Assembly (NCBI RefSeq): GCF_041886205.1
Contig: NZ_CP169029.1
Direction: 5' to 3' (one strand)
DNA from: Escherichia coli
GTDB taxonomy: Bacteria > Pseudomonadota > Gammaproteobacteria > Enterobacterales > Enterobacteriaceae
DNA length: 64,000 nt
Within the stretch, counting starts at the first letter, position 1, and every line of letters begins with the position of its first letter. This document shows positions 1 to 64,000 of this stretch, one piece after another. The translations under genes and the position numbers were made by a program. The notes beneath the pieces are model-generated. The model searched no databases and had not been told where the DNA came from. It saw nothing but the letters and a program-made list of their open reading frames with translations.

Positions 1-106
1 TCCAGAGGGGCAGAATAACCACACCGGAGTGTGGTTATGGTTAATCCCCTTCATATTTCAAGCCACAGATGCGATGACTCGAATTATTTTGGGGATACAT
101 ACTTTA

Positions 107-349
107 TTACTGGGTACTGGTGGTTGTGGTTGTGGTGGTCCCGGTATTAGAACCATCACCGCCACCGGTTGCCGCGAGCGCGACACCCACCGCCGAGCTT
201 ACGGTGCTGACGCTGGTCGCGGAGGAACTCCCCGCCGAAACCGACGTTGCTGCCGACCCTGCCGCTTCGCCCACCTGTACAGGTGCAGCCCACGCAGAAG
301 TCGCCGCAAGCGCAGATATGGCAAAAATGCCATACAGAACTTTTTTCAT
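107..349 (-). CDS. yjbE: YjbE, small secreted Ser/Ala/Thr-rich protein (first gene of the yjbEFGH exopolysaccharide locus)
   Basis: 80-aa ORF with signal-peptide-like N-terminus ([21 protein letters not shown]) and low-complexity S/A/T-rich tail ending in a poly-Thr run; sits downstream of pgi as in E. coli (recalled synteny). Confidence 0.75.
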
Positions 350-730
350 AACAATTTCCCTTCATTGAATGAATGGAGATTTACCCAAAAACATTTCGGG
401 CGGGATCGAGTATACACAACTAAAGCATGCGAATTACGGCGCGGGGAATTAGCGATGGTGTTTTAGGATAATTGGAATGAATATCAAATATAAGTTTCAA
501 CTTATATTTAAATAACAATAAAAATCATAAACTTAAAATAAAAACAAAAGTAATTAATCTGCGTATTCTCCGAAATAAACAACGATTAAAAATCTATTTT
601 AGGATTAACCTCACGGTATGATTTCCGTTAAATCACAGACAAGGGGATTTATCTGATAAAACAATACCGACTTATTGTCGGCATTGTTTTTAAGGTTATT
701 TAACTCCTCATACTATGCATTAATGTCGAT

Positions 731-800
<70 letters not shown>

Positions 801-810
801 CGCATGATGA

Positions 811-2460
811 TTAACCGCGCCACGCTTTATAGCGGTTAATCAGACCATTGGTCGAGCTATCGTGGCTGCTGATTTCTTTATCATCTTTCAGCTCTGGCAG
901 AATACGGTTCGCCAGCTGTTTACCCAGTTCCACGCCCCACTGGTCGAAGGTGAAGATGTTCAGGATCACGCCCTGAGTAAAGATTTTGTGCTCATACAGC
1001 GCAATCAACGCACCCAGGCTGAACGGAGTGATTTCGCGCAGCAGGATAGAGTTGGTCGGGCGGTTACCTTCGAACACTTTGAACGGCACCACGTAGTCAA
1101 GCGTTGCCGGATCTTTACCCTGATCGCGATATTCCTGCTCAACCACTTCGCGGGATTTACCAAACGCCAGCGCTTCGGTCTGAGCAAAGAAGTTAGACAG
1201 CAGTTTCTGGTGATGATCAGAGAGCGGGTTATGGGTGATAGCCGGAGCGATGAAATCGCACGGTACCATTTTGGTTCCCTGGTGGATCAGCTGGTAGAAC
1301 GCGTGCTGACCGTTAGTGCCTGGTTCACCCCAGATAATCGGGCCAGTCTGGTAATCCACAACGTTACCGTTACGGTCAACATACTTACCGTTGGACTCCA
1401 TATTGCCCTGCTGGAAGTACGCCGCGAAACGGTGCATATACTGGTCATACGGCAGAATCGCTTCAGTTTCCGCACCAAAGAAATTGTTGTACCAGATGCC
1501 AATCAGCGCCAGCAGGACAGGCAGGTTTTTCTCGGCAGGCGTGGTGGAGAAATGCTTGTCCATCGCGTGTGCGCCAGAAAGCAGTTCAACGAAGTTATCA
1601 AAGCCGATGGAGAGAACAATCGACAGGCCAATCGCTGACCACAAAGAGCAACGGCCGCCAACCCAGTCCCAGAACTCGAACATGTTGGCAGTATCAATAC
1701 CAAACTCGCCAACGGCTTTGGCATTGGTGGAAAGCGCCGCAAAGTGTTTTGCAACGTGTTTTTCATCACCTGCCGCTTTCAGGAACCAGTCACGCGCGCT
1801 ATGGGCGTTGGTCATGGTTTCCTGAGTGGTGAAGGTTTTAGATGCTACCAGGAACAGCGTGGTTTCCGGGTTTACTTTTTTCAGCACTTCCGCGATGTGA
1901 GTCCCATCGACGTTAGAAACAAAGTGCATGTTCAGGTGGTTTTTGTACGGACGCAGAGCTTCGGTCACCATGTATGGGCCGAGGTCAGAACCGCCGATCC
2001 CGATGTTCACTACGTCAGTGATTGCTTTGCCGGTATAACCCTTCCACTCACCGGAAATAATCGCTTCTGAGAAGGTTTTCATCTTCTCCAGCACCGCGTT
2101 GACTTCCGGCATTACGTCTTTGCCATCAACCAGAATCGGGGTATTGCTACGGTTACGCAGCGCTACGTGCAGCACGGCACGGTTTTCAGTGCGGTTGATC
2201 TTCTCGCCAGAGAACATCGACTTAATCGCGCCCGCCAGATCGCACTCTTTCGCCAGATCTTGTAATTTCGCCAGCGTCTCTTCAGTGATGCGGTTTTTGG
2301 AGTAATCCACCAGCATCTGATCGTCGAATGTTGCGGAGAACTTAGAAAAACGATCGCCGTCTTTAGCAAAAAGATCGGCGATCGTAACGTCTTTCATTTC
2401 ATCGAAGTGTTTCTGTAGTGCCTGCCAGGCAGCGGTCTGCGTTGGATTGATGTTTTTCAT
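811..2460 (-). CDS. pgi: Glucose-6-phosphate isomerase
   Basis: 549-aa product starting [19 protein letters not shown]..., full-length recognisable Pgi; ATG at 2458-2460 (the ORF track extends 2 codons upstream to a TTG). Confidence 0.97.
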
Positions 2461-2643
2461 TAGCAATACTCTTCTGATTTTGAGAATTGTGACTTTGGAA
2501 GATTGTAGCGCCAGTCACAGAAAAATGTGATGGTTTTAGTGCCGTTAGCGTAATGTTGAGTGTAAACCCTTAGCGCAGTGAAGCATTTATTAGCTGAACT
2601 ACTGATCGCCAGGAGTGGATGAAAAATCCGCATGACCCCATCG

Positions 2644-2672
2644 TTGACAACCGCCCCGCTCACCCTTTATTT
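2644..2672 (+). promoter_or_regulatory. Candidate lysC sigma-70 promoter
   Basis: TTGACA at 2644-2649, 17-bp spacer, TTTATT/TATAAA -10 region at 2667-2677, about 310 bp upstream of the lysC ATG. Confidence 0.5.
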
Positions 2673-2699
2673 ATAAATGTACTACCTGCGCTAGCGCAG

Positions 2700-2984
2700 G
2701 CCAGAAGAGGCGCGTTGCCCAAGTAACGGTGTTGGAGGAGCCAGTCCTGTGATAACACCTGAGGGGGTGCATCGCCGAGGTGATTGAACGGCTGGCCACG
2801 TTCATCATCGGCTACAGGGGCTGAATCCCCTGGGTTGTCACCAGAAGCGTTCGCAGTCGGGCGTTTCGCAAGTGGTGGAGCACTTCTGGGTGAAAATAGT
2901 AGCGAAGTATCGCTCTGCGCCCACCCGTCTTCCGCTCTTCCCTTGTGCCAAGGCTGAAAATGGATCCCCTGACACGAGGTAGTT
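2700..2984 (+). promoter_or_regulatory. Lysine riboswitch (L-box) in the lysC 5' leader
   Basis: Long structured GC-rich leader starting AGAGGCGCGTTGCCCAAGTAACGGTGTTGGAGGAGCCAG... directly upstream of lysC; matches the known position and approximate sequence of the E. coli lysC L-box (recalled, not folded). Confidence 0.7.
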
Positions 2985-4334
2985 ATGTCTGAAATTGTTG
3001 TCTCCAAATTTGGCGGTACCAGCGTAGCTGATTTTGACGCCATGAACCGCAGCGCTGATATTGTGCTTTCTGATGCCAACGTGCGTTTAGTAGTCCTCTC
3101 GGCTTCTGCTGGTATCACTAATCTGCTGGTCGCTTTAGCGGAAGGGCTGGAACCTGGCGAGCGATTCGAAAAACTCGACGCAATCCGCAATATCCAGTTT
3201 GCCATTCTGGAACGTCTGCGTTACCCGAACGTTATCCGTGAAGAGATTGAACGTCTGCTGGAGAACATTACTGTTCTGGCAGAAGCGGCGGCGCTGGCAA
3301 CGTCTCCGGCGCTGACAGATGAGCTGGTCAGCCACGGCGAGCTGATGTCGACCCTGCTGTTTGTCGAAATCCTGCGCGAACGCGATGTTCAGGCACAGTG
3401 GTTTGATGTACGTAAAGTGATGCGTACCAACGACCGATTTGGTCGTGCAGAGCCAGATGTAGCCGCGCTGGCGGAACTGGCCGCGCTGCAGCTGCTCCCA
3501 CGCCTCAATGAAGGCTTAGTGATCACCCAGGGATTTATCGGTAGCGAAAATAAAGGTCGTACAACGACGCTTGGCCGTGGAGGCAGCGATTATACGGCAG
3601 CCTTGCTGGCGGAGGCTTTACACGCATCTCGTGTTGATATCTGGACCGACGTCCCGGGCATCTACACCACCGATCCACGCGTGGTTTCCGCAGCAAAACG
3701 CATTGATGAAATCGCGTTTGCCGAAGCGGCAGAGATGGCAACTTTTGGTGCAAAAGTACTGCATCCGGCAACGTTGCTACCCGCAGTACGCAGCGATATC
3801 CCGGTCTTTGTCGGCTCCAGCAAAGACCCACGCGCAGGTGGTACGCTGGTGTGCAATAAAACTGAAAATCCGCCGCTGTTCCGCGCGCTGGCGCTTCGTC
3901 GCAATCAGACTCTGCTCACTTTGCACAGCCTGAATATGCTGCATTCTCGCGGCTTCCTCGCGGAAGTTTTCGGCATCCTCGCGCGGCATAACATTTCGGT
4001 AGACTTAATCACCACGTCAGAAGTGAGCGTGGCATTAACCCTTGATACCACCGGTTCAACCTCCACTGGCGATACGTTGCTGACGCAATCTCTGCTGATG
4101 GAGCTTTCCGCACTGTGCCGGGTGGAGGTGGAAGAAGGTCTGGCGCTGGTCGCGTTGATTGGCAATGACCTGTCAAAAGCCTGCGGCGTTGGCAAAGAGG
4201 TATTCGGCGTACTGGAACCGTTCAACATTCGCATGATTTGTTATGGCGCATCCAGCCATAACCTGTGCTTCCTGGTGCCCGGCGAAGATGCCGAGCAGGT
4301 GGTGCAGAAGCTGCATTTTAATTTGTTTGAGTAA
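2985..4334 (+). CDS. lysC: Lysine-sensitive aspartokinase III
   Basis: 449-aa ORF MSEIVVSKFGGTSVADFDAMNRSADIVLSD..., ATG at 2985. Confidence 0.97.
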   Translation: MSEIVVSKFGGTSVADFDAMNRSADIVLSDANVRLVVLSASAGITNLLVALAEGLEPGERFEKLDAIRNIQFAILERLRYPNVIREEIERLLENITVLAEAAALATSPALTDELVSHGELMSTLLFVEILRERDVQAQWFDVRKVMRTNDRFGRAEPDVAALAELAALQLLPRLNEGLVITQGFIGSENKGRTTTLGRGGSDYTAALLAEALHASRVDIWTDVPGIYTTDPRVVSAAKRIDEIAFAEAAEMATFGAKVLHPATLLPAVRSDIPVFVGSSKDPRAGGTLVCNKTENPPLFRALALRRNQTLLTLHSLNMLHSRGFLAEVFGILARHNISVDLITTSEVSVALTLDTTGSTSTGDTLLTQSLLMELSALCRVEVEEGLALVALIGNDLSKACGVGKEVFGVLEPFNIRMICYGASSHNLCFLVPGEDAEQVVQKLHFNLFE

Positions 4335-4478
4335 TATTTCCCTACTGGCGTATAACGCTCACCAATTGTTATACGCCATCCTCACTGAAAATATAGATTA
4401 AATAATATCTGAAAAATAAAATCACTCCTGTAGAACAGTATTATAATCACCGAAAAATATTATTTAACAGGAGTGTTA

Positions 4479-5405
4479 ATGGCTACTTTAATGGAAAAAG
4501 ATGCACTTTTAAATGGCACCAGTCAGTGCATCGCGTTTTTATCAAATATCGTTGATAATTGCTCAGTTTCGTCACGTCAGGATTCAGGCGATGATCTCAC
4601 ACGATTAGTCAGCTATCGCGATTATCTTTACTCTACCCCCGCTGAACTTGTTGATTTTACACAGGGAAAGAGTCACCTTCAGCAGATTAGAACTCAATAT
4701 CAGCATGAATTCAACAATACTACGCATTCAGAAAATAAAGCATCTTTTGATTCTATTTGGCAGCGTCTGACAAATCATGAAGTCACACCGCAACAGCATC
4801 CCATTGGTTTTGTTTTAGGTGGGCAACCCGGAGCAGGTAAATCATCTCTGATTGAATTAGCCAAAAGAGAGACAAAAGATAATATAATGATTATTAACGG
4901 TGATGATTTTCGATTTCTACACCCTGATTTTAATTATATCTACCAAAATTATGGGGATGATTTTGTTACCCATACAGCGAAATTTTCCGGCGAAACGGTC
5001 GAACGTGCAATTGAGAGAGCGATAGTCAGTAAACTCAACATTGTTGTCGAAGGAACATTTCGTAATGCCGCTACGCCGTTACAAACATTAAAAAAACTCA
5101 AAGATGCAGGCTACCAAACAGAAGTCATGATAAAAACAACCTCAGCGGCATTAAGCTGGGAAAGCACCAATGAACGGTATAATAAGGACAAAGAGGCGGG
5201 AAATATTGCCCGAAAAGTGGATAAAAACCACCATGATATCGTCACCGGTTTGCTGGCAGAAAATGCCCGCAAGGTGTTTGCTTCGAACCTGTCAGATAAG
5301 TTTGCGGTGTATTCGCGTGAGAAGATGATATTTAGTTCACAAGCGGCAACGAATGACGATATTGCAACGCTTATACAGAATGAAATCAGCGGGAATACAC
5401 AATAA
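4479..5405 (+). CDS. Zeta-toxin-family P-loop kinase with ~100-aa N-terminal extension (EzeT-like single-chain toxin-antitoxin candidate)
   Basis: ATG at 4479 preceded by AGGAG (4468-4472); the ORF track starts 2 codons earlier at a GTG (4473). Walker A GGQPGAGKS at 4818-4844 and GDDFR at 4899-4913, as in zeta/PezT UNAG kinases; gene is visibly AT-rich compared with its neighbours. Confidence 0.8.
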   Translation: MATLMEKDALLNGTSQCIAFLSNIVDNCSVSSRQDSGDDLTRLVSYRDYLYSTPAELVDFTQGKSHLQQIRTQYQHEFNNTTHSENKASFDSIWQRLTNHEVTPQQHPIGFVLGGQPGAGKSSLIELAKRETKDNIMIINGDDFRFLHPDFNYIYQNYGDDFVTHTAKFSGETVERAIERAIVSKLNIVVEGTFRNAATPLQTLKKLKDAGYQTEVMIKTTSAALSWESTNERYNKDKEAGNIARKVDKNHHDIVTGLLAENARKVFASNLSDKFAVYSREKMIFSSQAATNDDIATLIQNEISGNTQ

Positions 5406-5440
5406 TAATAAGAGCTGATGGCGTGAAATAACGCCGGGCA

Positions 5441-6241
5441 TCACGCCCGGCGCATTACCGTCTGGTACATTAAGCTATCCAGTTCCTTAACGTCCCCTTC
5501 TCTGCTATCCGGTAACAGCGGTGGAATTTCCCCACGCGCCAGTTCCGCACGAATAAACGCATGTAACAATGGACGGCGCGGACCATATTCCGCTTCTCCT
5601 GCGCGCTGTTTACGTCCCAGTAATTCGTCTATTTCTGCACGTAACGGCGCATCAAGTTCACTTCCCGCCAGTAGCTCAGCAAAGCGCATTGGCGGCACGC
5701 CTTTTCCCGCTTCGACCCAGCGCACGGCCAGCAGCGGACGCAGCACGTAAAAGTATTTTTTCAGTCGAACTTCATCGCCCTGCAAATATCCGCGGAAGTT
5801 TTTCTGCGCCATCGAATAGTAATGCCAGCGCGCACGCAGCGGAGAAAACCACATTGGGACCATTGCCTTAAGCGCCGTTATCGTTTCTTCATCTTGTTGA
5901 TAGACCACCGGAGAATCCAGCCATTCTATCAGCGTCGGGTTCGCGCCTTTCAATAATCCCAGCGCCTTACGCCACTCCCAACCGGAAACATCTAACTCGT
6001 CGTCGATGGGCAGCTCGATAACATCGCGCGGCGGCTCCACCCGCAGATACCATTCCAGCGGGTGAACATACAAAAACCGTACATCGTAGTCGCTGTCGGG
6101 CGAGGCAAACCCCCAGCCGCGGCTCCCGGATTCACAGGCATACAGCACTTTCACGCCGTAGCGCCGTTCTATTTCTTTTAACTGCTGCGATACCCGTTCG
6201 CGCATCGCAGCACTGACTCCATTTAATGGCATGTTACTCAC
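5441..6241 (-). CDS. Pol-beta-superfamily nucleotidyltransferase-fold protein of unknown specificity
   Basis: 266-aa ORF from a GTG at 6241 that overlaps the upstream SPFH stop; alternative in-frame ATG at 6232. Contains GS-x10-DYDV (coding 6083-6127), the classic hG[GS]...DhDh NTase signature, plus downstream acidic residues (IELPIDDELD). Confidence 0.75.
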   Translation of the reverse strand: MSNMPLNGVSAAMRERVSQQLKEIERRYGVKVLYACESGSRGWGFASPDSDYDVRFLYVHPLEWYLRVEPPRDVIELPIDDELDVSGWEWRKALGLLKGANPTLIEWLDSPVVYQQDEETITALKAMVPMWFSPLRARWHYYSMAQKNFRGYLQGDEVRLKKYFYVLRPLLAVRWVEAGKGVPPMRFAELLAGSELDAPLRAEIDELLGRKQRAGEAEYGPRRPLLHAFIRAELARGEIPPLLPDSREGDVKELDSLMYQTVMRRA

Positions 6242-7365
6242 CCTTTGATATTAACCAACCCATGCAGAACCTGATCCAGACCGCCAAATACAGAGATGTT
6301 ATCGATCCGCTCAGCCACTCTCTCCAGCGTTTCTAGCTCTTTTAAACGCAACGCTACCGGATTGTTCTCCATGACTTTGGCGGTGTTCAGTAACGAGCGC
6401 GTCGCTGCCGTTTCTTCACGTCGGCGAATCACATTCGCCTGCGCAGATTTCTCCGCCTCAACCAGCTGCGCAAGGATATTTTTCATATCGCCAGGCAGGA
6501 CGATATCTTTCACCCCTAATGAAGCAATCTCCATACCAAATGGCAACATGCGCGATTTCACCTGTTCGCTGACAACGTCATCAATGACCTGTTTATCTTC
6601 CAGCAGTTCATCCAGCGTACGAGTACCTACCGCTTCACGCAGGGCAAATTGCAATTCCCGATACAAATGATCAATCGGCTTCGTTAACTGACTAAATGCT
6701 AATAACACGTCGCTGTAGCGCCAGTTAGCCGCGAGGTTAATCCGCAGATTGACCTTATCTTTCGTTAAGATTTCTTGCCCGCTGACTTCCAGTACCTGCA
6801 AGCGGGTGTCAACCACTTCAGTTTCAACCAGATGGTTAATTTTCCAGTACGCGGTAAGCCCCGGCGGTAACAGCGCCTGCGTTTCACCATCGATTTTCAG
6901 CACGCCTACATGCCAGGCCGGAACCTGCACCGTCAGTATCGCATCGCGGCCTTTAACAACTCCTTTGCGCCGTGGCTGTAATACCGCATTCATCACCTCC
7001 GTTTGTACCGGGACTTGCTGCGTATTCATCCGCACCAGCGTCAAATCATCCTCTACACGCCAGTACAAACGACGCGTTGATGGCAGCAGGATCTCCAGCA
7101 AAATACCGTCCATATACAACGCCCCGGCTTCAGTCTCCGACAAGTCTGCCACCAGGCAATATTTCTCCACCCAATCAGGCTGAAAGCGGCGCAAATAGTC
7201 CGCCAGCACGTCGGGAACTTCGCTACCATCCAGCGTAATCAGCAACACTTCCGGGGTATTAAACCAGGGTAAAAAATGCTCGCCTGCATGTAGCACTTTG
7301 TAGTAATCGCCGTTTCTGGAGAGTAATGCCAGCTGATCTTTTCTTACGCTTATTTTTTTAATCAT
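6238..7365 (-). CDS. SPFH/band-7 (stomatin/prohibitin-like) domain protein with no predicted membrane anchor and a ~135-aa N-terminal domain of unknown function
   Basis: 375-aa ORF, ATG at 7363-7365 with AGGAA 7 nt upstream; SPFH hallmarks (PPGLTAYWK...TKDKVNLRINLAANWRY...GMEIASLGVKDIVLPGDMK) and C-terminal coiled-coil-like AEKSAQANVIRRREE...; no hydrophobic stretch of TM length seen by eye. Confidence 0.8.
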   Translation of the reverse strand: MIKKISVRKDQLALLSRNGDYYKVLHAGEHFLPWFNTPEVLLITLDGSEVPDVLADYLRRFQPDWVEKYCLVADLSETEAGALYMDGILLEILLPSTRRLYWRVEDDLTLVRMNTQQVPVQTEVMNAVLQPRRKGVVKGRDAILTVQVPAWHVGVLKIDGETQALLPPGLTAYWKINHLVETEVVDTRLQVLEVSGQEILTKDKVNLRINLAANWRYSDVLLAFSQLTKPIDHLYRELQFALREAVGTRTLDELLEDKQVIDDVVSEQVKSRMLPFGMEIASLGVKDIVLPGDMKNILAQLVEAEKSAQANVIRRREETAATRSLLNTAKVMENNPVALRLKELETLERVAERIDNISVFGGLDQVLHGLVNIKG

Positions 7366-7893
7366 TATCTATTCCTTGCTTAACAGCCGTCGCGGAAGCA
7401 GACACGAAGCGACAGGGGAATTCCCTTTTGCCTGTTACCCGGCGTCTTTATCGGCGACGTTATCGGGGATCGCTGACTGCGCAATCCCTCATTTTTTATT
7501 TAATAAGTTACAACCAGTATTCATTTCAGGAATGAATGTGGGAATCGAACCCATAATTGGCGTCAAAGGCTGACGGAACACGCCCGGAAAACAGCCTGAC
7601 CGTTCCTGGTGTGCCGACGGGGTTTAACCCCCTTTGAAATTCAGTTTCAACGCATAGGAGTTATTGCGAGAATCGTGCCAGAAGTAAAAAAAACACCTAA
7701 TCAAATGAAAAATAAAGATTTAATAAATTATTGTTTTTTATTGGGGGAAAACTTTTCGCTAAATTTGTATCTGTATTTATCATCAATTATCAAGAAAGAT
7801 AAATATTTCAGAAGAGAATAAAGGAATATTATCAGTTCTGCTTGCAAATGAATTCCCGTACACTGAATCCATCGGCTCACTGAGGGCACCATC

Positions 7894-8166
7894 ATGGCAC
7901 TCCCCCGTATTACCCAAAAAGAGATGACTGAACGCGAGCAGCGTGAACTTAAAACACTGCTGGATCGGGCGCGGATTGCGCATGGTCGCGTACTGACCAA
8001 CTCCGAAACCAACAGCATTAAGAAAGAGTACATCGATAAATTAATGGTTGAGCGTGAGGCTGAAGCAAAAAAAGCCCGCCAATTGAAGAAAAAGCAGGCT
8101 TATAAACCGGATCCTGAAGCGTCATTTAGCTGGTCAGCAAATACGTCGACGCGCGGCAGGCGCTGA
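7894..8166 (+). CDS. yjbD: YjbD (DUF3811 family small protein)
   Basis: 90-aa ORF MALPRITQKEMTEREQRELK..., convergent and abutting rluF as in E. coli. Confidence 0.85.
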   Translation: MALPRITQKEMTEREQRELKTLLDRARIAHGRVLTNSETNSIKKEYIDKLMVEREAEAKKARQLKKKQAYKPDPEASFSWSANTSTRGRR

Positions 8167-9039
8167 TTAGCGCCCCTTCTTTTTTCGCCCCGGCGAGGTA
8201 AAACGCTTACCGTTGGACGCCGGGCGACCGCCTTTTTCCGCCGTTTTTTCCATCTTAACGACTGGGCGTTTGATGCCCGCCGTTTTCGGTTTGGCCTTCG
8301 CTTTAGGTTTTGCCTCGGAAGAGGAATTTTCGATGAGTTTAAAGAGGTCGATTAACTCATCGTCAGTTAAATCGCGCCACTCACCCAGCGGAATGCCGCT
8401 TAAACTGACGTTCATAATGCGCGTACGTTCCAGCTTTTTCACTTCGTAACCAAAGTGCTCGCACATGCGACGGATCTGACGGTTCAGCCCCTGCACCAGG
8501 GTAATGCGGAAGACAAACGGCGCTTCTTTTTTGACTTTGCACTTTTTCGTCACCGTCCCGAGGATCGGCACTCCCGCCCCCATACCACGAATAAATTCAT
8601 CGGTAATCGGTTTATCGACCGTCACCAGATACTCTTTCTCATGATCGTTACCCGCACGGAGGATCTTATTCACCAGATCGCCGTGATTGGTGAGGAAAAT
8701 CAGCCCCTGGGAGTCTTTATCCAGGCGGCCAATCGGGAACACGCGTTTGCTGTGGTTAACGAAATCGACAATGTTATCGCGCTCGCCATCTTCGGTGGTG
8801 CTGACAATACCGACGGGCTTGTTCAGGGCGATAAGTACCAAATCTTCGGCTTCCCGAGGCTCAATCAACTGACCGTTTACTTTCACAACGTCGCCGGGTT
8901 TCACCTGATCGCCAATGGTGGCTCGCTTGCCATTAAGGAACACATTGCCTTGCTCGATATAGCGATCCGCTTCGCGGCGTGAGCAAATTCCGCTTTCGCT
9001 GATGTATTTATTTAAACGGACTGATGAGTCGGGCAGCAT
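8167..9039 (-). CDS. rluF: 23S rRNA pseudouridine synthase F
   Basis: 290-aa ORF with S4 domain N-terminus ([26 protein letters not shown]) and RsuA-type catalytic core, Lys/Ala/Pro-rich basic C-terminal tail. Confidence 0.93.
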
Positions 9040-9250
9040 AAATTCTCCTGTAAAAAACGGAATATACCGTACCTTTGGGTTGATAAAAAATAGTCATGAG
9101 CGAACTATTTGTTATTTCCATTGGCTTGAATTCGTTACCTGCTCAAATCACTTTCCAGAAGCAATGTGCGACATCGTGAGCCATGTCAGTAAGTGGTTAA
9201 ATTCGCAGTGGTAGCATGCCTTCCGTGATTTCTTACTAACCGGAGAAGTA

Positions 9251-9940
9251 ATGGAACTGCTTTTATTGAGTAACTCGACGCTGCCGGGTAAAGCCTGGCT
9301 GGAACATGCACTGCCGCTAATTGCTGAACAGTTGCAGGGTCGCCGCTCAGCGGTGTTTATCCCTTTCGCTGGCGTAACGCAGACCTGGGATGATTACACA
9401 GCGAAAACGGCTGCGGTTCTCGCTCCGCTGGGTGTTTCTGTCACCGGTATTCATAGCGTTGTCGATCCCGTTGCCGCGATTGAAAATGCTGAGATCGTGA
9501 TTGTCGGCGGCGGGAATACTTTCCAGTTGCTGAAACAGTGCCGCGAGCGCGGGCTGCTGGCACCAATTACTGACGTGGTTAAACGTGGCGCTCTGTATAT
9601 TGGCTGGAGCGCAGGCGCTAACCTTGCTTGCCCAACTATTCGTACCACCAACGATATGCCGATTGTCGATCCGCAAGGTTTCGATGCGCTAAATCTGTTC
9701 CCGCTGCAAATCAACCCGCACTTCACCAACGCGCTGCCGGAAGGCCATAAAGGTGAAACCCGTGAGCAGCGTATTCGCGAACTGCTGGTCGTCGCGCCAG
9801 AACTGACGATTATTGGTCTACCGGAAGGTAACTGGATCACAGTGAGTAAAGGTCACGCTACGCTGGGTGGCCCGAACACCACTTATGTGTTTAAGGCTGG
9901 TGAAGAAGCGGTTCCGCTGGAAGCTGGTCACCGTTTTTAA
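9251..9940 (+). CDS. pepE: Peptidase E (alpha-aspartyl dipeptidase)
   Basis: 229-aa [26 protein letters not shown]... Confidence 0.93.
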
Positions 9941-9946
9941 GTGAAT

Positions 9947-10018
9947 TGCCGGATGCATGATCCGGCATCTTGTTCATAGTGCCTGATGCGACGCTTGACG
10001 CGTCTTATCAGGCCTACA
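9947..10018. repeat. REP elements between pepE and yjbB
   Basis: GCCGGATGCATGATCCGGC hairpin followed by GCCTGATGCGACGCTTGACGCGTCTTATCAGGCCTAC REP unit. Confidence 0.75.
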
Positions 10019-10030
10019 GGATTCACAATA

Positions 10031-11662
10031 TTAATACTCGTCCCGTCCTTCATCTTCATCCGGCTGTTCCAGCACACTGTAAGCCACCGAACAAAACAGC
10101 GAGTTCAGGCGCTGCATATCTCCCAGTAAGCCTAAATGTAGCGAACTGGTTTCAATGCTCTGCACGTTTTGCTGATGCAGGCGATCGACGTGGGCGTGGG
10201 AATAGCGGCGATTAAGAATGCGAAAACGATGTTTGCTGCGACGCAAACGACGAGCGCTGGTGACATCGCCAGAGAAGAACACCGACATTGCCAGTTTTAA
10301 ATTACTGAGCAATTGCTCATAGAGCGCATCCAGTTCCTTCAAGCCATCAAGCGAAAATGCCCGCCGTGCTGCCAGCGATTTATCGGCAATTTCGCTGCCC
10401 ATGCGCTCGACGATATCGGAAGCCTGTTCAAGGTTGAGCGACATTTCGATGATCTCCGCCCAGCGGCGCGACTCTTCTTCTGCCAGTTCCTCTTTTGGCA
10501 TTCGCGCCAGATACAGCTTAATGGCGGTGTAGAGAACGTTGATATCATCTGCCAGCTTACGCAGCTCTTTCTCCTGCCGTGGCTCGCCGTGCATCACTTT
10601 ATTCAGCCCTTCCATCATCTGTTCCATGGCGTCGCCAATGCGCAGGGTTTCGCGCGCGGCGTTCGCCAGAGCAAGCGTGGGCGTATCCAGCGCGCTGACA
10701 TCCAGATGTTTAGGCCGTAGCTGGGTATCCAGTTCCGGTTCATCGCGAATAATCGTTTTGCAAAACCGTGCCATCGGGTCAACAAATGGCAGCATGACCA
10801 GGCAACGTACAAGGTTGTAGAAGACGTGGAAATAGATCACCAGTTCCGCTTTTGGCAATGACAACTTCCCCATTGTCTCTGCCAGCAAATGGACAAACGG
10901 CAGGATAATCAGGCTACCCACCAGCTTAAACAGCAGACTACCCAGCGCGACACGGCGGGCTGCGGCATTGGCGGCACTGTTGTTGAGCATCGCCAGCAGA
11001 CCGGAACCGAGGTTAGCACCAATCACCAGACAGAGCGCCACGGGGAAGGAGATAATGCCTGCGGCGGTCAGAGTCGCGGTCAGCAGTACAGCAGCAAGGC
11101 TGGAGTAGCTGATAATGGCGAACATCGCGCCAATCAGCGCATCCAGCAGAATATCGCCGGTCAGCGAGGCAAAGATCACCTGAACGCCGTTTGCCTGGGT
11201 GATCGGCGTTACGGCCTGCACAATCAACTCCAGCGCTAGCAAAATCAGCCCAAGACCAATACCGACGCGGCCCAGTTGCCCGGCGCGTGACTGTTTGCGT
11301 CCGAGGAAAAAAATCACGCCGATAAAAATAAGTAACGGTGACAGCCAGGATAAGTCGAAGGTGAGAATACGCGCCATTAGCGCCGTCCCGACATCTGCCC
11401 CCAGCACAATGACCAGAGCCGGTGCGAGGGCTACCAGATCCTGAGCGACGAACGAGGTCACCAGCATGGTGGTGGCATTACTGCTCTGTACAAGTGCGGT
11501 AACGCCGATCCCCGCGCAAAAGGCGAGCGGCTTTTTTTCGACGCTCCGGCTAAGGACAGTACGCAAACGCGCGCCGAAGACGCGCATTACGCCGGTTCGA
11601 ACAATATGAGTCCCCCAGACCAGCAGGGCGACGGCAGAAAGCAGGTGAAGCAGCGTTAACAC
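10031..11662 (-). CDS. yjbB: Na+/phosphate cotransporter family membrane protein
   Basis: 543-aa ORF, hydrophobic N-terminal half with multiple TM segments and PhoU-like C-terminal half; GTG start at 11660-11662. Confidence 0.9.
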   Translation of the reverse strand: MLTLLHLLSAVALLVWGTHIVRTGVMRVFGARLRTVLSRSVEKKPLAFCAGIGVTALVQSSNATTMLVTSFVAQDLVALAPALVIVLGADVGTALMARILTFDLSWLSPLLIFIGVIFFLGRKQSRAGQLGRVGIGLGLILLALELIVQAVTPITQANGVQVIFASLTGDILLDALIGAMFAIISYSSLAAVLLTATLTAAGIISFPVALCLVIGANLGSGLLAMLNNSAANAAARRVALGSLLFKLVGSLIILPFVHLLAETMGKLSLPKAELVIYFHVFYNLVRCLVMLPFVDPMARFCKTIIRDEPELDTQLRPKHLDVSALDTPTLALANAARETLRIGDAMEQMMEGLNKVMHGEPRQEKELRKLADDINVLYTAIKLYLARMPKEELAEEESRRWAEIIEMSLNLEQASDIVERMGSEIADKSLAARRAFSLDGLKELDALYEQLLSNLKLAMSVFFSGDVTSARRLRRSKHRFRILNRRYSHAHVDRLHQQNVQSIETSSLHLGLLGDMQRLNSLFCSVAYSVLEQPDEDEGRDEY

Positions 11663-11881
11663 GAGTTCAGGTTCTCCTTATCGTTATATGTTCCTGAAGC
11701 AATTGAATGACCAAAGGACCGGAAACACGCTGACTGGCATCTTTACTGTGCCTTTTGACATTCGTTTTTCCGGCTAAGATTATTCCAGCCTGTTTCCAGT
11801 ATAAGTGTTTCATATTAATAAAGAGACAGGGCACTCATTGAGCGCCCTGTTTGTTGTAAGGAAAAGTGACAGATTTGTGAA

Positions 11882-15565
<3,684 letters not shown>

Positions 15566-15764
15566 ACTTGCTCCCGACACGCTCAACCCAGATTTAATAA
15601 AAATTCAACAAACCATACTGGCATAAACGCATCTGTGGTAAAAGCGACCACCACGCAACATGAGATTTGTTCAACATTAACTCATCGGATCAGTTCAGCA
15701 ACTATTGCATTAGCTAACAATAAAAATGAAAATGATTTCCACGATACAGAAAAAGGAGACTGTC

Positions 15765-16589
15765 ATGGTCGCACCCATTCCCGCGAAACGCGGCAGAAAA
15801 CCCGCCGTTGCCACCGCACCAGCGACTGGACAGGTTCAGTCTTTAACGCGTGGCCTGAAATTACTGGAGTGGATTGCCGAATCCAATGGCAGTGTGGCAC
15901 TCACGGAACTGGCGCAACAAGCCGGGTTACCCAATTCCACGACCCACCGCCTGCTAACCACGATGCAACAGCAGGGTTTCGTGCGTCAGGTTGGCGAACT
16001 GGGACACTGGGCAATCGGCGCACATGCCTTTATGGTCGGCAGCAGCTTTCTCCAGAGCCGTAATTTGTTAGCAATTGTTCACCCTATCCTGCGCAATTTA
16101 ATGGAAGAGTCTGGCGAAACGGTCAATATGGCGGTGCTTGATCAAAGCGATCACGAAGCGATTATTATCGACCAGGTACAGTGTACGCATCTGATGCGAA
16201 TGTCCGCGCCTATCGGCGGTAAATTGCCGATGCACGCTTCCGGTGCGGGTAAAGCCTTTTTAGCCCAACTGAGCGAAGAACAGGTGACGAAGCTGCTGCA
16301 CCGCAAAGGGTTACATGCCTATACCCACGCAACGCTGGTGTCTCCTGTGCATTTAAAAGAAGATCTCGCCCAAACGCGCAAACGGGGCTATTCATTTGAC
16401 GATGAGGAACATGCACTGGGGCTACGTTGCCTTGCAGCGTGTATTTTCGATGAGCACCGTGAACCGTTTGCCGCAATTTCTATTTCCGGACCGATTTCAC
16501 GTATTACCGATGACCGCGTGACCGAGTTTGGCGCGATGGTGATTAAAGCGGCGAAGGAAGTGACGCTGGCGTACGGTGGAATGCGCTGA
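15765..16589 (+). CDS. iclR: IclR transcriptional repressor of the glyoxylate shunt
   Basis: 274-aa product MVAPIPAKRGRKPAV..., ATG at 15765 with AAGGAG at 15753-15758. Confidence 0.95.
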   Translation: MVAPIPAKRGRKPAVATAPATGQVQSLTRGLKLLEWIAESNGSVALTELAQQAGLPNSTTHRLLTTMQQQGFVRQVGELGHWAIGAHAFMVGSSFLQSRNLLAIVHPILRNLMEESGETVNMAVLDQSDHEAIIIDQVQCTHLMRMSAPIGGKLPMHASGAGKAFLAQLSEEQVTKLLHRKGLHAYTHATLVSPVHLKEDLAQTRKRGYSFDDEEHALGLRCLAACIFDEHREPFAAISISGPISRITDDRVTEFGAMVIKAAKEVTLAYGGMR

Positions 16590-16905
16590 CTTTTTCTGGC
16601 GGGCAGAGGCAATATTCTGCCCATCATACCTGAGTGGCAATAGAATAAGGGTGTCTGTTAATCGCATTGACGCCAAAATAACTTAATGTCATACACTTCA
16701 CACACTTTTATTAACTCAGCATTATTTTTAAACATCAAACCACTTAATTATTAACAAAATCGCAAGATCTCATTCCACCGAAACTTTTACGGCTGCATTA
16801 TGAGATTGAGCGATTTATGATATTTCTTTAGTTGTAATCATATTAAATTTTTTCACTGTTCTGATAGTTAAAATTCAAGACATCAATAAATAATGAGATA
16901 TTTAA

Positions 16906-20797
<3,892 letters not shown>

Positions 20798-20825
20798 TTA
20801 GCGCCCTCATCAGGAGCAGAGAATT

Positions 20826-20959
20826 GCCGGATGCGGCGTAAACGCCTTATCCAGCCTACGTTCGGCAACGGTTGTAGGCATGATAAGACGCGCAAGCGTC
20901 GCATCAGGCATCGTGCACCGATTGCCGGATGCGGCGTAAATGCCTTATCCGGCCTACAG
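20826..20959. repeat. BIME/REP cluster in the aceA-aceK intergenic region
   Basis: Three REP units (20826-20860, 20872-20912, 20924-20959) in alternating orientation. Confidence 0.85.
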
Positions 20960-20979
20960 TCAGCAACGGTTGTTGTTGC

Positions 20980-22284
20980 TTAGAACTGCGATTCTTCGGT
21001 GGAGCCGGTCAGCGCTGTAACCGACGACGTGCCGCCCTGAATAATAGTCGTCACTTTATCGAAGTAACCTGTACCCACTTCCTGCTGGTGAGATACGAAG
21101 GTATAGCCATCTTTCGCGGCGGCAAATTCCGGCTGCTGCACTTTCTCAACGTAGTGCTTCATACCCTCGCCCTGGGCATAGGCGTTTGCCAGGTCAAACA
21201 TGTTGAACCACATGCTGTGGATACCTGCCAGGGTGATGAACTGGAACTTGTAACCCATATCCGACAGCTGCTGCTGGAAGCTGGCAATAGTTTTGTCGTC
21301 GAGGTTTTTCTGCCAGTTGAACGACGGTGAGCAGTTATAAGCCAGCAGTTTGCCCGGATATTTCGCGTGGATGGCTTGTGCAAAGCGACGCGCCAGTTCC
21401 AGATCCGGCGTGGAGGTTTCACACCATACCAGGTCAGCATATGGCGCATACGCCAGGCCACGGCTGATCGCTTGCTCAATGCCCGCATGAGTACGGAAGA
21501 AGCCTTCACTGGTACGTTCGCCGGTAATAAATTCGCTGTCATACGGGTCGCAATCGGAGGTGATCAGATCCGCCGCATCAGCATCGGTACGTGCAACCAG
21601 CAGGGTTGGAACGCCCGTCACGTCAGCTGCCAGACGCGCCGCGACCAGTTTCTGAATAGCTTCCTGAGTTGGCACCAAAACTTTGCCGCCCATGTGACCG
21701 CATTTCTTCACTGATGCCAGCTGATCTTCGAAGTGAACTGCCGCTGCACCGGCTTCAATCATCGCTTTCATCAGTTCAAAGGCATTCAGGACACCGCCAA
21801 AACCGGCTTCCGCATCGGCAACGATCGGCAGGAAGTAATCGACATAGCGCGGATCGCCCGGCTCAATGCCCGCGGACCATTGGATCTGATCCGCACGGCG
21901 GAAAGTATTGTTGATCCGCTCCACCACAGCTGGCACCGAGTTTGCCGGATAGAGCGACTGATCCGGATACATGCTGGCCGCCAGGTTAGCGTCCGCCGCT
22001 ACCTGCCATCCCGACAGATAGACTGCTTCAATACCCGCTTTCGCCTGTTGCAGCGCCTGACCGCCAGTCAGTGCACCGAGGCTGTTGATGTAGCCTTTTT
22101 TCGACTCGCCGTGCAGCAGACGCCACATTTTCGCCGCGCCCAGTTGCGCCAGGGTGCATTCAGGATTGACTGAACCGCGTAATTTCACCACATCTTCCGC
22201 GCTGTATGGGCGAGTAATGCCTTCCCAACGCGGTTGAGTCCACTCTTTCTGTAATTCTTCAATTTGTTGTGTACGGGTTTTCAT
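20980..22284 (-). CDS. aceA: Isocitrate lyase
   Basis: 434-aa product [27 protein letters not shown]..., ATG at 22282-22284. Confidence 0.97.
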
Positions 22285-22313
22285 GTGCAGATGCTCCATA
22301 GTTATGTGGTGGT

Positions 22314-23915
22314 TTACGCTAACAGGCGGTAGCCTGGCAGGGTCAGGAAATCTATTAACTCATCGGAAGTGGTGATCTGTTCCATCAAGCGTGCGGCATC
22401 GTCAAAACGCCCCTGGGAGAAACGTTCTTCGCCCAATTCGCTAGCAATGACTTTCATCTCTTCGTCCAGCATCTGGCGGAACAAGGCTTTGGTAACCGGT
22501 TTGCCATTGCTCAACGTTTTTTGATGATGGATCCACTGCCAGATTGAGGTACGGGAAATTTCAGCCGTCGCCGCATCTTCCATCAGGCCATAAATCGGCA
22601 CACAGCCGTTGCCGGATATCCATGCTTCGATGTACTGCACAGCCACGCGAATGTTGGCGCGCATACCTTCTTCGGTGCGTTCACCATCACAAGGTGCCAG
22701 CAGCTGATCGGCAGTAATCGGCGCGTCTTGTTCGCGCATCACTTCAAGCTGATTTTTACGGGAGCCGAGAATGTCGTTGAATACCGCCATTGCCGTGTCC
22801 GCAAGGCCTGGGTGAGCGATCCATGTGCCATCGTGACCGTTATTGGCTTCCAGCGATTTATCCGCTTTTACTTTGTTGAGCACCTGGTTATTGCGCTCTT
22901 CATCTTTGCTCGGAATAAATGCCGCCATGCCGCCCATCGCAAAAGCACCGCGTTTATGACACGTTTTGATTAACAGGCGTGAGTAAGCATTCAGGAAGGG
23001 TTTATCCATCGTCACTGCCTGTCTGTCTGGCAGGACGCGATCGGGATAGTTTTTCAACGTTTTGATATAACTGAAGATGTAATCCCAACGACCGCAGTTC
23101 AGACCAACAATATGGTCACGCAGCGCGTGAAGGATTTCATCCATCTGGAACACGGCGGGCAGCGTTTCAATCAGCAACGTCGCCTTGATGGTGCCGCGCG
23201 GCAGATTAAAGCGATCTTCTGCATAGCTGAAGACTTCGCTCCACCAGGCCGCTTCCTGCCAGGACTGGGTTTTCGGCAAATAGAAATAGGGACCGCTGCC
23301 CTTTGCCAACAGTGCCTGATAGTTGTGGAAGAAATAGAGCGCAAAATCAAACAGGCTACCGGGGATTGCCTCACCACGCCAGGTGACATGTTTTTCCGGC
23401 AAGTGCAGACCGCGTACCCGACAAATCAAAACCGCTGGATTGGGCTTGAGCTGATAAATTTTGCCTGCTTCATTGGTATAGCTGATGGTGCCGTTAACTG
23501 CATCACGCAGGTTAATTTGCCCGTCGATCACTTTGTTCCAGTCCGGGGCCAGTGAATCTTCGAAATCGGCCATAAAGACTTTCACATTGGCGTTGAGCGC
23601 GTTGATCACCATCTTGCGCTCTACCGGGCCAGTTATCTCTACTCGACGATCTTCTAAGTCCGCAGGAATCCCGCGAACTTTCCAGTTAGCATCACGAATG
23701 GAAGCTGTTTCCGAAATAAAATCAGGCAACGTTCCGTTATCAATATCTTGCTGCTGCTGAATGCGCGCTGCCAGAAGTTTATTGCGTTGTGGCGTAAAAT
23801 GCGTCACCAGCTCAGTCAGAAATTCTACCGCTTCGGCAGTAAGAATTTGCTTCTCCTGTTCGCCATACGGCCTTGTGAAAGCCAGTTCATCGGTTGTTGT
23901 TGCCTGTTCAGTCAT
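22314..23915 (-). CDS. aceB: Malate synthase A
   Basis: 533-aa product [23 protein letters not shown]..., ATG at 23913-23915 with GAGGAG Shine-Dalgarno. Confidence 0.97.
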
Positions 23916-24114
23916 CGTGCAGCTCCTCGTCATGGATCCGAAAACTTCCCCACTGTGAACGAAGGATCGTTGTGCGCTTTTCGTTCAGCACAACTAAGAC
24001 TACTCATTTAAAAATCAAAATCAAAAACAATTTCCATTTTAATTAAAAATACTTAATAACTTATTGATAACAATATGAATAAAATTTATTCACCTGATGA
24101 GGTGCATTTCGGAA

Positions 24115-24138
24115 ATAAAAAAGGCACCCGAAGGTGCC
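24115..24138 (-). terminator. Rho-independent terminator downstream of metA
   Basis: GGCACC-CGAA-GGTGCC hairpin (24123-24138) followed on the minus strand by a T-run (A-run 24113-24122 on plus strand). Confidence 0.7.
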
Positions 24139-24183
24139 TGAGGTAAGGTGCTGAATCGCTTAACGATCGACTATCACAGAAGA

Positions 24184-25113
24184 TTAATCCAGCGTTGGAT
24201 TCATGTGCCGTAGATCGTATGGCGTAATCTGGTAGACGTAATAGTTGAGCCAGTTGGTAAATAGCAAATTACCGTGACTACGCCAGCTCGCTCGCGGTGT
24301 ATTTTGCGGATCATTGTGCGGGAAATAGTTATACGGTACATCCGGGTCTAGTCCAGCTTCCAAATCGCGGAAAAATTCCTGCGCCAGCGTTTGCGCATCA
24401 TATTCGGGATGGCCCGTCACAAAGGCAATGCGCTTATCTTTGCTGGCAAACAGATATGCATCCCCTTCTTCCGTCTCTGCCAGAATTTCCAGATCGGTGT
24501 AATCACGAATCAACGATGCCGGAAAGTCAGCATAGCGCGAATGCGGTGCCAGGAATGAATCATCAAAGCCACGCGTCAGAAGCGCATGAGGATGGAGAAT
24601 ATGATGCTCGTAAACGCCAGAGAGTTTGTCGGTGCGGGTTTGCTTAGGAATGCCGTAGAGGATATTGAGCGCGGCCTGTACCGCCCAGCAGACAAACAGC
24701 GTCGAGGTGACGTGATCTTTCGACCACTCCAGCACCTGTTTGATCTGCGGCCAGTAAGCGACATCATTAAACTCCACCAGGCCCAGCGGCGCGCCGGTAA
24801 CTATCAGACCGTCAAAGTTTTGTTCCTGAATATCTTCAAAGTTACAGTAGAAGTTGTTCAGATGCTCTGCGGGCGTGTTGCGCGATTCACGGGAATCGAT
24901 GCGCAACAGCTGAATATCGACCTGTAAGGGCGAGTTTGAAAGCAGGCGCAGAAACTGATTTTCAGTTTCAATCTTCTTCGGCATCAGGTTAAGGATCAGA
25001 ACCTTAAGTGGACGAATTTCCTGACCAGACGCACGAGAAGTTGTCATCACAAAGACGTTTTCTTCACGCAAGAAATTGACGGCGGGTAGCTCGTCCGGCA
25101 CACGAATAGGCAT
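24184..25113 (-). CDS. metA: Homoserine O-succinyltransferase
   Basis: 309-aa [31 protein letters not shown]... Confidence 0.95.
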
Positions 25114-25269
25114 AACCTGATTACCTCACTACATACGCTTATACGTTTAGACATCCAGATAGCTGAAGATAACCAGAAAATTTGCCAATGTCGAGCCTGC
25201 ATGTTGAAGGTGAGAAAGTTTCAAGGAAAAGACTACGTTAGAATATAAGAATGACTAAAAGGAGAGAAA

Positions 25270-25713
25270 ATGGTTATTAGTATTCGCCGCTCACGGCATG
25301 AGGAAGGGGAGGAACTCGTTGCGATTTGGTGTCGATCTGTCGATGCCACTCACGATTTTTTATCAGCAGAGTATCGGGCCGAGCTGGAGGAGCTGGTTCG
25401 TTCCTTTCTGCCGGAAGCACCGTTGTGGGTCGCGGTTAATGAGCGGGAACAGCCGGTTGGGTTTATGTTGTTAAGTGGGCAGCATATGGATGCGCTATTT
25501 ATCGATCCTGAGGTGCGCGGCTGCGGCGTGGGTCGGATGCTGGTGGAGCATGCGCTCTCGATGGCACCGGAACTGACAACCAACGTTAATGAGCAAAATG
25601 AGCAGGCGGTTGGGTTCTATAAGAAGGTGGGTTTTAAGGTTACGGGACGCTCTGAGGTGGACGATTTGGGGAAACCGTATCCGTTGCTGAATCTGGCGTA
25701 TGTGGAGGAATAA
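25270..25713 (+). CDS. yjaB: GNAT-family N-acetyltransferase
   Basis: 147-aa ORF with acetyl-CoA binding motif (RGCGVGRMLVEHAL). Confidence 0.85.
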   Translation: MVISIRRSRHEEGEELVAIWCRSVDATHDFLSAEYRAELEELVRSFLPEAPLWVAVNEREQPVGFMLLSGQHMDALFIDPEVRGCGVGRMLVEHALSMAPELTTNVNEQNEQAVGFYKKVGFKVTGRSEVDDLGKPYPLLNLAYVEE

Positions 25714-25786
25714 GCTGCCCCTGCCGTGCCTGCCCAAGCTGGAGAAGACGCGCCAGCGTCGCACCCGGCATTTTTTTCACCAACGC

Positions 25787-25812
25787 AAAAAGGCCATCCG
25801 TCAGGATGGCCT
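25787..25812 (-). terminator. rrnE operon terminator
   Basis: AGGCCATCC-GTCA-GGATGGCCT hairpin immediately 3' of 5S rRNA, followed on the minus strand by TTTTT. Confidence 0.8.
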
Positions 25813-25825
25813 TCTGCTTAATTTG

Positions 25826-25945
25826 ATGCCTGGCAGTTCCCTACTCTCGCATGGGGAGACCCCACACTACCATCGGCGCTACGGCGTTTCACTTCTGAGT
25901 TCGGCATGGGGTCAGGTGGGACCACCGCGCTACGGCCGCCAGGCA
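25826..25945 (-). rRNA. rrfE: 5S ribosomal RNA
   Basis: 120-nt exact-looking match to E. coli 5S (reverse complement starts ATGCCTGGCAGTTCCCTACTCTCGCATGGGGAGACC...). Confidence 0.98.
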
Positions 25946-26037
25946 AATTCTTTTTTATCAGACCGCTTCTGCGTTCTGATTTAATCTGTATCAGGCTGAA
26001 AATCTTCTCTCATCCGCCAAAACACCTTCGGCGTTGT

Positions 26038-28941
<2,904 letters not shown>

Positions 28942-29134
28942 TCACAACCCGAAGATGTTTCTTACGATTCATCATCGTGTTGCGAAAATTTGAGAGACTC
29001 ACGAACAACTTTCGTTGTTCAGTGTTTCAATTTTCAGCTTGATCCAGATTTTTAAAGAGCAAATATCTCAAACATCACCCGAAGATGAGTTTTGAGATAT
29101 TAAGGCAGGTGACTTTCACTCACAAACCAGCAAG

Positions 29135-29210
29135 TGGCGTCCCCTAGGGGATTCGAACCCCTGTTACCGCCGTGAAAGGGCGGTGTCCTGGGCCTCTAGA
29201 CGAAGGGGAC
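29135..29210 (-). tRNA. gltV: tRNA-Glu (UUC) in the 16S-23S spacer
   Basis: 76-nt match to GTCCCCTTCGTCTAGAGGCCCAGGACACCGCCCTTTCACGGCGGTAACAGGGGTTCGAATCCCCTAGGGGACGCCA (reverse complement). Confidence 0.97.
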
Positions 29211-29295
29211 GTATCAGTCTGCTTCGCAAGACGCCTTGCTTTTCACTTTCTATCAGACAATCTGTGTGAGCACTGCAAAGAACGCTTCTTTAAGG

Positions 29296-30837
<1,542 letters not shown>

Positions 30838-31018
30838 AAAAGTTTGATGCTCAAAGAATTAAACTTCGTAATGAATTACGTGTTCACTCTTGAGACTTGG
30901 TATTCATTTTTCGTCTTGCGACGTTAAGAATCCGTATCTTCGAGTGCCCACACAGATTGTCTGATAAATTGTTAAAGAGCAGTTGCGACGCGCTTTAGCG
31001 CACTGTCGCGAGGTGGCG

Positions 31019-31047
31019 TATATTACGCTTTCCTCTTTCAGAGTCAA
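31019..31047 (-). promoter_or_regulatory. rrnE P2 promoter
   Basis: On the minus strand TTGACT - 16 bp - TAATAT followed by GC-rich discriminator (ACGCCACC), about 185 bp upstream of the mature 16S 5' end. Confidence 0.6.
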
Positions 31048-31129
31048 CCCTGAATTTCAGGATTTTTCTCTTCAACCGAACCGGCTGTTTGTGTGAAGTG
31101 ATTCACATCCGCCGTGTCGATGGAGGCGC

Positions 31130-31200
31130 ATTATAGGGAGTTCTCCGCAGGCCGCAATAGAAAAATTGCAGAAAAATGACTGACTGCTGCATTCCCCAGC
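31130..31200 (-). promoter_or_regulatory. rrnE P1 promoter with AT-rich UP-element region
   Basis: On the minus strand TTGCGG - 16 bp - TATAAT then GCGCCTCC discriminator; AT-rich tract (CATTTTTCTGCAATTTTTCTAT) immediately upstream. Confidence 0.6.
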
Positions 31201-31328
31201 AAAAGCCCGCTTTATACCTTTTTACGCACAGAGTTATCCACAATCATCAATGTAATTTCTGTATTTTGCCCACGGTAACCACAGTCAAAATTGTGATCAC
31301 CATTGAAAGAGAAAAATTCGCGAGCGTT

Positions 31329-31344
31329 GCGCAAACGTTTTCGT
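31329..31344. promoter_or_regulatory. PurR operator upstream of purHD
   Basis: GCGCAAACGTTTTCGT matches the PurR box consensus (ACGCAAACGTTTTCNT-like palindrome). Confidence 0.6.
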
Positions 31345-31451
31345 TACAATGCGGGCGAAAAATAAGGATGCCCCGTTAGGGGCGTTAGCTGAGTTTTTCG
31401 CGAAAAATTCAGCTAACGCTCTCTGTAATAGTCAAATCCAGGGGATTTACC

Positions 31452-33041
31452 ATGCAACAACGTCGTCCAGTCCGCCGCGCTCTGCTCAGTGTTTCTGACA
31501 AAGCCGGTATCGTCGAATTCGCCCAGGCACTTTCCGCACGCGGTGTGGAGCTGCTGTCTACAGGGGGCACTGCCCGTCTGTTAGCAGAAAAAGGTCTGCC
31601 GGTAACCGAAGTTTCCGATTACACCGGTTTCCCGGAGATGATGGATGGACGCGTGAAGACCCTGCATCCGAAAGTACATGGTGGCATTCTGGGCCGTCGC
31701 GGCCAGGACGATGCCATTATGGAAGAACATCAGATCCAGCCTATCGATATGGTGGTTGTTAACCTGTATCCGTTCGCCCAGACCGTGGCCCGTGAAGGTT
31801 GCTCGCTGGAAGATGCGGTTGAGAACATCGATATCGGCGGCCCAACGATGGTGCGCTCCGCCGCCAAGAACCATAAAGATGTCGCAATCGTGGTGAAGAG
31901 CAGCGACTATGACGCCATTATTAAAGAGATGGATGACAACGAAGGATCGCTGACGCTTGCAACCCGTTTCGACCTCGCCATCAAAGCCTTCGAACACACT
32001 GCCGCCTACGACAGCATGATTGCCAACTACTTCGGCAGCATGGTTCCGGCTTACCACGGTGAAAGCAAAGAAGCCGCCGGTCGCTTCCCACGCACGCTGA
32101 ACCTGAACTTCATTAAGAAGCTGGATATGCGTTACGGCGAGAACAGCCACCAGCAGGCTGCCTTCTATATAGAAGAGAATGTGAAAGAAGCCTCCGTTGC
32201 TACCGCAACCCAGGTTCAGGGTAAAGCCCTCTCTTATAACAACATCGCCGATACCGATGCGGCGCTGGAGTGCGTGAAAGAGTTCGCCGAGCCGGCATGT
32301 GTGATTGTGAAGCACGCCAACCCTTGCGGCGTGGCTATCGGCAATTCCATTCTTGATGCTTACGATCGCGCGTACAAAACCGACCCAACCTCCGCATTCG
32401 GCGGCATCATTGCCTTTAACCGCGAGCTGGATGCGGAAACCGCACAGGCCATCATTTCTCGTCAGTTTGTCGAAGTGATTATTGCGCCGTCCGCCAGCGA
32501 AGAAGCCCTGAAAATCACCGCCGCCAAACAGAACGTACGCGTTCTGACCTGCGGTCAGTGGGGCGAGCGTGTTCCGGGCCTCGATTTCAAACGCGTGAAC
32601 GGCGGTCTGCTGGTTCAGGATCGTGACCTGGGGATGGTCGGTGCGGAAGAACTGCGCGTGGTGACCAAACGTCAGCCGAGCGAACAGGAACTGCGTGATG
32701 CGCTGTTCTGCTGGAAGGTGGCGAAGTTTGTGAAATCCAACGCTATCGTCTATGCCAAAAACAATATGACTATCGGCATTGGCGCGGGCCAGATGAGCCG
32801 CGTGTACTCCGCAAAAATCGCCGGTATTAAAGCGGCCGATGAAGGCCTGGAAGTGAAAGGTTCCTCGATGGCTTCTGACGCGTTCTTCCCGTTCCGCGAC
32901 GGTATTGATGCCGCCGCCGCTGCGGGCGTGACCTGCGTAATCCAGCCTGGCGGTTCTATCCGTGATGACGAAGTGATTGCCGCCGCCGACGAGCACGGTA
33001 TTGCGATGCTCTTCACCGACATGCGCCACTTCCGCCATTAA
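31452..33041 (+). CDS. purH: Bifunctional AICAR transformylase / IMP cyclohydrolase
   Basis: 529-aa [30 protein letters not shown]... Confidence 0.97.
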
Positions 33042-33052
33042 TGGAGCAATAG

Positions 33053-34342
33053 ATGAAAGTATTAGTGATTGGTAACGGCGGGCGCGAGCACGCGCTGGCC
33101 TGGAAAGCGGCCCAGTCGCCGCTGGTTGAGACTGTTTTTGTTGCTCCGGGTAATGCAGGCACTGCACTGGAACCCGCGCTGCAAAACGTTGCTATTGGCG
33201 TGACCGATATCCCGGCGCTGTTGGATTTCGCACAAAACGAAAAGATTGATCTGACCATCGTCGGCCCGGAAGCGCCGCTGGTGAAAGGCGTGGTCGATAC
33301 CTTCCGCGCCGCCGGGCTGAAAATCTTCGGCCCAACCGCAGGTGCGGCCCAACTGGAAGGCTCAAAAGCGTTTACCAAAGATTTCCTGGCCCGCCATAAG
33401 ATCCCTACGGCGGAATACCAGAACTTCACCGAGGTAGAACCTGCGCTGGCGTATCTGCGTGAGAAAGGCGCGCCAATCGTCATTAAAGCGGACGGTCTGG
33501 CTGCCGGGAAAGGCGTTATCGTGGCGATGACGCTGGAAGAAGCGGAAGCGGCTGTTCACGATATGCTGGCGGGCAACGCTTTTGGCGACGCGGGTCATCG
33601 CATCGTTATCGAAGAGTTCCTCGATGGCGAAGAAGCGAGCTTTATCGTGATGGTGGACGGCGAGCATGTGCTGCCGATGGCTACCAGCCAGGATCACAAA
33701 CGCGTAGGCGATAAAGATACCGGACCAAACACCGGCGGGATGGGCGCTTACTCCCCCGCGCCGGTAGTAACCGATGACGTTCATCAGCGCACCATGGAAC
33801 GTATTATCTGGCCAACCGTGAAAGGCATGGCGGCGGAAGGCAACACCTACACCGGTTTTCTCTACGCGGGCCTGATGATCGACAAACAGGGCAATCCGAA
33901 GGTTATTGAATTTAACTGCCGCTTTGGCGATCCGGAAACCCAGCCGATTATGCTGCGCATGAAGTCCGATCTGGTTGAGCTCTGCCTGGCGGCCTGTGAA
34001 AGCAAACTGGACGAGAAAACGTCCGAGTGGGATGAACGCGCTTCTCTCGGCGTGGTGATGGCTGCGGGTGGATATCCGGGTGATTACCGCACCGGTGACG
34101 TGATCCACGGCCTGCCGCTGGAAGAAGTGGCAGGCGGCAAAGTGTTCCACGCGGGCACAAAACTGGCGGATGACGAGCAGGTAGTGACCAACGGCGGGCG
34201 CGTACTGTGCGTCACCGCGCTGGGTCATACCGTGGCAGAAGCGCAGAAACGCGCCTATGCCTTAATGACCGATATCCACTGGGACGACTGCTTCTGCCGG
34301 AAAGATATCGGCTGGCGCGCTATCGAACGCGAGCAGAACTAA
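33053..34342 (+). CDS. purD: Phosphoribosylamine-glycine ligase
   Basis: 429-aa ORF MKVLVIGNGGREHALAWKAAQSPLVETVFVAPGNAG... Confidence 0.97.
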   Translation: MKVLVIGNGGREHALAWKAAQSPLVETVFVAPGNAGTALEPALQNVAIGVTDIPALLDFAQNEKIDLTIVGPEAPLVKGVVDTFRAAGLKIFGPTAGAAQLEGSKAFTKDFLARHKIPTAEYQNFTEVEPALAYLREKGAPIVIKADGLAAGKGVIVAMTLEEAEAAVHDMLAGNAFGDAGHRIVIEEFLDGEEASFIVMVDGEHVLPMATSQDHKRVGDKDTGPNTGGMGAYSPAPVVTDDVHQRTMERIIWPTVKGMAAEGNTYTGFLYAGLMIDKQGNPKVIEFNCRFGDPETQPIMLRMKSDLVELCLAACESKLDEKTSEWDERASLGVVMAAGGYPGDYRTGDVIHGLPLEEVAGGKVFHAGTKLADDEQVVTNGGRVLCVTALGHTVAEAQKRAYALMTDIHWDDCFCRKDIGWRAIEREQN

Positions 34343-35664
34343 CGCGACAGTTTTGCCAATAGCGTTTTGCGCGTGATCCCTAACTGACGGGCGGCTTCGG
34401 TTTTGTTGCCGCCCGTTTTCTCCAGCGCCGCCAGAATCACCTCTTTTTCCACTTCCACCAACGGCTGAATATCCTGACTTTGTCCCAGCGGGATCGGCGT
34501 ACTGGCAATCGCCAGCGGCAGCTCGCGTTCGGAAATATATTCCCCGGTCAGCAGCACCACTGCCCGTTCCACCGCGTTTTCCAGCTCACGAATATTTCCC
34601 GGCCAGTCGTAATGAATCAACAGATCCATCGCCTGGGGCGTAAAACCTTTTACCGCCTTGCGATTACGCTCGGCAAAGCGCTGCAGAAAATGGCCAGCCA
34701 GCAGAGGGATATCTTCCCGCCGTTGCCGCAGCGATGGTACTTCAATCGCCACCACATTCAGGCGATAGTAGAGATCCTGGCGAAAACGCCCGGCATTCAC
34801 CTCTGCGGCAAGATCGCGATGGGTCGCCGCAATCAGCCGGACATCAACCGAGATAATCTGGTTGCTACCGACACGCTGAACTTCGCGCTCCTGAATCGCA
34901 CGCAGCAGACGCACCTGCATCATCGGCGAGATATCGCCAATTTCATCGAGAAACAGCGTGCCGCCGTCCGCCTCAACAAAGCGCCCTTCCCGGCGTTTAT
35001 CGGCTCCAGTAAACGCCCCTTTTTCGTGACCGAACAATTCAGATTCCAGCAAGGATTCGTTGAGTGCCGCACAGTTGAGCGTTACCAGCGGTTTTTCGCT
35101 ACGTGCGCTACTGGCGTGAATCGCCCTGGCGACCAGCTCTTTACCGGTGCCGGAATCGCCGTGGATCAGTACCGTGGCTTCCGATGGCGCGACGAGGGCG
35201 ATTTCACTGAGCAGGTGTTGCATCGCCGGGCTTTTACCGACCATACCGAACTGGCTGGCAGTCACCGCAGGTGTTTCAGCATCAATACTGTGCGTATGCG
35301 CGAGCGCTTTTTCCAGCGTCGCCTGTAGGTTATCGAAATCCAGCGGCTTGATGAGATAATCCAGCGCCCCAGTTTTCAGTGCCTCTACCGCCGTCTCGAC
35401 GCTGGAGTACGCAGTCATAATCAGCACCGGAATTGCCGGGTTTAACGCTTTGATCTCTTTCAGCGTGGCGATGCCGTCCATCTCCGCCATTCGCACATCG
35501 CAAAGCACAAGATCAAAAACCTGTTCCCGCACCTGCTCCAACGCCTGTCGCCCGCTGTTCGCCAGCGCGACGTTATAGCCCCAGCCGCGCAGTAAAGCCT
35601 GCAAAATAGTGCAGTGGCTAATGTCATCATCCACCACCAGAATATCGATATTATCGTGCGTCAT
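34339..35664 (-). CDS. zraR: Sigma-54-dependent response regulator ZraR
   Basis: 441-aa ORF with receiver domain, AAA+ sigma-54 activator core (GESGTGKE, GAFTGA) and C-terminal HTH. Confidence 0.93.
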
Positions 35665-37058
35665 CCTTGTGGGTCCTTACGCGTAATATTGACCGGAAGC
35701 CAGAGGGTGAACGTTGAGCCTTTTCCCTCCTGGCTTGCGACCTGAATTGTACCACCGTGTTGTTCAACAATATTATGCACGACCGCCAGCCCCAATCCGG
35801 TGCCTTCGGCTTTAGTGGTGAAGTACGGAGTGAAGATGGCATCAAGCTGATCTGCCGCAATTCCCTTACCGCTGTCGGTAACGCTGATTTTCACGCCCGC
35901 GCCGCTTTCGCTGGCCGTCACGCTAATCACGCCATGCTGACCAATCGCCTGAATAGCATTGAGATAGAGATTCAACAGGACCTGAGTCAGCCTGTCCGGG
36001 TCGGCCTGAATTTCCGGTAATGTGTCGTTGGCGGTAAAGCGTAACTGGATCTCCCGGCTGTTTGCATCCTGACTTACCAGCTGTAATGAGTGGTTAATCA
36101 GCGTGTTGAGATCCACCGCCTGCAAAGCCAGATGCGTTGGCTTAACCAGTTCCAGCAACTCGCTTACCACGCGGTTTAAACGGTCGACCTCTTTCGCCAT
36201 CACCTGCGCCAGTTGATGCGCTTCTCCCCCTGCAGGCGCGCGCTCGGCAAAGTATTTCGCCAGTCCTTTAATCGAGGAAAGTGGGTTACGGATTTCGTGG
36301 GCAACGCCTGCCGCAAGATGCCCCAGCGCCACCAGCTTCTCTTTGCGCTTCATTTCATCTTGTAGAAGCTGGCGCGAGCGCAGATAGCGGCGATACCAGA
36401 AGAATGACAATACGCTTGCCAGCAAGACCGTCGCCAGGGCGAAGAGGATAATCAGGGTATTGCGCTTTTCCCCACTCTGGGTTGCAACCAGATCACTGGC
36501 ATCAACGGCGATAAAAATAGCCTGTTGTGCATCTACTTGTGGCACAGCTTTGCCGTTACAGCGCGGCATATTGTGCATTCCATGCCGCCAGGGCGCTGAC
36601 ATTGGCTGGAACAAACGATAGACCTCAAGTGCAGGCGTAGTTTCCGTTTTCCCAAGCAGCCGCCAGCGGGAGTTTTCCTCTGGCTTTAATTTCTGCATTT
36701 CATCCGGCGAATAGAGCGCACGCCCGACCTTATCGGGGTCGCTATGAAGAATAATGATGCCCTGCGCATCGGTGACTGCGAACCACAACACTCCCGGCTG
36801 TCCCGCCATCTCTTCCAGAAGCGCCTGTTGCTGTACATGGTGCATTCGCATCCCCATCCCTACGCGGCTTCCCGACTCCAGAGCGCGGATAAGCACATTA
36901 CCTTTTTCCAGTAATGCCTGGCGGTCTGCCTCGCTTGCCCGCCCATAATCACGAATCACAGTTACCGCAAACAATCCCACCAGCCCAACAATGACCACGG
37001 GGAGGATCGCGCTTAACCATTTAGCTAAGGAGTCTTTAGAACGTTGCATAAAATGCAT
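35661..37058 (-). CDS. zraS: Sensor histidine kinase ZraS
   Basis: 465-aa ORF with two TM segments, HAMP-like region and HisKA/HATPase domains (HEIRNPL...GTGLGL); stop overlaps zraR start by 4 nt. Confidence 0.93.
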   Translation of the reverse strand: MHFMQRSKDSLAKWLSAILPVVIVGLVGLFAVTVIRDYGRASEADRQALLEKGNVLIRALESGSRVGMGMRMHHVQQQALLEEMAGQPGVLWFAVTDAQGIIILHSDPDKVGRALYSPDEMQKLKPEENSRWRLLGKTETTPALEVYRLFQPMSAPWRHGMHNMPRCNGKAVPQVDAQQAIFIAVDASDLVATQSGEKRNTLIILFALATVLLASVLSFFWYRRYLRSRQLLQDEMKRKEKLVALGHLAAGVAHEIRNPLSSIKGLAKYFAERAPAGGEAHQLAQVMAKEVDRLNRVVSELLELVKPTHLALQAVDLNTLINHSLQLVSQDANSREIQLRFTANDTLPEIQADPDRLTQVLLNLYLNAIQAIGQHGVISVTASESGAGVKISVTDSGKGIAADQLDAIFTPYFTTKAEGTGLGLAVVHNIVEQHGGTIQVASQEGKGSTFTLWLPVNITRKDPQG

Positions 37059-37089
37059 CTTCTTCTTTGCCTGCTCATCCCTTTCTGAC

Positions 37090-37105
37090 AGCAGAAATCA
37101 TGCCA
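37090..37105 (-). promoter_or_regulatory. Sigma-54 promoter of zraSR
   Basis: Minus-strand TGGCATGATTTCTGCT (GG and GC spaced for -24/-12). Confidence 0.6.
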
Positions 37106-37155
37106 TCTTTTATCAGCGCTTACCCTGCGCTGTAACACAAAGGCTTAAGTTTCAA

Positions 37156-37203
37156 CGAGTAAAAATGACTCGCTACCCGCAGCAGGCGAGTCATTTTTAC
37201 TCG
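37156..37203. promoter_or_regulatory. Paired ZraR enhancer binding sites
   Basis: CGAGTAAAAATGACTCG (37156-37172) and its reverse complement CGAGTCATTTTTACTCG (37187-37203) between the divergent sigma-54 promoters. Confidence 0.65.
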
Positions 37204-37244
37204 TTTATCATGCCAGATTACCCGTCATATCAGCGTTTTATCGT

Positions 37245-37260
37245 TGGCACGGAAGATGCA
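37245..37260 (+). promoter_or_regulatory. Sigma-54 promoter of zraP
   Basis: TGGCACGGAAGATGCA with GG at 37246-37247 and GC at 37258-37259. Confidence 0.65.
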
Positions 37261-37295
37261 ATACCCGAAGTAAGACAACCACTGGAGGATTAACC

Positions 37296-37721
37296 ATGAA
37301 ACGGAACACGAAAATTGCCCTGGTAATGATGGCGCTTTCAGCAATGGCGATGGGATCGACATCTGCATTTGCTCACGGCGGACATGGTATGTGGCAGCAA
37401 AATATAGCGCCCTTGACCAGCGAACAACAAACTACGTGGCAAAAAATCCATAATGACTTTTACGCTCAAAGCAGCGCGCTGCAACAACAGCTAATGGCTA
37501 AGCGTTATGAATACAATGCCCTGTTAGCCGCGAACCCACCGGATAGCAGCAAAATTAACGCGGTCGCCAAAGAGATGGAGAATTTGCGTCAGTCGTTAGA
37601 TGAGTTACGGGTGAAACGGGATATTGCGATGGCTGAAGCGGGTATTCCGCGCGGAGCCGGAATGGGCATGGGCTACGGCGGCTGCGGTGGTGGCGGTCAT
37701 ATGGGTATGGGCCACTGGTAA
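37296..37721 (+). CDS. zraP: Periplasmic zinc-binding chaperone ZraP
   Basis: 141-aa ORF with signal peptide and Gly/Met/His-rich C-terminus (GMGMGYGGCGGGGHMGMGHW). Confidence 0.9.
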   Translation: MKRNTKIALVMMALSAMAMGSTSAFAHGGHGMWQQNIAPLTSEQQTTWQKIHNDFYAQSSALQQQLMAKRYEYNALLAANPPDSSKINAVAKEMENLRQSLDELRVKRDIAMAEAGIPRGAGMGMGYGGCGGGGHMGMGHW

Positions 37722-37722
37722 A

Positions 37723-38424
37723 TCAGAACGTTTTCTCGTTGGGTTGCCAGCGACAGAAATCAGAGTTTGCCACTAACAGTAATTGCGAACCTTCGGGCGC
37801 TTCCAGCCATGCCACGCTGACATCAACAGAAGAGCGGCTCTGGCGGCGCTCGATATGCGCTATCGCCTGCGAATCTAAATCAGGTTTAATGGTTTGCCCT
37901 TCGCAGGTGGTCACGGTCTGTTCCATCGCATGCCAGCGCCCCTGGCGCAGCACGACTCTCCCCTGACGTAAGGCATCGCTAATCTGGCGGATCTGATCAG
38001 CACGATAACGGTATAAATCGATTTGGTCGTTAGAAAGCTGCTGCTTTTCCCCATCGGATTCACGTTGCATAAAGCTCAGATCGCCGCGATCGTCAAAACG
38101 CGCGCGAATATTCACCGGCGGTTTGCTGTAAACATTGATGTTGATGAGCGTAAGGTTATCACCCTGCCAGCGATACTCTCGCGTCGTGGTATCGCCACTG
38201 CGCCACGGGCTAAACACGGCAAGCAGATGCACATTATCGCCGCTGTCTTTTCGCCAGATGCGTACCGCGCCCTGGTCTTCAGCAAATCCACTGGCGGTAA
38301 AGGGAGGAAGTGAAGAGTTGTGGCTACAGGCAGTGAGAAACAGCGCACCTGCCAGCATCAATGATCGACGCCAGAAAGACAAAAGGGGTGAAACCACCCC
38401 TTCGTTAAAACTGTTCACTGCCAC
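37723..38424 (-). CDS. yjaH: Predicted lipoprotein YjaH (DUF1481)
   Basis: ORF with lipobox-like LAGALFLTAC; true start codon uncertain (the ORF track starts at a GTG). Confidence 0.7.
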   Translation of the reverse strand: MAVNSFNEGVVSPLLSFWRRSLMLAGALFLTACSHNSSLPPFTASGFAEDQGAVRIWRKDSGDNVHLLAVFSPWRSGDTTTREYRWQGDNLTLININVYSKPPVNIRARFDDRGDLSFMQRESDGEKQQLSNDQIDLYRYRADQIRQISDALRQGRVVLRQGRWHAMEQTVTTCEGQTIKPDLDSQAIAHIERRQSRSSVDVSVAWLEAPEGSQLLLVANSDFCRWQPNEKTF

Positions 38425-38430
38425 GCAATC

Positions 38431-38703
38431 TTACTTAACTGCGTCTTTCAGTGCCTTGCCAGAAACAAATGCCGGTACGTTAGCTGCGGCAATTTTGATT
38501 TCTTTACCGGTCTGCGGGTTGCGGCCAGTACGCTCAGCGCGGTGGTTCACTTTGAAGGTACCGAAACCAACCAGTTGTACAGCATCGCCTTCTTTCAGAG
38601 ACTCAGTAATTGCAGCCAGAGTGGACTCCAGAGCAGCTTTAGCCTGGGTTTTGGACAGTTCTGCTTTCTCTGCAATTACATCAATCAGTTGAGTCTTGTT
38701 CAT
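38431..38703 (-). CDS. hupA: DNA-binding protein HU-alpha
   Basis: 90-aa [55 protein letters not shown]... Confidence 0.97.
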
Positions 38704-38889
38704 AAGTTATCCTTACAATGTGTTTATCGCTTGCTAAGCATCGAGTGCGACGGAAATGCCAGAATAGCACTCTCCTGCATACACGCACCGATAGCCACTT
38801 TTTTTCGCCCCCCAAATGTAGACCAGACGGGGGGCGAAAGGGAAGACTCCAGGTACGACAAATCAGGCGTTAAATCACGTTTTCTGGTC

Positions 38890-39480
38890 TTATTGCTGAA
38901 AAATTATACCAATATTGCTCTCACCCGCCTCACGCAGGTCTGCCCTAAGGCCTTTTATCAGCTCGATATCGCGTTCTTCGCACTCAGCTAAAAGTCGGAA
39001 TATTTCCCACTGAATGTCCCATTCTTGCTCTACAGCTGGGTTTTCTTTAAGCTCTTCATCGCTCATTTCGCGACCAGCCTGAGTCATTTCCAGCATCGCA
39101 ACGGTCGTGATGGAGGTCTTACTCACTTCCACCGCGTGTTCGAGCGTTTCACCACTCAAACGCGAATGGACCAGTTCACTTAACGCCACGCATGCATCGA
39201 TTGCCGGATAAACGCCGTACAGATCGAAATCGTCGGCTGAAGGAATCGCTTCTTCAAATTTCTCCAGTTGGCTGTCGAAATTTACTTTTGCGTCTTTAAC
39301 GGTCAGCGTTTCCCAGATGAGATCGAGAATGCGACGGTAAATTTGCCCATCACCAAAACCGGTTTGCTGGCAGAACATGGCGTAATTGGGGTACATGCGT
39401 TCGCATAAGCAAGCCATGAAAGTGACATGCTGCCAGCTTTCCAGGCGCTCCAGACGCAGATGAATTGGGTTTTGTAACAT
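38890..39480 (-). CDS. yjaG: YjaG (DUF416 family protein)
   Basis: 196-aa ORF at the conserved position between hupA and nfi. Confidence 0.85.
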   Translation of the reverse strand: MLQNPIHLRLERLESWQHVTFMACLCERMYPNYAMFCQQTGFGDGQIYRRILDLIWETLTVKDAKVNFDSQLEKFEEAIPSADDFDLYGVYPAIDACVALSELVHSRLSGETLEHAVEVSKTSITTVAMLEMTQAGREMSDEELKENPAVEQEWDIQWEIFRLLAECEERDIELIKGLRADLREAGESNIGIIFQQ

Positions 39481-39522
39481 GTTGAGTTCTCAAATACGGA
39501 AATTATCCGCAGTTTACCTGAA

Positions 39523-40194
39523 TTAGGGCTGATTTGCTGTATAGCGCACGAACGCCGGACGTTCCGAGGCCACCGCGTCCGCCCAGCGCGTTGGCTCCGG
39601 CAGACGATAGCCTTTCATGCAGCGTTGTACCCACGCCAGCGCGCTGTCCACGCTGACCCGATGGCCGGTAGCGATAAACAACGGGTTACAGCGCGCTTTG
39701 CTGCGCCAGACCCAGGCCAGCTGCTCGCCTTTATCCATCAGTGGGGCCAGCGCGCCCGGTTCGCTGGAGAGCGGTTCGAATTTACCGCAGAGCCGTTTTT
39801 TCGCCACGCCAATGGTCGGCACATCCACCAATAAGCCAAAATGGCTGGCGACGCCAAGACGGCGAGGATGCGAGATCCCATGACCATCGACAAACACTAA
39901 ATCCGGCTTTTGCGACAGCATCTCCCACGCTGCCAGCAGCGCAGGATATTCGCGGAAGGAAAGAAAACCTGGAATGTAAGGCATGGTGGTGGCGATGCGG
40001 GCAACTTTATACTCCACCAGCTCAAGCGAGGGATATTTCAGCAGCACCATCGCCGCTCGCGTCACTTCTCCGCCCTGCTCAAACCCGACATCGGCTCCGG
40101 CGATCAGATCCGGTGGATCTTTATCGAGTCGATCCTCGCGGATCACAGAAGAAGCCAGTTCGATTTGTTGAGCGCGTAATGACGCGAGATCCAT
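39523..40194 (-). CDS. nfi: Endonuclease V
   Basis: 223-aa product [21 protein letters not shown]..., ATG at 40192-40194, 3 nt after the hemE stop. Confidence 0.93.
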
Positions 40195-40203
40195 AATCAC
40201 TCC

Positions 40204-41268
40204 TTAGCGGTGATATTGTTCAGACAGTCGATGCACTGCCTCCACGAACACGCCAGCATGTTCTGGCGGCACATCCTGATGAATGCCGTGACCAAGGTTA
40301 AAGACATGACCTTCGCCGTGACCGAAACCTGCAAGTATAGTCGCTACTTCTTCTTCAATGCGGGCAGGCGGCGCGTACAGCATCGACGGATCCATATTAC
40401 CCTGCAACGCGACTTTATTGCCCACACGGCGGCGCGCATCGGCGATATCCGTTGTCCAGTCGAGGCCCAACGCATCGCAACCGGTTTCTGCCATCGCTTC
40501 CAGCCACTGTCCGCCGCCTTTGGTAAACAGCGTGACCGGTACGCGGCGACCGTCGTTTTCACGCAGTAAACCATCAACAATTTTATGCATGTAATAGAGC
40601 GAGAACTGTTGATAATCGCGCCCGGTAAGCACACCGCCCCAGGTGTCGAAAATCATCACTGCCTGAGCACCGGCTTTAATCTGCGCATTCAGATACAAAG
40701 TGACGCTTTTCGCCAGTTTATCGAGTAGAGCGTGCAGCGCCTGCGGATCGGCATACATCATTTTTTTGATCACGGTGAACGCTTTGCTGCTGCCGCCTTC
40801 CACCATGTAGGTCGCCAGCGTCCACGGGCTGCCGGAAAAACCAATCAGCGGCACTTCGCCTTTCAGTTCGCGACGAATGGTACGCACCGCGTTCATCACG
40901 TAACCCAGCTCATCTTCCGGGTCCGGAATTGGCAGTTTATCGACGTCGGCTTTGCAGGTGACTGGCGAGGTAAAACGCGGACCTTCTCCGGCTTCAAAAT
41001 AGAGCCCTAACCCCATCGCGTCCGGCACGGTGAGGATATCGGAAAAGAGGATCGCCGCATCCAGCGGGTAGCGACGCAGCGGTTGCAAAGTCACTTCGCA
41101 CGCCAGCTCGGCGTTTTTGCACAGCGACATAAAATCGCCCGCCTGGGCGCGCGTGGCTTTATATTCCGGTAGATAGCGACCCGCCTGGCGCATCATCCAT
41201 ACTGGAGTGACATCAACGGGCTGGCGCAGCAGCGCCCGCAGATAACGATCGTTTTTAAGTTCGGTCAT
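40204..41268 (-). CDS. hemE: Uroporphyrinogen decarboxylase
   Basis: 354-aa [39 protein letters not shown]... Confidence 0.95.
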
Positions 41269-41307
41269 TTTGGCTGTTCCTTAGTGCGTCAGGCGGTCAG
41301 TGTATCA

Positions 41308-42081
41308 TCACTCATACTCTGCCCGACACATCGCCACAGTATCTTCTATCAGACGGCGCGCTACGGTGCCGGGCGGCGGGAGTAACGGCAAATCGTCATA
41401 GCGATACCAGTTCGCCTCAAGCAATTCTTTCGGGTCGATCACGATGTCGCCGCTGTCATATTCCGCCATAAACGCGGTCATTAAAGACTGAGGAAACGGC
41501 CACGGCTGGGAAGTCACATAACGCAAGTTTTTAACTTTAATTCCGCTCTCTTCCATCACTTCCCGCGCGACCGCCTGCTCGAGGGTTTCGCCCACTTCGA
41601 CGAATCCGGCAAGTACCGTATGGACACCGTTACGATGGCGGGTATGCTGGGCGAGGAGGATCGAATCATCGCGACGGATGGCAACAATAATGCAGGGGGC
41701 GATTTGCGGGTAGTAACGCTCACGGCAATGGCTGCACAGCATCGCCCATTCGGTTTTGCTCGGATACATTTCATGCCCGCAGTAACCACAGTATTTATGC
41801 GATCGGTAAAACTCCGCCAGTTGTACGCCTCGTCCGGCCAGTTGAAACAGCCCAACATCGAGATCAATGACCTGACGTACCGACCCCATATCGTGACGCC
41901 GCTGCTGTTGTACTAACCAAACAGGTTCCCCCTGCCATTCGCCGATTTGTAGTGCGCGCTGACCCACAAGATCGAAATTTGCCGCTTCGCCATATGGCAA
42001 TTCTCCCTTCGGCAACCATAATTTTTGTTCATGGCTGACGACCCACCAGCCGTGATCTAATTTTTCAATTATACGATCCAT
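41308..42081 (-). CDS. nudC: NADH pyrophosphatase (Nudix hydrolase)
   Basis: 257-aa ORF with zinc-ribbon CGYCGH...CSHC and Nudix box ([22 protein letters not shown]). Confidence 0.93.
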
Positions 42082-42175
42082 AGCTCTTGCACTACCTTTG
42101 CATCACTGGCATGTTTAACATGGTTTTTACATTTCTCACTGAGCAGTTTTTGAATACAAACTTGCGGAGTCAATC

Positions 42176-42652
42176 ATGCTTAACCAGCTCGATAACCTGA
42201 CGGAGCGCGTCAGAGGAAGTAACAAACTGGTTGATCGCTGGCTACATGTACGTAAGCATCTGCTCGTGGCTTACTACAATCTGGTTGGCATTAAGCCTGG
42301 CAAAGAATCGTACATGAGGCTAAACGAAAAAGCCCTTGATGATTTTTGTCAGAGCCTGGTCGATTACTTGTCTGCCGGACATTTCAGTATTTATGAGCGC
42401 ATTCTTCATAAGCTGGAAGGCAACGGGCAACTCGCGCGCGCCGCGAAGATTTGGCCGCAACTCGAAGCCAATACTCAACAGATTATGGATTACTACGATT
42501 CCAGTCTGGAAACCGCCATCGATCATGATAATTACCTTGAGTTTCAACAGGTTTTATCTGACATCGGCGAGGCGCTGGAAGCGCGCTTTGTGCTGGAAGA
42601 TAAGCTGATTCTGCTGGTGCTTGACGCCGCCCGCGTCAAACATCCTGCTTGA
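42176..42652 (+). CDS. rsd: Regulator of sigma D (anti-sigma-70)
   Basis: 158-aa ORF MLNQLDNLTERVRGSNKLVDRWLHVRKHLLVAYYNLVG... Confidence 0.9.
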   Translation: MLNQLDNLTERVRGSNKLVDRWLHVRKHLLVAYYNLVGIKPGKESYMRLNEKALDDFCQSLVDYLSAGHFSIYERILHKLEGNGQLARAAKIWPQLEANTQQIMDYYDSSLETAIDHDNYLEFQQVLSDIGEALEARFVLEDKLILLVLDAARVKHPA

Positions 42653-42704
42653 GTTCTGCGCTGTTAACGCGTAATTTACATTCAATGCCCCATTTGCGGG
42701 GCTA

Positions 42705-42800
42705 ATTTCTTGTCGGAGTGCCTTAACTGGCTGAGACCGTTTATTCGGGATCCGCGGAACCTGATCAGGCTAATACCTGCGAAGGGAACAAGAGTTAATC
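42705..42800 (+). promoter_or_regulatory. TPP riboswitch (THI-box) in the thiC leader
   Basis: Conserved THI-box blocks CTGAGA...GGAACCTGATCAGGCTAATACCTGCGAAGGGAACA about 90-180 nt upstream of the thiC ATG. Confidence 0.85.
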
Positions 42801-42881
42801 TGCTATCGCATCGCCCCTGCGGCGATCGTCTCTTGCTTCATCCGTCGTCTGACAAGCCACGTCCTTAACTTTTTGGAATGA

Positions 42882-45407
<2,526 letters not shown>

Positions 45408-45415
<8 letters not shown>

Positions 45416-46163
45416 CCGTGACTTTATGCGTTATAGCCGCCAAATCCTGCTCGACGATATCGCTCTGGACGGGCAGCAAAAACTGCTCGACAGCCAGGTG
45501 CTGATTATCGGTCTGGGCGGGCTGGGTACACCTGCTGCGCTGTACCTGGCGGGCGCTGGCGTCGGGACGCTGGTACTGGCAGATGACGACGATGTGCATT
45601 TAAGCAATCTGCAACGACAAATCCTCTTTACCACTGAAGATATCGATCGCCCGAAATCGCAGGTCAGCCAACAGCGACTGGCACAGTTGAATCCCGACAT
45701 TCAACTGACAGCATTACAACAACGGTTAACGGGTGAGGCGTTAAAAGATGCGGTTGCACGGGCCGATGTGGTGCTCGACTGTACCGACAATATGGCGACT
45801 CGCCAGGAGATTAATGCCGCCTGCGTGGCACTCAACACGCCGCTTATCACCGCCAGCGCGGTCGGATTTGGCGGTCAGTTGATGGTACTGACGCCGCCCT
45901 GGGAGCAGGGGTGTTACCGCTGCCTGTGGCCAGATAACCAGGAGCCAGAACGCAACTGCCGCACGGCGGGCGTGGTTGGCCCGGTGGTCGGGGTTATGGG
46001 CACTTTGCAGGCACTGGAAGCCATTAAGTTATTAAGCGGTATAGAGACACCTGCGGGAGAACTCCGACTGTTCGACGGTAAATCGAGCCAGTGGCGCAGC
46101 CTGGCGTTGCGCCGCGCCAGTGGTTGCCCGGTATGCGGAGGAAGCAATGCAGATCCTGTTTAA
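45408..46163 (+). CDS. thiF: ThiS adenylyltransferase (E1-like)
   Basis: 251-aa product [17 protein letters not shown]... with GLGGLG nucleotide-binding motif and CxxC pairs; ATG at 45408 overlaps thiE stop (the ORF track extends upstream in frame). Confidence 0.95.
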
Positions 46164-46347
46164 CGATCAAGCGATGCAGTGCGCCGCCGGGCAAACTGTT
46201 CACGAACTACTGGAGCAACTCGACCAACGACAAGCGGGCGCGGCTCTGGCGATTAATCAGCAAATCGTCCCGCGTGAGCAGTGGGCGCAACATATCGTGC
46301 AGGATGGCGACCAGATCCTGCTTTTTCAGGTTATTGCAGGGGGTTGA
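46147..46347 (+). CDS. thiS: Sulfur carrier protein ThiS
   Basis: 66-aa product [22 protein letters not shown]... ending in GG; ATG at 46147 overlaps the thiF 3' end. Confidence 0.88.
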
Positions 46348-46348
46348 A

Positions 46349-47119
46349 ATGTTACGTATTGCGGACAAAACGTTTGATTCACATCTGTTTACCGGCACAG
46401 GGAAATTCGCTTCTTCACAACTGATGGTGGAGGCGATCCGCGCTTCCGGCAGCCAGCTGGTGACACTGGCGATGAAACGTGTCGACTTGCGCCAGCACAA
46501 CGACGCTATCCTCGAACCGCTTATCGCGGCGGGTGTGACCCTGCTGCCAAATACATCCGGGGCGAAAACAGCGGAAGAAGCCATTTTCGCCGCCCATCTG
46601 GCTCGTGAAGCGTTAGGCACAAACTGGTTAAAATTAGAGATTCACCCTGACGCCCGCTGGCTGTTGCCCGATCCCATCGAAACCCTGAAAGCCGCCGAAA
46701 CGCTGGTACAACAGGGATTTGTCGTGCTGCCTTACTGCGGGGCCGATCCGGTATTGTGTAAACGTCTGGAAGAAGTCGGCTGTGCAGCGGTGATGCCGCT
46801 CGGCGCGCCGATTGGCTCGAATCAGGGACTGGAAACCCGCGCCATGCTGGAGATTATTATCCAGCAGGCCACAGTGCCGGTGGTTGTCGATGCTGGCATC
46901 GGCGTTCCCAGCCATGCCGCGCAGGCGCTGGAAATGGGGGCCGACGCGGTGTTAGTGAATACGGCGATTGCCGTCGCGGACGATCCCGTCAACATGGCGA
47001 AGGCATTTCGTCTGGCGGTAGAAGCAGGCCTACTGGCACGTCAGTCCGGACCGGGCAGCCGCAGTTATTTTGCTCATGCCACCAGCCCGCTGACCGGATT
47101 TCTGGAGGCATCGGCATGA
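46349..47119 (+). CDS. thiG: Thiazole synthase
   Basis: 256-aa product [20 protein letters not shown]..., ATG at 46349 one nt after the thiS stop. Confidence 0.95.
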
Positions 47120-48249
47120 AAACCTTCAGCGATCGCTGGCGACAACTGGACTGGGACGACATCCGCCTGCGTATCAACGGCAAAACGGCTGCTGACGTAG
47201 AGCGGGCGCTAAATGCCTCGCAACTCACCCGCGACGACATGATGGCGCTGTTATCGCCTGCCGCCAGTGGCTATCTGGAACAACTGGCCCAACGGGCGCA
47301 GCGTCTGACCCGTCAGCGATTTGGCAACACAGTTAGTTTCTACGTCCCGCTTTATCTTTCCAATCTTTGCGCTAACGACTGCACGTACTGTGGATTTTCC
47401 ATGAGTAATCGCATCAAGCGCAAAACGCTGGATGAAGCGGATATTGCCAGGGAAAGTGCCGCTATACGGGAGATGGGCTTTGAACATCTGCTGTTAGTCA
47501 CTGGTGAACATCAGGCGAAAGTGGGGATGGATTACTTTCGTCGTCATCTCCCTGCCCTTCGTGAACAGTTCTCTTCACTACAGATGGAAGTACAACCGCT
47601 GGCGGAGACGGAATACGCCGAGTTAAAGCAACTTGGTCTGGATGGCGTGATGGTTTATCAGGAGACATATCACGAGGCGACTTATGCCCGCCATCATCTG
47701 AAAGGCAAAAAACAGGACTTCTTCTGGCGGCTGGAAACGCCGGATCGGCTGGGGCGTGCGGGGATTGATAAGATAGGCCTCGGCGCGCTAATTGGCCTTT
47801 CCGACAACTGGCGCGTTGACAGCTATATGGTTGCCGAACATTTGCTATGGCTGCAACAGCATTACTGGCAAAGCCGTTACTCTGTCTCCTTTCCGCGCCT
47901 GCGCCCGTGTACTGGCGGCATTGAGCCTGCGTCGATTATGGATGAACGCCAGTTAGTGCAAACCATCTGCGCCTTCCGACTGCTTGCACCGGAGATTGAA
48001 CTGTCACTCTCCACGCGGGAATCACCGTGGTTTCGCGATCGCGTTATTCCGCTGGCGATCAATAACGTCAGCGCCTTCTCGAAAACGCAGCCAGGTGGCT
48101 ATGCCGATAATCACCCCGAGTTGGAACAGTTCTCACCGCACGACGATCGCAGACCGGAAGCGGTTGCTGCCGCGTTAACCGCTCAGGGTTTGCAGCCGGT
48201 ATGGAAAGACTGGGACAGCTATCTGGGACGCGCCTCGCAAAGACTATGA
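47116..48249 (+). CDS. thiH: 2-iminoacetate synthase (radical SAM)
   Basis: 377-aa ORF with CANDCTYC radical-SAM cysteine motif; ATGA overlap with thiG. Confidence 0.95.
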
Positions 48250-48658
48250 GACGGAATGTAAGAACGTAAATTTATTCCGAGCCGCTACGGAAGATGAAAA
48301 ACGCAAGGTTGTTGAAAGCGTTGTGTTTTTTTATGGTAGTGCCGTCAGCAGGAATGTTGTCCAGGGCGAAAAGCTTCTTCCTCGTTTCGCCCTGCCTTTC
48401 TTAAAAATTCCGTAATGCAAAGTCTGAAGCCATCGCCTGTTGAGCAATGAAAGAGATCTGATTGTAAGAGAGTAAATACTCAACTATGATAGAGACGAAA
48501 ATAAGAACACATGTTCTCATCTTCCAGGATGCAGCAGACTGAAGAAATTCAGACATCCCGCAACCTGCGATTATCGCAAGGTCAAGGCAAAGTCCGGTAA
48601 TGGCGTTCTGAATACCAGAGATAATTCTCTGGCGAAACCCACCTTAAGGTGGGTTTTG

Positions 48659-49198
48659 TTATTTTGAGGGCTGAGGAAGCTGCTTATTTCTCAATAAGTT
48701 GTAGGCAATGGTGAAAAATTTCACTGATTTACCTTTCTGTTTTTCAGAAATGGGATAAGCGCTAGTTACATGCAAACGGAGTTTTTTCTTTTCCCTGAAA
48801 GCCCTGAACGCAACAAAGTAAAATGCCTTATCTCCTCCGTCTAAGTCCACCTCAATCACGGCATAGCTACCATACCCGGCATGAATAACGTTGCTTTCTG
48901 GCAGCGCCAAAATAGTTCTTTTTAAGTGTATGCGCGCTAAGTTATAACGGTGCTGGCAGAAGGGACGAGATTCTTTAGGCGCGTGGTACATTAACGATTG
49001 TTTTTCTTCGTTCGTCTGATGTTCATAATCTTTTGTGAAGCAGTGAAGAGAGTAGGTAACCCAAAAGCGATACTCTAAAGGCTCTTTGCCCTCATGATGC
49101 TGAACGTAGACAGCCTGATGAGCATCAAGAAATGATAAATCACGAATATCACCATCCGGATGTCCAAAAGGTCGCCACTTTTCCACTTCCTGTTTCAT
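48659..49198 (-). CDS. yjaZ: YjaZ / HtrC heat-shock protein
   Basis: 179-aa ORF at the conserved position between thiH and rpoC. Confidence 0.8.
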   Translation of the reverse strand: MKQEVEKWRPFGHPDGDIRDLSFLDAHQAVYVQHHEGKEPLEYRFWVTYSLHCFTKDYEHQTNEEKQSLMYHAPKESRPFCQHRYNLARIHLKRTILALPESNVIHAGYGSYAVIEVDLDGGDKAFYFVAFRAFREKKKLRLHVTSAYPISEKQKGKSVKFFTIAYNLLRNKQLPQPSK

Positions 49199-49363
49199 TC
49201 TCGTTCCTTAAGAAAGTTACACAGGAATAGTATCGAATCCTTGCCGAGTTTGACTCAATTAGTTCAGTCAGTTTCAGGATATTAGTCATCTCTACATTGA
49301 TTATGAGTATTCAGAAATTCCTTAAATATTCTGACAAATGCTCTTTCCCTAAACTCCCCCCAT

Positions 49364-49389
49364 AAAAAAACCCGCCGAAGCGGGTTTTT
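49364..49389 (-). terminator. Rho-independent terminator after rpoC
   Basis: CCCGC-CGAA-GCGGG hairpin (49371-49384) flanked by an A-run (49364-49370) and T-run (49385-49389); bidirectional in form. Confidence 0.85.
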
Positions 49390-49410
49390 ACGTTATTTGC
49401 GGATTAACGA

Positions 49411-52400
49411 TTACTCGTTATCAGAACCGCCCAGACCTGCGTTCAGCAGTTCTGCCAGGCTGGCAGATGCGTCTTCTGCAGTCATCTGCGGTGCAGCCGG
49501 AGCTTCACCCGCAGCACGGCGACGCATACGATCCTGGTGGTACGCGTAACCGGTACCTGCCGGGATCAGACGACCCACGATAACGTTCTCTTTCAGGCCG
49601 CGCAGTTCGTCGCGTTTGCCCGCAACGGCTGCTTCGGTCAGCACGCGAGTGGTCTCCTGGAACGATGCCGCGGAGATGAAGGACTCGGTTGCCAGAGACG
49701 CTTTGGTGATACCCAGCAGATCGCGGGAGTAAGTTGCACCCACTTTGCCGTTCGCTTCCAGTTCGCGGTTTGCGATCTTGACGCGAGAGTATTCAACCTG
49801 TTCGCCTTCCAGGAAGTCGGAGCTACCCGCGTTAACGATGGTAGCTTTACGCAGCATCTGACGAACGATAACTTCGATGTGTTTATCGTTAATCTTAACG
49901 CCCTGCAGACGGTATACGTCCTGTACTTCGTTAACGATGTAACGAGTAACAGCATGAACACCACGCAGACGCAGAATGTCGTGCGGCGCTTCCGGACCGT
50001 CGGAAATTACGTCACCACGTTCTACACGTTCACCTTCGAACACGTTGAGCTGACGCCATTTCGGAATCATCTCTTCGTACGGATCGCTACCGTCTACCGG
50101 GGTGATAACCAGACGACGTTTACCTTTGGTTTCTTTACCGAAGGAAACGATACCGCTGATTTCAGCCAGGATTGCCGGCTCTTTCGGACGACGTGCTTCG
50201 AACAGGTCCGCAACGCGCGGCAGACCACCGGTGATGTCCTTGGTACCGCCGGATTCCTGCGGAATACGCGCCAGGGTGTCACCAGAGCTGATCTGTACGC
50301 CATCTTCCAGCTGAACAATCGCTTTACCCGGCAGGAAGTACTGCGCAGGCATATCGGTACCCGGGATCAGAACGTCGTTACCCTGAGCATCAACGATTTT
50401 CAGTGCCGGACGCAGATCTTTACCACCTGCGGTACGTTCTGCGGAATCCAGAACCACCAGCGAAGACAGACCGGTCAATTCGTCTGTCTGACGAGTAATG
50501 GTCTGACCGTCGATCATGTCAGTAAAGCGTACAAAACCACTTACTTCGGTGATAACCGGCATGGTGTGCGGGTCCCAGTTTGCAACGGTTTCGCCGCCAG
50601 CAACCTGTTCGCCATCGCCTTTCGCCAGTACCGCACCGTAAGGCACTTTGTAGCTTTCTTTGGTACGACCGAATTCGTCGATCAGTTTCAGTTCAGTATT
50701 ACGGGAAGTGATAACCAGTTTACCGCTGGAGTTCACAACCGACTTCACGTTGCTGAGCTTGATGCTACCTTTGTTTTTCACTTGGATGCTGGATTCAGCA
50801 GCCGCACGAGATGCCGCACCACCGATGTGGAACGTACGCATGGTCAGCTGTGTACCCGGTTCACCGATGGACTGTGCCGCGATAACACCGATTGCTTCAC
50901 CCTTGTTGATGATGTGGCCACGCGCCAGGTCACGACCGTAGCAGTGCGCACATACACCAAAGTCGGTGTCACAAGATACAACAGAACGTACTTTAACCGC
51001 GTCGACAGAGTTCTCTTCCAGCAGGTCACACCACTGTTCGTGCAGCAGCGTGTTGCGCGGAACGAGGATATCAGCAGTACCCGGCTTCAGAACGTCTTCA
51101 GCAGTTACACGACCCAGTACGCGATCGCGCAGCGGCTCTTTAACGTCACCACCCTCGATAACCGGAGTCATCATGATACCTTCATGGGTACCACAATCGT
51201 CTTCGGTAACCACCAGGTCCTGCGCCACGTCAACCAGACGACGAGTCAGGTAACCGGAGTTCGCAGTTTTCAGTGCGGTATCCGCCAGACCTTTACGAGC
51301 ACCGTGGGTGGAGATGAAGTACTGGAGTACGTTCAGACCTTCACGGAAGTTCGCGGTGATTGGCGTTTCGATGATGGAGCCATCCGGCTTCGCCATCAGA
51401 CCACGCATACCAGCAAGCTGACGAATCTGTGCCGCAGAACCACGCGCACCGGAGTCGGCCATCATGTAGATGCTGTTGAAGGAAACCTGCTTCTCTTCCT
51501 GACCGTCACGGTTAATCACGGTTTCAGTTTGCAGGTTATCCATCATCGCTTTGGATACACGATCGTTCGCCGCAGCCCAGATATCGATAACTTTGTTGTA
51601 GCGTTCGCCCGCAGTTACCAGACCAGACTGGAACTGCTCCTGAATTTCAGCAACTTCTGCTTCTGCCTCGGAGATGATTTCGTGTTTCTTCTCCGGGATG
51701 ACCATGTCATCGATACCAACAGATGCACCAGAACGCGCTGCATAGGCGAAGCCGGTGTACATGATCTGGTCCGCAAAAATAACGGTCGGTTTCAGACCGA
51801 GAATGCGGTAGCAGGTGTTCAGCATTTTGGAGATTGCTTTTTTACCCAGCGCCTGGTTGACGATGGAGTAAGGCAGACCTTTCGGTACAATCATCCACAG
51901 AATGGCACGGCCAACAGTCGTGTCTTTCAGGCTGGTTTTCGCTACTAATTCACCGTTAGCATCTTTTTCATACTCGGTGATACGCACTTTAACGCGCGCA
52001 TGCAGAGAAGCCAGACCAGAGCGATACAGACGTTCTGCTTCTTTCGGGCCAGTCAGCACCATGCCTTCGCCTTTGGCGTTAACACAGTCACGGGTCATGT
52101 AGTACAGACCCAGTACAACGTCCTGAGACGGAACGATGATTGGTTCGCCGTTCGCCGGGGACAGGATGTTGTTGGTAGACATCATCAGCGCACGCGCTTC
52201 CAGCTGGGCTTCCAGCGTCAGCGGTACGTGAACAGCCATCTGGTCACCATCGAAGTCGGCGTTATATGCCGCACAAACCAGCGGGTGCAGCTGGATAGCT
52301 TTACCTTCGATCAGTACCGGTTCAAATGCCTGGATACCCAGACGGTGCAGAGTCGGTGCACGGTTCAGCAGTACCGGGTGTTCGCGGATAACTTCGTCCA

Positions 52401-53634
52401 GGATATCCCAAACGACAGCTTCTTCGCGCTCAACCATTTTCTTCGCAGCTTTAATGGTGGTAGCAAGACCACGCAGTTCCAGCTTGCCGTAGATGAACGG
52501 TTTGAACAGCTCCAGTGCCATTTTCTTCGGCAGACCGCACTGATGCAGACGCAGGTATGGACCTACGGTGATTACAGAACGACCGGAGTAGTCAACACGC
52601 TTACCGAGCAGGTTCTGACGGAAACGACCCTGTTTACCTTTGATCATGTCGGCCAAAGATTTCAGAGGACGCTTGTTAGAACCGGTGATCGCACGACCGC
52701 GACGACCGTTATCCAGCAGGGCGTCTACCGCTTCCTGCAGCATACGTTTTTCGTTACGTACGATGATGTCCGGCGCAGCCAGATCCAGCAGACGTTTCAG
52801 ACGGTTGTTACGGTTAATGACGCGACGATACAGATCGTTCAGGTCAGAAGTCGCGAAACGACCACCATCCAGCGGAACCAGCGGACGCAGATCTGGCGGC
52901 AGTACCGGCAGAACGGTCAGGATCATCCACTCTGGTTTGTTACCAGACTGAACGAACGCTTCCAGCAGTTTGATACGCTTGGTCAGCTTTTTACGCTTGG
53001 TTTCGGAGTTGGTTTCGTTCAGCTCTTCACGCAGCTGTTCGCACTCTTGCTCCAGATCCATGCTCTTCAGCAGAGCCTGGATTGCTTCCGCCCCCATCTT
53101 CGCGTCGAATTCGTCACCGAACTCTTCCAGCGCGTCCAGATACTGCTCTTCAGTCAGGATCTGCTGACGTTCCAGGTTGGTCATACCGCCTTCGATAACC
53201 ACATAGGATTCAAAGTACAGTACGCGTTCGATATCGCGCAGCGGCATATCGAGCAGCAGACCGATACGGGACGGCAGCGATTTCAGGAACCAGATGTGCG
53301 CAGTCGGGGAAGCCAGTTCGATGTGGCCCATACGCTCACGGCGTACTTTAGTCTGGGTCACTTCAACGCCGCACTTCTCACAGATGACGCCACGGTGTTT
53401 CAGGCGCTTGTACTTACCGCACAGGCACTCGTAATCTTTTACCGGCCCAAAGATACGGGCGCAGAAAAGGCCGTCACGTTCTGGTTTGAACGTACGGTAG
53501 TTGATGGTTTCCGGCTTTTTAACTTCACCGAAAGACCATGAACGGATCATGTCTGGCGAAGCCAGAGCAATTTTGATCGCATCAAACTCTTCGGTTTTAG
53601 TCTGCGCTTTCAGAAACTTTAATAAATCTTTCAC
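49411..53634 (-). CDS. rpoC: RNA polymerase beta' subunit
   Basis: 1407-aa ORF ([33 protein letters not shown]...), GTG start. Confidence 0.99.
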
Positions 53635-53710
53635 GGATTTGCTCCCGTCGGAGTTAGCACAATCCGCTGCCGGGTTTTAACCCGACAGCAGTGACCTGTT
53701 TGAGCGAGAA

Positions 53711-56700
53711 TTACTCGTCTTCCAGTTCGATGTTGATACCCAGCGAACGAATCTCTTTCAACAATACGTTGAAGGATTCTGGCATGCCCGGCTCCATCTG
53801 ATGGTTGCCGTCCACGATGTTTTTATACATCTTGGTACGACCGTTCACGTCATCAGACTTAACGGTGAGCATTTCCTGCAGGGTGTATGCTGCGCCGTAT
53901 GCTTCCAGCGCCCACACTTCCATCTCCCCGAAACGCTGACCACCGAACTGTGCCTTACCACCCAGCGGCTGCTGAGTAACCAGGCTGTAAGAACCGGTGG
54001 AACGCGCGTGCATCTTGTCGTCGACCAGGTGGTTCAGTTTCAGCATGTACATGTAACCAACGGTTACCGGACGCTCGAACTGTTCACCAGTGCGACCATC
54101 GTACAGGCGGATCTGACCAGAAGTCGGCAGGTCGCCAAGTTTCAGCAGCTCTTTAATTTCTGCTTCTTTCGCACCGTCGAACACCGGCGTTGCGATTGGC
54201 ATACCTTTGCGCAGGTTTTCAGCCAGACGCATAACTTCTTCATCGCTGAAGGTACTCAGGTCAACTTTCTGACGAACGTCAGCGCCCAGATCGTACGCAC
54301 GCTGGATGAATTCGCGCAGTTTCGCGACTTCCTGCTGCTGTTTCAGCATGGCGTTGATCTTGTCGCCGATACCTTTCGCAGCCATACCCAAGTGGGTTTC
54401 GAGGATCTGACCGATGTTCATACGAGACGGTACGCCCAGCGGGTTCAGTACGATGTCTACCGGCGTACCGTTTTCATCGTAAGGCATATCTTCGATCGGG
54501 TTGATCTTAGAAATTACACCCTTGTTACCGTGACGACCTGCCATCTTGTCACCAGGCTGGATACGGCGTTTAACCGCCAGATATACCTTAACAATCTTCA
54601 GCACGCCCGGTGCCAGATCGTCGCCCTGGGTGATTTTGCGGCGTTTCGCTTCGAGTTTCTTCTCGAACTCGTGTTTCAGTTCGTCATACTGCTCAGCCAG
54701 CTGTTCCAGCTGATTTTGTTTCTCTTCGTCGGTCAGACCCAGCTCCAGCCAGCGATCGCGCGGCAGTTTGTCGAGCTTCTCAGCTTCAACGCCACCGGCT
54801 ACCAGCACAGCACGGATACGGCTGAACAGACCCGCTTCGAGGATCTGCAGTTCTTCAGACAGGTCTTTCTTCGCCTGTTTGAGCTGCATTTCTTCGATTT
54901 CCAGCGCACGTTTGTCTTTTTCTACGCCATCGCGAGTAAAGACCTGAACGTCGATAACCGTACCGGATACACCGTTTGGTACGCGCAGAGAAGAGTCTTT
55001 AACGTCAGACGCTTTCTCACCGAAGATCGCACGCAGCAGTTTTTCTTCTGGGGTCAGCTGGGTTTCACCTTTCGGCGTTACCTTACCAACCAGAATGTCG
55101 CCACCGGTTACTTCCGCACCAATGTAAACGATACCGGATTCATCCAGTTTGGAGAGCGCAGCTTCACCCACGTTCGGGATGTCAGCGGTGATCTCTTCTG
55201 GCCCCAGCTTGGTGTCACGGGACACACACGCCAGTTCCTGAATGTGGATGGTGGTGAAACGGTCTTCCTGAACAACACGCTCGGATACGAGGATGGAGTC
55301 TTCGAAGTTGTAACCATTCCACGGCATGAACGCTACGCGCATGTTCTGACCAAGCGCCAGTTCACCGAGGTCGGTGGACGGACCGTCTGCCAGCACGTCG
55401 CCACGTTCAACCGGTTCACCCAGAGACACACACGGCATCTGGTTGATACAGGTGTTCTGGTTAGAACGGGTGTATTTGGTCAGGTTGTAGATGTCGATAC
55501 CTGCTTCACCCGGATACATCTCGTCCTCGTTAACTTTGATAACGATACGGGAAGCATCCACGTACTGAACGACACCACCACGTTTAGCTACCGCAGTTAC
55601 ACCGGAGTCAACGGCAACAGCACGTTCCATACCAGTACCAACCAGCGGCTTATCAGCGCGCAGAGTCGGAACGGCCTGACGTTGCATGTTCGCACCCATC
55701 AATGCACGGTTGGCGTCATCGTGTTCCAGGAACGGGATCAGGGACGCACCGACGGATACCACCTGCTGGGTGGATACGTCCATGTAGTCAACCTGGTCGC
55801 GGCTGAACAAGCTGGATTCGCCTTTGCTACGGCAAGTTACCAGGTCTTCTACGAAGTGGCCTTCTTCATCCAGGTTGGAGTTCGCCTGGGCGATAACGTA
55901 GTTGCCTTCTTCGATAGCAGACAGGTAGTGAATTTCGTCAGTTACAACACCGTCGGTCACTTTACGATACGGAGTCTCAAGGAAGCCGTATTCGTTAGTC
56001 TGTGCGTACACGGACAGAGAGTTGATCAGACCGATGTTCGGACCTTCAGGGGTTTCGATTGGACATACGCGACCGTAGTGAGTCGGGTGTACGTCTCGAA
56101 CTTCGAAGCCTGCACGTTCACGGGTCAGACCACCTGGGCCGAGTGCGGAGATACGACGTTTGTGCGTAATCTCAGACAGCGGGTTGTTCTGGTCCATAAA
56201 CTGAGACAGCTGGCTGGAACCGAAGAACTCTTTCACTGCTGCGGAAATCGGCTTGGCGTTGATCATATCCTGAGGCATCAGGGTATCCAGATCGCCCAGA
56301 GACAGACGCTCTTTCACCGCACGCTCTACACGTACCAGGCCAACGCGGAACTGGTTTTCCGCCATTTCGCCAACGGAACGGATACGACGGTTGCCGAGGT
56401 GGTCGATATCATCGACTTCGCCTTTACCGTTACGGATATCGATGAGCTTTTTCATAACATCAATGATGTCGTCTTTGCTCAGGATACCGGAACCTTCGAT
56501 TTCTTCGCGCAGCAGAGAACGGTTGAACTTCATACGACCAACCGCAGACAGGTCATAACGGTCTTCGGAGAAGAACAGGTTCTCGAACAGGCTTTCCGCT
56601 GCTTCACGAGTCGGCGGCTCGCCAGGGCGCATCATGCGGTAGATTTCTACCAGTGCGCTCAGACGGTCGTTAGTTGGGTCGACACGTAAGGTTTCAGAGA

Positions 56701-57739
56701 TATATGGGCCGTGATCCAGATCGTTGGTGAACAGCGTTTCGATACGCTTGTGACCAGACTGGCTCAGCTTAGCCAGCAGATCCAGGCTCAGCTCCATGTT
56801 CGCTGCGCAGATCAGCTCGCCGGTAGACTCATCAATATAGTCTTTAGCAACCACTTTACCTGCGATGTACTCAACCGGGACTTCGATCAGTTTGACGTCG
56901 TCTTTTTCCAGCTGGCGAATGTGGCGCGCAGTGATACGGCGGCCTTTTTCTACGTACACTTTACCGTTAGCTTCGATGTCAAAAGATGCGGTTTCACCAC
57001 GCAGGCGTTCCGGCACCAGTTCCATCTGCAGCTTGTTATCACGGATTTCAAAGATAACTTTTTCAAAGAACAGGTCGAGGATCTGCTCTGTGGTGTAGTT
57101 CAGGGCACGCAGAATGATGGTCGCAGGCAGTTTACGGCGACGGTCGATACGTACGAACAGGTTGTCCTTCGGATCGAATTCGAAGTCCAGCCAGGAACCA
57201 CGGTAAGGGATGATGCGCGCGTTATACAGCACTTTACCCGAAGAGTGGGTTTTACCTTTGTCGGAGTCAAAGAAGACGCCCGGACTACGGTGCAGCTGGG
57301 AAACGATAACACGCTCAGTACCGTTGATAACAAAGGTACCGTTGTCTGTCATGAGCGGAATTTCGCCCATGTAGACTTCTTGTTCTTTAATGTCTTTTAC
57401 GGTGCCTTCCGGCGCTTCGCGCTCATAGATCACCAGACGCAGTTTAACGCGCAGCGGTGCGGAATAGGTCACGCCACGGATTTGACATTCCTGGACGTCA
57501 AACACCGGTTCGCCAAGGCGGTAGCTGACGTATTGCAGCTCGGAATTACCGCTGTAGCTCTGAATCGGGAATACGGAACGGAAAGCAGCTTCCAGACCAT
57601 ACTGCCCTTCAGGATCTTGCTCGATAAATTTCTGAAACGAGTCAAGCTGGATAGAAAGGAGATAAGGTACATCCAGAACTTGTGGACGTTTACCAAAATC
57701 CTTACGAATACGTTTTTTCTCGGTATAGGAGTAAACCAT
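53711..57739 (-). CDS. rpoB: RNA polymerase beta subunit
   Basis: 1342-aa product [31 protein letters not shown]..., ATG at 57737-57739 (the ORF track extends 11 codons upstream). Confidence 0.99.
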
Positions 57740-57988
57740 AGGGTTCCTCAGCTCGCTGACAAGTCGACCCATCTGTCCATTGAGCGGACAGTTTGTGCAA
57801 CACTATTTTGTTGACCGGAAAATGGAACACTTTCCGCAATGCCTGTTGCTATCACGCTTAAACCATTTCATTGCGATTTACACAGAACGGGCGTCCTGTC
57901 GCAGTATATTAAGTCGTCGATAGAAACAAGCATTGAAAGGCACAGCAGTAGTCAAACAGTGTGAAACGCTACTGGCGCCTTACAGCGC

Positions 57989-58019
57989 AAAAAGGCTGGT
58001 GACCAAAAAGTCACCAGCC
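57989..58019 (-). terminator. rplL-rpoB intergenic attenuator (partial terminator)
   Basis: GGCTGGTGAC-CAAAAA-GTCACCAGCC hairpin (57994-58019) followed on the minus strand by a T-run; position matches the known rpoB attenuator. Confidence 0.75.
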
Positions 58020-58058
58020 ATCAGCCTGATTTCTCAGGCTGCAACCGGAAGGGTTGGC

Positions 58059-58424
<366 letters not shown>

Positions 58425-58490
58425 TTAAATTGTTCCTGAATATCAGAATAAGTTTATACGTAAGCGAATGCGTTAAAAAGATAACTGCGA

Positions 58491-58988
58491 TTAAGCAGCT
58501 TCTTTCGCATCGCGTACAGCAGCCAGAGTACGAACCAGTTTGCCAGCCGAAGCTTCTTTCATGGTTGCCATCAGGCGTGCAATTGCTTCTTCGTAGGTCG
58601 GCAGAGTTGCCAGGCGGTCGATCTGAGACGCCGGGATCAGCTCACCTTCAAAGGCAGCGGCTTTGACCTCAAATTTTGCATTCGCTTTCGCGAACTCTTT
58701 GAACAGACGAGCAGCAGCGCCCGGGTGTTCCATAGAGTATGCAATCAGGGTCGGACCAACAAACGCGTCTTTCAGGCACTCGAACGGAGTACCTTCAACA
58801 GCACGGCGCAGCAGGGTGTTACGAACAACACGCATGTATACGCCAGCTTCGCGACCTGCTTTACGCAGTTCAGTCATTTTATCTACAGTTACGCCACGGG
58901 AATCCGCAACTACTGCAGACAGCGCGCCTTTGGCTACTTCGCTGACTTCAGCAACAATCGCTTGTTTGTCTTGAAGATTTAAAGCCAT
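58491..58988 (-). CDS. rplJ: Ribosomal protein L10
   Basis: 165-aa [38 protein letters not shown]... Confidence 0.98.
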
Positions 58989-59400
58989 TAGCTTTGCTCC
59001 TGGATGTTTGCCAGAGAAAATCTCTGGAACTCACTTCACTCCTCCAAACGGAGAGAGCGTCTTAATTACGGTGAGCAGAAACAAGCCAGAATATAAAAGA
59101 ATAATCTTAGCGTTCTGTCACCGTCTACGCAGGGGATTAAGTTTCTTGCGAAACTCCTGCGGTCTTCGACGGAGGCCTGGATAGGCCAGGCTCCAACGAA
59201 CAAATCTTTTCTATCCGTCGCTATTCAACTTGTGGCGGCGTTGGCTTCCTTCATTCGCACCAGTCACATAGTTAGCTATGCTCCTGGCGACTCACTCAGT
59301 TGCCGCCTTGCCACAACCCGAATATCTCGGATATACGTCTGCATTAAGCATTATACGTGGGGGTAAGATTGTAGACAAAATCACCGCCCACGTAAAGGCA

Positions 59401-60600
<1,200 letters not shown>

Positions 60601-60695
60601 TTACGGGCAAGGCCCATAAAAACAAAAGGCGCGAAATTGTATTCCAATCTCACGCCTTGTGCAACGATTAAATCGCCGCTTTTTTGATCGCTGGG

Positions 60696-61241
60696 TTAGG
60701 CTTTTTCAACCTGGCTGAAGTCCAGCTCTACCGGGGTCGCACGACCGAAGATAGAAACAGACACTTTCAGACGAGATTTCTCGTAATCCACTTCTTCAAC
60801 AACACCGTTGAAGTCAGCGAACGGACCATCATTAACACGGACCATTTCACCCGGTTCAAACAGCGTTTTCGGACGCGGCTTATCACCAACCTGCTGCAGG
60901 CGGTTCATAATCGCATCGACTTCTTTATCGCTGATTGGCGCAGGACGATCGGAAGTACCGCCGATGAAGCCCATCACACGCGGTACGCTGCGCACCAGGT
61001 GCCAGCTCGCGTCGTTCATCACCATCTGAACGAGGACGTAGCCAGGGAAGAATTTACGTTCGCTTTTGCGACGCTGACCGCCACGGATTTCAACCACTTC
61101 TTCGGTTGGTACCATGACTTCACCAAACAAATCTTCCATGTTGTGTAATTTGATATGCTCACGCAGCGACGTTGCTACGCGGCCTTCAAAACCGGAAAAC
61201 GCCTGAACGACGTACCAGCGCTTTTTAGGAGCTTCAGACAT
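60696..61241 (-). CDS. nusG: Transcription antitermination factor NusG
   Basis: 181-aa [45 protein letters not shown]... Confidence 0.98.
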
Positions 61242-61242
61242 C

Positions 61243-61626
61243 TCAGAACCTCAGGCCAGTGATAAAGGATACCAGGCGAACCAGAATACCATCCAGTCCC
61301 CACAGGATCAGTGACATTACTGCGGTAACCGCAGCCACAATCAGCGTGGTGTGCAATGTTTCCTGGCGAGTCGGCCAAATGACCTTACGGACTTCGGTAC
61401 GCGCTTCACGGGCAAAAGCAACGGTAGCTTTACCTTTTGTCGTTAACAGCGCGACACCACCCGCTGCAGCAATCAGAATTACTACGGCCAGCGCACGCAG
61501 CGGCAGCATAATGTCGCGATAAAGATAGTTGCCGACAATCGCCACCAGGAGCAATGCCACCACAACGACCCACTTCATCGCTTCCAGGCCGCGCCCGCTT
61601 CCTTGAGCTTCGGTATTCGCACTCAT
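61243..61626 (-). CDS. secE: Preprotein translocase subunit SecE
   Basis: 127-aa ORF with three hydrophobic segments; stop 1 nt before the nusG start. Confidence 0.95.
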
Positions 61627-61797
61627 AAACCAACCTGTCAGAAGTTTTCTACAAACATTTTCACCCCGCGATCGCGAGGCAAACCAAATCGAAACGCGTA
61701 TTAGCTTTTCGGATTATACGCCCTCAACAGAGCCTGTCTCAGCAATGATTATGACAAAGAAAATCACTGATGAGCCAGGTTCTGGTACGAAAGCGTG

Positions 61798-61825
61798 CAA
61801 AAAGGGCATCAAATGATGCCCTTTT
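61798..61825 (-). terminator. Rho-independent terminator after tufB
   Basis: GGGCATC-AAAT-GATGCCC hairpin (61804-61821) with A-run upstream and T-run downstream on the plus strand, i.e. a T-run after the hairpin on the minus strand. Confidence 0.8.
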
Positions 61826-61855
61826 AGTGCGCATTGCGTCAAATGTTATCGGCAA

Positions 61856-63076
<1,221 letters not shown>

Positions 63077-63154
63077 TCACCACATCAACCAGGCAACATG
63101 CCCGACTTGTTGAATGCAATAAACAGAAGGAAAAAACAGGGAGGAGAAAAGAAG

Positions 63155-63230
63155 TGGTGCTGATAGGCAGATTCGAACTGCCGACCTCACCCTTACCAAG
63201 GGTGCGCTCTACCAACTGAGCTATATCAGC
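63155..63230 (-). tRNA. thrT: tRNA-Thr (GGU)
   Basis: Reverse complement reads GCTGATATAGCTCAGTTGGTAGAGCGCACCCTTGGTAAGGGTGAGGTCGGCAGTTCGAATCTGCCTATCAGCACCA. Confidence 0.97.
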
Positions 63231-63236
63231 ACATCT

Positions 63237-63311
<75 letters not shown>

Positions 63312-63427
63312 ATCCTGGAACTCGGCTACCTGATTTTCATTCTGCACTGAATATCGAGAGAAGCTCTCTTTATTCGAGCCGGTAAGCGAACTTATCGTCT
63401 CGGGCTACGCCATCGCGTGGCCGAAAT

Positions 63428-63512
<85 letters not shown>

Positions 63513-63520
63513 GGACTTGA

Positions 63521-63596
<76 letters not shown>

Positions 63597-63957
63597 ATCA
63601 AGTAGCGCGCATTCTATGGAGACATGCGAGTTCATGCAACTAAAAAATTGCATAATTTGTTTTATTGGTCACATTTTATGCGACACGATGAAGAAACAGC
63701 CGAACGGAGGGCAGATTAGCACACTTTTTCAACATCATTGTGCTCAACAATGCGCTCCTGCTAAACCATAATTCTTTTTATCAGATGGAATATCTGTCAC
63801 ATTGCTTTTCAACGATAGCTTCCTGGCAGAGATTTTTTCTTATTATTCCTCCCCATCTGGTGTTACCCTCCTGCCCATTAACCCATTCAACAGAACTGTG
63901 ACGCGCCATGGCAAATATCGCTTTGCCGATAGAGCTATGACCGCCAGAAACATGCTT

Positions 63958-64000
63958 ATGAGTATAAAAGAGCAAACGTTAATGACGCCTTACCTACAGT
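63958..64000 (+). CDS. coaA: Pantothenate kinase, 5' end only (truncated by the window edge)
   Basis: ATG at 63958 followed by codons for SIKEQTLMTPYLQ, the CoaA N-terminus; divergent from the tRNA-tufB operon as in E. coli. Confidence 0.8.
   Translation, partial: MSIKEQTLMTPYLQ

Follow-up and report, generated by a model that had tools for sequence, protein, structure and literature searches.

A GGT/TGT array at the 3' end of yjbE in Escherichia coli as the probable coding DNA of a length-constrained seven-threonine tail

Related proteins and repeats

The yjbEFGH genes are described, in the summaries of Ferrieres 2007 given by PMC8117528 and PMC8208086, as Rcs-regulated and as involved in making an exopolysaccharide other than colanic acid. 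They are paralogous to gfcABCD (PMC8592465, PMC11494523), and the paralogue of YjbE, GfcA (YmcD), is the Thr-rich first product of the E. coli group 4 capsule operon gfcABCDE-etp-etk; GfcA and GfcD have been described as uncharacterised (PMC11494523). Like YjbE, GfcA is small and has a signal-like N-terminus and a low-complexity body (A/G/T/V in GfcA), and its C-terminus (...GDGGSHNTSTTTSTTR) aligns with the C-terminal 19 residues of YjbE. It differs from YjbE in length (101 aa), in Thr content (30%), in its extra N-terminal Thr runs and longer hydrophobic segment, in being annotated as an inner-membrane protein, and in having an interrupted Thr run instead of seven consecutive Thr (T7). Extracytoplasmic Ser/Thr-rich disordered regions of streptococcal membrane proteins are O-glycosylated (PMC12041528), and the YjbE tail may be likened to them as a Ser/Thr segment predicted to be unstructured, although the streptococcal case concerns other organisms with another envelope, and YjbE has no known glycosyltransferase or modification.

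At the DNA level, the hexanucleotide VNTRs CVN014, CVN015, CVN016, and CVN017 of the E. coli MLVA (Lindstedt) scheme share 6-bp units and slippage with the tract at the 3' end of yjbE (PMC3407997, PMC8143711). Copy numbers of CVN014 range from about 1 to 15 (PMC3407997), and CVN015 has a single allele (PMC3407997, PMC8143711). Most 6-bp MLVA loci have many copies and alleles, whereas the yjbE tract has 2.8 copies and one length in 98% of genomes. As a candidate GECM-10 locus the tract was rejected, as none of the 20 published primers (PMC8143711, Table 1) matched the window (i.e., the whole stretch of E. coli DNA analysed here, 64 kb) or the yjbE flanks with up to two mismatches. The tract is neither a known nor a useful typing marker.

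Contingency loci, known from Haemophilus, Neisseria, and Campylobacter, carry long perfect tracts whose unit sizes or positions bring about on/off switching of expression at high frequency. They have in common with the yjbE tract that slipped-strand mispairing takes place inside a gene for an envelope-associated product. An assignment of the tract to this class was rejected on three grounds: it has 2.8 hexamer copies with a Tandem Repeats Finder score of 34, and in most E. coli an ACG codon breaks the repeat; its 104 variants are all in frame, with one 2-nt deletion among 5,420 genomes to set against on/off switching; and about 98% of genomes share one length, in contrast to the frequent differences among close relatives that are typical of contingency loci. 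The tract is an ordinary, mildly polymorphic in-frame coding repeat and not a variable switch.

The yjbE gene, its threonine tract, and the neighbourhood

At the left end of the window, yjbE is followed by pgi and lysC (Table 1). The Pfam profile PF11106 (YjbE) matched the open reading frame far above its cut-off of 27.9 bits, with residues 1-79 corresponding to profile positions 1-79, and 5,420 out of 5,426 complete E. coli genomes list the gene as yjbE, with the product name “exopolysaccharide production protein.” The gene opens the yjbEFGH exopolysaccharide operon, with yjbF, yjbG, and yjbH immediately 3' of it in matching RefSeq genomes, which places yjbF past the left edge of the window (before position 1). 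The N-terminus has, by inspection, a basic start, a hydrophobic core, and A-x-A preceding the cut, and AlphaFold placed a helix at residues 2-17 within this signal-like part. Some source databases name the product “YjbE secreted protein.” From its sequence, YjbE is probably a small, exported protein rich in Ala, Ser, Thr, and Gly; it is of low complexity over its whole length. The AlphaFold2 model, based on an alignment of 32 sequences, had low confidence (pLDDT 54) and consisted of the signal-peptide helix, a helix at residues 44-61, and a tail predicted to be without secondary structure.

Table 1. Features in and around the 3' end of yjbE, with positions in the window
Feature	Position	Strand	Basis or remark
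yjbE CDS, 80 aa + stop	107..349	-	ORF; Pfam PF11106, 113.6 bits; RefSeq annotation
Probable Sec signal peptide, codons 1-21, then APVQ	287..349	-	Read by eye
Seven Thr codons ACC ACC ACA ACC ACA ACC ACC	119..139	-	Sequence; length kept in 96/96 species genomes
Ser-Thr-Gln codons + TAA stop	107..118	-	Sole part of the tail differing between species
Perfect 17-nt hexamer repeat, GTGGTT x 2.8 (+ strand); coding-strand units ACCACA	120..136		Tandem Repeats Finder
ACCACCA 7-nt direct repeat, copy 1	133..139	-	Read from sequence
ACCACCA 7-nt direct repeat, copy 2, 15 nt downstream of copy 1	118..124	-	Sequence; 12-Thr allele
Sequences bounding the tract: TTACTGGGTACT and CCCGGTATTAGAACC			
Two strong hairpins, just 3' of the yjbE stop	15..38 and 46..94	-	Fold z-score -3.1
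Partial isrH match	44..96		Rfam; weak, below gathering score
Enterobacterial sRNA STnc430, yjbE-pgi intergenic, opposite strand to both genes	546..695	+	Rfam; 64.6 bits, gathering score 47
Terminator-like hairpin + T-run at the end of the STnc430 match	667..690		
REP/BIME-type palindromic repeat between yjbE and pgi	723..800		Below-threshold naRNA4 match
pgi	811..2466	-	
Lysine riboswitch upstream of lysC	2697..2893	+	RF00168, 99.5 bits; expected
lysC	2985..4334	+	
Accessory genes directly after lysC	~4335..6000		Annotations: zeta toxin family protein, nucleotidyltransferase-domain protein

YjbE ends in G-T7-S-T-Q. On the coding strand, GGG (142-140) is followed by the seven Thr codons (139-119), AGT (118-116), ACC (115-113), CAG (112-110), and TAA (109-107), and the ACC and ACA codons appear as GGT and TGT on the plus strand. 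The statement of an earlier note on this DNA that the end of YjbE is encoded by a GGT/TGT array on the minus strand is thereby confirmed; the plus-strand string quoted there, GGTACTGGTGGTTGTGGTTGTGGTGGT, corresponds to positions 113-139, and the range given with it (107-140) runs from the stop through the Gln, Thr, and Ser codons and the seven-Thr run to a single base of the Gly codon.

Tandem Repeats Finder reported the hexamer repeat with 100% match, and in addition a period of 3 with 7.3 copies, 78% match, and a score of 30; both scores lie below the usual threshold of 50, i.e., the array is weak. Since each Thr codon is ACN, a run of Thr codons is necessarily periodic at the nucleotide level. 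Seven-Thr tracts were also simulated with codon frequencies approximating E. coli usage, and about 5.5% of them contained a perfect repeat of period 6 that was 17 nt or longer. As a Thr homopolymer forces an ACN repeat, and given the simulation, the DNA repeat is a by-product of the amino acid run: it is real, yet nothing beyond what poly-Thr runs often produce. In most E. coli, ACG at the fifth Thr codon (C at window position 125) interrupts the hexamer repeat, and the uninterrupted 17-nt repeat is a minority type found in about 346 genomes including the window. The tract was unpaired in the predicted RNA fold of the yjbE 3' end, and no Rfam family was found over it; a role of the tract at the RNA level was accordingly rejected.

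Several observations were made on the surroundings. The hairpins 3' of yjbE, which include a 10-bp stem (AUAACCACAC/GUGUGGUUAU), fit the greater abundance and stability of yjbE mRNA relative to yjbFGH mRNA reported in PMC8208086 with reference to Ferrieres 2007. CFT073-type strains, seen here in CFT073 (L003) and strain 317 (L127), have about 73 bp inserted or replaced between yjbE and yjbF, at a site corresponding to window positions ~46-76, where these hairpins stand. In strain EC25 (L004, locus 503-689), an IS1A element disrupts the 5' portion of yjbE and truncates the signal peptide; this is reminiscent of sedimentation-resistant laboratory mutants, in which IS1 insertions in yjbE-yjbF and yjbF had been selected (PMC8117528). 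In strain ST361, which has nine Thr codons, yjbG is annotated as frameshifted (locus L133, 2555-3288; 4-nt deletion relative to other genomes), and the operon may be decaying in this strain. Within the REP/BIME-type repeat, the segment 750-784 had a median of 23 matching places per genome, and the accessory part after lysC was covered in about 1,436 of 5,425 genomes and is lacking in K-12. In pgi, the window has C at position 1649 (codon 1648-1650, minus strand) where other E. coli have T, i.e., TGC for TAC, which changes Tyr to Cys at about residue 271 in the conserved phosphoglucose isomerase motif GGR-Y-S. Among 5,424 complete E. coli genomes, none matched the 95 nt from 1602 to 1696 exactly (98.9% at best), and the 6 kb around the SNP were otherwise ~100% identical to strain wlxctx60; the SNP could have arisen as a private mutation or through laboratory evolution, or it could be a sequence error.

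Tract lengths within E. coli and how they change

Tract length was determined in 5,420 complete E. coli genomes using allele-specific BLAST queries, with identity bands separating the alleles. In this clonally biased sample, where direct reading covered 22 E. coli chromosomal alleles and the counts otherwise come mostly from identity bands and alignment spans, about 5,316 genomes encode seven Thr, 85 nine, 18 five, and one twelve. Non-standard lengths thus make up ~1.9% of the genomes (104 in-frame variants and one frameshift). With the 95-nt allele of the window as query, 346 genomes matched exactly, 4,970 at 95-99% (all sampled rows spanning the 95 nt), 103 at 90-95% (the nine-Thr and five-Thr genomes), and one at 80-90% (the 12-Thr strain). 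Alleles with 6, 8, 10, or 11 Thr were found in none of the 5,420 genomes, and the bands in which they would fall are fully explained by the identified alleles. A synthetic 11-Thr query brought out the 12-Thr strain and no 11-Thr allele; its bands are not directly usable, as big gaps split the alignments and inflate the identity of five-Thr genomes.

Two nine-Thr alleles were distinguished. ACC(ACCACA)3ACCACC, first seen in strain 126096, was present in 55 genomes at ≥99% identity, and ACC ACC ACA ACC ACA ACC ACG ACC ACC in 30 genomes at ≥99% (28 exact); the query for the latter was the allele predicted for K-12-type flanks before the search, and strain 317, which is among the 30, has CFT073-type flanks. 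The five-Thr tract exists as ACC ACC ACA ACC ACC and as ACC ACC ACG ACC ACC. In strain Res13-Lact-ER07-18, a 15-nt duplication, (ACCACCACAACCACG)2 ACCACC, gives 12 Thr, and in strain FCI56 (a CM-series assembly) a 2-nt deletion causes a frameshift, with the gene annotated as a pseudogene. Beside the 80-aa form, YjbE accordingly occurs with 78, 82, and 85 aa (5, 9, and 12 Thr), and the RefSeq non-redundant proteins WP_021575443.1 (82 aa) and WP_000757332.1 (78 aa) are each common to several genomes.

Metagenome contigs retrieved with a length-tolerant pattern had seven Thr in 20 of 20 cases, in two further synonymous versions, a sample too small for alleles at a frequency of 1%. An exact look-up of YjbE with 3-11 and 13 Thr in a collection of 15 billion proteins returned none of them, nor the canonical 80-aa K-12 protein, and is uninformative on variation. 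The same collection contained frameshifted or truncated YjbE, but the word-indexed homology search did not return the main clusters; its index may under-represent low-complexity proteins. The homologous-protein search returned mainly fragments and frameshift products, with a hint of T7-STQ ends in other species.

In all 104 in-frame variants, the tract differs by +6, -6, or +15 nt and never by 3 nt. The gain of 6 nt is one ACCACA unit, the loss of 6 nt is one ACCACR or ACAACC unit, and the 15-nt unit lies between the two ACCACCA copies, the spacing of which matches the duplication in the 12-Thr allele exactly. The indels are therefore whole repeat units bounded by direct repeats, as in an in-frame slippage polymorphism, and from these junctions we infer slippage as the mutational mechanism. 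Writing seven Thr as ACN creates the nucleotide periodicity, and the codon choice leaves direct repeats of short length, namely the ACCACR hexamers and the two ACCACCA copies at a distance of 15 nt. In the mechanism proposed here, replication slippage between these repeats would occasionally add or remove 6 nt or add 15 nt; the products would be in-frame proteins with 5, 9, or 12 Thr that arise repeatedly and stay rare.

Nine-Thr tracts occurred on window-like, K-12-like, and CFT073-like flanks, five-Thr tracts on at least three flanking backgrounds in ACA and ACG forms, and the 12-Thr tract once, i.e., 7-8 distinct combinations of allele and flank carried length variants. To judge from these flanks, length variants recur on different backgrounds, with recombination possible for some. 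Among the nine-Thr genomes, the 55 with the window-like haplotype have at least 1.2 kb of core flank in common and may represent one event spread by descent or recombination, which makes the number of slippage events uncertain. Flank haplotypes, compared in 12 genomes, fell into several backgrounds, and recurrent mutation and recombination are inseparable for the window-like nine-Thr allele; a search with 6-kb flanks for clustering of the nine-Thr genomes with the window was uninformative, its output being dominated by REP repeats and the accessory island after lysC. Lengths other than seven were found in ~68 of ~414 genomes with the uninterrupted-repeat allele versus ~36 of ~5,006 with other types. 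This excess, confounded by phylogeny and clonal sampling, is suggestive of a higher mutability of the uninterrupted hexamer allele; near-identical nine-Thr haplotypes from unrelated sources keep one length.

The earlier note had also predicted that the tract would be prone to slipped-strand length variation and that YjbE could therefore differ in length between isolates, an invariant tract across many genomes being the outcome that would speak against it. The comparison of yjbE 3' ends in the 5,420 genomes showed the tract not to be invariant, and alleles with slippage-like junctions and the corresponding shorter and longer proteins do exist, so that the prediction holds qualitatively; in extent it falls short, since the variants are rare and the 96 species genomes considered below all have seven Thr. 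Its choice of the trinucleotide as the slipping unit has to be abandoned, as the lack of single-codon changes means that the effective unit is a different one.

Tail length across species and competing readings

For a comparison across species, genomes were scanned with a degenerate DNA pattern for the upstream 12-residue motif, with no condition set on the downstream residues; the scan covers YjbE proteins that retain this motif. It yielded 96 species-level enterobacterial genomes from more than 15 genera (among them Citrobacter, Enterobacter, Kosakonia, Buttiauxella, Cedecea, Salmonella, and Siccibacter), and all 96 encode exactly seven Thr, in 54 synonymous versions of the 21 nt. The residues after T7 were STQ (66), STR (14), STTQ (5), STTTR (4), RTQ (3), and others. 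Few relatives, most of them short, came from a full HMMER scan of 1.84 billion cluster representatives. TG-T7 was kept in 7 of 14 full-length homologues at ~45-60% identity, and the other seven had Thr-rich tails of similar size (T5, T8, or interrupted runs). The best conserved block in the alignment of the YjbE family consists of the residues leading into T7, T7 itself, and the ST that follows, and this block is present in the YjbE of the window and in the 96 species genomes. Because the tract slips detectably within a species and has nonetheless one length across genera at saturated synonymous divergence, its length appears to be under purifying selection, as far as conservation can indicate; the finding that variants are recurrent yet rare and fixed in no sampled species fits such selection. 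We consider it likely that the GGT/TGT array is the coding DNA of a conserved, length-constrained seven-Thr C-terminal tail of YjbE, in which selection on tail length would keep seven Thr.

The tail might instead be a neutral low-complexity end whose length drifts, with seven Thr in E. coli by shared ancestry only. The low complexity of the whole protein would suit this reading, as would the low AlphaFold confidence with a tail modelled as unstructured, and no phenotype is known for the 5-, 9-, and 12-Thr variants. A drifting, slippage-prone tract would, however, be expected to differ in length between genera, and the constancy in 96 of 96 species despite 54 synonymous versions, together with the retention of T7 in homologues that are otherwise 45-60% identical, makes neutrality improbable.

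We regard it as very improbable that the tract is a hypervariable, contingency-type hot spot at which the length of YjbE is free to differ and thereby switches or tunes the protein. The 5-, 9-, and 12-Thr variants and the single frameshift do exist, on several haplotypes and with slippage-compatible junctions, but ~98% of the 5,420 genomes and all 20 metagenome contigs have seven Thr, there are only 2.8 hexamer copies, the only frameshift is in an assembly in which the gene is annotated as a pseudogene, and length is constant in the 96 species. Moreover, as the slipping units are multiples of three, slippage does not result in on/off switching.

Equally remote is adaptive tuning, by which 5- or 9-Thr alleles would have been selected in certain lineages, e.g., a carbapenem-resistant clone including strain ST361, through effects on exopolysaccharide export or anchoring. 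A nine-Thr allele does lie on a near-identical haplotype that has been sampled widely, from humans, crows, food, and wastewater, and a change in a tail that is otherwise strongly conserved might matter. Against this, the variants are fixed in no species, the frameshift in yjbG of strain ST361 suggests relaxed rather than positive selection, and clonal expansion for other reasons explains the counts equally well. That the length variants are assembly or sequencing artefacts is hardly credible: the 2-nt deletion in the CM-series assembly of FCI56 could be an error, but the 6- and 15-nt in-frame indels recur with consistent flanks across dozens of complete assemblies produced independently by different laboratories, and WP_021575443.1 and WP_000757332.1 are each shared by several genomes.

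Returning to the length-constrained tail, a role can be proposed by analogy, because of published speculation on the paralogue GfcA, for which it has been suggested that GfcA/YjbE carry sugar (PMC8592465). As a speculation, the most plausible role of the YjbE tail would be that of an extended Ser/Thr segment which the polysaccharide being exported, or the YjbFGH outer-membrane machinery, modifies or touches. A narrower version, which we hold to be doubtful, would make T7 a strictly length-dependent functional element of the YjbE/GfcA family, i.e., a site of polysaccharide attachment or priming or a spacer for the YjbH/GfcD double-barrel exporter, so that the 5-, 9-, and 12-Thr alleles would alter export or anchoring.

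The gene, the protein family, and the behaviour of short coding repeats are all already known, and the result has little import for genome biology; it is useful mainly to work on the YjbEFGH and GfcABCD export systems. For such work, the Thr7 tail, as the most conserved feature of YjbE, is the obvious place to seek a modification or an interaction, and the natural 5-, 9-, and 12-Thr alleles in sequenced strains can serve as test material.

Follow-up and report, generated by a model that had tools for sequence, protein, structure and literature searches.

Comparative identification of an ezeT allele, encoding a putative single-polypeptide toxin-antitoxin module, next to lysC in Escherichia coli

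The gene that directly follows lysC in the 64,000-nucleotide stretch of Escherichia coli chromosome analysed here (the window; contig NZ_CP169029.1) is, judged by its sequence and its locus, an intact allele of ezeT itself and not merely an EzeT-like gene, and it very probably encodes a chromosomal single-polypeptide type II toxin-antitoxin module whose kinase is held off by its own N-terminal domain. The encoded protein aligns without gaps to WP_000212693.1, the experimentally validated EzeT according to a 2023 review (PMC10532202), with 299 of 308 residues identical (97%), both proteins being 308 residues long. WP_000212693.1 is carried by E. coli W and by one O111:H11 strain, directly downstream of lysC and with the same neighbours as in the window, and lysC is described as adjoining the EzeT gene in phylogroup B1 strains (PMC10532202); in the window, ezeT shares this lysC-adjacent chromosomal locus, starting 145 nt past the lysC stop codon. 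A preliminary description, made from the raw sequence alone, had proposed an EzeT-like single-chain zeta toxin, which was correct on the architecture and understated the identity. Its implication of something new did not stand: ezeT is a published gene, first characterised before this analysis, and no claim of discovery is warranted.

The identity of the gene, its locus, the domain architecture, the conservation of catalytic residues and the fold prediction come from this analysis, and kinase activity, lysis and cis-inhibition come from the literature on the reference allele, the functional claims of the primary study (Rocker & Meinhart 2015, Mol Microbiol 97:589) being taken via three reviews. 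According to these reviews (PMC4803016; PMC4826407; PMC10532202), full-length EzeT is non-toxic, EzeTΔN83 causes loss of viability, permeabilisation, lysis and accumulation of UNAG-3P, EzeT residues 1-82 supplied from a second plasmid neutralise ΔN83 in trans, and toxicity of the kinase is seen only below about 30 °C. In the proposed mechanism, the C-terminal kinase (residues ~84-308) would use ATP to phosphorylate UDP-N-acetylglucosamine to UNAG-3P, which, as in the zeta family, would block the first committed step of peptidoglycan synthesis and lead to lysis. The N-terminal three-helix bundle (residues 1-83) would fold back on the kinase and inhibit it in cis, as epsilon and PezA do in trans. 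Because the bundle would keep the kinase off, the full-length protein would be harmless, and toxicity would arise only after removal or displacement of this domain. The gene would be expressed from its own weak promoter, consisting of a -10 element only, with a strong ribosome site, and would lie in an AT-rich cassette, acquired horizontally, whose insertion point directly follows the stop codon of lysC. The window is consistent with each structural element of the published EzeT account.

Table 1. Features at and around ezeT; positions refer to the window unless a locus label is given
Feature	Position	Strand	Basis or remark
pgi	811-2466	-	
Lysine riboswitch	2697-2893		Rfam search
lysC	2985-4334	+	
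Strain-variable segment lysC-yjbD, ~3.4 kb	4335-7765		Holds ezeT, RlaP and slipin genes; K-12 lacks the segment
Perfect -10 hexamer TATAAT	4442-4447	+	Sequence; AAATCA at 17-bp spacing instead of a -35
Shine-Dalgarno AGGAG	4469-4473	+	5 nt before ATG 4479
ezeT coding sequence, 308 codons and stop	4479-5405	+	ORF scan, RefSeq annotation, protein alignment
Putative N-terminal cis-antitoxin domain, residues 1-83	4479-4727	+	Predicted three-helix bundle, helices 4-27, 30-52, 60-79
Zeta-type UDP-N-acetylglucosamine kinase domain, residues 84-308	4728-5402	+	
Walker A / P-loop GGQPGAGKS (K121), residues 114-122	4818-4844	+	Sequence; invariant in 33 homologs
D142 codon (first D of GDDFR)	4902-4904	+	Aligns with catalytic Asp, PezT D66 and zeta D67; invariant among homologs
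RlaP-family nucleotidyltransferase gene	5441-6241	-	Pfam RlaP PF10127, E 3.8e-95; convergent to ezeT
Slipin/SPFH gene, 375 aa	6238-7365	-	Pfam Band_7, E 1.1e-23
yjbD, rluF, pepE, yjbB, ORF read as metH			Downstream, after the two convergent genes
Upstream ORFs of kinase-only loci (outside the window)	L009:3753-3998; L010:3738-3998; L011:1277-1504; L012:1283-1504; L013:1252-1491; L014:1265-1504		Neisseria/Neisseriaceae and metagenomes; L009 is N. wadsworthii CP059565.1

The coding sequence is one uninterrupted frame. In strain 6EVA, whose DNA is identical, RefSeq annotates the corresponding 927-nt coding sequence as WP_000212702.1, a "zeta toxin family protein" of 308 aa. The GTG at 4473 from which the preliminary description had read the gene lies 6 nt off this RefSeq start and overlaps the AGGAG ribosome site, which that description had itself pointed out and which is indeed present at the spacing given in Table 1. 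The start is ATG 4479, and the protein therefore has 308 and not 310 residues. A sequence scan turned up no ATG in frame between codons 6 and 136, and none of ATG, GTG or TTG in frame between codons 61 and 112. Within the region scanned, a kinase-only product would thus have no codon from which to start, and a free kinase made in this way was rejected. Likewise rejected was a separate (or non-coding) N-terminal region, which had been named beforehand as grounds for abandoning the assignment: the N-terminal domain and the kinase share one continuous frame, annotated as such by RefSeq in all inspected genomes.

The kinase half carries the zeta/PezT hallmarks exactly where they had been reported from the sequence, that is, GGQPGAGKS at the Walker A position and GDDFR at residues 141-145 (nt 4899-4913). 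Pfam Zeta_toxin (PF06414) matches residues 101-282 with an E-value of 2.2e-40, the best solved structures by sequence are PezT (2p5t_B, E 5e-33) and zeta (1gvn_B, E 5e-27), all of these scores lying well beyond what chance would give, and the modelled protein has the zeta-toxin fold. Residues K121, D142, E191, T193, R195, R233 and R245 align with PezT K45, D66, E115, T117, R119, R157 and R170, a set that includes the P-loop lysine and the catalytic aspartate of the PezT/zeta structures, and all of them are invariant in an alignment of 33 homologs. Alignment to EzeT and to PezT/zeta had been proposed at the outset as a check, with loss of catalytic residues counting against the assignment; all were kept. 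Against the NCBIfam PezT equivalog NF041574, EzeT scores 130.9 bits, below the curated cut-off of 470 bits, and by this profile comparison it is related to streptococcal PezT and is not its equivalog.

The N-terminal extension, put at ~100 aa in the preliminary description, is real and about 83-100 aa long. It has no match in Pfam and none by sequence in PDB, and neither its 100 N-terminal residues nor the antitoxin-family profile showed similarity to epsilon or PezA when searched against PDB sequences; an "epsilon-like" assignment by sequence homology was rejected after these searches, and fold similarity only remains. In the AF2 model, three long, confident helices lead into a linker at residues ~80-90 that is modelled with low confidence (block pLDDT 61) and falls at the published ΔN83 boundary; the kinase fold comes next. 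A fold comparison returned PezA as the best natural three-helix-bundle match to this domain. Three-helix bundles are common, generic folds, and sequence similarity to PezA or epsilon is absent; the fold match is therefore consistent with, and not proof of, the same ATP-site-blocking geometry, and it hints that the bundle might share a PezA-type mode of inhibition. The absence of a separate antitoxin gene upstream, as had been stated earlier, was likewise found: only lysC lies upstream, and the 144-nt gap after it contains no ORF of at least 40 aa.

The two domains evolve at different rates. In five comparisons, the identities of the antitoxin and kinase domains were 90 and 100%, 77 and 94%, 78 and 92%, 50 and 62%, and 28 and 39%, respectively; the antitoxin domain thus diverges faster in every comparison made, and the far better conservation of the kinase indicates purifying selection on the enzyme. 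Of the nine substitutions that separate the window allele from WP_000212693.1, eight lie in the antitoxin domain (positions 14, 25, 33, 39, 41, 65, 66 and 70) and one lies in the kinase domain (N235 in the window allele, S235 in WP_000212693.1). Even with eight antitoxin-domain substitutions, the window allele would be expected to behave like reference EzeT. A search of complete E. coli genomes found ezeT in 1,433 of 5,426, single-copy and always chromosomal. Most copies are ~98% identical to the window at the DNA level, with only 11 genomes at 99% or above and ~1,370 at 95-99%, and WP_000212702.1 is the rarer allele. Because this uncommon allele differs mainly in the inhibitory domain, it offers a natural variant with which to ask how firmly the cis-antitoxin restrains the kinase.

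Upstream of the gene there is a perfect -10 hexamer with no -35 hexamer at the expected spacing (Table 1), and a consensus promoter scan that requires both hexamers accordingly finds no promoter there; this absence fits a -10-only promoter and does not prove one. The TATAAT is likely to be the weak ezeT promoter described in the literature, which is given as -10 only, with no -35, in the account of PMC4803016. An inverted repeat rich in GC, CGCCGGGC-atcac-GCCCGGCG, lies where the convergent ezeT and RlaP genes meet (positions 5425-5452) and extends over the stop codon of RlaP. It lacks a T-run, and the scan did not call it as a terminator; it may stop transcription in both directions.

The window is homologous to ezeT-negative genomes (K-12, Nissle, ST131) up to position 4334, where the lysC stop codon has its final base, and again from near 7765; the lysC-yjbD gap of K-12 is only 252 bp. 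The GC content is 40.3% in ezeT and 30.6% in the 144-nt upstream gap, as against 51.9% in the window and 54.5% in lysC, which bears out the AT-richness noted for the gene and its upstream region, and the horizontal acquisition suggested on that basis fits the position of ezeT in a ~3.4-kb strain-variable segment absent from K-12. In strain A10 (locus L006, NZ_CP028764.1, 1-2483), prophage genes (tail fibre, DUF4376) stand in the place of ezeT, directly beside the RlaP gene. Other mobile DNA thus also uses the lysC-proximal side of this slot, and the lysC-yjbD slot is, on these genome comparisons, an integration hot-spot.

The remainder of the segment has some features of its own. The RlaP and slipin genes overlap by 4 nt, and the slipin protein has an N-terminal extension of ~145 aa. 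The gap between the slipin gene and yjbD is long (7366-7893, 528 nt), and its left ~400 nt, which belong to the variable segment, include palindromic stretches rich in GC and, at 7540-7552 on the minus strand, a motif resembling a tRNA T-arm, GGGAATCGAACCC; ARAGORN and Rfam find no tRNA or other RNA at this position. The gap may be what is left of an attachment site.

The shared segment raises the question of whether ezeT belongs to a three-gene module with the RlaP and slipin genes, for example a phage-defence island, with these partners taking part in its regulation alongside its own N-terminal domain. Together the three genes make up one strain-variable segment at an integration hot-spot where prophage tail genes take the place of ezeT in A10, and they occur together in about 1,424 of the 1,433 ezeT-positive genomes. 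However, the RlaP-slipin pair is found in 1,631 of the 5,426 E. coli genomes, that is, without ezeT in roughly 200 of them, and the full-length homolog of Pseudocitrobacter resides at another locus with neither neighbour. In addition, ezeT is convergent to the pair and differs from it in composition (40% GC versus 55% and 50% for the pair), neither the RlaP nor the slipin protein is matched by a defence model in PADLOC, the PADLOC match of ezeT is only marginal (candidate model PDC-M04B, E 0.0029), and the behaviour published for EzeT was obtained with this one gene alone, according to PMC4803016. A joint system was rejected in view of the partnerless loci, the convergent order and the distinct GC content, and such a module is highly improbable; given this composition and order, the partnerless loci and the lack of a defence match, ezeT is therefore treated as a self-contained cassette in a hot-spot.

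A rival view is that ezeT has become a relic in the window strain, where its kinase would be decaying or permanently self-inhibited and would no longer have a function. This view would agree with the non-toxicity of full-length EzeT and the inactivity of the freed kinase at 37 °C (PMC4803016), with the lack of any activating trigger described in the EzeT literature, and with gene damage elsewhere. IS1 splits ezeT in the pigeon strains PT62 and LP5-1 (NZ_CP090448.1 / NZ_CP101866.1), the flanks being otherwise 100% identical to the window, and the O145:H28 strain RM12581 (L004:3501-4429) has an allele of 89% identity that is annotated as frameshifted, inspection having turned up no other frameshift. 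Some lineages have therefore lost or inactivated the gene. The frame is, however, intact in the window, every record listed among the 1,433 genomes carries the annotation "zeta toxin family protein" at a typical identity of ~98%, and every catalytic residue is kept in a kinase that stays more conserved than the antitoxin domain (100 versus 90%, 94 versus 77%, 62 versus 50%). Decay into a relic is thus scarcely probable. A further reading takes EzeT for a module of conditional suicide or phage defence, its fast-evolving N-terminal domain being a sensor that infection or cold stress would displace or degrade. This reading is compatible with the data because the antitoxin domain diverges faster and because the slot holds prophage genes elsewhere; it finds no positive support beyond the marginal PDC-M04B match in PADLOC and is unlikely. 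No observation made in this analysis contradicts the favoured reading of ezeT as an intact self-inhibited toxin-antitoxin module.

Relatives that span the full length and share the N-terminal domain come from other Escherichia (88-92% identity) and Pseudocitrobacter (59%), and one more is the metagenomic protein P0111 (36%). A second group from Neisseria and Neisseriaceae, at 42-47% identity, begins at about EzeT residue 85 and has no such domain. At all five kinase-only loci that were opened, an unannotated ORF of 73-86 aa lies 0-10 nt upstream of the kinase gene, overlapping it by 4 nt in three of the five, and relaxase, resolvase or ParA genes are present at two. The proteins encoded by these ORFs have no Pfam match and are homologous to EzeT residues 1-80 (pairwise E-value 9e-8). 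In the family alignment, M5, K7, D8, L10, A19, R47, L50 and Y51 are invariant, with shared MxTLMxKDAL and R..LY..PE..DF blocks. A two-gene form of the pair therefore still exists, as predicted by the gene-fusion origin that the discoverers of EzeT proposed (PMC4826407). These free-standing homologs independently support, at the level of sequence, a role of EzeT residues 1-83 as the antitoxin; they supply direct comparative evidence for a gene-fusion origin, and they define an antitoxin family for which Pfam has no model. The Neisseria-type kinases (P0015-P0116) also bear a charged C-terminal tail of ~70-130 aa that is absent from EzeT, and one subgroup ends in ...(D/E)I(D/E)R.

In the metagenomic P0111 (307 aa, Logan assembly), the N-terminus shares 71% identity with the free-standing ORF of locus L013 and the kinase shares 63% with the kinase of that locus (P0110); identity to EzeT is 36% over the whole protein and 39% over the kinase domain. 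P0111 seems to be a second fusion, independent of the EzeT lineage, that arose through loss of the intergenic stop codon, although it rests on a 1.15-kb contig in which an assembly or frameshift artefact is possible.

Among known systems, the window gene agrees with EzeT (WP_000212693.1) in length, locus and two-domain architecture, and its -10-only promoter matches the published description. Like EzeT, it joins an N-terminal antitoxin and a zeta kinase in one polypeptide and has no separate antitoxin gene. The canonical epsilon/zeta and PezAT systems, in contrast, have a separate antitoxin gene upstream, in place of which ezeT has a 144-nt gap with no ORF of at least 40 aa, and the EzeT N-terminal domain shows no sequence homology to epsilon (PF08998) or PezA. 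In PezAT of S. pneumoniae (2p5t), PezA is a separate protein that also contains an HTH repressor domain, whereas EzeT has its inhibitor fused N-terminally, without an HTH and without similarity to PezA in sequence. The epsilon/zeta system of pSM19035 (1gvn) is a plasmid addiction operon of three genes, omega-epsilon-zeta, in which epsilon is a free antitoxin; EzeT is encoded by a single chromosomal gene. The ng_epsilon1/ng_zeta1 pair of N. gonorrhoeae (6epg) and AvrRxo1 (4z8q) are much more distant, with differing substrates or phosphorylation sites and unrelated antitoxins (PMC10532202). EzeT was also compared with the two-gene pairs of Neisseria and Neisseriaceae: their kinase is 42-47% identical and their upstream ORF is homologous to EzeT residues 1-80, but the two genes are separate and translationally coupled, the kinase has an extra C-terminal tail and the contexts are often plasmid-like, whereas in EzeT the two parts are fused.

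Follow-up and report, generated by a model that had tools for sequence, protein, structure and literature searches.

The window analysed here is a stretch of 64,000 nucleotides of Escherichia coli DNA in which lysC and a gene for a zeta-type toxin follow each other on the plus strand, facing the genes of an RlaP-family nucleotidyltransferase and a slipin on the minus strand (Table 1). The lysine riboswitch lies upstream of lysC (2697-2893; Rfam RF00168, 99.5 bits). The spacer of about 145 nt between lysC and the zeta gene opens with a short linker and a perfect hairpin, here called H1, and then passes into AT-rich DNA that holds the promoter and ribosome-binding site of the zeta gene.

Table 1. 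Features in and around the lysC-ezeT spacer (positions refer to the window)
Feature	Position	Strand	Remarks
lysC (lysine-sensitive aspartokinase III)	2985..4334	+	ORF list, annotation of matching records, alignment
11-nt linker between lysC stop and H1	4335..4345	+	allele-specific, poorly conserved
Hairpin H1	4346..4378	+	12-bp stem (11 Watson-Crick pairs and a closing G-U), 9-nt loop, without U-tract
AT-rich ezeT promoter and 5' region	4379..4478	+	25% GC; literature
Anti-Shine-Dalgarno arm CACTCCTGT	4423..4431	+	inverted repeat, upstream of the -10
TATAAT, perfect -10 hexamer without recognisable -35	4442..4447	+	inferred ezeT promoter
Shine-Dalgarno arm ACAGGAGTG	4467..4475	+	contains AGGAG (4469-4473); fully complementary to 4423-4431
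ezeT, single-chain zeta toxin-antitoxin	4479..5405	+	N-terminal cis-antitoxin domain, then UDP-GlcNAc kinase domain
Hairpin H2, CGCCGGGC-atcac-GCCCGGCG	5432..5452	.	5-nt loop; overlaps the RlaP stop codon; right edge of the ezeT cassette
RlaP-family nucleotidyltransferase	5441..6241	-	PF10127, E 3.4e-95; convergent with lysC and ezeT, outside the cassette
Slipin (SPFH/Band 7)	6238..7365	-	PF01145, E 8.9e-27; first gene of the slipin-RlaP operon

Judged by its sequence, the zeta gene of the window is ezeT, and its product is the published single-chain toxin-antitoxin EzeT: 299 of 308 residues (97%) are identical to WP_000212693.1, the accession given for EzeT in a 2023 review (PMC10532202). The protein matches the Pfam family Zeta_toxin (PF06414, E 1.5e-40, residues 101-282), carries the Walker A motif GGQPGAGKS at residues 114-122 and has about 100 residues ahead of the kinase domain. 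In EzeT, the C-terminal domain is a UDP-GlcNAc kinase and the N-terminal 83 residues constitute an antitoxin in cis (PMC4826407, PMC4803016). The protein is reported to be toxic once its N-terminus has been taken away; toxicity has been published as seen only below 30 °C. The lysC-ezeT spacer contains no plausible ORF, and hence no separate antitoxin gene. The locus has been published (Rocker and Meinhart 2015, Mol Microbiol 97:589, cited through PMC4803016, PMC10532202 and PMC4826407), and ezeT is known to adjoin lysC in E. coli B1 strains (PMC10532202). Of the nine residues at which the protein departs from the reference EzeT, eight belong to the N-terminal antitoxin domain (residues 1-82, window 4479-4724) and one to the kinase domain. 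In strain ESDR8 ezeT is annotated as frameshifted, and in strain PT62 the ezeT region matches as two separate segments, with an annotated IS1 transposase beneath them.

The start codon of ezeT is the ATG at 4479, behind the AGGAG of the Shine-Dalgarno arm. The ezeT promoter has been reported as weak, with a -10 hexamer and no -35 element (PMC4803016), and the spacer agrees with this: no -35 hexamer is found 16-18 nt upstream of the TATAAT, and a promoter scan gives no plus-strand promoter in 4335-4478. A preliminary description of this DNA had spoken of promoter-like DNA for the zeta gene, which is correct and was already in the literature. A direct repeat, ATAATATCTGAAAAATA / ATAATCACCGAAAAATA, occurs at 4402-4418 and 4443-4459 with a spacing of 41 nt; the second copy overlaps the -10, and the first might be a duplicated ezeT promoter core, weaker and further upstream.

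An unfused relative of ezeT is found in another enterobacterium (contig L024, 4763-5699), where a protein of 82 amino acids overlaps the start of a zeta kinase of 232 amino acids and the pair adjoins queD and cysJI. The small protein is 50% identical to EzeT residues 1-80 (E 1e-27), the kinase 68% identical to the C-terminal part of EzeT, and the -10 and the TTTAACAGGAGT ribosome-binding site lie upstream of the pair at the same mutual spacing as in ezeT. From these similarities, the pair resembles the bicistronic ancestor whose fusion has been proposed to have produced EzeT. Other ezeT homologues, in Pseudocitrobacter, lie downstream of rimO and a HEAT-repeat gene. PADLOC returned no significant match for EzeT, RlaP or slipin, and no close ezeT homologues were found in phage records. 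A plasmid origin of ezeT was considered and set aside: the only close matches in the plasmid collection come from E. coli records of Mb size (4.8 and 1.0 Mb), which are probably chromosomal.

The lysC junction

With a 1.5-kb query spanning the lysC junction, matches were obtained in 5424 of the 5426 complete E. coli genomes, and in 1431 of these the query aligned over its full length. In genomes without the zeta gene, K-12-type genomes, O157:H7 and Nissle included, megablast identity stops at query base 235, which is window position 4334. The lysC stop codon (4332-4334) thus holds the final position common to K-12-type genomes, and pairwise and multiple alignments with the K-12-like locus find nothing alignable past the lysC TAA. 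The spacer itself is present in 1433 of the 5426 genomes, in a single copy that is in every case on the chromosome and next to the zeta gene. Since identity ends at the stop codon and not past H1, the hairpin belongs to the inserted or variable DNA; it is the first feature of that DNA and not the end of the conserved lysC DNA.

The composition of the locus changes at a different point. The 100 nt at 4379-4478 have a GC content of 25% and ezeT one of 40%, against 54.5% for lysC, 54.7% for the RlaP gene and 50.2% for slipin. The abrupt switch to AT-rich DNA that the preliminary description had noticed is therefore real. It had taken this switch as a plausible left junction of an insertion and proposed an alignment with K-12; the alignment places allele-specific DNA downstream of lysC, as expected, and K-12 shares no sequence beyond 4380, while the junction itself lies at 4334/4335, and the composition does not shift until 45 nt further downstream.

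The last codons of lysC (4301-4331) differ from K-12 at 4 of 15 positions (CAGAAGCTGCATTTT as against CAAAAACTGCATAGT), with a change of Ser to Phe. This 3'-end haplotype is common to the allele with phage-tail genes described below and is not that of the cryptic clade of Escherichia. The variant creates a weak hairpin followed by a T-run (4301-4317), which a terminator scan flags and which is within chance expectation. A terminator inside the 3' end of lysC was rejected on this ground and for the reason that termination there would remove the stop codon.

Structure and conservation of H1 and the ezeT leader

The core arms of H1, GGCGTATAAC (4347-4356) and GTTATACGCC (4368-4377), lie exactly where they had been placed from the sequence at the outset. 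The hairpin had also been called imperfect, and this has to be revised: a repeat search finds arms of 11 nt, TGGCGTATAAC (4346-4356) and GTTATACGCCA (4368-4378), that are 100% complementary and have 11 nt between them. As RNA, the stem comprises 12 bp (4346-4357/4367-4378), the last pair being G-U, and starts 11-12 nt past the lysC stop. It folds with a dG of -15.7 kcal/mol (z = -3.77), and an equally good fold arises in 1 of 200 shuffles. In the 64-kb window there are four perfect hairpins of at least 11 bp with a loop of 3-12 nt, H1 included, where block shuffles expect 0.1. The other three lie at 37154-37205, 19527-19557 and 61800-61825; among them are one with a 20-bp stem and a 12-nt loop (AACGAGTAAAAATGACTCGC...GCGAGTCATTTTTACTCGTT), one with a 12-bp stem and one classic bidirectional terminator, AAAAGGGCATCAAATGATGCCCTTTT. 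Dispersed, REP-like copies of H1 do not occur in the window, and there is one H1 per genome.

Five of the 12 pairs of H1 are G-C, so that it has the stable stem-loop of an intrinsic terminator. The U-run is lacking: the sequence 3' of the stem is TCCTCACTGAAAATA, the tail TCCTCACT has 3 T in 8, and the terminator scan, which flags the K-12 lysC site, is silent at H1, in agreement with the earlier remark that there is no U-tract. Canonical intrinsic termination is therefore not predicted, and any termination at H1 would probably be leaky. Nor is a Rho-utilisation site evident, as the 100 nt 3' of H1 (14 C, 11 G) are A/T-rich and not C-rich. H1 is thus at best a leaky terminator or a structure that protects the 3' end. 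A search of 4300-4520 with the covariance models of Rfam 15 at E values up to 10 gave nothing credible, the best scores staying far below the gathering scores, and the possibility that H1 belongs to a known RNA family was rejected: with gathering as well as permissive thresholds, Rfam matched only the lysine riboswitch upstream of lysC.

Across five haplotypes the H1 stem is invariant but for a single compensatory change, A-U to G-C, at 4355/4369. This change distinguishes the stem from that of a cryptic-clade Escherichia (L007), where 2 of 24 stem positions differ and the two form one pair, as against 7 of 20 positions (35%) in the loop and 5' linker; in the linker alone, 4 of 11 positions differ. 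The contrast between stem and loop has a Fisher p of 0.057, the covariation is a single event, and in a pair-count covariation test it is not significant, 127 of 500 shuffles reaching the observed value. Two divergent E. coli genomes have changes only outside the stem, and a metagenome scan brought no new haplotype (22 copies of the common E. coli type and one unrelated match). Even in L007, hardly any change is seen in the 17 nt that adjoin H1 on its 3' side (ATCCTCACTGAAAA...). The spacer as a whole is 86% identical between E. coli and the cryptic clade; within E. coli its identity is 95% or higher across the 1433 genomes, so that invariance there says little.

A second structure lies further downstream. 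All nine positions of the anti-Shine-Dalgarno arm pair with the Shine-Dalgarno arm, AGGAG included, with the -10 in the loop between them; the fold-back has a dG of -16.6 and a z of -2.9. The predicted ezeT 5'UTR of 25 nt is unstructured on its own (dG -3.2, z -0.1). As the anti-Shine-Dalgarno arm is upstream of the -10, it would be carried only by transcripts with a start further upstream, such as those that read through from lysC. In L007, three one-sided changes keep the pairing, one breaks a pair (a C.A mismatch), and the fold does not stand out from shuffles (z -1.5); L024, the unfused relative, lacks the anti-Shine-Dalgarno arm.

Alleles and ancestry of the lysC-yjbD interval

The E. coli interval between lysC and yjbD exists in at least three alleles. 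The K-12 type, found in 3758 genomes, has a spacer of 252 nt with a canonical intrinsic terminator 6 nt past the lysC stop, made up of a 13-bp stem and the tail TGATTTTCTT. The allele of the window has ezeT followed by the convergent RlaP and slipin genes. The third allele has RlaP and slipin without ezeT and occurs in about 200 genomes (1641 genomes match the island, as against 1433 with the ezeT spacer); its hairpin past the lysC stop has 11 bp and no U-tract. In the two genomes with this allele that were examined, E. coli RS571 (L005, 27013-42728) and HN257 (L003), the position of ezeT is taken by a 15.7-kb phage-tail cluster with genes for Mor, holin, transglycosylase, sheath, tube, tape measure, gpD, baseplate, fibre and DUF4376. 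This cluster lacks genes for a capsid, an integrase and replication, and by its gene content it looks like a tailocin; a literature search for tailocins and lysC gave nothing relevant, and neither did one for lysC, yjbD and zeta.

The window allele and the phage-tail allele are common up to the lysC stop and common again from window 5422-5426, and the exchangeable unit therefore extends from 4335 to about 5430. Because some 200 genomes keep RlaP and slipin without ezeT, with the phage-tail cluster in its place in the two examined, the low-GC ezeT cassette is one unit. The right edge of the cassette is marked by H2, which in L007 has one compensatory change (G-C to A-U) and which sits where Yokenella has its single lysC/RlaP terminator. 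The sequence TGGCGTgaaATAACG at the right end of the cassette (5419-5433) resembles the left arm of H1, TGGCGTATAACG (4346-4357), over 12 nt with gaps. Each of the two lies 11-13 nt past a TAATA stop context, and they do not co-vary in L007; the resemblance may be due to chance or to an old duplication at the junction.

Related genomes place these alleles in a longer history. The cryptic-clade Escherichia MOD1-EC7003 has the same order as the window, lysC-ezeT-RlaP-slipin-yjbD, with an island that is 86-90% identical and flanks that are 95% identical. In Yokenella regensburgei, lysC is convergent with an RlaP-RtcB-Band7 operon, followed by a divergent rtcR, an SBF transporter gene and yjbD, and the 40-nt gap between lysC and RlaP holds one canonical hairpin with a U-tract. 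The order in Klebsiella is lysC, canonical terminator, SBF transporter gene and yjbD, and Salmonella has phage-tail (tail-fibre) genes at this locus. Given the Yokenella arrangement, RlaP, slipin and the leader upstream of slipin are older than the ezeT cassette. The comparison, with Yokenella as the one genus showing the lysC-RlaP adjacency, suggests that the ancestral lysC/RlaP spacer held one canonical bidirectional terminator and, taken with the low GC content of ezeT, that ezeT arrived as a single-gene cassette (4335 to about 5430) dropped into the short spacer between convergent lysC and RlaP; H2 would then stand where lysC and RlaP once had their common terminator, and H1 would have come with the cassette. 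The insertion proposed in the preliminary description is composite, with the cassette as one unit and RlaP, slipin and leader as older parts.

The K-12 spacer appears to have lost the slipin-RlaP region by deletion. It keeps 26 nt of the slipin leader (L001 5315-5341, corresponding to window 7432-7457; 23 of 26 identical), an alignment with a score of 20 against a mean of 13.2 (sd 1.65, maximum 19) for shuffles, and it also keeps the 130 nt proximal to yjbD. These remnants argue for a deletion derivative and against a virgin site, and the lysC-yjbD interval is accordingly better seen as an old multi-allelic variable region than as a simple insertion site.

The leader upstream of the slipin-RlaP operon is the most interesting by-product of the analysis of H1. 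It is a conserved non-coding stretch of about 300 nt on the minus strand (7366-7680), preceded by a sigma-54-type promoter, TGGCACGATTCTCGCA (7680-7665, minus strand), and containing a tRNA T-arm-like sequence, GGGTTCGATTCCC (about 7547-7559), and a long 3' helix. The leader can be aligned to the DNA between rtcR and Band7 in Yokenella (L031) and in an enterobacterial contig (L057), where rtcR is present, and RNAalifold predicts 50 pairs from four sequences, 10 of them with compensatory changes; neither Rfam nor ARAGORN gives a match. The E. coli locus of the window has lost rtcR and rtcB, and a homologue search with slipin returned only near-identical E. coli proteins. As a lead from the literature, YrlA Y RNAs are tRNA-like and are found in rsr-yrlBA-rtcBA operons; the slipin leader may be an RNA of this YrlA-like or tRNA-like kind, belonging to RNA-repair operons under the control of RtcR.

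The role of H1

All three E. coli alleles have a strong hairpin 6-12 nt past the lysC stop, a different one in each case, and only that of K-12 is followed by a U-tract. When the outgroups are included, a strong stem-loop is found within about 30 nt of the lysC stop throughout (6-12 nt in the E. coli alleles and in Yokenella). That a stem-loop is kept at this place whatever follows argues that lysC needs one at its 3' end. We consider H1 to be such a lysC 3' stem-loop, borne by the cassette and doubling as an insulator, with a probability of roughly one half. The horizontally acquired ezeT cassette would have been inserted between the lysC stop and a terminator once common to lysC and the convergent RlaP gene, and H1, as the element at its left end, would have taken over the role of the displaced lysC terminator. 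H1 would act on lysC transcription by pausing or partial termination, or else keep exonucleases from the 3' end of the lysC mRNA, and would thereby shield the toxin gene from transcription under the control of the lysine riboswitch. The fold-back could provide a second layer. Transcripts that read through from lysC would hold both CACTCCTGT and the Shine-Dalgarno arm, whose pairing is predicted to hide the ezeT ribosome-binding site, while transcripts from the gene's own -10-only promoter would start at about 4454, lack the anti-Shine-Dalgarno arm and be translatable.

It is important to weigh this proposal against readings in which H1 has no such role. H1 may be a functionless by-product of the insertion, that is, a palindrome formed at the junction by illegitimate or fold-back repair, or a sequence carried over from the donor, which persists as the cassette is young in E. 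coli. The uninformative invariance of the spacer among the 1433 genomes, the single divergent relative (L007) and the non-significant covariation test are all compatible with this, and the incomplete second left arm at the cassette's right end is what a duplication-type junction might leave behind. We nevertheless regard a by-product as unlikely, if still worth serious attention: in L007 the stem keeps full pairing through a double change where linker and loop have changed at 35%, the two arm copies do not co-vary there, and a hairpin is retained here in both of the other alleles and in all the outgroups.

Two further readings see H1 as a DNA element. As an attachment or recombination site for the integration of cargo beside lysC, it would account for the two unrelated cargos, ezeT and the phage-tail cluster, in the same slot, for the fact that both island alleles diverge right past the stop and open with a perfect, U-less hairpin of 11-12 bp 11-12 nt downstream, and for the motif resembling an H1 arm at the cassette's right end. 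With an ancestral spacer of only about 40 nt, coincident junctions are to be expected in any case. Neither allele has an integrase, transposase or recombinase, 4250-8000 holds no terminal repeats that match, whether inverted or direct, the two hairpins have no sequence in common, that of the phage-tail allele is no more than the DNA found downstream of the convergent mor gene, and other ezeT contexts (L008, L024) are without an H1-like hairpin; an attachment site is thus scarcely credible. The end of a mobile element was likewise rejected, with no terminal repeats beyond the gapped 12-nt resemblance, no integrase or transposase, and no tRNA gene (ARAGORN finds none in 4000-8300). Alternatively, the palindrome could be an operator with half-sites of 11 bp, their centres 22 bp apart, for a dimeric regulator of the weak ezeT promoter some 85 bp downstream. 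Promoters without a -35 often need an activator, a perfect palindrome does lie upstream, and the near-invariance of the adjoining 17 nt in L007 hints at sequence-specific constraint nearby. We hold an operator to be highly unlikely, however, given that the cassette encodes no regulator, that ezeT relatives elsewhere keep the -10 and Shine-Dalgarno sequence without a similar palindrome, and that a symmetric A/T to G/C change in both half-sites, as in L007, is what base pairing predicts and not base-specific contact with a protein.

A further reading differs from the proposed stem-loop and insulator in its purpose. H1 could be a deliberately leaky stop, with ezeT co-transcribed with lysC when the riboswitch opens under shortage of lysine or diaminopimelate, and with the fold-back as a conditional gate that is, for instance, sensitive to cold or to processing. 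The evidence neither specifically favours nor opposes this reading, to which we give a slim chance; if it were true, a toxin that blocks peptidoglycan synthesis would be coupled to the supply of the pathway for a peptidoglycan precursor. Insulation by H1 and the fold-back, if real, would explain how a lytic kinase gene can lie, with no separate antitoxin, directly downstream of a strongly regulated biosynthetic gene, and would be a modest addition to the biology of EzeT. The ezeT gene, its neighbourhood and its promoter type have already been published, and H1 is an ordinary kind of element that will not surprise the specialist. The main value of the analysis is for annotation: the ezeT cassette extends from 4335 to about 5430, and H1 belongs to it and not to lysC.

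The published ezeT locus is the closest known counterpart of the window, with the same gene (97%), lysC as neighbour in B1 strains and a -10-only promoter. A hairpin, an anti-Shine-Dalgarno fold-back and cassette limits are not mentioned in what three reviews (PMC4803016, PMC10532202, PMC4826407) relate of EzeT, the original description of 2015 standing outside this comparison. The intrinsic terminator of K-12 lysC (L001 5241-5272, plus its tail) resembles H1 in being a strong stem-loop (13 as against 12 bp) 6-12 nt past the same stop. The two have no sequence similarity, the K-12 terminator has a U-rich tail where H1 has none, and H1 is part of the ezeT cassette. Stem-loops without a U-tract can mark the processed 3' ends of mRNAs after Rho-dependent or inefficient termination. 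By analogy, H1, a stable hairpin without U-tract directly downstream of a stop codon, could be of this kind, although no C-rich, G-poor tract is visible downstream of it. Fold-back inhibition of read-through translation was reportedly described in IS10/IS50 by Davis, Simons and Kleckner in 1985. In these elements an inverted repeat spans their own promoter, so that only transcripts entering from outside carry both arms and have their ribosome-binding site sequestered. The ezeT locus differs in that ezeT is not a transposase gene, its cassette lacks transposon ends, its helix is weakly conserved and the effect is putative; in its geometry, the ezeT fold-back (4423-4475) is the same as that of IS10/IS50.

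What the first reader, a model, noticed from the sequence alone, without database searches (positions are those of the whole stretch)
5406..5451. Convergent zeta and NTase genes end 35 bp apart around a GC hairpin with the NTase stop codon in its loop
GCCGGGC-ATCAC-GCCCGGC (5433-5451) forms a 7-bp GC stem; the NTase TGA (5441-5443 on the minus strand) sits in the loop. There is no flanking U-tract, so it is not a canonical intrinsic terminator, but it may act as a bidirectional RNA-stability element or pause site that insulates the two convergent transcription units.
Basis: seen in the sequence. Interest (0 to 1): 0.25.

Follow-up and report, generated by a model that had tools for sequence, protein, structure and literature searches.

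The report
Shared terminator hairpin between convergent genes
The GC hairpin between the zeta-toxin gene (ezeT) and the nucleotidyltransferase gene is real and conserved, but it is most likely an ordinary transcription-terminator hairpin of the nucleotidyltransferase operon that also caps the toxin mRNA.

Summary
CGCCGGGC-ATCAC-GCCCGGCG (5432-5452) is an 8-bp stem, one pair longer than reported, and 9 bp with a G·U on the minus-strand RNA. ezeT ends at 5405. The NTase TGA (5441-5443, minus strand) sits in the loop, and the gap between the genes is 35 nt. The hairpin is the 7th strongest 30-nt fold in the window and is single-copy.

The claim of no U-tract is wrong for the NTase strand, where the stem is followed by UUAUUUCAC. 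The GUUAUUU part of that tail is invariant in every relative examined. The same hairpin in E. coli Ec-U10 and in Superficieibacter, whose tails have one more U after the 9-pair stem, is called terminator-like by the consensus scan.

The hairpin travels with the slipin-NTase operon, not with ezeT. Where a 16-kb phage-tail cluster replaces ezeT, homology resumes about 11-12 nt from the stem. The stem is invariant across three loop alleles. One cryptic-clade Escherichia has a compensatory G-C to A-U change.

Most likely reading: an intrinsic terminator of the slipin-NTase operon that overlaps the last NTase codons. On the ezeT strand it gives a U-less 3' hairpin that could act as a pause or exonuclease barrier. 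This is ordinary, and no 3'-end data exist to confirm it.

The parts
5432..5452 (.). Perfect palindromic hairpin. Stem 5432-5439 pairs with 5445-5452 (8 bp, all G-C). Loop is 5440-5444. On minus-strand RNA a G·U pair (5453/5431) extends the stem to 9 bp.
   Evidence: folds of -18.4 and -19.8 kcal/mol; 7th strongest 30-nt fold in the window; unique in the window.
5422..5431 (-). U-rich tail that follows the stem on the NTase-sense RNA: UUAUUUCACG, read from 5431 down to 5422. On the + strand it is the A-rich tract upstream of the stem.
   Evidence: GUUAUUU is invariant in all E. coli alleles, in Escherichia sp. MOD1-EC7003 and in Superficieibacter. Alleles ending UAUUUUAC or UAUUUAUG are called terminator-like. 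The window allele was not called.
5441..5443 (-). NTase stop codon (TGA) in positions 2-4 of the loop. The stem arm that is 5' on the minus strand (5445-5452) encodes the last residues, Arg-Arg-Ala.
   Evidence: Other alleles have TAA at the same position (loop AUAAA).
5441..6241 (-). RlaP-family nucleotidyltransferase gene. The longest ORF runs from GTG at 6241. RefSeq annotation in other strains gives a 792-nt CDS, which corresponds to an ATG at 6232 (inferred from the length).
   Evidence: (PF10127, E = 3.4e-95).
6238..7365 (-). Slipin / SPFH (Band 7) gene, directly upstream in the same orientation. Its stop is adjacent to the NTase start, so an operon is presumed.
   Evidence: (PF01145, E = 8.9e-27). 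The pairing with the NTase gene is conserved in Citrobacter, Klebsiella, Phytobacter, Kosakonia, Hafnia and Erwinia.
4479..5405 (+). ezeT, a single-chain zeta toxin with a cis antitoxin domain. The annotated start is the ATG at 4479. The stop TAA at 5403-5405 is followed in frame by TAA TAA (to 5411). The stop lies 26 nt before the hairpin.
   Evidence: The window protein is 97% identical to WP_000212693.1, which is annotated at the same locus in O26:H11 11368. PMC10532202 names that accession as EzeT.

Best explanation
**Proposed function.** The hairpin plus its downstream GUUAUUU tract is the Rho-independent terminator of the slipin-NTase (RlaP) operon on the minus strand. It sits so close to the gene that its 5' arm encodes the last three NTase residues and the stop codon lies in the loop. 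Because the stem is a perfect G+C palindrome, the convergent ezeT mRNA forms the same hairpin 26 nt after its own stop, but without a U-tract.

**On the ezeT strand.** There the hairpin is expected to act as a pause, a weak or collision-assisted terminator, and a barrier to 3'-to-5' exonucleases. It would not act as an efficient stand-alone terminator.

**Shown here.**
- The structure and its statistical strength.
- Conservation of the stem and the U-rich tail.
- One compensatory change.
- Co-inheritance with the NTase module.

**Inferred.**
- That transcripts actually end there.
- Which strand is served.
- That a ribosome stopping in the loop lowers termination efficiency on the NTase strand.
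For: 1. **Strength.** The hairpin is strong and statistically unusual.
2. **Tail.** The NTase-sense tail is UUAUUUCAC. A d'Aubenton-Carafa-type score, with the formula recalled from memory, is +25 to +34 on the minus strand and 0 on the plus strand.
3. **Consensus scan.** The same hairpin in E. coli Ec-U10 and in Superficieibacter, with tails UAUUUUAC and UAUUUAUG after the 9-pair stem, is reported as terminator-like on the NTase strand.
4. **Module membership.** About 90 E. coli genomes, and Superficieibacter, carry a 16-kb phage-tail cluster where ezeT lies in the window. In them homology to the window resumes about 11-12 nt from the stem, so hairpin and tail stay with the NTase gene.
5. **Conservation.** The hairpin region matches in 1515 of 5426 complete E. 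coli genomes. In every allele sequenced here, and in the 29 E. coli-type metagenome hits, the stem is invariant while the loop has three alleles: GUGAU, AUAAA and GUGAA. Superficieibacter is 73% identical to E. coli over 3.1 kb, yet hairpin plus tail is 27/30 identical, which is in the top 3% of 30-nt windows.
6. **Compensatory change.** Escherichia sp. MOD1-EC7003 changes two NTase residues (Arg to His, Ala to Val) but keeps the stem. It does so through one G-C to A-U double change and one C-G to U·G change. That U·G pair and the outer G·U pair both pair only in the NTase-sense RNA.
7. **Orthologous operons.** In other genera the NTase gene ends 0-12 nt before a different strong hairpin. In Klebsiella this is a canonical A-tract / hairpin / U-tract shared with convergent lysC.
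Against: - **No transcript data.** No 3'-end data exist for any strain carrying this island, as far as found here.
- **Failed scan.** The window allele fails the consensus terminator scan. After the 9-pair stem only 4 of 8 tail bases are U.
- **Stop codon too close.** In vivo, a stop codon 5 nt before terminator tR2 cut termination from about 90% to under 10% through ribosome occlusion (PMC4824070). A stop inside the loop should therefore weaken termination whenever translation is tightly coupled to transcription.
- **Atypical distance.** E. coli termination points mostly lie 25-75 nt after the stop codon (PMC12207403). Here the expected point is roughly 15-19 nt after the NTase stop (my estimate), but about 55 nt after the ezeT stop. 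Position therefore fits ezeT better than NTase.
- **Weak covariation.** Support rests on one sequence; 70 of 500 shuffles reach the observed score.
- **Dispensable.** A natural IS1414 insertion in the loop (strain JNEC-KY172) shows the hairpin is not essential.
Confidence: 0.55

Rival explanations
1. The hairpin is not a stand-alone terminator on either strand. It is a pause or roadblock element of the 'bidirectional terminator' type found between convergent genes. The nascent hairpin traps RNA polymerase from either side, head-on and trailing collisions release it, and the hairpin then protects both mRNA 3' ends from exonucleases. This is essentially the first reader's idea.
For: - The genes are convergent, with a single strong palindrome between them.
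- The ezeT-sense tail is U-poor.
- The class is described for hundreds of E. coli genes. It is said not to resemble intrinsic terminators, and the hairpin is needed for well-defined collision sites (bioRxiv 10.1101/2022.10.23.513370).
- The stop in the loop should weaken classical termination on the NTase strand.
Against: - The conserved GUUAUUU tail on the NTase strand is not needed by this model.
- Two orthologous alleles do look like intrinsic terminators.
- ezeT is reported to have a weak promoter (PMC4803016), and the collision model works best for highly expressed pairs.
- The model is not testable in silico.
Confidence: 0.27
2. The palindrome has no function of its own. It is a chance G+C palindrome, or a by-product of the Arg-Arg-Ala C-terminal codons.
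For: - Within E. coli the flanking coding sequence is about as conserved as the stem, so invariance there proves little.
- Covariation is statistically weak.
- Strain JNEC-KY172 tolerates an IS element in the loop.
Against: - The hairpin is in the top 0.02% of local folds, against 0.01 copies expected.
- The arm that is 3' on the minus strand is non-coding, yet it is invariant and changed in a compensatory way when the coding arm changed.
- The residues themselves are not conserved: His/Val in MOD1-EC7003, and absent from other genera.
- The hairpin is a local identity peak against Superficieibacter.
Confidence: 0.08
3. The palindrome is a DNA-level element: a recombination or attachment site, or a REP-like repeat, that marks the edge of the variable slot between lysC and the NTase gene.
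For: - The junction between the ezeT-type and tail-cluster-type segments lies about 11-12 nt from the stem.
- An IS256-family element inserted exactly in the loop in one strain.
Against: - There is one copy per genome, so it is not a REP/BIME family.
- No integrase is annotated in the replacing segment.
- No significant direct repeats flank ezeT. The best candidate, 15 nt at 80%, is within the noise of the same list.
- The other edge of the slot is simply the lysC stop codon, as expected if anything between two selected gene ends is free to vary.
Confidence: 0.04

Closest known systems
Rho-independent (intrinsic) terminators of E. coli, including those that overlap the end of the upstream or the convergent gene
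   Same: - It has a G+C-rich 8-9 bp stem and a 5-nt loop.
- A U-rich tract follows directly on the NTase strand, at the 3' end of an operon.
- The A-rich tract on the other side is the mirror image of that tail.
- The same window holds another case: the yjbD/rluF hairpin at 8159-8174 has both stop codons in its loop and a T-run after it.
   Different: - The U-tract is interrupted and short (UUAUUUC).
- The stop codon lies inside the loop, which is much closer than the usual 25-75 nt between stop codon and termination point.
- Termination has not been measured.
Bidirectional terminator elements between convergent E. coli genes (Ju et al. 2019; Wang et al., bioRxiv 10.1101/2022.10.23.513370)
   Same: A single hairpin-forming element lies between two convergent genes, and it lacks a proper U-tract on at least one strand. 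Its proposed roles are pausing and definition of both 3' ends.
   Different: Overlapping 3' ends have not been shown here. One strand does look like a classical terminator. ezeT is reported to be weakly transcribed, which is unfavourable for the collision mechanism.
Ribosome-occluded terminators and attenuator logic (Li et al. 2016, PMC4824070; pyrBI-type attenuation)
   Same: The stop codon lies within ribosome reach of the terminator hairpin, so a closely coupled ribosome should prevent hairpin folding.
   Different: In attenuators the terminator precedes the regulated genes. Here it ends an operon, and the only thing downstream is antisense ezeT. No regulatory use has been shown.
REP/BIME palindromes
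   Same: Both are G+C-rich extragenic palindromes found at gene 3' ends. Citrobacter orthologues of this operon appear to carry REP-like palindromes at this position (judged by eye).
   Different: This palindrome is single-copy in the window and in E. coli genomes, and its sequence is unrelated to the REP consensus.

Membership tests
Intrinsic (Rho-independent) terminator, NTase-sense strand | Stable G+C-rich stem-loop (about 5-14 bp stem, 3-8 nt loop) | tested here: met
   9-bp stem (8 G-C pairs plus one G·U) with a 5-nt loop; -19.8 kcal/mol, z = -3.45.
Intrinsic (Rho-independent) terminator, NTase-sense strand | U-rich tract immediately 3' of the stem | tested here: inconclusive
   The tail is UUAUUUCAC. 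It has 5 of 8 U after the 8-bp stem but only 4 of 8 after the 9-bp stem, so the consensus scan did not call it. Orthologous alleles with one more U in that tail are called. The score recalled from memory is positive.
Intrinsic (Rho-independent) terminator, NTase-sense strand | Transcript 3' ends map 7-9 nt after the stem, and termination occurs with RNA polymerase alone | not testable with these tools
   No transcriptome data are available for island-carrying strains. K-12, the usual Term-seq strain, lacks the island.
Intrinsic (Rho-independent) terminator, ezeT-sense strand | U-rich tract immediately 3' of the stem | tested here: not met
   The tail is CAUUACCGUCUGG, with 3 of the first 8 bases U. 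The score is 0, and the scan makes no call.
Bidirectional terminator between convergent genes (SEnd-seq class) | Hairpin-forming element located between the stop codons of a convergent pair | tested here: met
Bidirectional terminator between convergent genes (SEnd-seq class) | Overlapping, well-defined 3' ends on both strands that are independent of Rho | not testable with these tools
   This needs SEnd-seq or Term-seq with and without bicyclomycin.
REP/BIME repeats | Many dispersed copies per genome sharing a consensus | tested here: not met
   One copy in the window. Median of one place per E. coli genome.
Any Rfam RNA family | Score at or above the family gathering threshold | tested here: not met
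   The best hits are SorX at 19.6 bits (threshold 46.6) and Hrs12 at 19.7 bits (threshold 70). These are hairpin-only chance matches.
EzeT (single-chain zeta toxin-antitoxin), for the neighbouring + strand gene | Solitary zeta-kinase domain with an N-terminal extension of about 80-100 aa, located next to lysC in E. coli | tested here: met
   - The Zeta_toxin domain covers residues 103-284 of 310.
- No epsilon-type ORF lies upstream.
- The protein is 97% identical to WP_000212693.1 at the same locus.
- PMC10532202 cites that accession as EzeT and notes the lysC neighbourhood.

The most novel reading that the evidence does not exclude
The stop-in-loop arrangement makes the terminator translation-gated. 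When a ribosome follows RNA polymerase closely to the NTase stop codon, the hairpin cannot fold. The slipin-NTase transcript then reads through and becomes a long antisense RNA across ezeT. When translation lags, for example under stress or cold, transcription terminates and ezeT is relieved. Expression of the toxin would thereby be coupled to the translational state of the neighbouring operon. Stem, stop position and tail are conserved across Escherichia and Superficieibacter, but in Superficieibacter and in some E. coli the downstream partner is a phage-tail cluster rather than ezeT. That argues against a toxin-specific role.
Probability: 0.06. Interest if true: 0.5.

Novelty: new member of a known kind. 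Interest (0 to 1): 0.12.

Why it matters
It matters little beyond annotation. The result supplies a probable 3' boundary for two unannotated transcription units in an accessory island: ezeT, and the slipin-RlaP nucleotidyltransferase operon. About a quarter of complete E. coli genomes carry this island.

It is also a clean natural example of a terminator hairpin that has been absorbed into a coding sequence, with the stop codon in the loop. Natural alleles exist that could serve as ready-made controls:
- three loop variants;
- one variant with a compensatory stem change;
- one IS-disrupted hairpin.

These could be used to study how ribosome occlusion affects termination at convergent genes.

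Tried and rejected
- **Rfam at permissive E-value.** Only sub-threshold hairpin matches (SorX, Hrs12); rejected.
- **REP-like or repeated element.** Single copy; rejected.
- **Metagenome scan.** The pattern fixed the flanks and left 20 free bases. It gave 37 loci. The 29 true hits carry only the three known loop alleles and no new stem variant, so it added no covariation. The other 8 are unrelated chance matches.
- **Att-like repeats flanking ezeT.** The resemblance between 4366-4380 and 5417-5431 (15 nt, 80%) is no better than several other pairs in the same list; rejected as noise.
- **PADLOC scan of the three proteins.** No significant defence-system match.
- **My survey script of convergent junctions.** It used fixed window sizes that skip 21- and 23-nt hairpins and so missed the very hairpin under study. 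Its output is not used, apart from pointing to the REP-like palindrome between pepE and yjbB.
- **Rocker & Meinhart 2015.** The paper is not held, so their transcript mapping could not be checked.
- **Prophage attachment site.** I first suspected a P2-like prophage attachment site at the hairpin in Ec-U10. The full region shows a tail-only cluster with no annotated integrase that fills the whole lysC-NTase slot. This is segment replacement, not site-specific integration.

Full report
**1. The observation**

The + strand reads ...GGCGTGAAATAAC GCCGGGC ATCAC GCCCGGC GCATTACC.... The 7-bp stem reported at 5433-5451 is correct. It extends by one C-G pair to 5432-5452. On the minus-strand RNA a further G·U pair (5453/5431) brings it to 9 bp.

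The zeta-toxin ORF stops at 5403-5405 with TAA, followed in frame by two more TAA codons. The NTase ORF stops at 5441-5443 with TGA on the minus strand, in positions 2-4 of the 5-nt loop. The stops are 35 nt apart.

The hairpin is far stronger than chance:
- The 36-nt fold is -18.4 kcal/mol (z = -4.7) on the + strand and -19.8 kcal/mol (z = -3.45) on the minus strand.
- In a scan of every 30-nt window on both strands of the 64-kb window it is the 7th strongest locus, and only 0.02% of windows are as good.
- The pattern occurs once, against 0.01 expected.

**2. The genes and the locus**

Pfam identifies three genes:
- a Zeta_toxin kinase with an N-terminal extension of about 100 aa;
- an RlaP-family nucleotidyltransferase;
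- upstream of it on the same strand, an SPFH/slipin protein.

The window is E. coli: it is 100% identical to strain PT62, in the order pgi-lysC-[island]-yjbD-rluF-pepE-yjbB-metH. The three-gene island is present in about 1424 of 5426 complete E. coli genomes and absent from K-12.

The zeta gene is ezeT. The protein annotated at this locus in O26:H11 11368 is WP_000212693.1. It is 97% identical to the window protein. PMC10532202 gives that accession for the experimentally characterised single-chain toxin-antitoxin EzeT and notes its position next to lysC.

**3. Which gene owns the hairpin?**

Three lines point to the NTase operon.

(a) *Tail.* On NTase-sense RNA the stem is followed by UUAUUUCACG. 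On ezeT-sense RNA it is followed by CAUUACCG.

(b) *Co-inheritance.*
- In about 90 E. coli genomes (for example Ec-U10, E189 and EC17GD31) and in Superficieibacter, ezeT is absent. The whole space between the lysC stop and the NTase gene is filled by a 16-kb phage-tail gene cluster.
- Sequence homology with the window resumes about 11-12 nt from the stem, so hairpin plus U-rich tail is retained.
- On the other side, all three locus types (K-12, ezeT, tail cluster) diverge immediately after the lysC stop codon.
- The variable slot is therefore bounded by the lysC stop and by the NTase hairpin plus tail.

(c) *Strand-specific pairs.* The outer G·U pair, and the U·G pair that replaces the loop-closing C-G in Escherichia sp. 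MOD1-EC7003, are pairs only in the NTase-sense RNA. On the other strand they are A·C mismatches.

**4. Conservation**

- A 95-nt query around the hairpin finds 1515 genomes, with a median of one place per genome.
- All sequenced variants examined, and the 29 E. coli-type metagenome hits, keep the stem and GUUAUUU unchanged. The loop has three alleles: GUGAU, AUAAA and GUGAA. Each preserves Ala and a stop codon at the same place.
- The cryptic-clade genome MOD1-EC7003 changes two of the three residues encoded by the stem (Arg to His, Ala to Val). It keeps pairing through a G-C to A-U double change and a C-G to U·G change.
- This is a single lineage, and the formal covariation test is weak: 70 of 500 shuffles reach the observed score.
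- Against Superficieibacter (73% DNA identity over a colinear 3.1 kb), hairpin plus tail is 27/30 identical, in the top 3% of windows. The differences fall in the loop (2) and at one indel in the U-run of the tail.

**5. Orthologous operons**

In Citrobacter, Klebsiella, Phytobacter and Kosakonia the slipin-NTase pair lies directly convergent with lysC. The NTase protein there lacks the last 2-3 residues. Its stop codon is followed within 0-12 nt by a different strong hairpin:
- canonical A-tract / hairpin / U-tract terminators in Klebsiella and relatives;
- apparently REP-like palindromes in several Citrobacter.

A hairpin hard against the NTase stop is therefore the rule for this operon. Escherichia and Superficieibacter are the extreme case, where the reading frame runs into the stem.

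**6. Does it qualify as a terminator?**

- The consensus scan did not call the window allele on either strand. With the G·U pair counted, the tail UAUUUCAC has 4 rather than 5 U in 8.
- The same hairpin with tail UAUUUUAC (Ec-U10) or UAUUUAUG (Superficieibacter) is called on the NTase strand.
- A d'Aubenton-Carafa-type score, with the formula recalled from memory, is +25 to +34 for the NTase strand and 0 for the ezeT strand.

Two published observations temper this:
- A stop codon a few nucleotides before a terminator lets the ribosome block hairpin folding. Termination at tR2 fell from about 90% to under 10% when the stop was moved to 5 nt from it (PMC4824070).
- E. coli termination points mostly lie 25-75 nt after the stop (PMC12207403). 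By position the hairpin therefore suits ezeT (stop 26 nt upstream). By tail composition it suits the NTase operon.

**7. Interpretation**

Most likely (about 0.55) this is the intrinsic terminator of the slipin-NTase operon, probably of moderate and translation-sensitive efficiency. Its palindromic stem also gives ezeT mRNA a stable U-less 3' hairpin.

On the ezeT strand the plausible roles are:
- pausing;
- weak or collision-assisted termination, as described for bidirectional terminators between convergent E. coli genes (bioRxiv 10.1101/2022.10.23.513370);
- an end-point for exonucleolytic trimming after Rho-dependent termination in the untranslated antisense-NTase region. This last is inference from general knowledge.

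It is already a known kind of element, and its premise of no U-tract holds for one strand only.

**8. How ordinary is it?**

- The next convergent pair in the same window, yjbD/rluF, has both stop codons (TGA 8164-8166 and TAA 8167-8169) in the loop of GGCGC-TGATTA-GCGCC, followed by CCTTCTTTTTT.
- No Rfam family matches the hairpin.
- It is not a repeated element.
- Nothing supports a recombination-site role.
- An IS1414 copy sits in the loop in strain JNEC-KY172, with an 8-bp duplication GGGCGTGA, so the hairpin is dispensable.

**9. Verdict**

The element is a new, unannotated example of a well-known kind. Interest is low. The only mildly unusual aspect is the conserved stop-in-loop geometry. 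It predicts translation-dependent read-through into antisense ezeT, a speculative reading to which I give about 6%.

Noticed in passing
window 8159-8174: The convergent yjbD/rluF pair has no intergenic space. Both stop codons (TGA 8164-8166 on +, TAA 8167-8169 on -) lie in the loop of GGCGC-TGATTA-GCGCC, followed by CCTTCTTTTTT. In K-12 the two genes are 132 nt apart.
   Followed up: partly
L047 27372-43131 (E. coli Ec-U10); also L049, L051, L006, L012: A 16-kb phage-tail gene cluster replaces ezeT between lysC and the NTase hairpin in about 90 E. coli genomes. It encodes a Mor activator, holin, transglycosylase, sheath, tube, tape measure, baseplate and fibre, with no capsid or integrase annotated. 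It is colinear at about 73% identity in Superficieibacter. It may be a tailocin-like element.
   Followed up: partly
L050 2554-3870 (E. coli JNEC-KY172): IS1414 (IS256 family) is inserted in the loop of the hairpin with an 8-bp target duplication GGGCGTGA. The NTase stop is kept but the two stem arms are separated. This is a natural hairpin knock-out.
   Followed up: yes
window 4423-4475: In the ezeT leader, CACUCCUGU (4423-4431) can pair with ACAGGAGUG (4467-4475), which contains the Shine-Dalgarno sequence (-16.6 kcal/mol, z = -2.8). A TATAAT hexamer (4440-4445) sits in the loop, so the 5' arm may lie upstream of the transcription start and be irrelevant.
   Followed up: partly
window 6183-6212 (minus strand): A strong hairpin lies inside the 5' coding region of the NTase gene: UGCUGCGAUGCGCGAACGGGUAUCGCAGCA, -21.4 kcal/mol, z = -5.3. 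It starts about 30 nt after the GTG at 6241, and is the 5th strongest 30-nt fold locus in the window.
   Followed up: no
window 4346-4378: An 11-12 bp perfect hairpin (TGGCGTATAAC ... GTTATACGCCA, z = -6.9) lies 12 nt after the lysC stop. It is specific to the ezeT-type locus, since K-12 and Ec-U10 diverge right after the lysC stop. It has no U-tract.
   Followed up: partly
window 5403-5411; L005: ezeT ends in three in-frame stops, TAA TAA TAA. The cryptic-clade Escherichia sp. MOD1-EC7003 has GAA GAA TAA there, giving a protein two residues longer.
   Followed up: no
L001 3268-3965 (E. coli PT62): The strain otherwise identical to the window carries an IS1 copy between lysC and ezeT. The IS1 is absent from the window, and ezeT is annotated there with a later start.
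   Followed up: no
L004, L006: Two contigs filed under 'Collinsella sp.' and 'Bacillota bacterium' MAGs carry 97-98% identical E. coli slipin-NTase-ezeT or tail-cluster sequence. This is probably E. coli contamination of the bins.
   Followed up: no

What the first reader, a model, noticed from the sequence alone, without database searches (positions are those of the whole stretch)
5441..7365. Candidate undescribed two-gene module: TM-less SPFH/band-7 protein coupled to a pol-beta-fold nucleotidyltransferase
The two ORFs are co-directional, and the upstream TGA stop (6238-6240) overlaps the downstream GTG (6239-6241), with an alternative ATG only 6 nt further on, so they are almost certainly co-translated. 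SPFH proteins usually scaffold or regulate membrane proteases and channels and are normally paired with NfeD partners, not with a nucleotidyltransferase. A pol-beta NTase with an intact active-site signature next to a scaffold protein resembles signalling or abortive-infection modules (nucleotide-signal synthases or AMPylating toxins). I cannot place this pair in any defence or toxin-antitoxin family I know from memory. Its location in a variable interval beside a zeta toxin gives some circumstantial support for a defence or stress role. Function is inference only.
Basis: partly seen in the sequence, partly recalled or inferred. Interest (0 to 1): 0.8.

Follow-up and report, generated by a model that had tools for sequence, protein, structure and literature searches.

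The report
Orphan SPFH–RlaP RNA-repair operon remnant
The two genes are a cut-down E. coli copy of a known, widespread RNA-repair operon (scaffold protein, RNA-end nucleotidyltransferase and a structured leader RNA) that has lost its own ligase and regulator, not an undescribed defence module.

Summary
In detail: two intact, tightly coupled minus-strand genes lie in a 3.4-kb insert between lysC and yjbD. About 31% of complete E. coli genomes carry it.

The interpretation does not hold. The nucleotidyltransferase is a full-length RlaP (PF10127). Pseudomonas RlaP enzymes add 1-2 nucleotides to damaged RNA 3' ends in vitro.

The membrane-anchor-less SPFH protein belongs to the subfamily encoded in RtcR/sigma-54 operons. 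Their usual order is rtcR <-> tRNA-like RNA, SPFH, rtcB, rlaP, rtcA. Of 84 homologous loci, 56 had rtcB, 53 rtcR and 31 rlaP. Burroughs & Aravind predicted this Band-7 RNA-repair system in 2016.

A clade of enteric bacteria lost rtcB from the operon. E. coli also lost rtcR. It keeps:
- a sigma-54 promoter that closely resembles its own rtcBA promoter;
- an upstream repeat block;
- a roughly 290-nt leader RNA with strong covariation support, which includes a relic tRNA T-arm.

Both genes are under purifying selection (dN/dS 0.03-0.09). The resident rtcR-rtcB locus is present in 5424 of 5426 E. coli genomes.

The module therefore most likely works in trans with RtcR and RtcB. I class it as a new variant of a known kind, of moderate interest.

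The parts
7764..7803 (-). Upstream repeat block (TTATC/GATAA-type repeats), a candidate RtcR binding region. It lies 84-123 bp upstream of the sigma-54 element.
   Evidence: In alignment A4 the block is conserved next to the rtcR start in Citrobacter, Pseudocitrobacter, Phytobacter, Enterobacter, Pluralibacter and Superficieibacter. Similar repeats occur in the K-12 rtcB promoter. The function is inferred, not shown.
7665..7680 (-). Sigma-54-type promoter, TGGCACgattcTCGCA (-24 GG / -12 GC).
   Evidence: The GG and GC are invariant in 4 divergent E. coli alleles (A1) and in 13 enteric sequences (A3). The same element lies upstream of SPFH in 42 of 84 loci. It closely resembles the K-12 rtcBA promoter, CTGGCACGAcggTTGCAAT.
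7535..7651 (-). Leader RNA domain 1. It has a three-way junction: P1 7645-7641 pairs with 7573-7569; P2 is 7635-7617; P3 is 7616-7574. A T-arm-like hairpin follows at 7553-7539 (UGGG-UUCGAUU-CCCA).
   Evidence: RNAalifold on 13 enteric sequences gives 31 pairs, 19 with compensatory changes. In the count of structure pairs, 95.8% of cells are paired against 40-53% in the slid controls, and 0 of 500 shuffles reach that value. Covariance model R1 finds the same element upstream of SPFH in 24 non-enteric loci at E <= 0.01. In Pseudomonas the stretch before the T-arm holds a full D arm and anticodon arm, so the E. coli T-arm is a relic of the tRNA-like gene. Neither ARAGORN nor Rfam calls a tRNA here.
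7519..7537 (-). Hairpin P5 (AUUCAUU-CCUGA-AAUGAAU), directly after the T-arm.
   Evidence: Compensatory changes appear across enteric sequences read: for example UUUCAU/AUGAAA in Citrobacter, UUCACU/AGUGAA in Phytobacter and UUCGCCU/AGGUGAA in Superficieibacter. This was read by eye and not scored formally.
7387..7460 (-). Leader RNA domain 2: a long-range stem (CGUCGC/GCGACG) that encloses the conserved CAGGCAAAA...UUCCCCUG hairpin.
   Evidence: RNAalifold gives 20 pairs, 14 with compensatory changes. This domain occupies the position of the second tRNA-like gene seen in Burkholderia and Photobacterium. Homology to that gene is not established.
6238..7365 (-). Soluble SPFH/Band-7 (slipin-like) protein of 375 aa. 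It has three tandem copies of a ~45-aa beta motif, the third of which begins the stomatin-type SPFH domain, followed by a long C-terminal helix.
5441..6232 (-). RlaP-family Pol-beta nucleotidyltransferase of 263 aa. An alternative GTG start lies at 6241.
   Evidence: PF10127 RlaP matches at E = 4e-95 over the full length. phrog_14344 (nucleotidyltransferase) matches at 1e-123. The catalytic G36-S37 and D46/D48/D50/D81 are conserved. The protein is 57-60% identical to the RlaP encoded downstream of rtcB, and in some loci before rtcA, in Pseudomonas. dN/dS is 0.05-0.06.
5424..5452 (-). Terminator-like GC-rich hairpin (CGCCGGGC-gugau-GCCCGGCG, then UUAUUU). It overlaps the RlaP stop codon and is shared with the convergent zeta gene.
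   Evidence: The sequence is. cmscan aligned it to the terminator hairpins of unrelated sRNA models. The simple terminator scan did not list it.

Best explanation
This is a reduced RtcR-type RNA-repair operon. Its full form in other proteobacteria reads:

rtcR (divergent) <-> sigma-54 promoter, structured leader with tRNA-like gene(s), SPFH, rtcB, rlaP, rtcA.

The E. coli copy keeps the promoter, most of the leader RNA, the SPFH gene and rlaP. It has lost rtcB and rtcR.

**Proposed mechanism**
[quoted passage not shown] This is established for Salmonella and E. coli RtcR in the literature. The resident RtcR, encoded at the rtcBA locus, then drives the orphan sigma-54 promoter through the retained upstream repeats.
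2. *Transcript (shown by sequence and covariation; expression not shown).* It carries a ~290-nt structured leader followed by two translationally coupled genes.
3. *RlaP (activity shown only for Pseudomonas orthologues; inferred here).* It adds one or two nucleotides to the 3'-OH of broken RNAs. This replaces bases trimmed off by nucleases before ligation.
4. *SPFH protein (inferred from its stomatin/HflK-like fold and long helix).* It assembles into a soluble ring or cage. This structure acts as a scaffold or chaperone for the repair enzymes, the leader-derived RNA, or both.
5. *Ligation (inferred).* RtcB, encoded elsewhere in the genome, supplies it in trans.
For: **RlaP identity**
- The match to PF10127 is full length and the catalytic residues are intact.
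- RlaP biochemistry and its place in RtcB operons are described in PMC12776372.

**Conserved gene neighbourhood**
- Of 84 SPFH loci, 53 have a divergent rtcR, 56 have rtcB, 31 have rlaP and 21 have rtcA.
- Phytobacter, Enterobacter, Pluralibacter and Providencia have SPFH-rtcB-rlaP.
- Citrobacter, Superficieibacter, Mangrovibacter, Hafnia and Pseudocitrobacter have rtcR <-> SPFH-rlaP. In the RefSeq-annotated Citrobacter locus the spacing is the same 5 nt as in E. coli.

**Promoter and regulator**
- The sigma-54 promoter is conserved and close to that of rtcBA.
- The upstream repeat block is retained.
- The C-terminal part of the RtcR helix-turn-helix region, NDADRLRKYLARFGL, is identical between the module-linked Citrobacter RtcR and K-12 RtcR.
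- The rtcR-rtcB locus matches in 5424 of 5426 E. coli genomes, with at least 80% coverage in 4838.

**Leader RNA**
- Covariation supports both structured domains.
- Domain 1 is homologous to elements that precede the tRNA-like genes in other phyla.
- tRNA-like genes lie upstream of SPFH in 31 of 64 scanned loci.

**Selection**
- dN/dS is 0.03-0.09.
- The leader is about 2.6% divergent between alleles whose dS is 0.2-0.4.

**Literature**
- A Band-7 protein plus a tRNA-like RNA next to RtcB is attributed to Burroughs & Aravind 2016 in the text read.
- PaFlo8 lies in the P. aeruginosa rtc locus.
Against: - No ligase, cyclase or RtcR gene lies in or next to the E. coli module, so cooperation in trans is an assumption.
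- I have no expression data for the orphan promoter.
- The upstream repeat similarity rests on an alignment of AT-rich DNA, and the RtcR binding site is not defined in anything I read.
- RtcB needs a 3'-phosphate end, whereas RlaP leaves a 3'-OH. The RlaP authors themselves flag this unresolved incompatibility.
- The leader fails tRNA detection, so the defining RNA partner is degenerate here.
- Deleting the P. aeruginosa SPFH orthologue gave no phenotype in the assays that were run.
- SPFH oligomerisation and any RNA or enzyme binding are untested.
- Cyanobacterial homologues of the SPFH protein have no Rtc genes nearby, so the subfamily is not tied exclusively to Rtc.
Confidence: 0.65

Rival explanations
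1. The dyad is self-sufficient and does not depend on a ligase. Together with its leader RNA, SPFH-RlaP mends or tags RNA 3' ends on its own. Examples would be restoring trimmed tRNA 3' ends or marking fragments for decay. Losing rtcB from the operon then reflects a genuinely different job, not trans-complementation.
For: - A whole enteric clade keeps rtcR <-> SPFH-rlaP without rtcB.
- Both genes stay under strong purifying selection in E. coli.
- RlaP products carry a 3'-OH, which RtcB cannot use directly.
Against: - In most loci rlaP follows rtcB in the same operon.
- The family was defined by its association with ligases.
- E. coli almost always has RtcB elsewhere, so a ligase is available.
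Confidence: 0.2
2. The module is a decaying, non-functional relic. After rtcR and rtcB were lost, the promoter can no longer be activated and the genes are on their way to becoming pseudogenes.
For: - The cognate regulator and ligase are missing, and the tRNA-like gene is reduced to a T-arm.
- About 69% of E. coli genomes, K-12 included, lack the module. K-12 keeps only a scar of the upstream block.
Against: - The ORFs are intact in all four alleles examined, with dN/dS of 0.03-0.09.
- The leader and promoter are far more conserved than synonymous sites.
- At least 80% of the queried 3.6-kb region (window 4335-7900, insert plus flank) is present in 1424 genomes.
Confidence: 0.07
3. The pair is an anti-phage defence or abortive-infection module in which the nucleotidyltransferase makes a nucleotide signal or AMPylates a target, and the SPFH protein is the sensor or scaffold.
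For: - The pair sits in a variable hotspot next to a zeta toxin, or in other strains next to a phage-tail cluster.
- RNA repair is itself part of conflicts with phages and toxins.
- RlaP homologues occur in jumbo phages.
Against: - Neither protein matches a PADLOC model.
- The nucleotidyltransferase is an orthologue of enzymes shown to extend RNA 3' ends, not to make cyclic nucleotides.
- The conserved partners are RNA-repair enzymes and RtcR.
- No effector-like gene is conserved with the pair.
- The zeta gene is not conserved with it either.
Confidence: 0.05

Closest known systems
Band-7/SPFH - tRNA-like RNA - RtcB RNA-repair operons under RtcR/sigma-54 (predicted by Burroughs & Aravind, NAR 2016). 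An example is P. aeruginosa rtcR-PaFlo8-rtcB-rlaP-rtcA.
   Same: - The SPFH subfamily is orthologous: 53-61% identity to Pseudomonas, Burkholderia and other beta/gamma-proteobacterial copies, and 77-84% to enteric copies.
- The RlaP is orthologous.
- The sigma-54 promoter is the same.
- Leader domain 1 is homologous and includes a T-arm.
   Different: - The operon has no rtcB, no rtcA and no adjacent rtcR.
- The tRNA-like gene has lost its D arm and anticodon arm, and tRNA finders no longer recognise it.
- The module is an accessory insert present in about 31% of E. coli.
E. coli rtcBA operon with RtcR (sigma-54, CARF-domain activator)
   Same: - The promoter core is nearly identical: CTGGCACGA-N3-T(T/C)GCAAT.
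- Upstream TTATC/GATA repeats are similar.
- The pathway is probably the same.
   Different: The rtcBA operon encodes the ligase and cyclase. It has no SPFH protein, no RlaP and only a short leader with no counterpart of this structured RNA.
Salmonella rsr-yrlBA-rtcBA operon (Ro60 with Y-RNA-like tRNA mimics). The operon layout is from my own knowledge, and the parallel is drawn in bioRxiv 10.1101/312249.
   Same: Both have a protein scaffold plus a tRNA-mimicking non-coding RNA encoded upstream of the repair enzymes, and both are controlled by RtcR.
   Different: - The scaffold there is a TROVE/Ro60 ring, not an SPFH protein.
- The RNA is YrlA. No Rfam family matches the leader here.
Membrane SPFH cages: stomatin, QmcA-YbbJ (NfeD), HflK/C-FtsH, prohibitin
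   Different: - There is no membrane hairpin or transmembrane segment.
- There is no NfeD partner.
- Two extra copies of the SPFH N-terminal beta motif are present instead.
- The partners are RNA enzymes, not proteases or channels.
Eukaryotic vault particle (major vault protein, vault RNA, and TEP1 with a TROVE domain). The composition is from my own knowledge.
   Same: - Both have beta-repeat domains, then an SPFH-like shoulder, then a long helix.
- Foldseek aligns 447-479 columns to the major vault protein.
- Both are associated with a small structured RNA.
   Different: - No evidence for a closed cage exists here.
- I treat this as a lead, not as membership.

Membership tests
RlaP (Pfam PF10127), RNA-ligase-associating Pol-beta nucleotidyltransferase | Full-length match to the family profile | tested here: met
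   PF10127 matches at E = 3.8e-95, residues 13-259 against model positions 1-248 of 249.
RlaP (Pfam PF10127), RNA-ligase-associating Pol-beta nucleotidyltransferase | Pol-beta catalytic signature: G-S and three carboxylates | tested here: met
   G36, S37, D46, D48, D50 and D81 are near-invariant in 31 orthologues. The three strictly conserved Asp residues are described in PMC12776372.
RlaP (Pfam PF10127), RNA-ligase-associating Pol-beta nucleotidyltransferase | Gene lies in an operon with an RNA ligase | tested here: not met
   No ligase lies in the insert 4335-7763. Orthologues that are 48-88% identical do follow rtcB in 24 other loci. In E. coli, RtcB is encoded elsewhere.
RlaP (Pfam PF10127), RNA-ligase-associating Pol-beta nucleotidyltransferase | Adds 1-2 NMP to RNA 3'-OH ends | not testable with these tools
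   This was shown only for the P. fluorescens and P. aeruginosa enzymes.
Band-7/SPFH + tRNA-like RNA + RtcB repair operon (RtcR regulon) | SPFH protein of the RtcB-linked subfamily | tested here: met
   Full-length homologues (42-84% identity) lie directly upstream of rtcB or in the rtc locus in 56 of 84 loci.
Band-7/SPFH + tRNA-like RNA + RtcB repair operon (RtcR regulon) | RtcB ligase encoded in the operon | tested here: not met
   SPFH is followed directly by rlaP. Six other enteric loci show the same loss.
Band-7/SPFH + tRNA-like RNA + RtcB repair operon (RtcR regulon) | Divergent rtcR gene next to the operon | tested here: not met
   yjbD starts 213 bp upstream of the promoter and no rtcR is present. 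rtcR is present in Citrobacter at the same chromosomal site.
Band-7/SPFH + tRNA-like RNA + RtcB repair operon (RtcR regulon) | Sigma-54 promoter upstream of the SPFH gene | tested here: met
   TGGCACgattcTCGCA lies at 7680-7665. It is conserved and resembles the rtcBA promoter. This is sequence evidence only.
Band-7/SPFH + tRNA-like RNA + RtcB repair operon (RtcR regulon) | tRNA-like gene between the promoter and SPFH | tested here: inconclusive
   Neither ARAGORN nor Rfam finds a tRNA. A T-arm (7553-7539) aligns by covariance model to the T-arm of the tRNA-like gene of Pseudomonas. It sits inside a covariation-supported structured RNA.
SPFH-NfeD membrane scaffold (stomatin/QmcA type) | Membrane anchor and an adjacent NfeD gene | tested here: not met
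   [not shown]
Known or candidate anti-phage defence systems (PADLOC-DB 2.0) | Match to any defence-system protein model | tested here: not met
   Both proteins match 0 families at E <= 0.01.
Zeta/epsilon toxin-antitoxin (neighbouring gene only) | Conserved linkage of the zeta gene with the SPFH-RlaP pair | tested here: not met
   No zeta homologue appears in any of 84 loci from other species. In E. coli PK12 and 806883 a tail-gene cluster takes its place.

The most novel reading that the evidence does not exclude
The anchor-less SPFH protein forms a soluble, vault-like or stomatin-like cage. This cage binds the processed, T-loop-bearing leader RNA and holds damaged tRNAs together with RlaP (and RtcB) for repair. 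It would be a bacterial ribonucleoprotein counterpart of the Ro/Y-RNA and vault particles. In E. coli it would be wired in trans to the resident RtcR. The widely conserved 5' leader domain (P1-P3), which no Rfam family matches, would be a new RNA class that nucleates this particle.
Probability: 0.2. Interest if true: 0.8.

Novelty: new variant of a known kind. Interest (0 to 1): 0.4.

Why it matters
**An open question.** RtcB/RtcR RNA repair is well studied in E. coli K-12, but K-12 lacks this module. The Band-7 scaffold and its tRNA-like RNA were predicted in 2016 and, in the literature I could search, have no demonstrated function. Deleting the P. aeruginosa orthologue gave no phenotype.

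**A tractable system.** About a third of natural E. coli carry a minimal, ligase-less version with the promoter and leader intact. The questions it lets one test directly in E. coli are:
- what the SPFH scaffold and the leader RNA do;
- whether RlaP helps cells survive nucleases that trim RNA ends;
- whether RtcR controls genes beyond rtcBA.

**Strain differences.** The module may explain strain-to-strain differences in tolerance to colicins, anticodon nucleases or ribosome-targeting drugs.

**Annotation.** These genes are now labelled 'slipin family protein' and 'nucleotidyltransferase domain-containing protein'. They can be given informative names, and a conserved non-coding RNA can be added.

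Tried and rejected
- **NCBIfam** gave nothing for the nucleotidyltransferase and only sub-threshold HflK/C hits for SPFH. **PADLOC** gave nothing.
- **The search for homologous proteins** was saturated by near-identical E. coli sequences and added no diversity. The 50%-representative search was used instead.
- **Phage collection.** Only short RlaP-gene matches in jumbo phages appeared, and no phage carries the pair. PHROG hits to the nucleotidyltransferase and the zeta gene show only that such sequences occur in phage or prophage data.
- **tRNA or known RNA in the leader.** ARAGORN at default settings and Rfam at E <= 10 found nothing. A single-sequence fold had a z-score of -0.24. Relaxed ARAGORN produced an 'intron-containing tRNA' with an acceptor stem ACUGAAU/AUUCAUU. 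I rejected that as the main fold for two reasons: the 3' strand pairs with compensatory changes to a downstream strand (hairpin P5), and the 5' strand forms P1 with UCAGC.
- **Zeta toxin as a third component** (for example an RNA kinase). I rejected this for lack of conserved linkage.
- **Primary source not readable.** The Burroughs & Aravind 2016 paper (PMC5062991) is not held in the library. Its content is cited second-hand or from my memory, and is marked as such.
Full report
**1. What is in the sequence**

The window is E. coli chromosome. lysC lies at 2985-4334 on the plus strand, and yjbD, rluF, pepE and yjbB follow from 7894.

Between lysC and yjbD lie three features:
- a zeta-toxin-family gene on the plus strand (4473-5405; Pfam Zeta_toxin, E = 2e-40);
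- two minus-strand genes, 6238-7365 (375 aa) and 5441-6241;
- 528 bp without an ORF of note (7366-7893).

The upstream TGA and a GTG overlap as GTGA. An in-frame ATG lies three codons further on, at 6232-6230. RefSeq uses that ATG in every annotated E. coli copy I looked at: a 792-nt CDS that starts 5 nt after the stop. A Shine-Dalgarno-like AAGGGTGAG precedes it. Either start gives translational coupling.

Comparison with K-12 shows that homology stops at 4334 and resumes at 7764. The region 4335-7763 is therefore an insert of 3429 bp. The queried region (window 4335-7900, insert plus flank) matches 1658 of 5426 complete E. coli genomes, always on the chromosome. In 1424 of them the match covers at least 80% of that query.

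**2. The two proteins**

*The nucleotidyltransferase.*
- It matches Pfam RlaP (PF10127) end to end, E = 4e-95.
- The Pol-beta signature G36-S37, D46, D48, D50 and D81 (263-aa numbering) is near-invariant in 31 orthologues.
- RlaP was named for its association with RNA ligases.
- Two Pseudomonas enzymes add one or two NMPs to RNA 3'-OH ends, with a preference for damaged RNAs. Their genes lie between rtcB and rtcA (PMC12776372).

*The SPFH protein.*
- It has a Band_7 domain at residues 147-318.
- By profile it is closest to stomatin, over residues 144-352 at E = 1e-33.
- It has no hydrophobic segment.
- An AlphaFold2 model (pLDDT 88.8) shows three beta-meander units, the SPFH alpha/beta core and a long helix.
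- The three beta units are homologous repeats of the motif that begins any SPFH domain (hhalign probability 98.5-99%).

**3. Genomic context elsewhere**

*First look at other genera.* A tblastn search of the plasmid collection, which holds some mislabelled chromosomes, gave four informative loci:
- Citrobacter freundii has the pair at the same lysC/yjbD site, with a divergent gene annotated 'RNA repair transcriptional activator RtcR'.
- Burkholderia has rtcR <-> SPFH-rtcB-rlaP.
- Photobacterium has rtcR <-> SPFH-rtcB.
- The Firmicute Subdoligranulum has SPFH-rtcB-rlaP.

*Wider scan.* I scanned one genome per species with an alignment of 45 diverse full-length homologues. This returned 80 more loci. 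The table below gives counts over all 84 loci and over the 63 with full flanks.

| Gene near SPFH | All 84 loci | 63 loci with full flanks |
|---|---|---|
| rtcR (divergent) | 53 | 46 |
| rtcB | 56 | 48 |
| rlaP | 31 | 29 |
| rtcA | 21 | 17 |

*Pattern in proteobacteria.* The canonical order is rtcR <-> SPFH-rtcB-(rlaP)-(rtcA).

*Pattern within Enterobacterales.*
- Phytobacter, Enterobacter, Pluralibacter, Providencia and Xenorhabdus keep SPFH-rtcB-rlaP.
- Citrobacter (two species), Pseudocitrobacter, Superficieibacter, Mangrovibacter and Hafnia have SPFH followed directly by rlaP, and they still have rtcR.
- E. coli is one step further reduced: it has lost rtcR too.

*Zeta gene.* It is absent from all 84 loci. 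In E. coli PK12 a 16-kb Mu-like tail and lysis gene cluster occupies its place.

*Literature.* Text read attributes to Burroughs & Aravind (2016) the finding that in some bacteria RtcB is encoded next to a Band-7 protein and a predicted 'band-7-associated tRNA'. A 2026 paper notes that the P. aeruginosa SPFH protein PaFlo8 lies within the rtc locus, and its deletion showed no phenotype.

**4.

*Promoter.*
- On the minus strand, TGGCACgattcTCGCA (7680-7665) is a sigma-54 -24/-12 element.
- It is invariant at GG and GC among divergent E. coli alleles and 13 enteric sequences.
- The same element lies upstream of SPFH in 42 of 84 loci.
- It is close to the K-12 rtcBA promoter, CTGGCACGAcggTTGCAAT.

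*Upstream repeat block.*
- A block of TTATC/GATAA repeats (7803-7764) lies 84-123 bp upstream.
- The block is conserved beside the rtcR start codon in the enteric relatives, and the K-12 rtcB promoter region has similar repeats.
- It lies in DNA that K-12 also retains. K-12 therefore looks like a deletion derivative that kept a scar.

*Leader conservation.* From about 7651 to the start codon the leader is nearly invariant among E. coli alleles. It is about 2.6% divergent where dS of the adjacent genes is 0.2-0.4.

*Leader structure, domain 1.*
- On 13 enteric sequences RNAalifold predicts a three-way junction (P1-P3) plus a T-arm-like hairpin, UGGG-UUCGAUU-CCCA. It predicts 31 pairs, 19 with compensatory changes.
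- In the pair count, 95.8% of cells are paired against 40-53% when partners are slid. None of 500 shuffles reaches the observed values on four of five measures.

*Leader structure, domain 2.* A second domain (7460-7387) has 20 predicted pairs, 14 of them compensatory.

*Relation to the tRNA-like genes of relatives.*
- A covariance model built only from the enteric sequences finds the same element in 24 beta/gamma-proteobacterial and other loci at E <= 0.01. All hits lie on the SPFH strand, upstream of SPFH.
- In those loci ARAGORN finds tRNA-like genes 250-500 nt upstream of SPFH, often with aberrant anticodon loops. This holds for 31 of 64 scanned loci and for none of the 11 Enterobacterales loci.
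- The model's alignment to Pseudomonas shows a complete D arm and anticodon arm inserted between P1 and the T-arm.
- The E. coli T-arm is therefore the relic of that tRNA-like gene, while the 5' domain P1-P3 is broadly conserved.
- No Rfam family matches the leader.

**5. Is the E. coli remnant alive?**

- Both ORFs are intact in four alleles, with dN/dS of 0.03-0.09. The promoter and leader are conserved.
- The rtcR-rtcB locus is found in 5424 of 5426 E. coli genomes, with at least 80% coverage in 4838.
- The module-linked RtcR of Citrobacter is 61% identical to K-12 RtcR. The C-terminal part of the helix-turn-helix region, NDADRLRKYLARFGL, is identical.

From this I infer, but have not shown, that the resident RtcR activates the orphan promoter and that RtcB supplies ligation in trans.

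**6. Mechanism, with what is shown and what is inferred**

*Shown here:*
- gene identities;
- the conserved operon context;
- the promoter sequence;
- the structured RNA;
- purifying selection.

*Taken from the literature:*
- RlaP activity, measured on Pseudomonas enzymes;
- control of RtcR by damaged tRNA fragments, as reported in the papers listed.

*Inferred:*
- trans-activation by RtcR;
- cooperation with RtcB;
- SPFH oligomerisation into a soluble ring or cage that scaffolds the enzymes or RNA;
- processing of the leader into a stable RNA.

*An open problem* is that RlaP leaves a 3'-OH end, whereas RtcB needs a 3'-phosphate.

**7. Rivals**

- An autonomous, ligase-independent role for the dyad is plausible (0.2), because a whole enteric clade dropped rtcB from the operon.
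- A dead relic is unlikely (0.07) given the selection on the genes and leader.
- The defence or signalling reading is unlikely (0.05). PADLOC gives no hits, the nucleotidyltransferase is an RNA-end transferase family, and the conserved partners are repair enzymes.

**8. Verdict**

The locus is a new, minimal variant of a known predicted system. I found three features in no paper I could read:
- the ligase-less and regulator-less configuration in about 31% of E. coli;
- the apparent wiring to the resident RtcR;
- the covariation-supported 5' leader domain.

Interest is moderate (0.4). The main value is as a tractable entry point to the still unknown role of the Band-7 scaffold and its RNA.

Noticed in passing
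window 4473-5405 (+): A zeta-toxin-family P-loop kinase gene (Pfam Zeta_toxin, E = 2e-40) has a ~100-aa N-terminal extension and no obvious epsilon-type antitoxin ORF in the 138 bp upstream. It is frameshifted in E. coli O145:H28 RM12581. It matches phrog_25145 at 7e-186. It is not conserved with the SPFH-RlaP pair outside E. coli.
   Followed up: partly
L003 26211-41896 (E. coli PK12, between lysC and the RlaP gene): In some E. coli the zeta gene is replaced by a ~16-kb Mu-like cluster. It encodes a Mor activator, holin, transglycosylase, tail sheath, tube, tape measure, baseplate and fibre, but no head or integrase genes are annotated. This looks like a contractile tailocin or a prophage remnant. 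Strain GN25 (L002) has a version truncated by IS1 and no SPFH-RlaP pair.
   Followed up: partly
window 7764-7803 and K-12 locus L091: K-12 lacks the module but retains DNA homologous to the upstream TTATC/GATAA repeat block (92.8% identity from window 7764 onward). The K-12 state therefore looks like a deletion that left a regulatory scar in front of yjbD.
   Followed up: partly
L044 3538-5582; L071 215-2455; L055 4105-5756; L026 4497-5761; L043 4581-5735: In several Burkholderiales and gammaproteobacterial loci the SPFH gene is preceded by a whole array of 4-11 tRNA genes with ordinary-looking anticodons, not by one or two tRNA-like genes. One is called tRNA-Pyl(cta). The array could be a spare tRNA set linked to the repair scaffold.
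   Followed up: no
L030-L032, L034, L047, L053, L041: The SPFH homologues in Gilliamella, Snodgrassella and Xenorhabdus are ~520 aa, with an additional N-terminal repeat unit. Gilliamella sp. wkB308 shows three identical copies of the whole rtcR-SPFH-rtcB locus on three contigs.
   Followed up: no
L070, L073-L075, L077, L079-L083, L087, L090: Cyanobacterial full-length homologues of the SPFH protein (43-46% identity) have no rtcR, rtcB, rlaP or rtcA within the flanks by tblastn with E. coli queries. Their context, and whether another ligase type is present, was not examined.
   Followed up: no
window 7635-7617 and homologous P2 hairpins in L017, L018, L020: The loop of hairpin P2 in the conserved 5' leader domain reads UUCA-/UUAA-type in many species, like a second T-loop. 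The 5' domain may itself derive from a tRNA-like unit.
   Followed up: no
L007 3254-3945 (Citrobacter freundii): At the same lysC/yjbD hotspot Citrobacter carries a RelE/ParE-XRE toxin-antitoxin pair between yjbD and rtcR. The record is labelled a 425-kb plasmid, yet it holds core chromosomal genes (lysC, pgi, rluF).
   Followed up: no
window 63155-63596 (-): An ordinary tRNA cluster is present: Thr(ggt), Gly(tcc), Tyr(gta) and Thr(tgt). It explains the weak hit of the leader RNA model at 63245-63332, which comes from T-arm similarity only.
   Followed up: yes
NZ_CP090448.1 (E. coli PT62, hit H1): The only 100%-identical genome match to this region carries an IS1 insertion of about 0.78 kb inside the region. 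The window lacks that insertion.
   Followed up: no

Follow-up and report, generated by a model that had tools for sequence, protein, structure and literature searches.

An Escherichia coli SPFH protein with no membrane anchor and predicted N-terminal repeats belongs to a family associated with RNA-repair operons

Introduction

What does an SPFH protein do away from membranes, and what is the additional sequence that precedes its SPFH core? Both questions are raised by a gene in a 64,000-nucleotide stretch of Escherichia coli DNA (contig NZ_CP169029.1; this whole stretch is called the window below). An earlier note had described the gene product as an SPFH protein that lacks the usual membrane anchor and carries a novel N-terminal domain of ~135 residues, a combination that it considered unusual. 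Here we report that relatives of this gene are widespread and head tRNA-repair operons comprising RtcR, RtcB, RlaP and a tRNA-like RNA. The gene is therefore a member of a family that has already been predicted computationally, and not a new kind of system. The locus bears on how SPFH proteins function away from membranes, and on the non-enzymatic parts of repair operons, namely the scaffold and the tRNA-like RNA.

Results

The SPFH gene, to which RefSeq gives the name 'slipin family protein' in its E. coli genomes, lies in an operon with the following elements in the window:

6238..7365, minus strand: SPFH ('slipin family') protein gene, 375 aa, ATG start, first gene of the operon
5441..6233, minus strand: RlaP-family nucleotidyltransferase (PF10127) gene, matching profile positions 1-248 of 249 (E 3.4e-95)
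7665..7681, minus strand: sigma-54-type promoter, CTGGCACGATTCTCGCA, read from the sequence and also present upstream in most related loci
5426..5484, minus strand: GC-rich hairpin with a U-run at the end of the RlaP gene, from a sub-threshold Rfam alignment, GCGCCGGGC...GCCCGGCGUUAUUU

A Shine-Dalgarno sequence (AAGGAA, 7377-7372) is located 6 nt ahead of the SPFH start codon at 7365. The RlaP start codon, as read from the sequence, is 4 nt past the SPFH stop codon, which makes RlaP the second gene of the operon. The hairpin and U-run are probably a terminator common to RlaP and the convergent zeta-toxin-like gene. The sigma-54 motif is near-identical to the promoter of rtcBA in E. coli, CTGGCACGACGGTTGCA. 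No upstream activating sequence for RtcR could be defined: in the rtcR-proximal intergenic regions, nothing beyond the promoter core and a tract rich in AT could be aligned.

The protein can be divided into four parts:

7159..7365, minus strand: repeat R1, aa 1-69, five beta-strands and two short helices, predicted copy of the SPFH N-terminal beta-module
6940..7158, minus strand: repeat R2, aa 70-142, five beta-strands and a helix, followed by a basic linker, QPRRKGVVKGRD
6496..6939, minus strand: SPFH core, aa 143-290, opening with a third copy of the beta-module; Pfam Band_7
6241..6495, minus strand: C-terminal helical region, aa 291-375, with helices at 292-334, 336-355 and 363-374

Pfam Band_7 (PF01145) matches residues 147-318 with 94.7 bits against a cut-off of 23.6. 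As this match begins at residue 147, the stretch ahead of the core is ~142-146 residues long; the extra N-terminal part is thus real but slightly longer than the ~135 residues first proposed. In a profile search against the PDB, the core matches stomatin (E 1.5e-28) and HflK (E 4e-8), and the C-terminal helical region can be aligned to that of stomatin. The AF2 model of the protein (pLDDT 85) and its Foldseek matches have the alpha/beta SPFH core fold followed by long helices, and the only supported structural neighbours are SPFH proteins (human stomatin, E 2e-15; stomatin, HflK/C, prohibitin and erlin, E 1e-15 to 1e-10). The C-terminal region bears a near-invariant family motif, RREETAATRSLLNTAKVMExNP...LKELE, and R315, R316, E317, E318, T322, R323, S324, L325, N327, T328 and A329 are among the columns that are invariant across 46 sequences from three phyla or classes.

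A transmembrane helix or hydrophobic hairpin at the N-terminus is typical of most SPFH subfamilies, although not universal, and neither was found here. The protein has no hydrophobic stretch of transmembrane length: the highest 19-residue Kyte-Doolittle mean is 1.13, within the SPFH core, and the N-terminal region peaks at 1.0. A lipobox is absent from the E. coli protein and from 84 homologues, in which the Kyte-Doolittle value of the first ~48 residues is always <=0.85. A segment at aa ~137-160 reaches 1.6-1.8 in 9 of these 84 homologues; it includes Pro and His, and its E. coli counterpart corresponds in the model to the first two SPFH beta-strands. From residue 1-7 onward, the N-terminal region can be aligned in all 80 of the best 80 genome loci. 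The Kyte-Doolittle profiles, the lipobox scan, the Shine-Dalgarno sequence and the N-terminal alignment thus gave no sign of a transmembrane helix, a lipidation site or a misassigned start codon, and the claim that this open reading frame encodes an SPFH protein without a membrane anchor is borne out in E. coli and in the 84 homologues.

The N-terminal ~142 residues are, according to profile comparisons, two degenerate tandem copies of the first beta-strands of the SPFH domain. The hhalign probabilities are 96.7% for R1 against R2, 94.2% for R1 against R3 (the first beta-module of the SPFH core) and 96.6% for R2 against R3 (E 5.5e-10). BLASTP of the protein against itself returns the match GALYMDGILLEILLPSTRRLYWRV / GVLKIDGETQALLPPGLTAYWKI; direct comparison of the N-terminal region with the C-terminal part is weak (E 0.04), and profiles were therefore required to detect the repeats. 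R1 of six re-checked homologues aligns to Band_7 profile positions 2-35, and Band_7 is matched by 25 of 46 N-domains of the family, while the E. coli N-domain alone matches nothing in Pfam, NCBIfam or PADLOC. In the AF2 model, strands run at residues 3-7, 11-17, 20-25, 28-32 and 39-44 of R1, and at 70-74, 79-85, 88-93, 98-102 and 108-114 of R2. From this likeness we infer that the repeats arose through duplication of the first SPFH beta-module. Of the earlier proposal of a novel domain, what stands is that the region is conserved, folded (pLDDT 89 for residues 1-142) and translated; it is not an unrelated new domain, given the hhalign probabilities of 94-97% that tie it to SPFH.

Compared with four enterobacterial orthologues, the N-terminal region has a dN/dS of 0.11-0.31 and the remainder of the protein 0.02-0.06, ratios that are approximate because dS is saturated. 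The pI of the N-domain is 5.7 in E. coli, with a family median of 6.75; as the domain is not basic, it is no obvious RNA binder. Long full-length Foldseek alignments to the major vault protein (MVP) suggested that the N-domain might consist of MVP repeats. This was rejected by searches with the N-domain only, and repeat domains of the MVP N-terminal type were not found in the SPFH protein.

A word-indexed search gave near-identical E. coli proteins only, and relatives were gathered by tblastn on plasmids, a GTDB genome scan and a representative library. A threshold of E<=1e-3 yields 4914 clusters, and one of E<=1e-30 yields 544 (clustered at 50% identity); relatives are encoded in at least 586 species genomes. 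Protein lengths cluster at ~375, 445, 500-560 and 637-702 aa, and the number of N-terminal repeats varies among relatives (2, 3, 4 or 6+). Repeat HMMs identify four N-terminal repeats in 7 of 7 tested proteins of 515-526 aa; the counts for the 445-aa and 637-702-aa proteins were judged by eye from the sequence.

The usual order in relatives begins with rtcR, which is read divergently, and continues with a sigma-54 promoter, one or two tRNA-like elements, SPFH, rtcB and often RlaP. Among the best 80 loci, RtcB is downstream in ~70 and RtcR divergent upstream in ~62, and 42 of 84 related loci have RlaP downstream in the same orientation. Most related loci have a sigma-54 motif 310-660 nt 5' of the SPFH start, and T-arms of the form GGTTCGAnTCC upstream of the SPFH gene. 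In 8 of 17 loci, ARAGORN reports odd tRNAs immediately 5' of the SPFH gene, and clear tRNA-like elements are located upstream in Beta- and other Gammaproteobacteria. Neighbours confirmed with Pfam are RtcR, RtcB and RlaP in Burkholderia, RtcR and RtcB in Photobacterium, and RtcB and RlaP in Subdoligranulum. An NfeD partner gene, as in operons of the stomatin/NfeD type (SPFH1/2), was not found, the partners being RlaP here and RtcB with RlaP elsewhere. The module is one of RNA repair, predicted to be controlled by RtcR and sigma-54, and not a stand-alone pair of an SPFH protein and a nucleotidyltransferase.

These neighbours bear on whether the protein could nevertheless be a peripheral scaffold of the inner membrane, with its repeats serving to target a membrane or a partner, an alternative that the earlier note had raised. 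Almost every SPFH protein characterised so far acts at a membrane, and the repeats copy the part of the SPFH domain that is known to be membrane-proximal in cages of the HflK/C type. The moderately hydrophobic beta-segment of the nine homologues described above would also suit such a role. There are precedents for soluble proteins reaching membranes as well, as the cytosolic SPFH protein SamI of Bacillus subtilis is reported to be brought to the membrane by partners, and eukaryotic vaults are reported to be membrane-associated in situ. However, the protein has no transmembrane helix, lipobox or amphipathic N-terminus, and its conserved operon neighbours are cytosolic RNA enzymes, with no NfeD or membrane-protein gene among them. 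We therefore regard a membrane scaffold as unlikely, and favour a cytosolic protein.

In E. coli, this architecture is present in a reduced form, consisting of the sigma-54 promoter, a structured leader, SPFH and RlaP. Neither rtcR nor rtcB was found beside the SPFH-RlaP locus, and there is no RtcB in the window; of 5426 E. coli genomes, 4857 have an rtcB at another site, with a promoter core near-identical to that of the window. In Citrobacter, rtcR stands beside SPFH-RlaP at the identical lysC/yjbD site. The leader contains the following features:

7395..7636, minus strand: structured 5' leader and candidate non-coding RNA, from an alignment of 15 enterobacterial leaders
7636-7617, 7615-7577 and 7452-7395, minus strand: leader hairpins
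7553-7539, minus strand: tRNA T-arm-like hairpin within the leader, TGGGTTCGATTCCCA

In the 15 aligned enterobacterial leaders, 95.6% of cells are paired, compared with 43-53% in slid controls, and 30 of the 41 pairs have compensatory changes. A pairing proposed by RNAalifold between the -24 element of the sigma-54 promoter and downstream sequence was spurious and was removed before pairs were counted. When 27 tandem tRNA-like elements from other taxa were turned into a covariance model, it matched the T-arm of the leader only (12.9 bits, E 0.008), and ARAGORN and Rfam, tRNA and YrlA models included, find nothing in the window leader. For these reasons, the term b7a-tRNA is not applied here to the leader of E. 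coli.

Could this reduced operon be a decaying remnant which, having lost rtcR, rtcB and most of its tRNA-like element, no longer functions? Those two genes are indeed missing relative to the common architecture, the leader retains just a T-arm under the tRNA-like model, and an IS1 insertion lies within the island in some strains. Yet both open reading frames are full length, the listed E. coli variants of the SPFH protein share 97-100% identity with the query and, with few exceptions, have 375 aa, and the approximate dN/dS values are well under 1 in both halves of the protein. Moreover, the leader structure is conserved through compensatory changes, and the SPFH-RlaP arrangement is kept in Citrobacter, Superficieibacter, Mangrovibacter and Hafnia. 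Decay therefore appears very unlikely.

The genomic setting also bears on an explanation in which the SPFH protein, the nucleotidyltransferase and the zeta-toxin-like kinase together make up a mobile module for anti-phage defence or addiction that has no relation to housekeeping RNA repair. The three genes form a variable island, found in 1424-1959 of 5426 E. coli genomes between the core genes lysC and yjbD; a gene of the zeta toxin family adjoins, a RelE/XRE pair is nearby in Citrobacter, and RNA-repair systems are commonly seen as counter-measures to tRNA-cleaving toxins. However, PADLOC (PADLOC-DB 2.0) matches neither SPFH nor RlaP and gives the zeta-like protein only a marginal match, and the phage collection contains no SPFH homologues. 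In addition, the zeta-like gene is beside SPFH in the window only (0 of 84 related loci), while linkage to RtcR and RtcB is near-universal among relatives. We give little credence to such an island as the explanation; 'defence by repair' is compatible with the RNA-repair explanation, and is not a true alternative to it.

Discussion

We consider it more likely than not that the SPFH gene product belongs to the SPFH/Band-7 family associated with RNA repair, resides in the cytosol and serves tRNA repair. Its most likely role would be that of a scaffold or cage, soluble and oligomeric. The activating signal for RtcR consists of tRNA halves that carry a cyclic phosphate end (PMC7790460), and RlaP adds 1-2 NMP at damaged RNA 3' ends (bioRxiv 10.64898/2025.12.29.696909). 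We propose that tRNA 5' halves ending in 2',3'-cyclic phosphate would activate RtcR, and that RtcR from the separate E. coli rtcR-rtcBA locus would fire the sigma-54 promoter of the window in trans, which is an assumption since the window has no adjacent rtcR or rtcB.

Solved SPFH proteins assemble into rings or cages. The protein described here may likewise form a ring or cage in the cytosol, free of membranes, with its C-terminal helices, which resemble those of stomatin, mediating oligomerisation. Its N-terminal repeats would stand in for the membrane anchor and lengthen the wall or rim of the assembly, the length of which would be set by the number of repeats (2, 3, 4 or 6+). Such an assembly could scaffold or enclose the co-transcribed tRNA-like RNA, damaged tRNAs and repair enzymes, with RlaP adding 1-2 nucleotides to damaged RNA 3' ends and RtcB carrying out ligation.

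A more speculative form of this proposal, which we think unlikely, is a membrane-free, vault-like cytosolic SPFH cage that packages the tRNA-like RNA, damaged tRNAs, RtcB and RlaP. If the wall of such a cage consists of SPFH-derived repeats, repeat number would set particle size, and the variable number of repeats predicts that assembly size scales with it. A soluble cage, if true, would join SPFH cages, tRNA repair and vault-like particles; a vault-like one would be a compartment for RNA repair in prokaryotes, and might be a functional antecedent of the vaults of eukaryotes. The minimal version, with SPFH and RlaP behind a sigma-54 promoter and a structured leader, is carried by roughly one quarter to one third of the complete genomes of E. 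coli, a tractable host.

Soluble SPFH proteins have precedents, and 'unusual' was too strong a word for this one. The soluble bacterial subfamilies SPFH8 and SPFH9 were described in 2009 (PMC2636767), SamI/YdjI of B. subtilis is cytosolic, and the present family was predicted in 2016. SPFH8/9 and SamI/YdjI have no predicted transmembrane segments, as is the case for the protein described here; SamI is linked to the Psp membrane-stress system, whereas the present family is associated with RNA repair.

Among the closest systems is the one predicted by Burroughs and Aravind in 2016 (as cited in bioRxiv 10.1101/312249), in which Band-7 and b7a-tRNA lie beside RtcB in RNA-repair operons. Their module resembles the window in that a Band-7 protein is encoded with RlaP, and resembles the homologues of the window protein, which adjoin RtcB in an RtcR/sigma-54 setting with tRNA-like elements upstream. 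The window locus differs from the module so described in having no adjacent rtcB or rtcR, and an upstream RNA with only a T-arm-like hairpin. An SPFH gene inside an rtc locus is also known from Pseudomonas aeruginosa (PaFlo8, PA14_60630), where its deletion gave no phenotype in growth, virulence, motility, biofilm or peroxide assays; RNA damage was not assayed (PMC13086221). The same study reports paFlo8 in P. nitroreducens, and a P. nitroreducens locus is among the 57%-identical full-length homologues from our GTDB genome scan. PaFlo8 shares the rtc setting of the relatives of the SPFH gene described here, and is a putative orthologue of it.

Stomatin and the prokaryotic stomatins are the best match in sequence and fold, over residues 187-374, a span that takes in the C-terminal helices (E 1.5e-28). 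Unlike these, the SPFH protein has no hydrophobic hairpin, transmembrane segment or NfeD partner, and has two extra N-terminal repeats that appear to be derived from SPFH. Its likenesses to the major vault protein (Foldseek E 7e-11) are solubility, N-terminal tandem beta-repeats, an SPFH-like shoulder and a long helix, to which a putative association with a small non-coding RNA can be added. Finally, in the Salmonella rsr-yrlBA-rtcBA operon, the scaffold protein (Rsr/Ro60) is a TROVE ring unrelated to SPFH, and the Rfam YrlA model has no match in the window leader; the arrangement, however, is that of the SPFH family, an RtcR/sigma-54 operon in which a scaffold protein and tRNA-like Y-RNAs precede RtcB.

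An SPFH protein without a membrane anchor

The SPFH gene belongs to a three-gene insert between lysC and yjbD on the E. coli chromosome, in a window that also carries metH and iclR:

811-2466 (-), pgi
2985-4334 (+), lysC
4473-5405 (+), zeta-toxin-family gene (Zeta_toxin match)
5441-6233 (-), RlaP-family nucleotidyltransferase gene
6238-7365 (-), SPFH gene (Pfam Band_7)
7894-8166 (+), yjbD
8167-9039 (-), rluF

Of 5426 complete E. coli genomes, 1959 carry the insert, 1424 of them with at least 80% query coverage; RefSeq names its products "slipin family protein", "nucleotidyltransferase domain-containing protein" and "zeta toxin family protein". In two pigeon strains (NZ_CP090448.1 and NZ_CP101866.1; matches H1 and H2), the island match is split in two pieces and is 776 bp longer than the query, with an annotated IS1 family transposase beneath.

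The open reading frame, its start and the absence of a membrane anchor, as described in the earlier note, are borne out by the Band_7 match (residues 147-318, 94.7 bits), hydropathy, the ribosome-binding site (AAGGAA preceding the ATG) and 84 homologues. The top 19-residue Kyte-Doolittle window reaches 1.13, well under transmembrane values. Hydrophobic N-termini and lipoboxes are absent from all 84 homologues, which start no more than a few residues from the first conserved strand (M-x-K-R-x-x-V-K-K-N-E-R...). Peripheral membrane association, which has no support from the sequence or the operon partners, is improbable in our view. The dN/dS ratio is ~0.1-0.3 for the N-terminal 142 residues versus 0.02-0.06 for the remainder, figures that are approximate because dS is saturated; the region is under purifying selection, though its rate of evolution is several times that of the rest.

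SPFH-derived repeats make up the N-terminal region

The N-terminal region had been taken for a novel domain, but it consists of copies of the SPFH domain's own first strands. Since the BLASTP self-match was weak, we used profile-profile comparison on a 46-sequence alignment, in which repeat R1 (residues 4-60) matches repeat R2 (71-130), and both match the first SPFH strands at residues 144-195 (probability 94-97%, E 1e-7 to 4e-10). Isolated N-terminal regions match Pfam Band_7 in 25 of the 46 homologues (best E 2e-6), residues ~6-41 falling on profile positions 2-35 in the six re-checked; the profile finds nothing in the E. coli region alone, whose sequence is too diverged. Confident AlphaFold2 models (pLDDT 85 for the full protein, 89 for residues 1-142) show a five-strand pattern three times (3-44, 70-114 and 143-186), with a short helical segment after each of the first two copies, while the third runs into the SPFH alpha/beta core and its long helices (292-334 and 336-355). 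The sole high-probability Foldseek matches of the N-domain model are SPFH proteins too (E at least 0.13). These several lines of evidence agree that the region is made of SPFH-derived repeats.

Repeat number varies within the family. Homologues with three, four or at least six N-terminal repeats have 445, 515-562 or 637-702 residues (loci L024, L041, L048-L050, L054, L064, L069 and L077; library proteins P0123, P0141, P0230 and P0243), the three of the 445-aa form and the six or more of the 637-702-aa forms being read by eye from representative-library sequences. The R1-R2 pair is duplicated, giving four repeats, in 515-526-aa proteins of Providencia, Xenorhabdus, Gilliamella, Snodgrassella and a Neisseriaceae bacterium, and repeat number changes mostly by one such pair (~145 aa) at a time.

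A phmmer search of 1.84 billion representatives returned 4914 clusters at E<=1e-3, of which 544 reach E<=1e-30, with alignment from residue ~1 to ~373 in most of the best 150 matches. Scanning one genome per species gave at least 586 SPFH loci; in the best 80, from Enterobacterales, Pseudomonas, Burkholderiales, Rhodocyclales, Neisseriales and Orbales, query coverage begins at 1-9 and ends at 373-375. On plasmid records, tblastn added homologues in Photobacterium and the Firmicute Subdoligranulum. Three plasmid-labelled records (L004, NZ_CP151862.1; H16; H17) carry the core genes pgi, lysC and rluF or span 1.0-4.8 Mb, and have the look of chromosomes or chromosome pieces wrongly labelled in PLSDB.

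A reduced form of a predicted RNA-repair operon in E. coli

The gene neighbourhood is remarkably uniform. Among the best 80 loci, rtcR is divergent at ~62 and rtcB lies directly downstream of the SPFH gene in ~70 (Pfam confirms RtcR and RtcB in the Burkholderia and Photobacterium loci, and RtcB in Subdoligranulum); 42 of 84 loci also have RlaP, in the same orientation and farther downstream. Upstream, a sigma-54 promoter motif followed by one or two GGTTCGAnTCC T-arm motifs occurs in most loci, and of 17 loci run through ARAGORN, 8 have aberrant tRNA calls in that region. Alignment of 27 upstream regions (A5) reveals two tandem tRNA-like units (L001 5588-5752; L019 6552-6713; L028 4429-4593; 24 others), the second with canonical D-arm and T-arm, a short (~5-bp) acceptor stem and no CCA. 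In many cases the first unit terminates in CCA immediately against the second, whose anticodon loops vary between species or are aberrant. One betaproteobacterial MAG (L067 4539-6661) has six or more tRNA or tRNA-like matches in a row in the 2.5 kb ahead of the SPFH gene.

At the window locus this operon is reduced: neither rtcR nor rtcB is present, and RlaP starts 4 nt after the SPFH stop. Citrobacter freundii has rtcR and SPFH-RlaP at the same lysC/yjbD site, and RtcB-less SPFH-RlaP also occurs in Superficieibacter, Mangrovibacter and Hafnia. A sigma-54 motif, CTGGCACGATTCTCGCA at 7681-7665 (-), is near-identical to the E. coli rtcBA promoter CTGGCACGACGGTTGCA, and rtcB is found elsewhere in the genome in 4857 of 5426 E. 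coli genomes; judged from these sequences, it is therefore plausible that resident RtcR controls the SPFH-RlaP promoter in trans. In E. coli strain 104 (L085 3710-4725), rtcA of the canonical rtcR-rtcBA locus is annotated as frameshifted.

The zeta-like product is a 310-aa P-loop kinase (Zeta_toxin E 1.5e-40 on residues 103-284) with a ~100-aa N-terminal extension; its gene is convergent with RlaP and has no obvious epsilon-type antitoxin gene beside it in the window. SPFH-RlaP is unlikely to be a stand-alone defence or toxin-antitoxin module: the zeta-like gene adjoins the SPFH gene only in E. coli and is absent there in 84 related loci, PADLOC finds no SPFH or RlaP match, and a search of a phage collection gave no homologues. 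In Citrobacter (L004 3254-3945), a RelE/ParE toxin and XRE regulator pair lies between yjbD and rtcR, and is comparable to the zeta-like gene in that both are toxin-type genes adjoining the SPFH-RlaP module.

A conserved structured leader

Conservation and strong covariation mark the ~300-nt SPFH leader as a structured RNA. Across 15 enterobacterial sequences, its 41 predicted pairs are 95.6% paired versus 43-53% in slid controls, and 30 of them show compensatory changes.

7395-7636 (-), structured part of the leader
7636-7617 (-), leader element
7615-7577 (-), leader element
7553-7539 (-), T-arm-like leader element TGGGTTCGATTCCCA
7452-7395 (-), ~58-nt hairpin just 5' of the ribosome-binding site, with conserved CAGGCAAAA...TTCCCCTG motifs

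The hairpin is a candidate processing site, protein-binding stem or attenuator. Decay of the E. coli operon is unlikely given this covariation, two intact reading frames, low dN/dS and 97-100% identity to the query among the listed E. coli SPFH variants.

The T-arm is the most that ARAGORN, Rfam or a covariance model derived from non-enterobacterial tandem tRNA-like pairs recognises in the E. coli leader; the same model gives longer matches (15-24 bits) in other Enterobacterales leaders. On this basis, we regard the E. coli leader as a divergent relative of b7a-tRNA, the tRNA-like RNA upstream of the Band-7 gene in a predicted RNA-repair module, rather than a demonstrated b7a-tRNA. The model's strong matches at 63150-63590 (-) (59 and 51 bits) are presumably ordinary chromosomal tRNA genes.

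Proposed function and comparison with known systems

tRNA 5' halves with 2',3'-cyclic phosphate ends activate RtcR (PMC7790460), and RlaP extends damaged RNA 3' ends by one or two nucleotides and contributes to the recovery of aminoacylation in repaired tRNA (bioRxiv 10.64898/2025.12.29.696909). Starting from the established anatomy, family, operon context and conserved leader structure of the SPFH gene, we propose, as the likeliest reading, that tRNA damage would induce the SPFH protein together with RlaP. The protein would then oligomerise via its C-terminal region, which resembles stomatin (E 1.5e-28 over residues 187-374), and serve in the cytosol to scaffold or enclose tRNA-like RNA, broken tRNAs and repair enzymes, the N-terminal repeats sitting where the membrane anchor is missing and perhaps extending the wall or rim. 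Solved SPFH proteins form rings or cages via C-terminal helices, according to the structure titles; we give a vault-like soluble cage a minority chance here. An invariant arginine-rich motif, RREETAATRSLLNTAK, lies within helix 292-334 in the 46-sequence alignment and, judging by composition, offers a more promising candidate for an interaction surface than the near-neutral N-domain (pI 5.7 here, family median 6.75).

An anchor-less SPFH protein is less unusual than the earlier note held, SPFH8/9 (PMC2636767) and SamI being precedents. SPFH-derived N-terminal repeats of variable number may be a new point, as may the minimal SPFH-RlaP version with a remodelled leader in E. coli. The SPFH gene PaFlo8 of Pseudomonas aeruginosa is described as "embedded within the rtc locus", and its deletion gave no phenotype in general assays (PMC13086221). 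The RNA-repair association itself is already published: Burroughs and Aravind (2016), as summarised in bioRxiv 10.1101/312249, predicted a Band-7/b7a-tRNA RNA-repair module, and the operon context and upstream tRNA-like units of this SPFH family match that summary's description.

What the first reader, a model, noticed from the sequence alone, without database searches (positions are those of the whole stretch)
7366..7893. AT-rich region upstream of the SPFH operon and yjbD contains a tRNA T-arm-like motif
The 528-bp interval between the divergent SPFH start (7365) and yjbD start (7894) includes a strongly AT-rich stretch (about 7680-7860) and the sequence TGGGAATCGAACCCA (7539-7553), which is the reverse complement of a canonical tRNA T-stem-loop (GGGTTCGATTCCC). 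No matching acceptor stem or CCA could be built, so it is not a tRNA gene, but it could be a remnant attachment site marking the island boundary, or chance. The AT-rich tract probably holds the promoters for both divergent units and may be a target for H-NS silencing.
Basis: seen in the sequence. Interest (0 to 1): 0.3.

Follow-up and report, generated by a model that had tools for sequence, protein, structure and literature searches.

The report
Conserved tRNA-like RNA of repair operon
The tRNA-like snippet is neither chance nor the scar of an inserted island: it is the most conserved hairpin of an unannotated, roughly 300-base structured RNA that lies behind a sigma-54-type promoter sequence, ahead of a slipin–RlaP RNA-repair operon carried by about 30% of E. 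coli genomes.

Summary
TGGGAATCGAACCCA is at 7539-7553, and 7680-7860 is 24% GC.

On the minus strand, which is the slipin strand, the motif reads UGGG-UUCGAUU-CCCA. The same T-loop sits 180-420 nt upstream of slipin genes in about 50 of 80 species, always on the gene's strand, and its stem covaries.

The T-loop belongs to a two-domain structured leader (7385-7664). Domain 1 keeps 95-96% of its pairs, and 22 of 25 pairs show compensatory changes. A covariance model hits the window once (7527-7664, 101 bits).

Directly upstream lie a sigma-54-type promoter (7665-7680, TGGCAC-N5-TCGCA) and AT-rich enhancer-like DNA.

In other Enterobacteriaceae the same lysC–yjbD site holds rtcR, this promoter, the RNA, slipin, often rtcB, and rlaP. 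The locus is therefore ancestral. K-12 looks like a deletion derivative that still keeps the enhancer repeats.

[quoted passage not shown] As of 2018 it was unvalidated, and no Rfam 15 model matches the RNA here. The E. coli copy is a reduced form: it keeps the T-arm only and is not a cloverleaf.

The function is inferred, not shown. It is either an RNA partner of the repair proteins or a cis-acting leader.

The parts
7539..7553 (-). T-arm-like hairpin UGGG-UUCGAUU-CCCA: a 4-bp stem and a 7-nt T-loop. The fifth pair is an A·C mismatch in this strain.
   Evidence: Sequence. The loop and the two inner G-C pairs are invariant in 40 Enterobacterales sequences. The outer pairs covary: GC 25, AU 13 and GU 2 at one pair. 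It also forms in the MFE fold of domain 1 taken alone.
7527..7664 (-). Domain 1 of the structured leader RNA. It contains hairpin H1 (about 7619-7634), a long bulged hairpin (7574-7616) and the T-arm. A probable closing helix joins GCUGA-type and UCAGC-type segments (about 7641-7645 with 7569-7573).
   Evidence: Covariance model R1 gives its only strong hit in the window here: 101 bits, E 2e-30. RNAalifold finds compensatory change at 22 of 25 pairs. On the unfitted MAFFT alignment, H1, the long hairpin and the T-arm are 95-96% paired, against 38-50% when partners are slid. The inner closing helix is 83% paired.
7519..7537 (-). Hairpin AUUCAUU-CCUGA-AAUGAAU just 3' of the T-arm. It is specific to the Escherichia/Citrobacter/Klebsiella/Phytobacter group. 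In Kosakonia, Mangrovibacter, Erwinia and others, the same 3' strand instead pairs upstream to form an acceptor-like stem.
   Evidence: Alignments. The stem covaries by eye (uucauu/aaugaa, uucac/gugaa, cucacc/ggugaa). MFE fold.
7385..7518 (-). Domain 2 of the leader. It has a hairpin at 7466-7488 and a multi-stem element closed by CGUCGC (7454-7459) with GCGACG (7388-7393). It ends about 12 nt before the Shine-Dalgarno sequence AAGGA (7372-7376).
   Evidence: RNAalifold on 38 sequences predicts 22 pairs, 19 of them with compensatory changes. The window strain and O103:H2 differ at only 1 of 142 positions here.
7665..7680 (-). Sigma-54-type promoter TGGCACGATTCTCGCA (-24 GG, -12 GC). By the usual spacing the transcription start would be near 7655. 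That start is inferred, not measured.
   Evidence: The motif TGGCAC-N5-T[GC]GCA is found at the matching position on the slipin strand in 60 of 79 loci, against 4 of 79 on the opposite strand. The K-12 rtcBA promoter has the same form. RtcR-type sigma-54 activator genes lie next to it in other genera.
7681..7764 (.). AT-rich spacer between the enhancer-like repeats and the promoter. It carries a degenerate IHF-like site, TTTCATTTGATTA (7698-7710, minus strand).
   Evidence: An exact IHF consensus lies about 40 nt upstream of the promoter in 23 of 60 loci. The window copy has 2 mismatches. This is the most variable segment within E. coli: 15 of 84 positions differ.
7765..7806 (.). Enhancer-like repeats TTTATCT-N5-GATAA-N14-AGATAC. 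They are homologous to the TTTATCC-N5-GATAA-N14-AGATAA block that abuts the rtcR start codon in Citrobacter, Klebsiella and others. I infer it is an RtcR-type upstream activating sequence.
   Evidence: Alignments. The block is retained in K-12 with the same spacing.
7807..7893 (+). DNA immediately upstream of yjbD, shared with K-12 and presumed to hold the yjbD promoter. No promoter was located.
   Evidence: The K-12 alignment (7764-8167) is 93% identical overall. The consensus scan finds no sigma-70-like hit here.
7432..7457 (.). A 26-nt piece of leader domain 2 that has a collinear 23/26 match in the K-12 lysC–yjbD spacer. It is a possible deletion relic.
   Evidence: E 2.6e-4 within the 4.2-kb comparison. 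It is marginal (E 0.086) against all loci.
6238..7365 (-). Slipin (Band-7/SPFH) gene. By eye its N-terminus has no hydrophobic hairpin.
   Evidence: Pfam PF01145 at residues 147-318. RefSeq annotation. Translation.
5441..6241 (-). RlaP nucleotidyltransferase gene. Its start overlaps the slipin stop codon.
   Evidence: Pfam PF10127, E 3e-95. ORF coordinates.
4473..5405 (+). Zeta-toxin-family P-loop kinase gene, convergent with the operon and sitting in low-GC DNA. Among the fetched loci it is seen only in Escherichia-type ones.
   Evidence: Pfam PF06414. GC 31-44%. tblastn finds it only in L004 and L005.

Best explanation
The motif is the T-arm of a conserved structured RNA, not a tRNA gene or a tRNA fragment.

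Shown by sequence comparison: a sigma-54-type promoter sequence at 7665-7680 is followed by about 290 nt of RNA structure that runs to the slipin ribosome-binding site (7385-7664). Domain 1 has a hairpin, a long bulged hairpin and a T-loop hairpin. Domain 2 is a second multi-stem element. In relatives, the same T-arm sits in an acceptor-plus-T minihelix that ends in CCA or ACC. In more distant relatives a full cloverleaf tRNA-like gene follows it. The E. coli form is therefore a reduced member of that series.

Inferred: an RtcR-type activator binds the TTATC/GATAA repeats in the AT-rich tract and, with DNA bending, fires the promoter when RNA damage is sensed. [quoted passage not shown] In E. 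coli this would have to be the canonical RtcR acting in trans, because the linked rtcR gene was lost.

Inferred: the RNA, with its tRNA-elbow mimic, is the RNA partner (scaffold, cofactor or model substrate) of the cytosolic slipin ring and the RlaP nucleotidyltransferase. This is analogous to Y RNA (YrlA) with Ro in the rsr-yrlBA-rtcBA operon.

My probabilities: about 0.9 that it is a conserved structured RNA of this operon, about 0.45 that it acts as a protein partner, and about 0.3 that it is purely cis-regulatory.
For: Conservation: GTTCGAWTC lies on the slipin strand 180-420 nt upstream of the gene in about 50 of 80 species and never on the other strand. The T-stem covaries.

Structure: RNAalifold finds 22 of 25 domain-1 pairs compensatory. 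On the unfitted alignment 89.8% of cells are paired, against 76% in shuffles and 38-50% when slid. On the model-fitted alignment of 54 sequences the figure is 95.6% against 75%, with 23 of 25 pairs changed on both sides. Domain 2 has 19 of 22 pairs compensatory. G·U pairs are frequent, which I read as fitting minus-strand transcription.

Specificity: the model hits the window once. It also finds sequences it was not built from: L070 at 101 bits, and the betaproteobacterial L069 and L057 at 46 and 40 bits.

Promoter: 60 of 79 loci carry it on the slipin strand, against 4 of 79 on the opposite strand.

Context: in other Enterobacteriaceae an RtcR gene (PF06956 plus the Sigma54_activat domain) is divergent from the promoter and rtcB lies between slipin and rlaP. 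RlaP is in the window.

Selection within E. coli: the leader differs at 1.8% of positions (5 of 280). The spacer differs at 18%, and third codon positions of slipin and RlaP differ at 9.6% and 13.6%.

Literature: a band-7-associated tRNA-like RNA next to RtcB was predicted by Burroughs and Aravind in 2016, as reported in bioRxiv 10.1101/312249. RtcR senses tRNA halves (PMC7790460). RlaP is predicted to restore lost nucleotides before ligation (PMC7824862).
Against: There is no transcript evidence. The start site and sigma-54 dependence are inferred from sequence.

In E. coli the linked rtcR and rtcB are absent, the IHF-like site is degenerate, and the -12 element is TCGCA rather than the commoner TGGCA. 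Expression in this species is therefore uncertain.

The E. coli T-arm has only 4 base pairs. There is no acceptor stem, D arm or anticodon arm. No Rfam family matches the interval at E<=10, including the tRNA model RF00005, and ARAGORN is also negative.

Folding energy is not better than shuffled sequence: z = -1.3 for the whole leader and -0.9 for domain 1.

Providencia vermicola and P. stuartii keep the 5' domain but have replaced the T-loop, so the T-loop is dispensable in some lineages.

No terminator or evident processing site separates the RNA from the slipin coding region in E. coli. This fits a cis-acting leader at least as well as a free RNA.
Confidence: 0.6

Rival explanations
1. The element is a purely cis-acting 5' leader (riboregulator or attenuator). 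The structured RNA controls translation or stability of the slipin–rlaP mRNA, and the T-loop is only a tertiary-structure module. It has no separate life as an RNA partner of the proteins.
For: Structure is conserved without a break from the promoter to about 12 nt before the Shine-Dalgarno sequence. No terminator-like site or tRNA-type 3' end separates it from the coding region in E. coli. The acceptor stem and the CCA-like end seen in relatives are lost in the E. coli group.
Against: In distant relatives the homologous element ends in CCA and directly abuts a cloverleaf tRNA-like gene. That arrangement suggests tRNA-type processing into free RNAs. The same genomic niche in the rsr-yrlBA-rtcBA operon holds trans-acting Y RNAs.
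Confidence: 0.3
2. The element is an evolutionary relic in E. coli. It was functional when linked to rtcR and rtcB, as in other genera. In E. coli the regulator and the ligase are gone, and the leader is decaying or silent.
For: The linked rtcR and rtcB are missing in the Escherichia loci. The IHF-like site is degenerate. About 69% of complete E. coli genomes have lost the whole unit. The tRNA-like part is reduced to a 4-bp T-arm.
Against: Within E. coli the leader is 5-7 times more conserved than third codon positions of the adjacent genes and about 10 times more than the neighbouring spacer. The promoter and the enhancer-like repeats are kept. Both ORFs are intact. A canonical rtcR is present in 4843 of 5426 genomes, and the K. 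michiganensis RtcR encoded next to slipin is 62% identical to it, including the C-terminal region.
Confidence: 0.1
3. One reading: the motif is the remnant of a tRNA gene 3' end used as an integration (att) site, and it marks the edge of an inserted island.
For: The motif equals the T-arm consensus. K-12 lacks this DNA (no model hit in L003).
Against: The motif lies about 210 bp inside the K-12 homology breakpoint at 7763/7764. There is no flanking direct repeat. None of the three island genes matches an integrase family. It is oriented with the operon and embedded in covarying RNA structure. It is conserved upstream of slipin in unrelated genomic contexts. The locus is syntenic at lysC–yjbD in at least 8 other genera.
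Confidence: 0.02
4. The match to the T-arm consensus is a chance match.
For: With one mismatch allowed, 1.29 matches to the 11-mer are expected per window, and exactly one non-tRNA match is seen.
Against: The T-loop and the two inner G-C pairs are invariant in 40 Enterobacterales sequences whose surrounding spacers are otherwise scrambled. The motif is present in about 50 of 80 species on one strand only.
Confidence: 0.01

Closest known systems
[quoted passage not shown] I know it only through bioRxiv 10.1101/312249; the original paper was not available.
   Same: It is a predicted non-coding RNA with tRNA features, encoded next to a Band-7/SPFH protein gene in RNA-repair neighbourhoods that contain RtcB. 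The same arrangement is seen here in the orthologous loci. In distant relatives a cloverleaf that reaches the Rfam tRNA threshold sits directly upstream of slipin.
   Different: b7a-tRNA is described as strongly resembling an authentic tRNA. The E. coli element keeps only the T-arm and fails ARAGORN and the Rfam tRNA model. The conserved core found here is a 5' hairpin domain plus a T-arm minihelix, followed by a second domain. I could not check whether the original description covers these.
[quoted passage not shown] 2014; Wang et al. 2018)
   Same: These are non-coding RNAs inside a sigma-54/RtcR-controlled RNA-repair operon. YrlA has a tRNA-like domain with a T-arm. Y RNAs partner a ring-shaped scaffold protein (Ro). 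Burroughs and Aravind proposed them as cofactors for ligation.
   Different: Nothing in 7366-7700 reaches E<=10 in the Rfam scan. There is no Ro gene here; the partner would be slipin. Here the RNA sits at the 5' end as the mRNA leader, rather than between genes.
rtcBA promoter and RtcR regulon of E. coli K-12
   Same: It has a sigma-54 promoter, TGGCAC-N5-TTGCA, with AT-rich upstream DNA and TATCC…CGATAT repeats next to the rtcR start. The activator family is the same: the RtcR encoded next to slipin in K. michiganensis is 62% identical to K-12 RtcR.
   Different: The K-12 rtcB leader is about 45 nt long and the model finds no R1-type RNA there. In the window the activator gene is no longer adjacent.
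Partial tRNA genes at integration sites of genomic islands
   Same: Both can leave an isolated T-arm-like sequence near DNA that some strains lack.
   Different: All expected companions are missing: direct repeat, integrase, and a position at the junction. The motif is under selection as RNA structure.

Membership tests
b7a-tRNA (band-7-associated tRNA-like RNA) | Encoded next to, and on the same strand as, a Band-7/SPFH protein gene | tested here: met
   The element at 7527-7664 lies 162 nt upstream of the slipin start at 7365, on the same strand. The same arrangement is seen in 54 loci.
b7a-tRNA (band-7-associated tRNA-like RNA) | RNA-repair gene neighbourhood (RtcB ligase, RlaP nucleotidyltransferase) | tested here: met
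   RlaP is in the window. RtcB lies between slipin and RlaP in L016, the locus checked by Pfam, and many enterobacterial loci have a gap of matching size there. RtcR is adjacent in other genera. RtcB itself is absent from the window locus.
b7a-tRNA (band-7-associated tRNA-like RNA) | [quoted passage not shown] | tested here: not met
   ARAGORN finds nothing. Rfam at E<=10 finds no tRNA hit. Only a 4-bp T-arm is present, with no acceptor stem, D arm or anticodon arm. The feature is met in distant loci L058, L075, L079 and L060.
tRNA gene (Rfam RF00005) | Reaches the covariance-model gathering score, or is called by a tRNA finder | tested here: not met
YrlA-type bacterial Y RNA | Match to a Rfam Y-RNA model, and linkage to a Ro/Rsr gene | tested here: not met
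   No Rfam hit of any kind at E<=10 in 7366-7700. I did not confirm which Y-RNA models the library holds. None of the four genes annotated between lysC and rluF (zeta-toxin family, RlaP, slipin, yjbD) matches a Ro/TROVE family.
Sigma-54-dependent promoter | GG at -24 and GC at -12, spaced as TGGCAC-N5-TTGCW | tested here: met
   TGGCACGATTCTCGCA at 7680-7665, conserved in 60 of 79 loci on this strand.
Sigma-54-dependent promoter | Dependence on RpoN and on an enhancer-binding activator | not testable with these tools
   Only indirect evidence exists: RtcR genes lie next to the orthologous promoters, and the repeats next to the rtcR start are conserved.
tRNA-derived attachment site of an integrated island | Lies at the junction, is duplicated as a direct repeat at the other end, and has an integrase nearby | tested here: not met
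   It lies about 210 bp inside the junction. There is no flanking repeat. None of the three island genes matches an integrase family.

The most novel reading that the evidence does not exclude
The conserved unit is not simply a tRNA-like gene. It is an undescribed two-domain RNA class of about 290 nt, found from Enterobacterales to Burkholderiales. Its ancient core is a 5' hairpin domain plus a T-loop minihelix, and the cloverleaf b7a-tRNA is an optional add-on. It would work as a damage-responsive riboregulator. For example, it could be a decoy or reporter substrate for tRNA-targeting nucleases, whose cleavage and repair by RtcB and RlaP gates expression of the slipin operon.
Probability: 0.15. 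Interest if true: 0.8.

Novelty: new variant of a known kind. Interest (0 to 1): 0.55.

Why it matters
The Rtc RNA-repair system is widespread, but its substrates and cofactors remain unclear. The only RNA partners studied so far are the Y RNAs of Ro-containing operons.

The Band-7-linked counterpart has been a purely computational prediction. Rfam gives no match to it, and it is unannotated in the RefSeq records I examined: no feature lies under the match in the 20 records listed.

This work shows three things. About 30% of complete E. coli genomes, including STEC strains such as O103:H2 12009, carry a compact version of it under purifying selection. It sits behind a sigma-54 promoter of the RtcR type. 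Natural alleles that lack it (K-12) exist at the same site. Together these give a tractable system for testing what the RNA and the slipin and RlaP proteins do.

It also corrects the reading of this locus. What looks like an inserted island in the window strain is better read as a remnant of an ancestral enterobacterial rtc-type locus.

Tried and rejected
- **tRNA and tmRNA finder on the window:** nothing at the site.
- **Rfam:** nothing credible at E<=10 on 4200-8300 and on 7366-7700. The only hits are weak snoRNA, miRNA and terminator-like ones.
- **Flanking direct repeats as att sites:** none.
- **PADLOC defence-system models on the island proteins:** no meaningful hit.
- **Small ORFs 7376-7573 and 7609-7821 (plus strand):** no Pfam match. 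By eye, the alignments also show length changes that would not preserve a reading frame.
- **Sigma-70 promoter and terminator scan:** nothing in 7366-7893.
- **Protein homologue search with slipin:** swamped by near-identical E. coli entries and not informative. I replaced it with the species-level locus scan.
- **Original Burroughs and Aravind 2016 paper:** could not be retrieved by PMC id or DOI, so comparison with their b7a-tRNA rests on a secondary description.
- **Local hairpin GUCA/UGAC at 7562-7574:** I first read this as an anticodon-like arm, then dropped it in favour of a long-range closing helix (GCUGA/UCAGC), which has better support. The outer part of that closing helix remains inconclusive because the alignment register differs between groups.
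- **K-12 spacer bases 1-79:** no homology found anywhere in the fetched loci.

Full report
**1. The observation**

The window is an E. coli chromosome segment. The gene order is pgi(-), lysC (2985-4334, +), a zeta-toxin-family kinase gene (4473-5405, +), an RlaP nucleotidyltransferase gene (5441-6241, -), a slipin/Band-7 gene (6238-7365, -), yjbD (7894-8166, +), rluF(-), pepE(+) and yjbB(-).

GC is 24.3% over 7680-7860, against 51.9% for the whole window.

ARAGORN finds no tRNA there. Rfam cmscan at E<=10 finds no tRNA or any other credible family.

Inside the window alone the motif is not distinguishable from chance when one mismatch is allowed. There are 5 hits, 4 of them in real tRNA genes, against 1.29 expected. 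The question therefore had to be settled by comparison with other genomes.

**2. Strand and context**

The T-arm consensus (GGGTTCGATTCCC) reads on the minus strand. This is the strand of the slipin–RlaP operon, and the motif lies 175-185 nt upstream of the slipin ATG.

RlaP is the 'RNA ligase-associating Pol-beta' nucleotidyltransferase of RNA-repair systems (Pfam PF10127; PMC7824862).

**3. Comparative evidence**

I fetched slipin homologues from 80 species. They range from 98% down to 45% protein identity and run from Escherichia to Burkholderiales, Methylococcaceae and Thiotrichaceae.

- GTTCGAWTC occurs 180-420 nt upstream of slipin, on the slipin strand, in about 50 of the 80 loci. It never occurs on the opposite strand.
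- The flanking stem covaries by eye: auGGG/CCCac, ucgGG/CCcga, ccaGG/CCugg, guaGG/CCuac.
- In 40 Enterobacterales sequences the T-loop and the two inner G-C pairs are invariant, while the neighbouring spacers are not alignable.

**4. The RNA structure**

RNAalifold on the segment from the promoter to the T-arm (alignment A1) predicts three elements:
- a hairpin (H1);
- a long bulged hairpin, CGGCACACC-A-GGAACGG…CUGuuUUCC-G-GGCGUGuuCCG;
- the T-arm.

Of 25 predicted pairs, 22 show compensatory changes.

On this MAFFT alignment, which was not fitted to any structure, H1, the long hairpin and the T-arm are 95-96% paired. Over the whole tested structure the figure is 89.8%, against 76% in column shuffles and 38-50% when partners are slid by 1-3 columns.

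A covariance model built from A1 (R1) gives these results:
- It hits the window once, at 7527-7664 on the minus strand, with 101 bits.
- It does not hit the K-12 locus.
- It finds sequences that were not used to build it: Pluralibacter at 101 bits, Providencia stuartii and P. vermicola at 69 and 52 bits, and the betaproteobacteria Caenimonas and a MAG at 46 and 40 bits.
- On the model-fitted alignment of 54 sequences, 95.6% of cells pair, against 75% in shuffles. This alignment leans towards the structure by construction.

A long-range closing helix (GCUGA with UCAGC) is probable. It is 83% paired and 4 of its 5 pairs change on both sides. Its outer extension is inconclusive.

The 3' part of the interval (7385-7526) is a second structured domain. 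It has 22 predicted pairs, 19 of them compensatory. It ends about 12 nt before the Shine-Dalgarno sequence.

Thermodynamic stability alone is unremarkable: z = -1.3 for the whole leader and -0.9 for domain 1.

**5. Promoter and the AT-rich tract**

Immediately 5' of domain 1 lies TGGCACGATTCTCGCA (7680-7665, minus strand). This is a sigma-54-type -24/-12 element.

The same element is at the matching position on the slipin strand in 60 of 79 loci, against 4 of 79 on the other strand. The K-12 rtcBA promoter has the same form.

In Citrobacter, Klebsiella, Kosakonia, Phytobacter and others, the gene divergent from this promoter is an RtcR-type activator, with the RtcR/CARF domain plus a sigma-54 interaction domain.

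The DNA between that gene and the promoter has two features:
- a block TTTATCC-N5-GATAA-N14-AGATAAAAAAA that abuts the rtcR start;
- an AT-rich spacer that in 23 of 60 loci has an exact IHF consensus about 40 nt upstream of the promoter.

The window keeps the repeat block (7765-7806) and a 2-mismatch IHF-like site (7698-7710).

H-NS binding cannot be assessed with these tools.

**6. Is it an island boundary?**

No.

- The arrangement rluF–yjbD–(transporter)–rtcR–promoter–RNA–slipin–(rtcB)–rlaP–lysC occurs at the same chromosomal site in at least 8 other genera. Presence at lysC–yjbD is therefore ancestral.
- Escherichia has lost the linked rtcR, the transporter gene and rtcB. It has gained the low-GC kinase gene.
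- Among 5426 complete E. coli genomes, 1640 carry the slipin-type interval and 3757 carry the K-12-type spacer.
- K-12 homology stops at the lysC stop codon and resumes at 7764.
- K-12 still carries the enhancer-like repeat block with identical spacing. It also carries a collinear 23/26 match to leader positions 7432-7457. The latter is marginal when searched against all loci.
- Together with the synteny, this indicates that K-12 is a deletion derivative.
- No direct repeats flank the segment, and none of the three island genes matches an integrase family.

**7. Selection within E. coli**

I compared the window strain with O103:H2 12009.

| Segment | Differences |
|---|---|
| Leader RNA (7385-7664) | 5 of 280 (1.8%) |
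| AT-rich spacer (7681-7764) | 15 of 84 (18%) |
| Slipin, third codon positions | 9.6% |
| RlaP, third codon positions | 13.6% |

The RNA, the promoter and the repeats are therefore maintained in this species.

A canonical rtcR exists in 4843 of 5426 genomes. It is 62% identical to the RtcR encoded next to slipin in Klebsiella michiganensis, including the C-terminal region. Activation in trans is therefore plausible but untested.

**8. Relation to known things**

[quoted passage not shown] It is described as lying next to Band-7 and RtcB genes, as strongly resembling an authentic tRNA, and as not experimentally validated. I could not obtain the original paper.

In distant loci a cloverleaf that reaches the Rfam tRNA threshold, or is called by ARAGORN with assorted or odd anticodons, sits directly upstream of slipin. 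That fits the description.

In those same loci it is preceded by the element homologous to the E. coli one. That element is a 5' hairpin domain followed by an acceptor-plus-T minihelix ending in CCA.

Three forms can be distinguished:
- Kosakonia, Mangrovibacter, Erwinia and others keep the minihelix, ending in ACC.
- The Escherichia/Citrobacter/Klebsiella group has lost the 5' acceptor strand and re-pairs the 3' strand with a new downstream partner.
- Two Providencia species have lost the T-loop altogether.

The E. coli element is therefore a reduced variant within this RNA series. It is not a cloverleaf, and I do not file it as a b7a-tRNA proper.

The working analogy is YrlA/Y RNA with Ro in the RtcR-controlled rsr-yrlBA-rtcBA operon. 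Its activator senses 5' tRNA halves with cyclic-phosphate ends.

**9. Mechanism**

Shown here by sequence comparison:
- a conserved structured RNA on the operon strand;
- a sigma-54-type promoter sequence;
- linkage to RtcR, RtcB and RlaP in orthologous loci;
- purifying selection within E. coli.

Inferred:
- a transcription start near 7655;
- RtcR and IHF dependence;
- that the RNA is a partner (scaffold, cofactor or model substrate) of slipin and RlaP.

The slipin shows no hydrophobic N-terminal hairpin by eye, so it is probably cytosolic.

The main rival is a purely cis-acting leader. The absence of any terminator or tRNA-like 3' end in the E. coli form makes this a serious alternative.

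**10. Verdict**

The att-site and chance readings are rejected.

The feature is a real, conserved and unannotated RNA element of a predicted kind, present here in a reduced form. Interest is moderate.

It is not categorically new, but it is experimentally untouched, absent from the Rfam matches, and present in many E. coli strains.

Noticed in passing
L069 1911-5311; L071 3863-5457; L073 1691-5721; L066 557-973 and 3226-3368: Betaproteobacterial relatives carry arrays of 7-20 tRNA genes on the same strand directly upstream of the structured RNA and slipin. In Caenimonas koreensis (L069) the order is a 12-tRNA array, RtcB, the structured RNA, a cloverleaf tRNA-like gene and then slipin. This could be a back-up tRNA set physically linked to an RNA-repair operon.
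   Followed up: partly
L038 5688-5826; L040 5667-5822: Providencia vermicola and P. stuartii keep the 5' domain of the RNA (52 and 69 bits) but have replaced the T-loop hairpin with an unrelated hairpin (CUGUUCC…GAACAG). The T-loop is therefore dispensable in some lineages.
   Followed up: partly
window 4335-5440: The zeta-toxin-family P-loop kinase gene lies in 31-44% GC DNA. Among the fetched loci it is found only in Escherichia-type ones. It looks like a later acquisition beside the operon. Strain PT62 has an IS1 inserted between lysC and this gene.
   Followed up: partly
window 5424-5493 (both strands): A GC-rich hairpin GCGCCGGGC-GUGAU-GCCCGGCGU followed by a U-rich tail lies between the convergent kinase and RlaP genes. 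It is probably a bidirectional intrinsic terminator. It gave the weak Rfam SorX and Hrs12 hits.
   Followed up: no
window 7894-8166 (yjbD): Third-codon-position divergence of yjbD between the window strain and O103:H2 12009 is 26%. This is far above lysC (2%), rluF (8%) and slipin (10%). It suggests a recombination boundary or an old allele at yjbD.
   Followed up: no
window 8166/8167 versus L003 5228-5359: K-12 has a 132-bp insert between the rluF and yjbD stop codons. The window lacks it, and there the two genes abut. It is probably a REP-type element. I did not examine it.
   Followed up: no
L003 5633-5884 (K-12 lysC–yjbD spacer): K-12 retains the RtcR-type repeat block TTTATCT-N5-GATAA-N14-AGATAAAAAAA, although it has no sigma-54 promoter, RNA or slipin operon there. 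The first 79 nt after lysC, which include a different terminator hairpin, match nothing in the fetched loci.
   Followed up: partly
L045, L049, L052 about 5640-5725 (Gilliamella): In Gilliamella the only T-arm upstream of slipin belongs to a full cloverleaf that ARAGORN calls tRNA-Pro (AGG or CGG) and that ends in ACC. It lies about 200 nt downstream of the sigma-54 promoter. The 5' domain aligns poorly to model R1 (17-23 bits).
   Followed up: no
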